From Deltaproteobacteria bacterium (GTDB taxonomy: Bacteria; Desulfobacterota; BSN033; UBA1163), in contig JBBIOI010000003.1 in NCBI GenBank assembly GCA_037443425.1, positions 43,807 through 75,806 on the forward strand: DNA of 32,000 nt. Reading direction: 5' to 3'. Below the pieces are notes generated by a model. It did no database searches. It saw nothing but the letters and a program-made list of their open reading frames with translations, and had not been told where the DNA came from. Shown piece after piece: positions 1 through 32,000 of this stretch (the stretch's first letter is position 1; each line of letters opens with the position of its first letter). A program made the position numbers and the translations under genes.

Positions 1-457
1 CAAAGCCAGCTGATCTGATATCTATAAAACCGGCTGGTTTAACCTCTTTCGGTTTTTCTTCAGGGATAGGTTCAGGAGGTTTTTTCTCAACAGGTTCTTC
101 CTTCTTCACCTCTTTAATTTCGGATTCTTTCACCTCTTCTTTAGGCTTCTGCTCAGGCTTTTCTTCTATTACTAATTTTTTTGGTTCCTCCTTCTTTTCT
201 TCAAAAGGTGAAAGCCTTACAGGGTAGCCTGGATAAATCCAATGGGGGTTTGTTATATAGGGATTACGTTGCCACAATTTTGGCCAGGAGAAAGGATTAT
301 TCAAAAATCTTGAGGATATATCCCATAATGTGTCTCCCTGTTTGATTATATAAATCTCCTCTTTTCTACCCTCTTCTTTTATCTCCTGGGAAAAAGAGAT
401 AGATGATAAAGCGATAACACACAAAAAAATAAATAAAAATTTCATCTTTTTCTGCAT
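1..457 (-). CDS. Secreted LysM-domain protein (partial; C-terminus lies beyond the left window edge)
   Basis: Minus-strand ORF open to position 1, so it is absent from the supplied track. ATG at 457 is preceded by GGAGG (cttaggaggaatagatATG). Translation starts MQKKMKFLFIFLCVIALSSISFSQ (signal peptide). It continues IYIIKQGDTLWDISSRFLNNPFSWPKLWQRNPYI (LysM-like motif), followed by a K/E/P-rich low-complexity linker. Confidence 0.75.
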   Translation of the reverse strand, partial: MQKKMKFLFIFLCVIALSSISFSQEIKEEGRKEEIYIIKQGDTLWDISSRFLNNPFSWPKLWQRNPYITNPHWIYPGYPVRLSPFEEKKEEPKKLVIEEKPEQKPKEEVKESEIKEVKKEEPVEKKPPEPIPEEKPKEVKPAGFIDIRSAGF

Positions 458-551
458 ATCTATTCCTCCTAAGTAAAAACTATTTTTAAATTAGCCCCTC
501 ATGGCTAATTTGTCAAGAAAAATGTTTAGAGATACCTTTTCCCTCACGAGC

Positions 552-628
552 GTCATTCCCGTGAAAACGGAAATCCAGTTGTTTTAAATGGTCTTAGATT
601 CCTTCATGATTCCTACTTTCGCAGGAAT
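552..628. repeat. Two short REP-like hairpin modules (GTCATTCCCGTGAAAACGGAAATCC and ATTCCTACTTTCGCAGGAAT)
   Basis: Stem TTCCCGT/ACGGAAA (6 of 7 pairs) at 552-576 and stem ATTCCT/AGGAAT at 609-628. Related GTCGTTCC...GGAATC and GTCATTG(C)GAGGCGAAGCC modules recur at 8155-8219 and 14493-14592. Confidence 0.5.
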
Positions 629-862
629 AACAAGATTAATTTTTATAAAAAGCTTTTAATTCCCTAACTCACCTCACAATTAAAAAATTAAATTATCAAT
701 TAATTAACTGCAATATTTATACCAATTCTTTCCAAATTTCACCTAATTAATTGATTTCATTTAATAATTAATAAAATTTAAAAATTAGGTATAATCTTTA
801 ACCTTTTTAAAAATGAATAATTTTTTTACATACTTTTATAAAAATTGCGTAACCATGACCGT

Positions 863-890
863 TTGACAAAGGAATTATCTATGTGATATT
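863..890 (+). promoter_or_regulatory. Candidate sigma70 promoter for the DUF1015 gene
   Basis: TTGACA at 863-868. An extended -10 (TGtGATATT) has its hexamer at 885-890 after a 16-nt spacer, about 30 nt upstream of the ATG at 923. The background is AT-rich, so the call is weak. Confidence 0.3.
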
Positions 891-922
891 TTTAAATTTA
901 AAAATTTAATACATAAATTTTT

Positions 923-2263
923 ATGGCTCACGTCCTTCCATTTCGTGGGATAGTATATAATAAAGAGAAGATAGCTGATATCTCTCTTGTCACTTCACCC
1001 CCTTATGATGTCATATCTGAAAGGGCTAAGCAAAGATATTATGAAAAACATCCTTACAATATAATCCAGCTTGAATTGGGTGATGAAGGCTTAGGTAAAG
1101 ATCGTTATAAATATTCCGCGGACAAGCTTGATGAATGGTTAAGGGACGGAATCCTTATAAGAGCAAATAAACCTGCATTCTATTTTTATCAAATCGATTT
1201 TTCATTAAACGGAAAAATACGTAAGCAAAGAAAGGGATTCATAGGACTGTGTAAACTTGAAGAATTTGGAAAAGGAATGATCTTCCCGCACGAAAGGATT
1301 CACCAGGCCCAAAAAGATGATCGCCTAAACTTGCTTAGGACATGTAAGGCAAATTTAAGTCAAATATTTTCCCTCTACTCTGATCCATCCCAAAAGGTAA
1401 ACTCTTTGTTTGAAAGATATATCCAAAAGCCACCCCTTTTTGATTTCTATGACGTAGAAGAAGATATCCATCATAAGCTCTGGGAGGTTTACGATAGAGA
1501 GCTTTTCTCTCAGATAAGAGAGATAATGGAAACTAAAACCATCCTAATAGCAGATGGCCATCATCGCTACGAAGCCTCACTTGAATATAAGAAGGAGATG
1601 GAAAAAGAGTATAAATCCGTTACCGGAAGAGAACCATTTAACTATACGATGATGTATTTTTGTCCTCTTGAAGATGAAGGTCTTGTAATACTTCCATCCC
1701 ATCGTCTGATTTACAATCTTAAGAATTTTAATCACAGGGAGTTTGAAAAGGAGTTAGATAGATATTTTATTAAAACTGACGTCCAATTCTCTCCAGAAAA
1801 CGAATCTACCAGGTTTAATGAATTTTACGATTTTTTGAAAGTGGAAGGATTAAAAGGAAATGTATTTGGACTGTATATTAATGGAAACTCATATCTCAGC
1901 CTATTGCGCCTAAAAGATGAATTGAATATTGCATCAATTATGGGTGATGGTATTCCAGCGGTTTTACAGAAATTAGATGTCATTATCCTTCATCGATTCA
2001 TTATAGAACAACTTTTAGGTATTAACGAAAAAGACCAAGATCAAAATCACATTCGCATTATAAAAAATCATGTTCGGGCATTTGAATTAGTTAAAGAGGG
2101 AAGATTTCAAATGGTATTCTTCTTGAATCCTCCCAAGGTAGAGGAAATCAAAGAGGTTGCATCAGAAGGAGAGATCATGCCTCAGAAATCAACCTTTTTC
2201 TACCCTAAGCTTCCCACAGGTTTAGTGATAAATAAATTGAATAGTATATTAGATGAATTTTAA
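923..2263 (+). CDS. DUF1015 family protein
   Basis: 446 aa. N-terminal LPFRGIVYN...SPPYDVIS and central ILIADGHHRYEASL are the hallmark DUF1015 (COG4198) motifs. Confidence 0.8.
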   Translation: MAHVLPFRGIVYNKEKIADISLVTSPPYDVISERAKQRYYEKHPYNIIQLELGDEGLGKDRYKYSADKLDEWLRDGILIRANKPAFYFYQIDFSLNGKIRKQRKGFIGLCKLEEFGKGMIFPHERIHQAQKDDRLNLLRTCKANLSQIFSLYSDPSQKVNSLFERYIQKPPLFDFYDVEEDIHHKLWEVYDRELFSQIREIMETKTILIADGHHRYEASLEYKKEMEKEYKSVTGREPFNYTMMYFCPLEDEGLVILPSHRLIYNLKNFNHREFEKELDRYFIKTDVQFSPENESTRFNEFYDFLKVEGLKGNVFGLYINGNSYLSLLRLKDELNIASIMGDGIPAVLQKLDVIILHRFIIEQLLGINEKDQDQNHIRIIKNHVRAFELVKEGRFQMVFFLNPPKVEEIKEVASEGEIMPQKSTFFYPKLPTGLVINKLNSILDEF

Positions 2264-2265
2264 AA

Positions 2266-2964
2266 ATGGAGAAGATTTCAACTATCTTATCCCCTGATGA
2301 AACCCTCGATACATTCTTTGATGGTAGGCTCCAAATTATACAGAAAAAAAGGGGATATCGTTTCTCTATTGACTCAATCCTTTTAAGTGAATTTATCAAG
2401 GTTAAAGAAAATGAAAAGGTCATAGATTTGGGCACTGGCTGCGGAATTCTGCCTCTCATTTTATCTCAAAAAGCAAAAAAAACATCTTTTATCGGAGTAG
2501 AGATTCAAAAAGGATTGGCAGATTGTGCTAATAAAAATGTTAAATTGAATCAACTGCAAGATCGTATAACCATTTTAAATCTGGATTTCAGGGATTTAAA
2601 AAATATCTTTCCTCCTGCTACATTCGATGTTGTTATATCAAACCCACCATATAGAAGGTATAGGACTGGTAGAATAAATCCTGATATGGAAAAGGCAATT
2701 GCACGACATGAAATAAAGGGTAAGCTTGAAGACCTAATTTCAATTGCAAGTTACCTACTCAAATCAAAAGGAAGGTTCTATTTAATATTCCCTGCTATTA
2801 GAATGGTCGATCTCCTAACAGCCATGAGAGCCAATAAACTTGAACCAAAATGTTTGCAAATAGTTTACCCTCGTCTAAATGAAGATGCTAAATTTGTATT
2901 GTCAGAATCCTTTAAAGAAAGTGGTGTTGAATTAAGAATTTTACCGCCTAAAAATTTAAATTAA
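2266..2964 (+). CDS. SAM-dependent N6-adenine methyltransferase, tRNA1(Val) m6A37 methyltransferase (TrmN6/YfiC)-like
   Basis: 232 aa. SAM motif I VIDLGTGCGILPL and catalytic NPPY tetrapeptide (ISNPPYRR). Begins 2 nt after the DUF1015 stop. Confidence 0.75.
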   Translation: MEKISTILSPDETLDTFFDGRLQIIQKKRGYRFSIDSILLSEFIKVKENEKVIDLGTGCGILPLILSQKAKKTSFIGVEIQKGLADCANKNVKLNQLQDRITILNLDFRDLKNIFPPATFDVVISNPPYRRYRTGRINPDMEKAIARHEIKGKLEDLISIASYLLKSKGRFYLIFPAIRMVDLLTAMRANKLEPKCLQIVYPRLNEDAKFVLSESFKESGVELRILPPKNLN

Positions 2965-3029
2965 CGATATTTCCACGCTTTGTTTGCAATGATGAAGTGT
3001 TGTTTGGAGATACTTTCTCATAAAAAAAC

Positions 3030-3143
3030 AAGACTTCTGAAAAAGTCATTGATAAAAATTAACTAACTTAGAAAGATTTCGTCTTAAAAAAGCCATTTTA
3101 AACATATTATTACAGATTTAAATAAGTTTTTCAGAGATCTCAT
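3030..3143. mobile_element. MITE family A, short copy
   Basis: Left end AAGACTTCTGAAAAAGTCATTGA and right end GTTTTTCAGAGATCTCAT form imperfect terminal inverted repeats. They match the ends of the 227-bp element at 14181-14407, with the 16-nt CTGAAAAAGTCATTGA shared exactly. Confidence 0.55.
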
Positions 3144-3189
3144 AAAAATCTTTTGACAATGAGCGAGGAATAGGCTAATTATTCTATGT

Positions 3190-4206
3190 ATGGAGATAGC
3201 AGAAATTTTATCCCTTTCTAAGGAAAAGACATCCCCCCTCGGAGTCATTATAGAAGTAATAGGGGAGGAGTTAGAAAAGGTAGATCAAGAATTTCGAAGA
3301 AACCTAAGGTCAGAGGTTTCGATCATCTCAACTATTGGTGAACATCTGCTTTTCAGTGGTGGAAAGAGATTCAGACCTATTTTACTTTTACTCTCTTCAA
3401 AGCTATGTGGATATAAAGGAGAAAGTCATATCTCGATGGCAAGCCTTATTGAATTTATACATACTGCAACCCTTTTACATGATGATGTGGTTGATAAGGC
3501 TGAACTCAGGAGAGGAGTAGTTTCAGCCAATTCTATCTGGGGAAATGATGCATGTGTGCTTGTTGGAGATTTTCTCTTTACAAAATCTTTCTCTTTAATG
3601 GTAGAAAATGGTAATTTGAAGATTCTAAAGGCCATTTCCACTGCAACCACACTTATGGCTGAAGGTGAATTAGACGAATTGGTAAAAACGAACGATCTAT
3701 CTATAACCGAAGAGAAATATCTTTCGATCATATTTAAAAAGACAGCATCCTTAATCTCGGCTGCCACCCAAATAGGGGCAATACTCGGAAATGTGCCCCT
3801 TGAAAAGGAGTTAGCCTTATATGAGTTCGGTAAAAATGTGGGCATGGCATTTCAACTAATCGACGATAAACTCGACTATACCTCAAATGAAGAAGAGTTT
3901 GGTAAAAAGATAGGTATTGATCTTCAGGAAGGTAAAATAACACTGCCATTAATAATAGCATATAATAGATGTAATGAAGATGAAAAGGAATTTATACAAA
4001 ACATAATTGAATCAGAATCTATAAGAAAAGATGATTTTTTAAAGGTTGTCGAGATCATTGAAAGGTATGATGGAATATATCAGACCTGGCTTAAGGCGAA
4101 ACAGTATATCGAGGATGCAAAAAGGCATCTACAACTTTTCCCAAATTCAAGGGAAAAGGAGGCACTTATGATACTGGCCGACTATGTATTGGAAAGGAGA
4201 TTATAA
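3190..4206 (+). CDS. Long-chain trans-polyprenyl diphosphate synthase (octaprenyl/heptaprenyl diphosphate synthase-like)
   Basis: 338 aa. First aspartate-rich motif LLHDDVVD and second motif QLIDDKLDY. Product chain length cannot be read from the sequence. Confidence 0.85.
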   Translation: MEIAEILSLSKEKTSPLGVIIEVIGEELEKVDQEFRRNLRSEVSIISTIGEHLLFSGGKRFRPILLLLSSKLCGYKGESHISMASLIEFIHTATLLHDDVVDKAELRRGVVSANSIWGNDACVLVGDFLFTKSFSLMVENGNLKILKAISTATTLMAEGELDELVKTNDLSITEEKYLSIIFKKTASLISAATQIGAILGNVPLEKELALYEFGKNVGMAFQLIDDKLDYTSNEEEFGKKIGIDLQEGKITLPLIIAYNRCNEDEKEFIQNIIESESIRKDDFLKVVEIIERYDGIYQTWLKAKQYIEDAKRHLQLFPNSREKEALMILADYVLERRL

Positions 4207-4233
4207 AATTTATAAATTAAAGAAGGAGTGAAT

Positions 4234-4572
4234 ATGACCGACAAATCTAAAATACTTCATGTAAATGATAATAATTTTAATACCGAAGTCCTCAGATCAG
4301 AAATTCCTGTTTTAGTTGATTTCTGGGCGACCTGGTGCGGACCATGCAGATCTATGAATCCTATCATTGAGGAGCTTGCTGAGGAATTTAGCGGGAGGTT
4401 AAAGATTACAAAACTCAATGTTGATGAGAATCCCACCACTCCAACTCAGTATGGAATTAGAGGGATTCCAACACTTATTATCTTTAAAGAAGGTAAGGTC
4501 TTTGATCAAATTATTGGGGCTGTGCCCAAGGCTCGATTGAAGGCCCTAATTGAAAGGGTATTATCGAGTTAG
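4234..4572 (+). CDS. trxA: Thioredoxin
   Basis: WCGPC active site and typical ~110-aa length. I prefer the ATG at 4234 (GAAGGAG 5 nt upstream) over the GTG at 4228 used by the ORF track. Confidence 0.9.
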   Translation: MTDKSKILHVNDNNFNTEVLRSEIPVLVDFWATWCGPCRSMNPIIEELAEEFSGRLKITKLNVDENPTTPTQYGIRGIPTLIIFKEGKVFDQIIGAVPKARLKALIERVLSS

Positions 4573-4585
4573 ATAATTTAAGAAG

Positions 4586-5104
4586 ATGTTTAAACACAAT
4601 CGATTAAAATACTTCATCATTATTTTGTTATTCTTTTCTTTAATTCTTACACAATGTAGTAAAAAGAAGGAGACACTATCTTCCCCTGCACCAGATTTTC
4701 GTTTAAACACAATAGATGAGCAGGAAATTACCCTCTCTGCATTAAAGGGAAAGGTTGTTCTACTTGATTTCTGGGCCACCTGGTGTGGACCATGCAGAGA
4801 ATCTATTCCTCACCTGGTTGAGGTTTATAAAAATTACCATGAAAAGGGGTTCGAACTTATAGGAATGAGCATTGATAAAAAAACCGAGGTTGAAACAGTA
4901 AGAAAATTCGTAAAATCAATGGGTATCTCATACCCCATTATAATGACATCAGATGACGTTATAAGAAGCTATGGTGTAAGTTCTATACCTACCTCCATAT
5001 TGATTGATAAGAATGGTAAAATAAGAGAAAAAATCGTTGGCTTTAATACATCAATTGCACGACGTATTACAAAGCAGATAGAAGATCTTCTTTCTGAATC
5101 CTAA
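4586..5104 (+). CDS. TlpA/ResA-family thiol:disulfide oxidoreductase (exported or membrane-anchored redoxin)
   Basis: 172 aa. Has an N-terminal hydrophobic segment ending ...LTQCSKKK (possible lipoprotein Cys). Also has a FWATWCGPC thioredoxin-fold motif and an AhpC/TSA-like core. Confidence 0.8.
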   Translation: MFKHNRLKYFIIILLFFSLILTQCSKKKETLSSPAPDFRLNTIDEQEITLSALKGKVVLLDFWATWCGPCRESIPHLVEVYKNYHEKGFELIGMSIDKKTEVETVRKFVKSMGISYPIIMTSDDVIRSYGVSSIPTSILIDKNGKIREKIVGFNTSIARRITKQIEDLLSES

Positions 5105-5106
5105 AC

Positions 5107-6120
5107 TTATTCCCATATCCCATCAATCTTTGTATGACAATGAATGCATTCACCTTTCACTATATAGTTTTTTAAGATTCTAAATCCGATTCTCTGGATT
5201 ATGGCTCTTTTACATTTCGGGCATATGGTATCCTCACCTTCTTCTCCCGGGATATTCCCACAATACACATATCTCAGACCTGCCTTGATTCCAATATCCC
5301 TTGCCTTATGAAGAGTTGACGGAGGTGTTCTGGGAGGATTTCTCATCTTATAGGTTGGGTAGAAAGCTGAAATATGCCATGGTACATCAAGCCCCAGGGA
5401 AACAATGAACTGGGCAATCTCCTCAAATTCTTCCTCAGAGTCGTTTAAAGTAGGTATTACAAGTGTAGTTACCTCAACCCAAATACCCATCTCCTTCATT
5501 ATTTTTAAGTTTTCAAGTACAGGTTTCAATCTTGCTCCACATACATCTTTATAAAATTTCTCTTGAAAACTCTTTAAATCAACATTGGCAGCATCCAGAT
5601 AAGGTTGAATAGCCCTGAGGGATTCTTCACTCATATACCCGTTTGTGACAAAAATATTTTTGAGCCCTTCCTTTTTTGCAAGGATTGCTGTCTCATAGGC
5701 ATATTCAAAATATATGGTTGGTTCTGTATATGTATAGGATATGGATCTGCAATTATACTGTTTTGCCAATGAGACAATCTTTGATGGCTCCACCATATTC
5801 CCTTCGATCCTTCCATTCTCATCCCTTGGCATCTGTGATATCTCATGATTTTGACAATGAAGGCATCTAAAATTACATCCTACAGTGGCAATAGAAAACG
5901 ACCTTGATCCAGGAAATAGATGAAAGATTGGCTTCTTTTCAATTGGATCTACATTCATAGAGATTACACGACCATATACCAGAGAATAGAGTCTTCCATC
6001 CCTGTTCTCTCTTACTCCGCATATCCCTCTCTTAGATGGTGAAATACTGCACCGGTGACGACAGAGATAACATTCCACCTTACCTTCCTCAAGCCGATTA
6101 TAAAACATTGCCTCCTTCAT
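5107..6120 (-). CDS. amrS: AmmeMemoRadiSam system radical SAM enzyme (PflA-like activase fold)
   Basis: 337 aa. N-terminal Cys cluster (CYLCRHRC...CGVR), radical SAM CNFRCLHCQN motif, and C-terminal CPKC...CIHC cluster. Confidence 0.75.
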   Translation of the reverse strand: MKEAMFYNRLEEGKVECYLCRHRCSISPSKRGICGVRENRDGRLYSLVYGRVISMNVDPIEKKPIFHLFPGSRSFSIATVGCNFRCLHCQNHEISQMPRDENGRIEGNMVEPSKIVSLAKQYNCRSISYTYTEPTIYFEYAYETAILAKKEGLKNIFVTNGYMSEESLRAIQPYLDAANVDLKSFQEKFYKDVCGARLKPVLENLKIMKEMGIWVEVTTLVIPTLNDSEEEFEEIAQFIVSLGLDVPWHISAFYPTYKMRNPPRTPPSTLHKARDIGIKAGLRYVYCGNIPGEEGEDTICPKCKRAIIQRIGFRILKNYIVKGECIHCHTKIDGIWE

Positions 6121-6168
6121 CTCATTTCCCTCACTTTAAGGTAAGCGCAACCCTGAAAGATGAGAAAC

Positions 6169-7335
6169 TTAAAGATCAAAATGTTTAAGTTGTTCGAGAA
6201 CGTAATCCCTGATAGCCTGTGGTTTGGGTAGATCCCATAGAATCTTTTTCTCCTTAATAAATGGAAGAAGCAGTTCTTTTAGCTCTCCACCGCATGAGCA
6301 TCGATTAAACTCATCATTAACGTTTTTAAAAGGAACGATCTTGTCCTGATAACATTTTGAACAGCGAAGCACACTCTTAGAACCTGACATCTTACCCCTC
6401 TTTGCTAATGGCCTTCCATCAATTTCTACGATATCCATAGCAAAGTCTATAACCCTCGCATTAATGATAGAGGTACCAACTCCATAGGCATCAACGACTG
6501 GGTTTAGGCTTAATATCCTATTCTCATCTAATCCACCGCTTACAAAAATCTGGACATGTCCGTAACCTCTTATATTCAATTCCCATCTAATCTCCTCTAT
6601 AATCTTTTGAAAATCTCCCCTTCTTGAGCTTGGTGTATCAAGTCTAACCCCAAATAGTCTTTCACCAAGGGCCTCTGCAACCCTTATTGCCTCAACCTTT
6701 TCATCGTTGAATGTATCTATAAGGGAAACCCTCTTTACCCTCGGATCTATGACTTCATCGAATGCCTTTGTTGCTTCAACTGTGTCACCAATAAGAAGGA
6801 TAAGGGCATGGGGCATTGTCCCCATTGGCTCTTCATCCAGTAACTCAGCATCTTTAACCACAGAAACACCATCACAGCCTCCTATGAATGCACTTCTTTC
6901 AACCATTGGAGCAATAACAGGGTGAATCCTTCTTGCTCCGAAACTTATCACCCTTCGGTCTCCTGCAGCCTTTTTACAACGCGCTGCCTTTGTAGCTACT
7001 CCCGATGCCTGACAGAGCAGTCCTAAGATTGATGTTTCATATATCCCAAATTCTGTATACATCCCTTCTATTTCCATTACTGGTTCATAAGCCCTAAATA
7101 TCGTTCCCTCCCTCATTGCCCTTACATTCACATTCAGGTCTTTAAGCAGATAAGATGCCTCCTCAATACCTGCCAGTACTCCCCATCCATAGTCTTCTGG
7201 GAATCTCTTTGCAATAAATTCTGCCTTCACCCATTTATCTATCTTTTTCGCCTTTAGTATCTCCATTGTCCTTACAAAATATACATCTGTTAATTTACCT
7301 TCTTTAATCTCTTTTGGATCTGCAATGTGAAACAT
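6169..7335 (-). CDS. pncB: Nicotinate phosphoribosyltransferase, archaeal type with C-terminal zinc knuckle
   Basis: 388 aa. N-terminus MFHIADPKEIKEGKLTDVYFVRT, type II PRTase core, and C-terminal CSKC...CSCGG zinc-knuckle motif. Confidence 0.8.
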   Translation of the reverse strand: MFHIADPKEIKEGKLTDVYFVRTMEILKAKKIDKWVKAEFIAKRFPEDYGWGVLAGIEEASYLLKDLNVNVRAMREGTIFRAYEPVMEIEGMYTEFGIYETSILGLLCQASGVATKAARCKKAAGDRRVISFGARRIHPVIAPMVERSAFIGGCDGVSVVKDAELLDEEPMGTMPHALILLIGDTVEATKAFDEVIDPRVKRVSLIDTFNDEKVEAIRVAEALGERLFGVRLDTPSSRRGDFQKIIEEIRWELNIRGYGHVQIFVSGGLDENRILSLNPVVDAYGVGTSIINARVIDFAMDIVEIDGRPLAKRGKMSGSKSVLRCSKCYQDKIVPFKNVNDEFNRCSCGGELKELLLPFIKEKKILWDLPKPQAIRDYVLEQLKHFDL

Positions 7336-7414
7336 GGTCTCATCTCCAAAAATTGATCTATTTTTAATTATATAACAGAATTTTTAGCCCCCTGTCTATA
7401 AAAATATTTTATTT

Positions 7415-8113
7415 CTATTTAGCCTTTTTCAAACTGTAAAACATATAATCCGGTTTTATGTTTGAAAGAGCACGAAATATATTCCCTTTTACCTTCTTAT
7501 TCTTCTCTTCGAGGGTTTCAATCAATCTCTTTATCTCAGCCCGCTTTGTTTTACCAGAAACAGGACAACCGCTCGATCCAAAAGGAAGGCCTTTCTCAAT
7601 TGCATAACGATGAAGCATTTTCTCTTCAATAAATACAAGGGGTCTAATGATAGTGATCTTTCCTTTAAAAAGTGTTTGAATCGGAAGCATTGTGCTTATC
7701 TCAGAAGAATAAAAAATATTGAGAAGAAATGTTTCAATAATATCATCTTTATGATGCCCCAAGGCAATCTTATTACATTTCATTTCTTGTGCGATTTTAA
7801 ATAGTCTCTTCCTCCTCTCCCATGAACAGAGGAAACAAGGATTCTCTCTGTTTTCCGAACTGTTTGCCCTTAGCCCGATATCAGTAACTTCGATATGGTA
7901 TTGAATCCCCATATTCTCAAAATGATCCTTTATCACATTGGCCTGCTTTGAACCAAAGCCAAGATCGATGTGCGAAGCTATGAGTTCATAATTAACAGGA
8001 CTGTCCTTACCCCCTGATACCCCTACTAAGATTCGGTCCCCATCCTGGATAAGGTCATAATGATGAATTGCCTTTCCAACAAGGCTTCTTAATCTTTTCT
8101 CCCAAAATGTCAT
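7415..8113 (-). CDS. ttcA: TtcA-family PP-loop ATPase (tRNA 2-thiocytidine synthetase-like)
   Basis: 232 aa. SGGKDS PP-loop, PCFLCSWERR Cys motif, GHHKDD, and C-terminal SGCP. The segment directly after the PP-loop looks shortened (see findings). Confidence 0.7.
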   Translation of the reverse strand: MTFWEKRLRSLVGKAIHHYDLIQDGDRILVGVSGGKDSPVNYELIASHIDLGFGSKQANVIKDHFENMGIQYHIEVTDIGLRANSSENRENPCFLCSWERRKRLFKIAQEMKCNKIALGHHKDDIIETFLLNIFYSSEISTMLPIQTLFKGKITIIRPLVFIEEKMLHRYAIEKGLPFGSSGCPVSGKTKRAEIKRLIETLEEKNKKVKGNIFRALSNIKPDYMFYSLKKAK

Positions 8114-8131
8114 CTTTCATTATTGTCTAAT

Positions 8132-8298
8132 ATATAAATTGAGCGATTCAAGTTAGTCATTGAGAGGCGAAGCCAAAGTAATCTTAACCAAATTGTCGTT
8201 CCGAGCGAAGCGAGGAATCTATTAGATTGCCATACACCCTTTGGTGCCTCCAATGAATAATATTTAAAGGATTTTATAAAAAATCGTTCAATTTAGAT
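8132..8298. mobile_element. MITE family B, copy 1 (carries a nested REP-like module)
   Basis: TIRs ATATAAATTGAGCGAT and ATCGTTCAATTTAGAT. The first ~52 nt are about 85 percent identical by hand alignment to the element at 30120-30257. The interior is a long imperfect palindrome (TCATTGAGAGGCGAAGCCAAAG vs CTTTGGTGCCTCCAATGA). An extra GTCGTTCCGAGCGAAGCGAGGAATC module sits at 8195-8219. Confidence 0.6.
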
Positions 8299-8304
8299 AA
8301 TAGT

Positions 8305-8964
8305 TTATCCCTCTTTATACCTCAAATCTTTAATTGGACATACATCACATTTCGGCACCTTTCTACAAAAATTCTTTCCAAGATGAACCAGAAGGGCATG
8401 ATATTCATTGAATAACTTTTCATCATATGTTAGATGAGTCATAAATATTTCTTGGATCTCATTATAAGAAGCACTAACAGGTATGATATTATGCCTTGAT
8501 AGGATTCTTTTTGTATAAGCATCTACCACAAAGATAGGCTTTCCTAATGCATATAATATAATACTATCGGCAGTCTCGGGTCCGATCCCATTTACCATAA
8601 GTAGCTTCTTTCTCAATATTTCAAGGTTTTCAAGCTTCATTTTATCGAGACTTCCATTATACTCCTCAAAAAGAAAATTTATAAATGCCTTTATTCTATC
8701 TGCCTTTATTCGATAATATCCTGAGGGCTTTATCAAACGAGCCAATTTTATTTTACTTATTCTCTTTATACCTTCAGGATTTAAGAGTGCCTCTCTCTTT
8801 AGATTATCTATTGCCTTTTCGACATTATTCCATGATGTATTCTGTGTAAGTATGGCACCTATTATAACCTCAAAGGGGGAATCCGCAGGCCACCAATTTC
8901 TTGGTCCAAATTCTTTATAAAGTCTATTAAAAATCTCCCTTAGTATGGATTTCATTGACTTCAT
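8305..8964 (-). CDS. Endonuclease III-related HhH-GPD protein (COG2231-like) with C-terminal Fe-S Cys motif
   Basis: 219 aa. HhH segment LLMVNGIGPETADSIILY followed by D (VVDAYTKR). C-terminal CRKVPKCDVCPIKDL. Its start overlaps the upstream permease stop (ATGA). Confidence 0.7.
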   Translation of the reverse strand: MKSMKSILREIFNRLYKEFGPRNWWPADSPFEVIIGAILTQNTSWNNVEKAIDNLKREALLNPEGIKRISKIKLARLIKPSGYYRIKADRIKAFINFLFEEYNGSLDKMKLENLEILRKKLLMVNGIGPETADSIILYALGKPIFVVDAYTKRILSRHNIIPVSASYNEIQEIFMTHLTYDEKLFNEYHALLVHLGKNFCRKVPKCDVCPIKDLRYKEG

Positions 8965-17856: not shown

Positions 17857-17901
17857 TTTTCCTCCTTTCAATATTAAATTACCTTGAGAAAGGAGGAAGA
17901 A
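17857..17901 (+). promoter_or_regulatory. SD-sequestering hairpin in front of yedE
   Basis: TTCCTCCTTTC (17859-17869) is perfectly complementary to GAAAGGAGGAA (17888-17898), which contains the AGGAGG SD of the ATG at 17906. Flanking T-G and T-A pairs extend it to about 13 bp, with an 18-nt AT-rich loop. Confidence 0.5.
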
Positions 17902-17905
17902 ATAA

Positions 17906-19000
17906 ATGCCTACAATAAAGAACTTTTTTGCAACACGATGGGGGATCATCTCGGTCGGAGCTTTTATCGGTATTTTTGCCCCTTTTCTGCAGAAGTGGGG
18001 AAACCCTCCAAATATGGGCATCTGTGTAGCTTGTATGGAAAGGGATATTGCAGGTGCATTGGGACTTCATAGGGCAGCTGTTGTTCAATATATGCGCCCT
18101 GAAATTATTGGATTTGTTCTGGGGTCCCTGATCGCAGCTTATTTGTTTAGGGAATTTCGATCGAGGGTTGGCTCAGCACCTATCGTCCGGTTTGTTCTGG
18201 GTGCATTTGCCATGATCGGTGCATTGGTATTTTTAGGTTGTCCCTGGAGGGCAATGCTTCGATTGGCTGGGGGTGATGGCAATGCAATTTTTGGTCTTCT
18301 TGGGCTCATCGGGGGGATATGGATTGGAACTCTTTTCCTAAAGGCTGGATATAATCTCGGAAGATCCCAAAAAACTCATACCTCAGTAGGATGGTTACTG
18401 CCATTAATCATGCTCGGTTTTCTTGTTCTAATGTTTATCTTTCCCCAGATTCCAGGCCAAGAAAAAAGTGGAGTATTATTTTATAGCGTAAAAGGCCCAG
18501 GTTCCATGCATGCCCCACTTATCGTATCGCTCCTGATTGGTTTGCTTATTGGATTCCTGGCACAGAGAAGTCGGTTCTGCACAATGGGAGCTATTAGAGA
18601 CTTCATACTCTTTAAACAGACTCACCTCCTCTCTGGAGCAATTGCCCTCGTTGTAGTGGCATTCATTATGAACCTTATTCTGGGTCAATTTCATCCAGGA
18701 TTCGTAAAACAACCCATTGCTCACACGATGAGCCTCTGGAATTTCGCTGGCATGGTTCTGGCCGGGTTAGCCTTTGCCCTTGCAGGAGGATGCCCGGGAA
18801 GGCAACTCTTTCTTGCAGGTGAAGGAGATGGTGATGCAGCTGTATTCGTATTAGGTATGATCGTGGGTGCAGGTTTTTCTCATAATTTTGGCCTGGCCAG
18901 CTCCCCGGATGGAATTGGCCCCTATGGGATTCATGCTGTGATTATAGGACTTCTTACCTGTCTTTTTATTGGGTTCACCATGCGAAAAGAAGTTGCTTAA
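17906..19000 (+). CDS. yedE: YedE-family putative selenium-metabolism membrane protein (YedE/YeeE permease fold)
   Basis: 364 aa and polytopic. Conserved Cys motifs: NMGICVACMERD, LGCPWR, SRFCTMGAIRD, AGGCPGRQ. Confidence 0.8.
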   Translation: MPTIKNFFATRWGIISVGAFIGIFAPFLQKWGNPPNMGICVACMERDIAGALGLHRAAVVQYMRPEIIGFVLGSLIAAYLFREFRSRVGSAPIVRFVLGAFAMIGALVFLGCPWRAMLRLAGGDGNAIFGLLGLIGGIWIGTLFLKAGYNLGRSQKTHTSVGWLLPLIMLGFLVLMFIFPQIPGQEKSGVLFYSVKGPGSMHAPLIVSLLIGLLIGFLAQRSRFCTMGAIRDFILFKQTHLLSGAIALVVVAFIMNLILGQFHPGFVKQPIAHTMSLWNFAGMVLAGLAFALAGGCPGRQLFLAGEGDGDAAVFVLGMIVGAGFSHNFGLASSPDGIGPYGIHAVIIGLLTCLFIGFTMRKEVA

Positions 19001-19013
19001 AAAGGAGGATAAG

Positions 19014-19232
19014 ATGAGCAATATCGTTGATGCAAGAGGGCTTTCATGCCCACAACCTGTGCTAATGACTCTTAATGAAATTAAAAGAATAAATAAGGGA
19101 GAAATCGTTGTTCTGGTAGATACAGATACTTCAAAAGAGAATGTCTCACGGGCAGCGATTTCACAGGGATGGTATGTAAAGAGTATCGAACCCGAAGGAA
19201 TTGGATATCGCATTATAATTTCGAAGGAATAA
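19014..19232 (+). CDS. TusA/SirA-like sulfurtransferase (72 aa)
   Basis: MSNIVDARGLSCPQPVLMT... carries the CPxP persulfide-carrier motif. ATG at 19014 has AAGGAGG 6 nt upstream. The ORF-track start at 18969 overlaps yedE and has no SD. Confidence 0.8.
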   Translation: MSNIVDARGLSCPQPVLMTLNEIKRINKGEIVVLVDTDTSKENVSRAAISQGWYVKSIEPEGIGYRIIISKE

Positions 19233-19306
19233 CAATGGCAATTTTCAAATCTCTAAAGAAGAAATCAGCAAAAAACATATTTGTGTCGTTATGAAAGGAG
19301 AAAAAC

Positions 19307-20587
19307 ATGGCAGCAAAAGATTATCATGCTATGTGGAAAGATTTGGGGCTTAATTTAGAGGCTCACGATAAGCTTCTTGCTGTTCTTGGGCAAGCCTATA
19401 AAGACATCTATATGACACAGGAGAATCGTCCCAAAGGGATGCAATATCTTGACTTTGTGATCTCTGAGGCTCATGGGCTTCGGATTGAGGAACTGATGGA
19501 AACGAAGAAGAAAGGGAATAAAGTGATCGGAACCTTCTGTGTCTATGTGCCTGAAGAATTGATCCTGGCAGTTGGAGGAACCTGCGTGGGTCTCTGTGCA
19601 GGCGCTGAAATTGGAATTGATGAAGCCGAAAAAGTGCTTCCGCGCAATACCTGCGCTTTGATCAAGTCCTTTATGGGGTTTAAACTGGCAGGCTTATGTC
19701 CTTATATCCAGGCAAGTGATCTCGTTGTAGGGGAAACGACCTGCGACGGAAAGAAGAAGGCTTACGAGATTCTCAATGATTATAAAGAGACCTATGTGAT
19801 GGAAATACCCCAGATGAAGACAGACAGGGATAGGGCGCTCTGGAGAGGTGAAATCGTTCAATTTAAAGAGAAAGTTGAGCAACTTACCGGCAGAGAGATC
19901 ACCGTAGAAAATTTACGTCAGGGCATCAAGATCGCGAACGATAAACGCCGAGCTCTCCAGCGATTGAGTGCTCTTCGTAAAGCAACTCCTCCTCCTATCT
20001 CAGGTCTCGATGCTCTCCTGGTTAATCAAATTGCTTTTTATGACGATCCCCTTCGGTTTACCAGAAGCGTGAATGATCTCTGCGATGAACTGGAGGAACG
20101 CGTTAAGAAAGGCATTGGGGTTAGCAAAAATGGGACGCCGCGGATTTTGGTTTCTGGTTCACCGATGGCAGTTCCCAATTGGAAGGTCCCCTATATCATC
20201 GAAACGAGTGGAGCTATCGTGGTGGCTGAGGAGTCCTGTGTAGGAGAAAGAAGCACGAGGGACCTGGTGAAAGAGGATGGAGAAACTCTTGATGAGATGA
20301 TCGACGCCATTACCGATCGCTATATGAAGATCGATTGTGCCTGCTTTACCCCGAATGTGGAACGGACAGACCATATTCTTGAACTTGTAAAGGATTTCAA
20401 GGTAGACGGAGTAATTCACTATAGCATCCAGTTCTGCACCCCTTATACCGTGGAGGCTTATAAAGTCGAAAAAGCCCTTCAGCAAAAGGGAATTCCCATG
20501 CTCAAGATCGAAACCGATTACGGAATGGAGGATGTAGGTCAATTAAAAACACGAATCGAAGCTTTTCTGGAGATGCTGAAAAAATAA
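19307..20587 (+). CDS. Double-cubane-cluster-type anaerobic reductase (DCCP-like; 2-hydroxyacyl-CoA dehydratase / benzoyl-CoA reductase BcrB-HgdB fold)
   Basis: 426 aa. N-terminus MAAKDYHAMWKDLGLNLEAHDKLLAVLGQAY. Multiple conserved Cys: FCVYVPEE, GTCVGLCAG, NTCALIK, ETTCDGKKK, ESCVGE, CACF, QFCTPY. It is single-subunit and sits next to its activator gene. Confidence 0.7.
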   Translation: MAAKDYHAMWKDLGLNLEAHDKLLAVLGQAYKDIYMTQENRPKGMQYLDFVISEAHGLRIEELMETKKKGNKVIGTFCVYVPEELILAVGGTCVGLCAGAEIGIDEAEKVLPRNTCALIKSFMGFKLAGLCPYIQASDLVVGETTCDGKKKAYEILNDYKETYVMEIPQMKTDRDRALWRGEIVQFKEKVEQLTGREITVENLRQGIKIANDKRRALQRLSALRKATPPPISGLDALLVNQIAFYDDPLRFTRSVNDLCDELEERVKKGIGVSKNGTPRILVSGSPMAVPNWKVPYIIETSGAIVVAEESCVGERSTRDLVKEDGETLDEMIDAITDRYMKIDCACFTPNVERTDHILELVKDFKVDGVIHYSIQFCTPYTVEAYKVEKALQQKGIPMLKIETDYGMEDVGQLKTRIEAFLEMLKK

Positions 20588-20588
20588 G

Positions 20589-21350
20589 ATGAAAGCGGCA
20601 GGAATCGATATTGGTTCGAGAACGATTAAACTTGTGGTGGTGGAAAAAGGAGAGATTGTGGCCTTCTTTATTACTGACACAACTCACGACCCACTTGAGC
20701 AATGTAAAAAGCTGATGGATAAGGTCTCTTTTGACAAGATTCTTGCCACAGGTTATGGAAGACACTTCTTTGAAACCCACTTTGATGCACCTACGGTGAC
20801 AGAGATCAAGGCTTTTGCCCGTGGAGCAAAAGCACTTTTCCGCGGTTGTCGGACCATACTGGACATTGGTGGGCAGGATACAAAGGCAATTGCACTGGAT
20901 GAGAAGGGGAATGTGGTCAAATTTGAAATGAATGATCGCTGTGCCGCTGGAACAGGTATGTTTCTTGAAGTCATTGCCAAGACATTGGGTTACGATCTGG
21001 AAGAGTTCGGGAAAGAAGCATTAAAAGCAGATGGCAACATCCAGATCAATAGCATGTGCACGGTTTTTGCTCAATCGGAGGTAACGTCTCTTTTAGCTCG
21101 TAGACAAAAGAGAGAGGACATCGCCAGGGGGATACACATGGCAATCTTAAATCGAACCCTTTCTTTGCTGAAACGGGTTTCTACAACACCCGATTTTGTT
21201 TTTGCGGGAGGGGTTGCAAAAAACCCCTGCATCAAACATTTTCTGGGTGATGCACTTGGGTTCGAACTGAAGGTTCCTGAAGATCCTCAGATGGTGGGGG
21301 CCTATGGAGCGGCAATGATTGCTCAGGAATCAGAAAAAACTTCTTTATAG
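20589..21350 (+). CDS. HgdC/BcrAD-BadFG-type ATPase (archerase-type electron activator)
   Basis: 253 aa. ASKHA-fold N-terminus GIDIGSRTIKLVV, DIGGQD, cluster-bridging Cys motifs MNDRCAAGTG and NSMCTVFAQSE, and C-terminal FAGGVAKN. Begins 1 nt after the reductase stop. Confidence 0.85.
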   Translation: MKAAGIDIGSRTIKLVVVEKGEIVAFFITDTTHDPLEQCKKLMDKVSFDKILATGYGRHFFETHFDAPTVTEIKAFARGAKALFRGCRTILDIGGQDTKAIALDEKGNVVKFEMNDRCAAGTGMFLEVIAKTLGYDLEEFGKEALKADGNIQINSMCTVFAQSEVTSLLARRQKREDIARGIHMAILNRTLSLLKRVSTTPDFVFAGGVAKNPCIKHFLGDALGFELKVPEDPQMVGAYGAAMIAQESEKTSL

Positions 21351-21382
21351 GAGATGAAATGATTGAGGATTAAAAGAGTATT

Positions 21383-21691
21383 GTGATTGGAACAGTAGGG
21401 CATGTTGACTATGGAAAGACAACCTTTGTTAAGGCTCTGATAGGGATCGATACAGACCGATTGAAGGAAGAAAAAGAGAGAGTAATGAGCATCGAACCTG
21501 GATTTGCCTATCTGAAGCTTCCCTCAGTTAAGGTTGTCTCAATAGTTGATGTTCCTGGTCACGAGAAATTTATCAGAAATATGTTCAGAGGCATATCCGA
21601 GGTCGATTCTGTTCTTTTAGTGGGAACAACCAAACGCATAGAACAACATCTGATTTTTATATTAGGAGGAGATCATGGATCGATGGGATAA
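21383..21691 (+). pseudogene. selB: Remnant of the selenocysteine-specific elongation factor gene selB (N-terminal GTPase fragment only)
   Basis: GTG start with no [44 protein letters not shown]...[14 protein letters not shown]...DSVLLV covers G1-G3 of SelB. Similarity then decays, with no NKxD motif and no domains II-IV or SECIS-binding winged helices. The ORF runs into the SD and ATG of the next gene. Confidence 0.7.
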
Positions 21692-22862
21692 CGTTTATAA
21701 GGAAATTTTAAATGTTTATTACTATATCTGGAAAAAACCTTGGCCTATTTGGGCAGGAGCAATAGCATTGGCGTTAGCAAATATTTTTATGTTTGCCTAT
21801 GCACGTGCAATAGGAGTATTTCCTCAGATGGCGATGTGGGGTAGCTGGGTCTATAATCTTCTCGGCATAAAGGTAGATGCACCATTTTTAGCTTATCCTT
21901 TAACCCCTCCTCATCTCGACGTTCATAGTATGATTGATTTTGGTATAATCTTTGGTGTTTTAATATCAGCTCTCATTTCAGGAGAGTTTAAGATTAGAAA
22001 AGATGACCTATATGGATATCTTTTAGCAATTGTAGGAGGAATCTTGATGGGTTTTGGGACTGTTTTGATGCCACCATGTAATGTAGGGGGCTTTTACTCA
22101 GCTACAATGGCACTCTCTTTGAGTGGACCAGTTGCAGCCATAGGACTTCTCTTAGGTGCTTACTTAGGAGGGATTTTTTTAAAGTGGCAGGCAATAAGAG
22201 CAGCTACTTCAGTAGTATTCAATGATTCAACTGCAGATGAACCTATAAAAAAAGTATCTTCCACTATCCAACCTTATATAGGTTATGCGATATCTATTAT
22301 CCTTGCTATTGTAGTTATTACATATTTTTGGCTTGGAAAAACAAAGTTCTCTGGTTTACTGCTTTTTGGGACCTTTTTCGGAATCGTATTCCAGCGCTCA
22401 AGACTATGTATGGCAGGGGCATTTCGTGAAATCTTCGTAAGTAGAAGATGGAAGAGCATGAAATGGGTGCTTTTTAGTCTCGCAATTGGCACTGTAGGAT
22501 TTGCAATCCTTAAATCCCAGGGGTATCAACAAATGCACTTTATTCTTCCATTGGGATTGCATACAGTGATTGGTGGATTCATCTTTGGAATTGGAATGGT
22601 TTTAGCCGGGGGTTGTGGGGCTGGAATTCTTTGGCGATCTGCGGAGGGTTATGTTCGTGCATGGCTTGCTGTCGTTTCAGGCATGTTAGCATCTGGGTCA
22701 TGGGTCTTATTGTATGGATATCATGTAGGTGAAGGATGGCTTTATGGAAAGCCATTCTCTTTAGGACATCGCTTCGGGTGGTTTGGGGGAGCATTGCTAA
22801 TTTTTCTGTTTCTTACATGTTTTTACATCTTAATAACATATGTGGAAGGTAAGAGAAAATGA
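21675..22862 (+). CDS. YeeE/YedE-family sulfur-compound (thiosulfate-type) permease, second paralogue
   Basis: 395 aa and polytopic. Cys motifs [32 protein letters not shown] is AGGAGG. Confidence 0.75.
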
Positions 22863-23113
22863 AAAAAATTAAAACTGTAAAATTGAATGACAGACATTAT
22901 CAGGTTGATATGAGAGGATGGATGTGCCCTTATCCAAAATACGCTGTTGAGACGTTAATCAAAAAACTTGAAGCACAGAATCAAATGGACATGCTTGTAG
23001 ATTGCCCTTCAGCTATTGAAGATGTGCCAAAATTAGCAAAAGAAAGAGGCTGTAAGGTTCCCGAGATAATAAAGATTGGAGGCGGTGAATGGAAGATTGT
23101 CATTATTAAATAA
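22859..23113 (+). CDS. TusA/YeeD-like sulfurtransferase (84 aa)
   Basis: DMRGWMCPYPKY carries the CPxP motif. There is a 4-nt ATGA overlap with the preceding permease gene, which is the YeeE/YeeD-type arrangement. Confidence 0.75.
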   Translation: MKKIKTVKLNDRHYQVDMRGWMCPYPKYAVETLIKKLEAQNQMDMLVDCPSAIEDVPKLAKERGCKVPEIIKIGGGEWKIVIIK

Positions 23114-23228
23114 CTATTCTTGATGAAGTATACCCCATAAATAAGGGATATGTTTTCAACTCACATCTCTCCCCCCTTAGAAAAAAAGGGTGGTGAGATG
23201 GATTATATAAAAATTAAGGAGGGCTACT

Positions 23229-23807
23229 ATGAAAGAGATCGATTGCAGGGGATTGGCCTGCCCCCAGCCAGTTTTAAATACCAAAAAGGCCTTAGAAGAG
23301 GGTCAAGAGGAGTTAATCGTTATTGTAGATAATATAGCTGCCAGGGACAATGTAGAAAGATTTGCAAGAAGTCAAGGAGCAATGGTAAATATTGAAAAAA
23401 AAGATAATAACTTTTATCTTCATATTCAGAAAAAATCGAGTTGCGAGATGCCCGAGACGAGATCCAAGGCAGAAAAGATTGTTGTTTATATAAACTCAAA
23501 TCTTCTCGGAGTAGGTGACGAAACTCTTGGCAGGATTTTAATGAGATCATTTTTAAAAACTATCCTCGAATTGGAACCAAAACCTTCTAAAATGATATTT
23601 ATTAATTTAGGGGTCCATTTAACAACAGAGGGTTCTGAGGTTCTTGATACACTAAAATTGATTTCTGAAAAAGGTGTCGAGATACTCTCGTGTGGAACAT
23701 GTCTGGACTTTTATGGTTTAAAAGAAAAGCTTAGAGTAGGAGTTATTTCAAACATGTATGATATTGCAAAATCTTTAATGGAGGCAGACCAATTGATCAG
23801 ACCTTAA
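23229..23807 (+). CDS. yedF: YedF-type selenium-metabolism protein (N-terminal TusA-like domain fused to a DsrE-like domain)
   Basis: 192 aa. MKEIDCRGLACPQPVLNTKKALEE (CPxP). The C-terminal half contains IFINLGVHL...SCGTCLDFYGL. SD AGGAGG lies 7 nt upstream. Confidence 0.8.
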   Translation: MKEIDCRGLACPQPVLNTKKALEEGQEELIVIVDNIAARDNVERFARSQGAMVNIEKKDNNFYLHIQKKSSCEMPETRSKAEKIVVYINSNLLGVGDETLGRILMRSFLKTILELEPKPSKMIFINLGVHLTTEGSEVLDTLKLISEKGVEILSCGTCLDFYGLKEKLRVGVISNMYDIAKSLMEADQLIRP

Positions 23808-23827
23808 TCAATCGGTTATTAATATTT

Positions 23828-25009
23828 ATGAAGAAAGATAAAAGTATAATCTATTTTGACAATGCTGCAACTTCTTGGCCCAAACCTCCCCAGGTTTTAG
23901 AGGCAATAATCAGATTCATGAATGAGATTGGAGCAAATCCCGGTCGTTCTGGACATTCACTATCAATTGAAGCAGCAAGGATTATATATGAAACACGAGA
24001 AGCATTGGCAACTATTTTTAATATAAAAGATCCATCAAGAATTGTCTTTACATTAAATGCTACAGAATCCATCAATCTGGCTTTAAAAGGCTTATTAAAG
24101 CCAAACGACCATGTGATCACGAGTAGTATGGAACATAACTCCGTTATGAGGCCTTTAAGATATCTCGAAAGACAAGGCTTAGAAGTAACTAAAATTCCCT
24201 GCTCTCAGAAAGGATTCTTAGACCCTGATGATTTAGAGAAAAAAATAAAACCCAATACAAAAATGATCATCCTCAATCATGCCTCAAATGTCACTGGAAC
24301 ACTCCTGCCTATTCGAGAAGTTGGAAAGATTACAAGAAAATATAATCTAATTTTTCTTGTAGATGCTGCCCAGACTGCAGGGTCTTATCCCATTGATGTC
24401 CAAAATGATTCAATTGACCTCCTTGCATTTACAGGTCACAAAAGTCTTTATGGTCCACAAGGAACAGGGGGATTAGTTATAAATTATCGCATTAACGAAA
24501 AAGATATAATTCCGCTTAAACACGGAGGAACTGGAAGTCGTTCAGAATATGAGGAACAACCTGATTTCTTCCCCGATCACCTCGAAAGTGGAACCCCTAA
24601 CAGTGTAGGGATATCTGGGCTCTTATCAGGTGTAAAATTCGTCCTTGAGACTGGGATTGATAAAATTAGAAAACACGAGCTTGATTTAACAGAAAGATTG
24701 TTAGATGGATTAAGCCAATTTCGCCAAATTAAGATCTATGGACCTCAAAACATTGACCAGAGAATTTCGACAATCTCTTTTAATGTAGAAGGATTTTCTC
24801 CTTCATATGTAGCATTATATTTAGAAAGGGAATATGGAATCCTTTCAAGGGCAGGCCTTCAATGTTCACCATCGGCTCATCGAACAATCGGAACATTTCC
24901 AGATGGAACTGTTCGCTTTAGTTTAGGTTATTTTAATAATGAAGAACAGATTGATAAGGCAATTGAGGCGCTTAAAAGTTTGATTGGGAAAAAGGTGAAT
25001 AATGTCTAA
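23828..25009 (+). CDS. Class-V PLP aminotransferase-fold cysteine desulfurase / selenocysteine lyase family protein (short-N-terminus clade)
   Basis: 393 aa. IYFDNAATSWPKP, PLP-lysine motif FTGHKSLYGPQGTGGL, and a C-terminal loop with LQCSPSAHR. Confidence 0.8.
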   Translation: MKKDKSIIYFDNAATSWPKPPQVLEAIIRFMNEIGANPGRSGHSLSIEAARIIYETREALATIFNIKDPSRIVFTLNATESINLALKGLLKPNDHVITSSMEHNSVMRPLRYLERQGLEVTKIPCSQKGFLDPDDLEKKIKPNTKMIILNHASNVTGTLLPIREVGKITRKYNLIFLVDAAQTAGSYPIDVQNDSIDLLAFTGHKSLYGPQGTGGLVINYRINEKDIIPLKHGGTGSRSEYEEQPDFFPDHLESGTPNSVGISGLLSGVKFVLETGIDKIRKHELDLTERLLDGLSQFRQIKIYGPQNIDQRISTISFNVEGFSPSYVALYLEREYGILSRAGLQCSPSAHRTIGTFPDGTVRFSLGYFNNEEQIDKAIEALKSLIGKKVNNV

Positions 25010-25229
25010 GGGGGTAATACTTTTCCCATCTATCCACTATGTTATTCAAGCTGAAAAACTGATCAAAGAAAAAGGCCTATTCTTTGACCTCATACCTGTC
25101 CCTCGCTACCTTAGTTCTGATTGTGGTGTTTGCATACTTTTCGAATGGGAAAAAAGGGATATTATATTAAATGTTTTAGATGATGCAGGTCTCAAGATCG
25201 AAGGCATCCATCAAATAAAAGAGGAATAA
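25002..25229 (+). CDS. DUF3343 protein (putative Se/S carrier-like)
   Basis: 75 aa. ILFPSIHYVIQAEKLIKEKGLFFDLIPVPRYLSSDCGVCILF matches the DUF3343 pattern. There is an 8-nt overlap with the desulfurase gene. SD is AAGGTG. Confidence 0.75.
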   Translation: MSKGVILFPSIHYVIQAEKLIKEKGLFFDLIPVPRYLSSDCGVCILFEWEKRDIILNVLDDAGLKIEGIHQIKEE

Positions 25230-25237
25230 TAATATAA

Positions 25238-25260
25238 AGAAATGCGTGAATTGCATTTCT
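25238..25260. terminator. Bidirectional hairpin between the convergent Se/S operon and the Mo-enzyme operon
   Basis: AGAAATGC (25238-25245), a 7-nt loop GTGAATT, then GCATTTCT (25253-25260) form a perfect 8-bp stem with A/T-rich flanks on both sides. It lies in the 52-nt gap between the stops at 25229 and 25282. Confidence 0.5.
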
Positions 25261-25281
25261 ATATAAAGGAAAATATGGTAT

Positions 25282-25806
25282 CTATTTTTTTATTGAAGAT
25301 TTTGATATTGAGCCTACAAAATTTAATATAAACTTAGATTCCTTGGCCTCCTGAATCTTATTTGGAGACTCAAAAGTTAAGGCAAAGGTTGGACAAACCC
25401 GCACGCATGCAGGTTCTAAACCAAATTCAACCCTTTCTGAACATAGATTGCATTTTTCCATCTTCCCATCGCTATTGAATCTTGGTATCCCAAAAGGACA
25501 GGAAATAGCACAACTGTGACATCCAATACATAATTCCCTGTTTACAACTACGGCTCCTGTCTCCACAGCTCTTGTAATAGCCCCTGTGGGGCAAGAAATA
25601 ATACAAGGACTGTCCTCACAATGCAAACAACCTGTCGAAATATATTTTATGTCTGCCTCTGGAAATTCACCATCCTCCACACGATAAATTCTTCTAAATG
25701 AAACCTGACCTTTTTCTGGATAAATATCATTTTGATCCATACAGGCTACAACACACGCACCACATCCTATACAGAGATCCATATTCAGGCAAATTGTCTT
25801 ATCCAT
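25282..25806 (-). CDS. 4Fe-4S ferredoxin-type electron-transfer (beta) subunit of a DMSO-reductase-family enzyme
   Basis: 174 aa from the ATG at 25806, with AGGAGG 7 nt upstream. The track's TTG at 25827 would overlap the alpha-subunit stop. Four Cys groups are present: CIGCGACVVAC, CLHCEDSPCIISCP, CIGCHSCAISCP, CNLC...CVRVCP. Confidence 0.85.
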   Translation of the reverse strand: MDKTICLNMDLCIGCGACVVACMDQNDIYPEKGQVSFRRIYRVEDGEFPEADIKYISTGCLHCEDSPCIISCPTGAITRAVETGAVVVNRELCIGCHSCAISCPFGIPRFNSDGKMEKCNLCSERVEFGLEPACVRVCPTFALTFESPNKIQEAKESKFILNFVGSISKSSIKK

Positions 25807-25823
25807 GGCTTGACCTCCTTTAG

Positions 25824-27971
25824 TCAAACTTTCTCAATCTTGCAAAGAGATGATTTGAAACCAGGGTATCCAGAAAGGGGATCCAGATAATCTGCCTCAA
25901 ACAGTGTATTAACATCTGCATCAGGATGACCATGATACATATGGATTACTCCTGGTTGTACCATCTGAGTAAGATTGGCTTTTACAACAATTGAATCTTT
26001 GGGTGTAGATATACGGATTAAATCATCCTGTCTTATTCCTAAAATAGAGGCATCTTCCGGATTGATATCAGCAGAAGGATGATTTGGTCGAAGGCTCTTA
26101 GTCCAGCTTAGACGAAATGTCCTCGTATGGATAAACATTGGGAGTCTTGACCCTGTATTTAGAATAAAGGGATAGGTCTGAGCAATCTCAGGTGTAGATT
26201 CTTTACTGTACTTCGGCGGTCTGTAAACAGGTATCGCTTCAAAACCCGCAGCACCCTCATACTTTTCAAGGATGGTAGATTTAAATTCCATCTTTCCACT
26301 TGGTGTTTTAAAACCACCGTCCAAATATTTTTTCTCTGAAATCTTCATTGGATTTGGAACAAACATACCACCTGGATACTTCTTAAGTTCAGCTACAGTA
26401 ATGCCACTTGGTTCAAGTATCCAGTCTAAAGAGGCCTCATATCCAGCCTTGAAAAGTGGATCCTCAAGTCCAAGTTTCTCTGCTAAACTATAAATGATAT
26501 CAACATCTGACCTCGAATCGTAAAGCGGGTTAATCGCAGGTTGGGTCAATATAACATAGCCCATTGGATAACAACGAAGTTCACTCCTTTCAACAGATGT
26601 GCACGCAGGAAGGACAATGTCTGCAAATTTACATGTATCTGTCATGAAGATATCGATATTGATAAAAATGTCCAATTTTTGTAAACTTTCTAAAAGACCT
26701 TTCGGGTCAGGCCACATCCTGTAATTCATACCAAAGCCAATGAGGGCCTTGAGTGGATATGGTTTTTCAGAACGAATCTGGAAGGGTATATACATGGCTT
26801 GTGCCTCTTCATCCACAACCTCATTCCATACAGGAAACCTATCTGACCCTATACGTGGAGCCATCTCGCTCCAGGGCCTTGGTTGAATAAATTCATGTTC
26901 ACGGGTAACAAATAAACCAGGTTGATGAATAAAACTCTCTGGTATTACAAGATTCCCTCCATATATATCATAATTACCCGTAAGCCCGATTAGAGAAAAT
27001 ACTGCACGATAGTTTTGGACACCATTGGTATGGTGTACAACAGGGGATGCAGAAGGCATTAAGACAGCCGGCTTTATGGAAGCATACATTCGAGCTGCTT
27101 TTATTATTTTATCAGCGGGCACCCCTGTTAATTGTTCTCCCTTTTGAGGTGTAAACTCACGGACATACTCTTTATACTCGTCAAACCCATAAGAATAGTT
27201 CGAGATGAAATGATAATCATAAAGTTTCTCATTTATTATTACGTTTGCCATTCCCAATGCAAGTGCCCCATCTGTCCCTGGCCTTACCTGGAGATGAAGG
27301 TCTGCGAGGGCAGTCGTGGGAGTTTGTCGGGGATCAACAACAATCAAAACCATTCCCCTTTCCTTAGCCTTTATAATAGCCCTTGCATTTCCAGGATTTG
27401 TATGAAATGGATTTGAACTCCATACAAGGAGACATTTAGTATTTTTAATATCAGGTCGGCCTGGTTTCCCAAAGGTCAGTTTTTGAGCCATTGCTGTTGC
27501 CTGATGGCAGGTACTTGACTCTGTGAGGTAATTTGGAGATCCAAAGGAATGGGCTAAACGCTTTAGATAAGGTCTAAAGTATTTTGTATATCCTGCAAAA
27601 AAAACAACTGATTCTGGCCCATATCTGTTTTTTATTTCATTAAATCTGGATGCAATTATGTCAATAGCTTCATCCCATGATATATGTTCAAATCGCCCTT
27701 CTCCTCTTTCTCCTATTCTTTTTAAAGGCGTCTTTAAACGATCTTCACTATATACATATTGACGCAGTGCCGCCCCTTTAGAACAAAGCGTCCCCATATT
27801 ATAAGGATGTTCTTTACTTCCTTCAACCTTAATGATTTTTCCATCTTTAATATAAAGATCGAGTCCACATTGTGTTGTGGGATCACAGATAGTACATATC
27901 GACTTTCTTATCTCAATACCTGTCTCAGGTGATGGAATCTTTCCTTTCAATAATTTTTCAACCTTTTTCAT
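25824..27971 (-). CDS. Molybdopterin (bis-MGD) oxidoreductase catalytic subunit, DMSO-reductase superfamily, cytoplasmic (no twin-arginine leader)
   Basis: 715 aa. N-terminal Fe-S motif CTICDPTTQCG...LCSKG, candidate Mo-ligand Cys in ESSTCHQATA, and MGD-binding segments (LLVWSSNP, VVDPRQT, and the C-terminal barrel IRISTPKDSIVVKA). There is no RR motif in MKKVEKLLKGKIPSPETG. Confidence 0.85.
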   Translation of the reverse strand: MKKVEKLLKGKIPSPETGIEIRKSICTICDPTTQCGLDLYIKDGKIIKVEGSKEHPYNMGTLCSKGAALRQYVYSEDRLKTPLKRIGERGEGRFEHISWDEAIDIIASRFNEIKNRYGPESVVFFAGYTKYFRPYLKRLAHSFGSPNYLTESSTCHQATAMAQKLTFGKPGRPDIKNTKCLLVWSSNPFHTNPGNARAIIKAKERGMVLIVVDPRQTPTTALADLHLQVRPGTDGALALGMANVIINEKLYDYHFISNYSYGFDEYKEYVREFTPQKGEQLTGVPADKIIKAARMYASIKPAVLMPSASPVVHHTNGVQNYRAVFSLIGLTGNYDIYGGNLVIPESFIHQPGLFVTREHEFIQPRPWSEMAPRIGSDRFPVWNEVVDEEAQAMYIPFQIRSEKPYPLKALIGFGMNYRMWPDPKGLLESLQKLDIFINIDIFMTDTCKFADIVLPACTSVERSELRCYPMGYVILTQPAINPLYDSRSDVDIIYSLAEKLGLEDPLFKAGYEASLDWILEPSGITVAELKKYPGGMFVPNPMKISEKKYLDGGFKTPSGKMEFKSTILEKYEGAAGFEAIPVYRPPKYSKESTPEIAQTYPFILNTGSRLPMFIHTRTFRLSWTKSLRPNHPSADINPEDASILGIRQDDLIRISTPKDSIVVKANLTQMVQPGVIHMYHGHPDADVNTLFEADYLDPLSGYPGFKSSLCKIEKV

Positions 27972-27972
27972 C

Positions 27973-29223
27973 CTATGCGAACCTCCCTAAATATATTTTT
28001 AGTAATTGCTCCTGAATCAACGATGCATTACCTGATAACAAATCCTTCTTTTGTATCAAGCCTTTTATCATGGTATTCTTTATTATTCCTGACTCCTGGT
28101 ATGAATCAAGAATATTAATTCCTGTAAGCAATTTATCCTTCCAGAAAAATTGAATAAATTGCCCTCCATTAGATCGTATTTCCATCCTGTCATAATAAAC
28201 TATATCCCCTATACTGACAAAATCCATTCCCAAAAAATGGGCAATATTATTAGGTATTACTGCTGGTAGGGGCTCAATCTTTCCCAGCATATTCTTTCCT
28301 GCTGTTCGACCTTGGTAACGTGCATTACTTAATAAACCTATAATCTGTGATTTTCCTCCTAAGAGGGTCTTTGCTTGAGAAACATCTCCTGCTGCATAGA
28401 TATCTTTACAGCTTGTTCTCGTATATTCATCAATCAGTATACCTCGGTCTATAGCTACCTTGTCATTAATAAAATCAGTATTTGGCTTTACTCCGATGCA
28501 GATTACTACCATATCTGTTTCAACTACACTCTTATCTTTTAAGTAGACCTTCAAGCCTCTACTGTTCTCCTTTATCTTCTCTATTTCAGTCCCGAGTCTA
28601 AGCCTTATATCTTTCTGTTCTAAACGTTCTTCAATAATCCTGGCGCATTCAGGGTGGGCATTTAAAGGAAAGATATGTCTGGCAATATCTAATAAATAAA
28701 CTTCCATCCCTCGGTTATATAGTACTTCGGCAATCTTAATCCCTATAAGTGAAGCTCCCACAACCAGAGCTTTTTGGGGGTTATTACTTAAAAAAATCTT
28801 CATTCGAATAGCATCTTCAACTGTTCTGACCTGGAAGATCCTTTCAGATTCGATACCTTTTACTGAAGGAATAACTGGACGGGCCCCTGTAGCAATCAGA
28901 CATCTATCGTATTTAAATTCCTTCCCTGAATGGGTATAAACAACCTTATCTTCAGGGTAGATGGCCACTACGGACGATCCAAAATATACATCGACCTTAT
29001 ATCTTTTATAAAAATCTTCTCCTCTTCCGTATGGAAACATTCCATCAAAATCAATCTTATCCGCGAGGTAATAGGTAATAAGCATAGGATTAAAAACAGA
29101 CCAATTATTCTCACTAAAAAGAAAGATCCTACCACTATATCCGTTTTCTCTTAATGCTTTAATACATTCAGCCGAAGCACATCCATTTCCAACGATGACA
29201 ATACTCTTAGGTTCTAAATCCAA
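27973..29223 (-). CDS. FAD-dependent pyridine nucleotide-disulfide-family NAD(P)H oxidoreductase (ferredoxin/rubredoxin reductase or NirB-N-terminal like)
   Basis: 416 aa. TTG start with GAGGT 7 nt upstream. FAD fold IVIVGNGCASAE, second dinucleotide fold ALVVGASLIGIKIAE, and AAGDV. Its stop is 1 nt from the alpha-subunit start. Confidence 0.8.
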   Translation of the reverse strand: MDLEPKSIVIVGNGCASAECIKALRENGYSGRIFLFSENNWSVFNPMLITYYLADKIDFDGMFPYGRGEDFYKRYKVDVYFGSSVVAIYPEDKVVYTHSGKEFKYDRCLIATGARPVIPSVKGIESERIFQVRTVEDAIRMKIFLSNNPQKALVVGASLIGIKIAEVLYNRGMEVYLLDIARHIFPLNAHPECARIIEERLEQKDIRLRLGTEIEKIKENSRGLKVYLKDKSVVETDMVVICIGVKPNTDFINDKVAIDRGILIDEYTRTSCKDIYAAGDVSQAKTLLGGKSQIIGLLSNARYQGRTAGKNMLGKIEPLPAVIPNNIAHFLGMDFVSIGDIVYYDRMEIRSNGGQFIQFFWKDKLLTGINILDSYQESGIIKNTMIKGLIQKKDLLSGNASLIQEQLLKIYLGRFA

Positions 29224-29244
29224 ACCGATTACCTCGTAGTTTCT

Positions 29245-29715
29245 TTATTCTCTTAAGGTAGCAATTAATCTTTTAGGTTTTAAAAAAAGGTCAAGGGCAT
29301 CAGAGATATTCTTCACTACAATATCTGCATTTTTAATTGCAGATATAGACAATCCCTCATCCCCTAAAACAGCAATACCGAGGGCAGACTCTTTTAAGAT
29401 AAGCTTATCATTATTTCCATTTCCTATCACAACTGTTTTTTCAAGGGGAAGTCCTTTTATAAATTCAAATTTTCCTTCTTCAGTTGAATCTCCCTCAATT
29501 TTTATAAGCTTGACCCTCAAACCCTTACATTCTTCAAAGGCTGTTCCATATATATCTGAAGTTAAAACATATATTTCAATCAATTCGGAAATCTTATTTA
29601 TCCTCTCTTTTACATCCATCGATACCTTCCCATCAACAGCAAGTGTACCATTTAAGTCAATCACCATATTTTCAATCTCCATATTCGCCCAGCCTGGGAT
29701 GTTTATATTGATCAT
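29245..29715 (-). CDS. HAD-fold protein of the soluble P-type-ATPase-like type (COG4087-like)
   Basis: 156 aa from the ATG at 29715, with AAGGAGGG 4 nt upstream. The track start at 29748 has no SD. Motifs: VIDLNGTLAVDG (DxxGT phosphorylation-type motif) and GNGNNDKLILKESALGIAV (GDGxND-like). Confidence 0.65.
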   Translation of the reverse strand: MININIPGWANMEIENMVIDLNGTLAVDGKVSMDVKERINKISELIEIYVLTSDIYGTAFEECKGLRVKLIKIEGDSTEEGKFEFIKGLPLEKTVVIGNGNNDKLILKESALGIAVLGDEGLSISAIKNADIVVKNISDALDLFLKPKRLIATLRE

Positions 29716-29763
29716 ATTTCCCTCCTTAAACATAAGCAATACACTCAATTTTATCCATCATAA

Positions 29764-29940
29764 TTATGTCCCTTCGCTTATGGCTTTTTCTGGACACTCC
29801 TCAATACATGTTCCGCAATCAACACATGTATCATCATCTACTACCGCTTTTCCATCTTCTACTTTAATCGCCTCAACAGGGCAGCTTTCCTCACACGTTC
29901 CACATCCAGTGCATTTTTCTAAGTCAACTATAACAGCCAT
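29764..29940 (-). CDS. 2x[4Fe-4S] ferredoxin, 58 aa (absent from the supplied ORF track because it is under 60 aa)
   Basis: Hand translation gives [58 protein letters not shown], then stop. It contains two CxxCxxCxxxCP motifs. AAGGAGG lies 5 nt upstream of the ATG at 29940. Confidence 0.8.
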
Positions 29941-30119
29941 TTTTTCCTCCTTTTAAAAATTTTTGTTAATTATAAAACAGAAAATTCTATTTTTGTATCC
30001 TTTTGAGGCTTATTCGGTGGCCTTTAGAATTTTATTTAAAAAGATGTATATAGAGGTGGGTTCCCTGCCCTCCTGGTCCCAATAAGCCTTAGCCGTGTAT
30101 ATTCAATCCTATTTATAAA

Positions 30120-30257
30120 ATCTAAATTGAGCGATTTAAGTTAGTTATTGAGAGGCAAAGTCGAAACAATCTCTATTTTATGTTATTTTGGCACACACAC
30201 TTTGGGTGCTCGAAATGACTAATAATTGCTCTTAATAAAAACACGCTCAATTTAGAT
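30120..30257. mobile_element. MITE family B, copy 2
   Basis: 14-nt TIRs ATCTAAATTGAGCG (30120-30133) and CGCTCAATTTAGAT (30244-30257). The interior resembles copy 1 at 8132-8298 and has the same orientation. It lies directly downstream of tRNA-Lys. Confidence 0.6.
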
Positions 30258-30271
30258 AAAATTTCTTAAAG

Positions 30272-30344
30272 TGGGCCGTGCGGGACTCGAACCCACGACT
30301 CCCTGCTTAAAAGGCAGGTACTCTACCTCCTGAGTTAACGGCCC
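30272..30344 (-). tRNA. tRNA-Lys (anticodon UUU), 73 nt, no encoded CCA
   Basis: Hand-folded cloverleaf:
- acceptor GGGCCGT/ACGGCCC;
- D stem ACTC/GAGT;
- anticodon stem CCTGC/GCAGG with loop CTTTTAA;
- 5-nt variable loop;
- T stem GTGGG/CCCGC with loop TTCGAGT;
- discriminator A. Confidence 0.9.
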
Positions 30345-31068
30345 ATAACTTCCTTACCTCAAAATATCTATCCATAGGAAGATGCGCAAATAAAACTGCT
30401 CCCATACAAGGAACTACATATTTGATTGACCACTTCTCTCCAACAATATCGAAAAACTCCATACAAGAAGAACATACATGCAAACTATTAGAAATTGAGT
30501 ATGGAATCTTCATTCCATCCTGATAAATAAAAAATTTTGGATTAATAAAATTTGCATGATTTGCTGAATGATATATAAAGATCCTTTCAAAGTCAAAAAC
30601 CTCATTGAATTGAAGACGCTGAAACCATCTTCTGTAAAACTCTACCTCCTTGGGTTTAAACTCATCCCACTTATCGGGCTTTTTCCCCTGATATGTTTCA
30701 GATTCAATCAATGTCGTTATTTCATTAAATGAAGGTAAATAATCTGGTTTGAAGTCTGTTTCTTTGATTACGATTGGATCTCCTAAATAAAAATCCTCAA
30801 TAGGAAGGTTACTAATAATTAGAGTCAAGCCTACCTTCTCTGACTTCCAGTACCACGAAGTCCTTCTCTCACAAACACCATTCCATACTTCTGGAGTTAA
30901 ATAAGAAAGCTCTCTCGAGACTTTCAATGCATGGCAGGGGATCTGAACTTCTTCTCTTTGCTTAATATTATTAAGCTTACGAATCTTTTTAAAACCTTCT
31001 AACCTTTCCTTATCTACCCAATAACAAAATTTTTGATAGCCCATCTTCCCATCAAACCATCTATTCAT
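30307..31068 (-). CDS. Hypothetical protein, no family recognised; the 3' end overlaps tRNA-Lys
   Basis: 253-codon ORF with no obvious SD. Its C-terminal region has HVCSSC...VVPCMG Cys pairs. The last ~12 codons and the TAA stop lie inside the tRNA gene. Coding status is uncertain. Confidence 0.4.
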   Translation of the reverse strand: MNRWFDGKMGYQKFCYWVDKERLEGFKKIRKLNNIKQREEVQIPCHALKVSRELSYLTPEVWNGVCERRTSWYWKSEKVGLTLIISNLPIEDFYLGDPIVIKETDFKPDYLPSFNEITTLIESETYQGKKPDKWDEFKPKEVEFYRRWFQRLQFNEVFDFERIFIYHSANHANFINPKFFIYQDGMKIPYSISNSLHVCSSCMEFFDIVGEKWSIKYVVPCMGAVLFAHLPMDRYFEVRKLWAVNSGGRVPAF

Positions 31069-31148
31069 ATTCTAACCAAAGTTAGCACAAATTTAAATAA
31101 ATTAATCCCCCCTATCATAAACCAGGAATCTTGAATAACATTCCATAA

Positions 31149-31760
31149 TTATTTCTTTTGCTCCTCTTTTTCGAAACATGGAATACAAAGTGTCTTACCA
31201 TCCAATCTTCTTGTTCGAGATTCCATGGTCATCTCACCACATTGTTCACATTTAAGACTCTCTAAAATTCGAGCTGGCTTGGGAATTGGAAAAAAAGGTC
31301 TCCTGATATCAAACATCTCTTCCAATTCAACATCCATATATCTATCTATTAGTGACTTCCTCAATTCTTCAATCCGTTTCCTTTCTTTCTCTGTAATAAT
31401 CCCATCCTTTAATCTCTTGTTCAATCGACGAAGCTCGGCTGCTATCTTACCTGAAATATCTGGTCTCAGAATAGCTCTAAACCCCTTATTTTTATTACGA
31501 TCATAAAAATTGAATGCCATCTTTCCATAATCTTTATGAATGATATTTCCTTTACCAAAAGTACATCCAGTAATAAATTGAATGGCATCAACCCCACACA
31601 TATCCGTTTCAACTATGGCTATGAGATCTGCCTTATCAGGCGGTCCCAATCTTTTTATGGCAAGTTCTGCTACCCTCATCCCTATGGCAAGCCCTGGGCA
31701 AAAATGACCATGAAAAGATATTGTCTTTTTAATCAATTCTTTATCTAAATTCGTAGGCAT
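31149..31760 (-). CDS. FmdE/FwdE-family protein with C-terminal zinc ribbon
   Basis: 203 aa. FHGHFCPGLAIGMRVAE and ETDMCGVDAIQFITGCTFGKGN are FmdE-domain hallmarks. C-terminal CEQCGE...CIPC. Confidence 0.8.
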   Translation of the reverse strand: MPTNLDKELIKKTISFHGHFCPGLAIGMRVAELAIKRLGPPDKADLIAIVETDMCGVDAIQFITGCTFGKGNIIHKDYGKMAFNFYDRNKNKGFRAILRPDISGKIAAELRRLNKRLKDGIITEKERKRIEELRKSLIDRYMDVELEEMFDIRRPFFPIPKPARILESLKCEQCGEMTMESRTRRLDGKTLCIPCFEKEEQKK

Positions 31761-31793
31761 ATAATCCCATTTCTTCTATAATTAAATTGGGTA

Positions 31794-32000
31794 TCAATCA
31801 ATATTTAAAATCTTTATAGCCTCTTCAAAAAGCGCTTTTAATTTCTTTGATTCACTATGAAGCTTGAGCAGTATCTCTGAGAGGTCCTTCATCTCGCAAG
31901 AAGATACCCTTTCAGCCCAAATCTTATAACTCTCTGCATGCTCATCATTATGCTCCATCCAGTGAGGAATCAATTTCTTCAATTTTTCAATATCATCCAT
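31794..32000 (-). CDS. Small helical His-rich protein (HWMEHNDEH motif), function unknown; may extend beyond the right window edge
   Basis: 68 codons with the ATG exactly at the window edge, so the true start may lie upstream. The motif LIPHWMEHNDEHAESY suggests metal binding. It is co-directional with the FmdE-like gene, 33 nt away. Confidence 0.45.
   Translation of the reverse strand: MDDIEKLKKLIPHWMEHNDEHAESYKIWAERVSSCEMKDLSEILLKLHSESKKLKALFEEAIKILNID

Follow-up and report, generated by a model that had tools for sequence, protein, structure and literature searches.

A double-cubane cluster protein and its ATPase encoded within a putative selenium acquisition and trafficking operon

The window analyzed here, a stretch of 32,000 nucleotides, contains an operon of ten co-directional ORFs at positions 17906 to 25229 of the plus strand. 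Successive genes are separated by gaps of 13, 74, 1 and 32 nt, overlaps of 17 and 4 nt, gaps of 115 and 20 nt and a final overlap of 8 nt. This packing, and the three CPxP motifs seen in the translations (SCPQP, MCPYP and ACPQP), had been described in an earlier sequence-only reading, and both matched exactly on recheck. A weak sigma-70-like promoter candidate (17814..17841, plus strand; GTGATA-16-TATAAT, 10 of 12 matches) lies 65 nt 5' of the first gene, yedE, and the region shows no enrichment of promoter-like sites (14 against 21 expected). A ThiF/MoeB-MoaD pair is located upstream of the operon. At its other end, a weakly predicted hairpin of 8 stem pairs (25238..25260, called on the minus strand) may be a bidirectional terminator and separates the operon from a convergent downstream one. 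No selD gene was found within the 32-kb window.

Curated HMMs agree with the families previously proposed for the YedE, YedF, desulfurase, DUF3343, TusA-like, reductase, ATPase and selB-derived ORFs, all on the plus strand. The first ORF (17906..19000) encodes a YedE-family putative selenium transporter of 364 aa (PF04143; TIGR04112 seleno_YedE, 489 bits against a cutoff of 200). It is followed by a 72-aa TusA-like carrier with the SCPQP motif (19014..19232; PF01206 TusA, 64.5 bits), whose start is taken as the ATG at 19014, the ORF lister extending it to a TTG at 18969; the same YedE-TusA pair occurs in relatives L082 and L083 and in five survey loci. Toward the 3' end lies yedF (23229..23807), whose 192-aa product shows the TusA plus DsrE-like architecture of this selenium metabolism protein: PF01206 and PF02635 both match, and TIGR03527 scores 236 bits (cutoff 110). 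Its ACPQP and CGTC motifs correspond to C11-P12-x-P14 and C155-G-T-C158, which are invariant in alignment A2. The next gene (23828..25009) encodes a class-V PLP cysteine desulfurase or selenocysteine-lyase-like enzyme of 393 aa that passes the broader TIGR01977 model (am_tr_V_EF2568, 500 bits, cutoff 377); the narrower assignment as selenocysteine lyase SclA (NF040779) was rejected at 404 bits against a cutoff of 525. The last ORF (25002..25229), of 75 aa, is a DUF3343 putative Se/S carrier well above the Pfam gathering threshold of PF11823 Se_S_carrier (82.7 versus 25 bits), a family described without a selenium-specific subfamily (PMC5322559).

In the middle of the operon, a 426-aa protein (19307..20587) matched the double-cubane cluster protein (DCCP) family, long class, with 519 bits to NF040772 (cutoff 350). 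It aligned over its full length with the Carboxydothermus hydrogenoformans DCCP (PDB 7YYL_C/6ENO_A; 529 bits, 53% identity). The cysteine positions of the FCVY, GLC, NxC, TTCDG, ExxCxGER, CACF and QFC motifs are all conserved, so that the seven-cysteine ligand set of the [8Fe-9S] cluster (C78, C97, C116, C146, C311, C344/C346 and C377) is kept relative to 7YYL_C, and these cysteines are also invariant in alignment A1. One nucleotide 3' of this gene begins its adjacent cognate ATPase, a 253-aa electron-transfer protein of the archerase or DCCP-R type (20589..21350; TIGR00241, 225 bits, cutoff 125), which scores 166 bits against the DCCP reductase (7YYL_E) and 175 against HadI (4EHT); the activase gene is directly 3' of the DCCP gene in 61 of 80 orthologous loci. 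Models for 2-hydroxyacyl-CoA dehydratases and benzoyl-CoA reductases scored far below their cutoffs (HadC 133 versus 700 bits, BzdN 111 versus 454, BcrC 74 versus 421), a check named in the sequence-only reading, whose hypothesis it leaves standing, and none of the window ORFs that were scanned is a second PF06050 gene that could encode a partner catalytic subunit. Judged by its sequence, the protein is a bona fide double-cubane cluster protein, for which binding of an [8Fe-9S] cluster and ATP-dependent reduction of small molecules are predicted.

The next ORF (21383..21691; 102 aa) is a truncated selB, of which just the N-terminal part of the GTPase domain (~80 residues) survives. It falls short of a full-length SelB, covering model positions 3-81 of 581 in TIGR00475 (105 bits, cutoff 242). 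A 94%-identical relative (L081) has an intact 662-aa SelB at the same position, and blastn to that gene matched only window positions 21352-21597, the DNA homology ending at 21597; the selB relic noticed earlier is thus real. Two independent assemblies, from strains that are 99% identical, carry the same truncation. Compared with the relative, about 1.7 kb of selB has been replaced in the window by a two-gene cassette, which shows that the island was remodelled by its insertion. The 5' part of the cassette encodes a second YeeE/YedE-family permease of 395 aa (21675..22862; PF04143, 170 bits) and the 3' part its partner, an 84-aa TusA-like carrier with the MCPYP motif (22859..23113; PF01206, 56.9 bits). 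This pair had been labelled a YeeE/YeeD (TsuA/TsuB) thiosulfate importer, an assignment that failed every curated cutoff (TsuA 129 versus 400 and 96 versus 645 bits; TsuB 32 versus 147.5). Its best NCBIfam matches are the models of E. coli-type YedE/FdhT and YedF, also below cutoff (NF033796, 144 versus 350 bits; NF008242, 46 versus 79), so the two genes represent a distinct subfamily. The permease and 84-aa TusA cassette is conserved elsewhere in mixed contexts, once beside an activase, HgdB-like genes and YedF, and twice alone.

We looked for selenium genes around DCCP orthologues at 80 loci, taken at species level from many phyla, with up to 10 kb of available flank per side and neighbour labels validated with NCBIfam. 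Curated selenium-family genes were found near DCCP in 30 of the 80 loci, and in 18 of the 36 for which at least 15 kb of flank was available. The chance expectation is about 1-5%, and at a generous background of 5% the binomial probability of this linkage is 7e-19. The linked genes are mostly on the same strand and within 5 kb of DCCP, and comprise YedF (16), SelD (10), SelB (9), DUF3343 (7), YedE (6), desulfurases (6) and LysR_Sec_metab (6). YedF is the tightest of the partners of the DCCP pair, which are selD, selB, yedF, yedE, sclA-like genes, DUF3343 and LysR_Se: several loci (L002, L014, L016 and L119) show a minimal unit with YedF right after the activase, and in L119 this unit adjoins a divergent LysR_Se. 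An Actinomycetota MAG (L046) has the order selD-DCCP-activase-yedE-yedF. Such variation of gene order between phyla speaks for selection and against common descent as its cause. In the reverse direction, the DCCP system was present in 11 of 80 YedF-centred loci, compared with 22 for SelD, and the short-class DCCP paralogues found beside YedF and desulfurase genes are also NF040772 members. However, in about half of the well-flanked orthologue loci the DCCP-activase pair has no selenium gene nearby, as is also the case in all three of the cultured Firmicutes examined (Carboxydothermus, Thermincola and Desulfosporosinus). In at least eight phyla, selenium gene clusters include the DCCP-activase pair as a conserved accessory, albeit not an obligatory one; the enrichment anticipated by the sequence-only reading was strong, yet the linkage is frequent rather than universal. 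Other contexts were also seen. In relative L082 the genes after the DCCP pair encode an SsuA/NMT1-type ABC transporter, another DCCP and a Mo-oxidoreductase, and ABC ATPases are the commonest non-activase neighbours (23 of 80 loci), a cluster that may be generic.

Together with the family assignment, these neighbourhoods support the DCCP pair as an integral part of a selenium system. Our favoured, still tentative, reading sees in the locus an operon for selenium acquisition and trafficking in an anaerobe of low GC content, uncultured and related to Thermodesulfobacteriota; within it, DCCP would reduce selenium to the selenide level. Selenium would enter through the YedE-type permeases and be captured by the CPxP cysteines of TusA and YedF as a selenopersulfide, a selenotrisulfide or an adduct at the Se(0) level. 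The activase would then spend ATP to push an electron of very low potential into the [8Fe-9S] cluster, and the cluster would reduce the carrier-bound or free selenium species to selenide, which YedF, DUF3343 and the lyase-like enzyme may pass to SelD without release of toxic free HSe-. Such a reductive role, making selenide for SelD, is plausible, although we infer both the substrate and the direction of flow, a direction that gene order does not reveal. Thiols can normally reduce a selenopersulfide bound to a carrier, so that step may not need an enzyme driven by ATP at ultra-low potential. Many genomes also encode several DCCP paralogues, and DCCPs occur beside ABC transporters, Mo-oxidoreductases and the SAO locus as well, which hints at broader or different substrates. 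Moreover, most SelD-positive genomes lack DCCP, which is found in only 4.7% of genomes against 38% for SelD (Haft 2022, 10.1101/2022.07.06.499078) and is thus not a general requirement. What donates selenium to SelD in vivo has yet to be established (PMC13188914), and the recurrence of the DCCP-selenium operon pairing across many phyla offers a directly testable lead for a role of this enzyme in selenium metabolism.

The same data are equally compatible with the relay serving DCCP as with the reductive step that we favour. YedE, YedF, the lyase, DUF3343 and, at other loci, SelD would then supply selenium to DCCP itself, for instance to bridge a 2x[4Fe-4S]-Se cluster or to mature or repair the cofactor, and the catalytic substrate would be unrelated to selenium. 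This would explain the selenium linkage of both long and short DCCP classes, the multi-paralogue genomes, and the fact that the activities of the enzyme produced in E. coli are all on artificial substrates. To our knowledge, a selenium-bridged Fe-S cofactor has no precedent in biology, which counts against this direction of flow, as do the modelling of the bridge as sulfide in the solved DCCP structures, the redox activity of recombinant DCCP made without a dedicated selenium system, the lack of linkage in half of the loci and the lack of cluster-assembly scaffold genes in the island. We consider it unlikely on balance but still a live alternative; it was listed explicitly by Haft (2022, 10.1101/2022.07.06.499078) as a possible explanation of the 98% SelD co-occurrence across all DCCP paralogues.

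It is also rather unlikely that the linkage reflects only co-regulation or a shared niche, through a common LysR_Se regulon or a selenoprotein-rich anaerobic energy metabolism, with DCCP-activase a self-contained two-gene module whose substrate would be a different small or organic molecule, such as, possibly, an organoselenium or organosulfur compound imported by the SsuA-like ABC transporters seen in relatives. The solitary pairs of the cultured Firmicutes, the transporter and Mo-oxidoreductase context of L082, the ABC ATPases of 23 of the 80 loci (again, a possibly generic cluster) and the link of DCCP to the SAO transporter locus (Haft 2022, 10.1101/2022.07.06.499078) would fit such a module. 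Yet tight, same-strand and often overlapping arrangements with yedF, selD or selB recur in varied orders in unrelated phyla and would be hard to maintain without functional coupling, and the three-gene unit with YedF straight after the activase points the same way. A sulfur operon, importing thiosulfate or zero-valent sulfur through YeeE/YedE and relaying persulfide via TusA, YedF and the desulfurase to a DCCP that reduces persulfide or polysulfide, appears improbable. All carrier families (TusA, DsrE, YeeE/TsuA, cysteine desulfurases) have sulfur-handling homologues, the ThiF/MoeB-MoaD pair lies upstream, and DUF3343 has no selenium-specific subfamily (PMC5322559). However, two equivalog models specific for selenium, TIGR04112 and TIGR03527, are exceeded by wide margins while those of TsuA/TsuB fail, the genes found nearby in other genomes are selD, selB and the LysR regulator associated with selenium instead of cys, sox or dsr genes, and the operon contains a remnant of selB, a gene that is intact in the relative. 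The Se/S ambiguity left by the sequence-only reading thus leans clearly to selenium, its thiosulfate-importer part having failed the HMM cutoffs.

Among the characterized systems close to the window pair is DCCP/DCCP-R of C. hydrogenoformans (CHY_0487/CHY_0488; 6ENO, 7YYL), of the same family and long class and also with the ATPase gene directly 3'. Its physiological substrate is not known and selenium is never mentioned in its papers; it has glycine-cleavage genes 3' (upstream, the contig ends) whereas the window pair is inside a selenium operon. The 2-hydroxyacyl-CoA dehydratases and class I benzoyl-CoA reductases share the PF06050 fold and the BcrAD/HgdC-type ATP-driven electron injection, but they are heteromeric enzymes of CoA-thioester substrates and the window protein consists of one subunit, which carries the seven-cysteine double-cubane motif. 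The second permease pair resembles Campylobacter jejuni FdhT/FdhU and E. coli YedE-YedF, two-gene units of a permease and a small TusA-like protein; FdhT/FdhU has been linked to biogenesis of selenium-dependent formate dehydrogenase, as cited in PMC5322559.

The operon as a whole shares its families and compactness with the YedE/YedF/Sec-lyase/DUF3343/LysR_Se clusters (Lin et al. 2015, PMC5322559; Zhang et al. 2008), including the sub-arrangements YedE-TusA and YedF-lyase-DUF3343; in contrast to the clusters of Lin et al., selD is absent from the 32 kb and selB is truncated. Lin et al. (PMC5322559) chose four candidate families and left undiscussed the "CoA-substrate-specific enzyme activase" and "2-hydroxyglutaryl-CoA dehydratase subunit" of their own Table 1, so that activase and dehydratase-like genes appear without comment as STRING partners of YedE, YedF and DUF3343. 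Haft (2022, bioRxiv 10.1101/2022.07.06.499078) found 955 of 970 DCCPs (98%) in SelD-positive genomes, tied them to the SAO transporter locus and proposed that they may process selenium compounds. These two precedents anticipate the system in part, and the earlier description of it as undescribed stands only partially. Haft (2022) relied on co-occurrence at the level of genomes and on proximity to the adjacent SAO transporter/MerB-like locus, with YedE, YedF and DUF3343 unmentioned. In the window, an NCBIfam scan of 20 proteins (the other ORFs having a Pfam scan only) found none of the SAO locus families (SaoL MerB-like, SaoC, the SaoX/B/P/A transporter and SaoE). The study of Haft and the present analysis concern the same family, NF040772, and arrive at the same overall conclusion, a tie of DCCPs to selenium utilisation.

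At 17906-25229 (+) the ten co-directional ORFs lie exactly as the sequence-only reading had drawn them, with junctions of +13, +74, +1, +32, -17, -4, +115, +20 and -8 nt in the ORF listing, and their packing is operon-like. The three CPxP motifs it had reported (SCPQP, MCPYP and ACPQP) are all visible in the translations. The GC content is 0.40-0.46 across 18-23 kb and about 0.35 in the flanks. Promoter and terminator scans gave counts at or below shuffle expectation, and the sole RNA gene identified by Rfam and ARAGORN over the window was a tRNA-Lys at 30271-30344.

Curated models bore out the family calls across the operon. ORF1 is a YedE (TIGR04112, 489 bits against a cutoff of 200), ORF2 and ORF7 are TusA proteins (PF01206), ORF3 (19307-20587) is a double-cubane-cluster anaerobic reductase (DCCP; NF040772, 519 bits, cutoff 350) and ORF4 (20589-21350) is its activase (TIGR00241, 225 bits, cutoff 125), similar in sequence to the DCCP reductase of solved structure and to HadI. 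Downstream, ORF8 is a YedF (TIGR03527, 236 bits, cutoff 110), ORF9 belongs to the desulfurase family named for E. faecalis EF2568 (TIGR01977, 500 bits, cutoff 377) and ORF10 is a DUF3343/Se_S_carrier protein (PF11823). ORF9 is SclA-like, yet scores 404 bits where the SclA model requires 525. For the second permease pair, formed by ORF6 (a YeeE/YedE-family permease) and ORF7 (an 84-aa TusA), identity with a YeeE/YeeD-type thiosulfate importer was not supported, since the pair scored under the TsuA/TsuB cutoffs as under all other curated ones; it matched best the selenium-linked YedE/FdhT and YedF models of E. coli type.

ORF3 aligned over its full length to the solved C. hydrogenoformans DCCP (7YYL/6ENO) with 529 bits, and the Carboxydothermus orthologue is 53% identical to it with a single gap and every cluster cysteine conserved. 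The 426-aa protein is not a bona fide 2-hydroxyacyl-CoA dehydratase or benzoyl-CoA reductase subunit: the best such models scored far under their cutoffs (133 against 700 and 111 against 454) and the window ORFs scanned include no partner subunit. DCCP is highly conserved, homologues at rank 120 still being 65% identical. We also considered whether it could be a selenoprotein, which would have trivially explained the adjacency of selB and selD, and rejected the idea, as 79 orthologues are uninterrupted and the lone interrupted one has TAA, not TGA at a Cys codon. In that orthologue, from a Thermodesulfovibrio MAG (L027:4591-5859), one in-frame TAA takes the place of the Asp257 codon; the gene is a pseudogene or has been misread in sequencing, and the TAA is no selenocysteine codon.

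A scan of species-representative genomes yielded 80 DCCP orthologue loci (58-87% identity) from Thermodesulfobacteriota, Nitrospirota, Actinomycetota, Chloroflexota, Armatimonadota, Planctomycetota, Zixibacteria, Bacteroidales, Verrucomicrobia, Cloacimonadota, Myxococcota, Desulfotomaculaceae and others, with a mean available flank of 13.3 kb in total per locus. Neighbours were counted by HMM searches of all ORFs, using the window proteins and HMMs built from their matches, and were also clustered de novo. The activase lies immediately downstream of DCCP in 61 loci. Selenium-family genes were YedF (16 of the 80 loci), SelD (10), SelB (9), DUF3343 (7) and YedE, the TIGR01977 desulfurase and the NF040786 LysR regulator (6 each), most of them on the same strand and less than 5 kb from DCCP. 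At least one occurred in 30/80 loci, and in 18/36 where the flank was at least 15 kb; the binomial P(>=30/80) is 7e-19 at a generous chance expectation of 5%. Checked against NCBIfam, the SelD and LysR_Sec_metab labels were confirmed, and YedF (14/14), the desulfurases (5/5) and YedE (5/5) scored above cutoff. The expectation that orthologues of the reductase would be enriched for selenium genes elsewhere was thus upheld in several phyla. Linkage of DCCP-activase to selenium genes is conserved over many phyla, with YedF as the most frequent partner. Gene order varies between phyla, as in selD, DCCP, activase, yedE, yedF (L046), selB, DCCP, activase, yedF, yedE, tusA (L030) or selB, desulfurase, yedF, DUF3343, selD, DCCP, activase (L054), which argues for a maintained linkage rather than inherited synteny.

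The reverse survey covered 80 YedF-centred metagenome loci, in which we counted DUF3343 40 times, the desulfurase 29, SelD 22 and LysR_Se 7. DCCP, short-class DCCP or activase was found in 11 of these loci (8/45 among those of at least 5 kb), so that the DCCP system is YedF-linked roughly half as often as SelD itself. Cultured organisms with the linked arrangement include Syntrophus buswellii (L070), Desulfoluna butyratoxydans (L071) and Slackia heliotrinireducens. Minimal DCCP-activase-YedF units exist, one of them with a divergent LysR_Se (L119), and the short-class paralogues adjoining YedF and desulfurase are NF040772 members too. The linkage of DCCP to selenium is not universal: Thermincola potens and Desulfosporosinus youngiae have the DCCP-activase pair without selenium neighbours. 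A direct tie of the crystallised enzyme's locus to selenium genes was sought in Carboxydothermus islandicus, whose DCCP is 96% identical to that enzyme, and no selenium neighbours were found on a contig that carries glycine-cleavage genes downstream and is cut after 320 bp upstream.

The selB relic that had been noted right after the reductase/ATPase pair proved genuine: of the 581 positions in the SelB model, ORF5 covers just 3-81. In the closest relative (L081, DCCP 94% identical) the order is DCCP, activase, an intact 662-aa SelB, YedF, desulfurase and DUF3343; in blastn against it selB homology is limited to 21352-21597 of the window, and the match picks up again at yedF (23229), the intervening 1.6 kb or so being the ORF6-ORF7 cassette. 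The truncation is not an assembly artefact, because two assemblies of 99%-identical strains, the NCBI MAG GCA_037444645.1 and one from Logan, share it. The cassette itself is a conserved two-gene unit, found twice alone and once (L170:7001-15188) in company with genes for an activase, an HgdB-family enzyme of two subunits, YedF, an ArsR regulator and a P-type ATPase for heavy metals. Both subunits of the HgdB-family enzyme reach 225 bits to NF040772, under the cutoff, and have no NCBIfam match; the pair is therefore not DCCP by cutoff, and linkage to YedF extends to a superfamily member other than DCCP.

Other relatives are a mosaic of recurrent modules: YedE, TusA, a DUF3343-DUF8182 fusion and a Carb_kinase-like gene; DCCP and activase; an SsuA-like ABC transporter; a second DCCP with a Mo-oxidoreductase; SelB; and YedF, desulfurase and DUF3343. 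The uncharacterised 183-aa DUF3343-DUF8182 fusion (L082:8090-9504, also L026, L030, L041, L070, L091, L110, L121 and L127) is followed by a 291-aa Carb_kinase/YjeF-C-terminal-like protein in the close relatives L082/L083 and in four survey loci. In L082/L083 this module is placed between YedE-TusA and DCCP; in the window, which is without it, DCCP follows TusA after 74 nt. An SsuA/NMT1-type ABC transporter (ATPase, permease and binding protein) comes directly after DCCP-activase in a 90%-identical relative (L082:12064-14797) and near DCCPs in 6/80 survey loci, and is absent from the window; its position beside DCCPs hints at an imported anionic substrate.

Around the operon we noted several other gene groups. 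A convergent three-gene operon (25282-29223, -) encodes a PadH/CoA-disulfide-reductase-like FAD/NAD(P) oxidoreductase, a cytoplasmic FdhA/PhsA-like Mo-bisPGD oxidoreductase (under all cutoffs, no visible twin-arginine signal) and a DmsB-like 4Fe-4S subunit. In 10/80 DCCP loci the Mo subunit has homologues, some adjoining selB/DCCP (L033) or overlapping a second DCCP gene (L082), and this operon may be part of the same functional neighbourhood. Immediately upstream of the selenium operon, 14928-16140 (+) encodes a ThiF/MoeB-like E1, a MoaD/ThiS/SAMP-like carrier and an FmdB-type zinc ribbon, and 16147-17508 (-) a divergent FAD-dependent protein (PF21688). This ThiF/FmdB/PF21688 synteny is retained in L082/L083, and in L084/L001 the ThiF and ThiS genes flank a TIGR01977 desulfurase, beside DCCP. 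The ThiF-ThiS genes might encode a carrier system of the thiocarboxylate (or selenocarboxylate) kind; we rejected the ThiF/MoeB-MoaD pair as a system member, as outside the close relatives L082-L084 and L001 its synteny extends to just 1/80 survey loci. A 167-aa ORF at 29245-29748 (-) has no Pfam match and bears only a weak likeness (29 bits) to heavy-metal P-type ATPases, in their HAD/P-domain; it may be a gene fragment. Within 30271-31760 (-) a 253-aa ORF without family match overlaps the tRNA-Lys(UUU) by 38 nt at its 3' end and is preceded on the same strand by an FmdE plus DksA/TraR zinc-finger protein; a strain with a 99%-identical ORF6 homologue (L168) keeps the tRNA-Lys/253-aa ORF arrangement and has in addition a DUF8180 gene. 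The five-gene efflux-type system at 8961-14109 (-), with an HlyD-like adaptor and duplicated ABC ATPase and ABC-2 permease, seems to have no connection with the selenium operon.

DCCPs have been described as nitrogenase-like, ATP-driven reductases of ultra-low potential whose physiological function and substrate are unknown and whose cluster accepts electrons from neither dithionite nor Ti(III) citrate unless ATP is present; these papers never mention selenium (PMC7317905, PMC9351452). A preprint (Haft 2022) placed 955 of 970 strong NF040772 matches in SelD-positive genomes, without mention of YedE, YedF or DUF3343, and offered as explanations the processing of selenium compounds or a selenium-containing cofactor.

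Beyond family membership, packing and multi-phylum linkage, what follows on mechanism is what we infer. The chalcogen import-reduction-relay interpretation is supported in part: the tie of the DCCP pair to selenium genes holds across phyla, and a thiosulfate importer is not supported. Our preferred reading, held tentatively, is that DCCP reduces carrier-held selenium to the selenide level and the relay passes the selenide to SelD. YedE-type permeases would import selenium to be held on TusA/YedF cysteines, the ATP-energised double-cubane cluster would reduce it, and YedF, DUF3343 and the lyase-like enzyme would hand the selenide on. The E0' of bulk Se(0)/HSe- is commonly quoted near -0.7 V and is less negative at trace selenide. 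Reduction from the Se(0) level to HSe- is generally given as lying at very low potential, and such a step would suit an enzyme that ordinary reductants cannot charge. It is more doubtful that the long-class DCCP and its ATPase are a dedicated selenide-generating reductase of anaerobes, an ATP-driven supply of HSe- to SelD, for which a YedF/TusA-bound or imported Se(0)-level adduct, selenotrisulfide, selenite and selenocyanate are candidate substrates. If true, this would provide the first physiological substrate of the DCCP family and an in-vivo selenium donor pathway to selenophosphate synthetase.

Selenium might instead be delivered to the DCCP cofactor, in line with the second explanation of Haft (2022); we regard such a reverse flow as unlikely, and it would imply a new selenium-containing metallocluster, a result at least as significant. 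About as improbable is that the shared neighbourhoods reflect co-regulation with no direct coupling, or that the substrate is some other imported compound, an organoselenium one for instance. The most remote of the alternatives, that sulfur rather than selenium is trafficked, is disfavoured by the selenium-specific models and by the selD, selB and LysR_Se neighbours.

The locus joins two questions, the physiological substrate of DCCPs and the prokaryotic uptake of selenium and its delivery to SelD. On the latter, a 2026 review still regards neither a specific system for selenium uptake nor an in-vivo donor of selenium to SelD as established, and leaves DCCPs unmentioned (PMC13188914); a Methanococcus yedE deletion gave no clear transport phenotype. 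Because DCCP-activase is conserved within yedF/selD/selB/yedE clusters of many phyla, what was a correlation at the level of genomes (Haft 2022) becomes a specific hypothesis that names protein partners, YedF first, and that is immediately testable because the 53%-identical orthologue and its reductase have already been purified and crystallised. Lin et al. confined the activase and dehydratase-like partner genes to a table and did not pick them for analysis. Integration of the double-cubane reductase in selenium clusters is recurrent and real, and only peripherally noted in the literature. Compared with the known YedE/YedF/lyase/DUF3343 type of selenium cluster, the operon described here belongs to that type, with a double-cubane reductase integrated into it.
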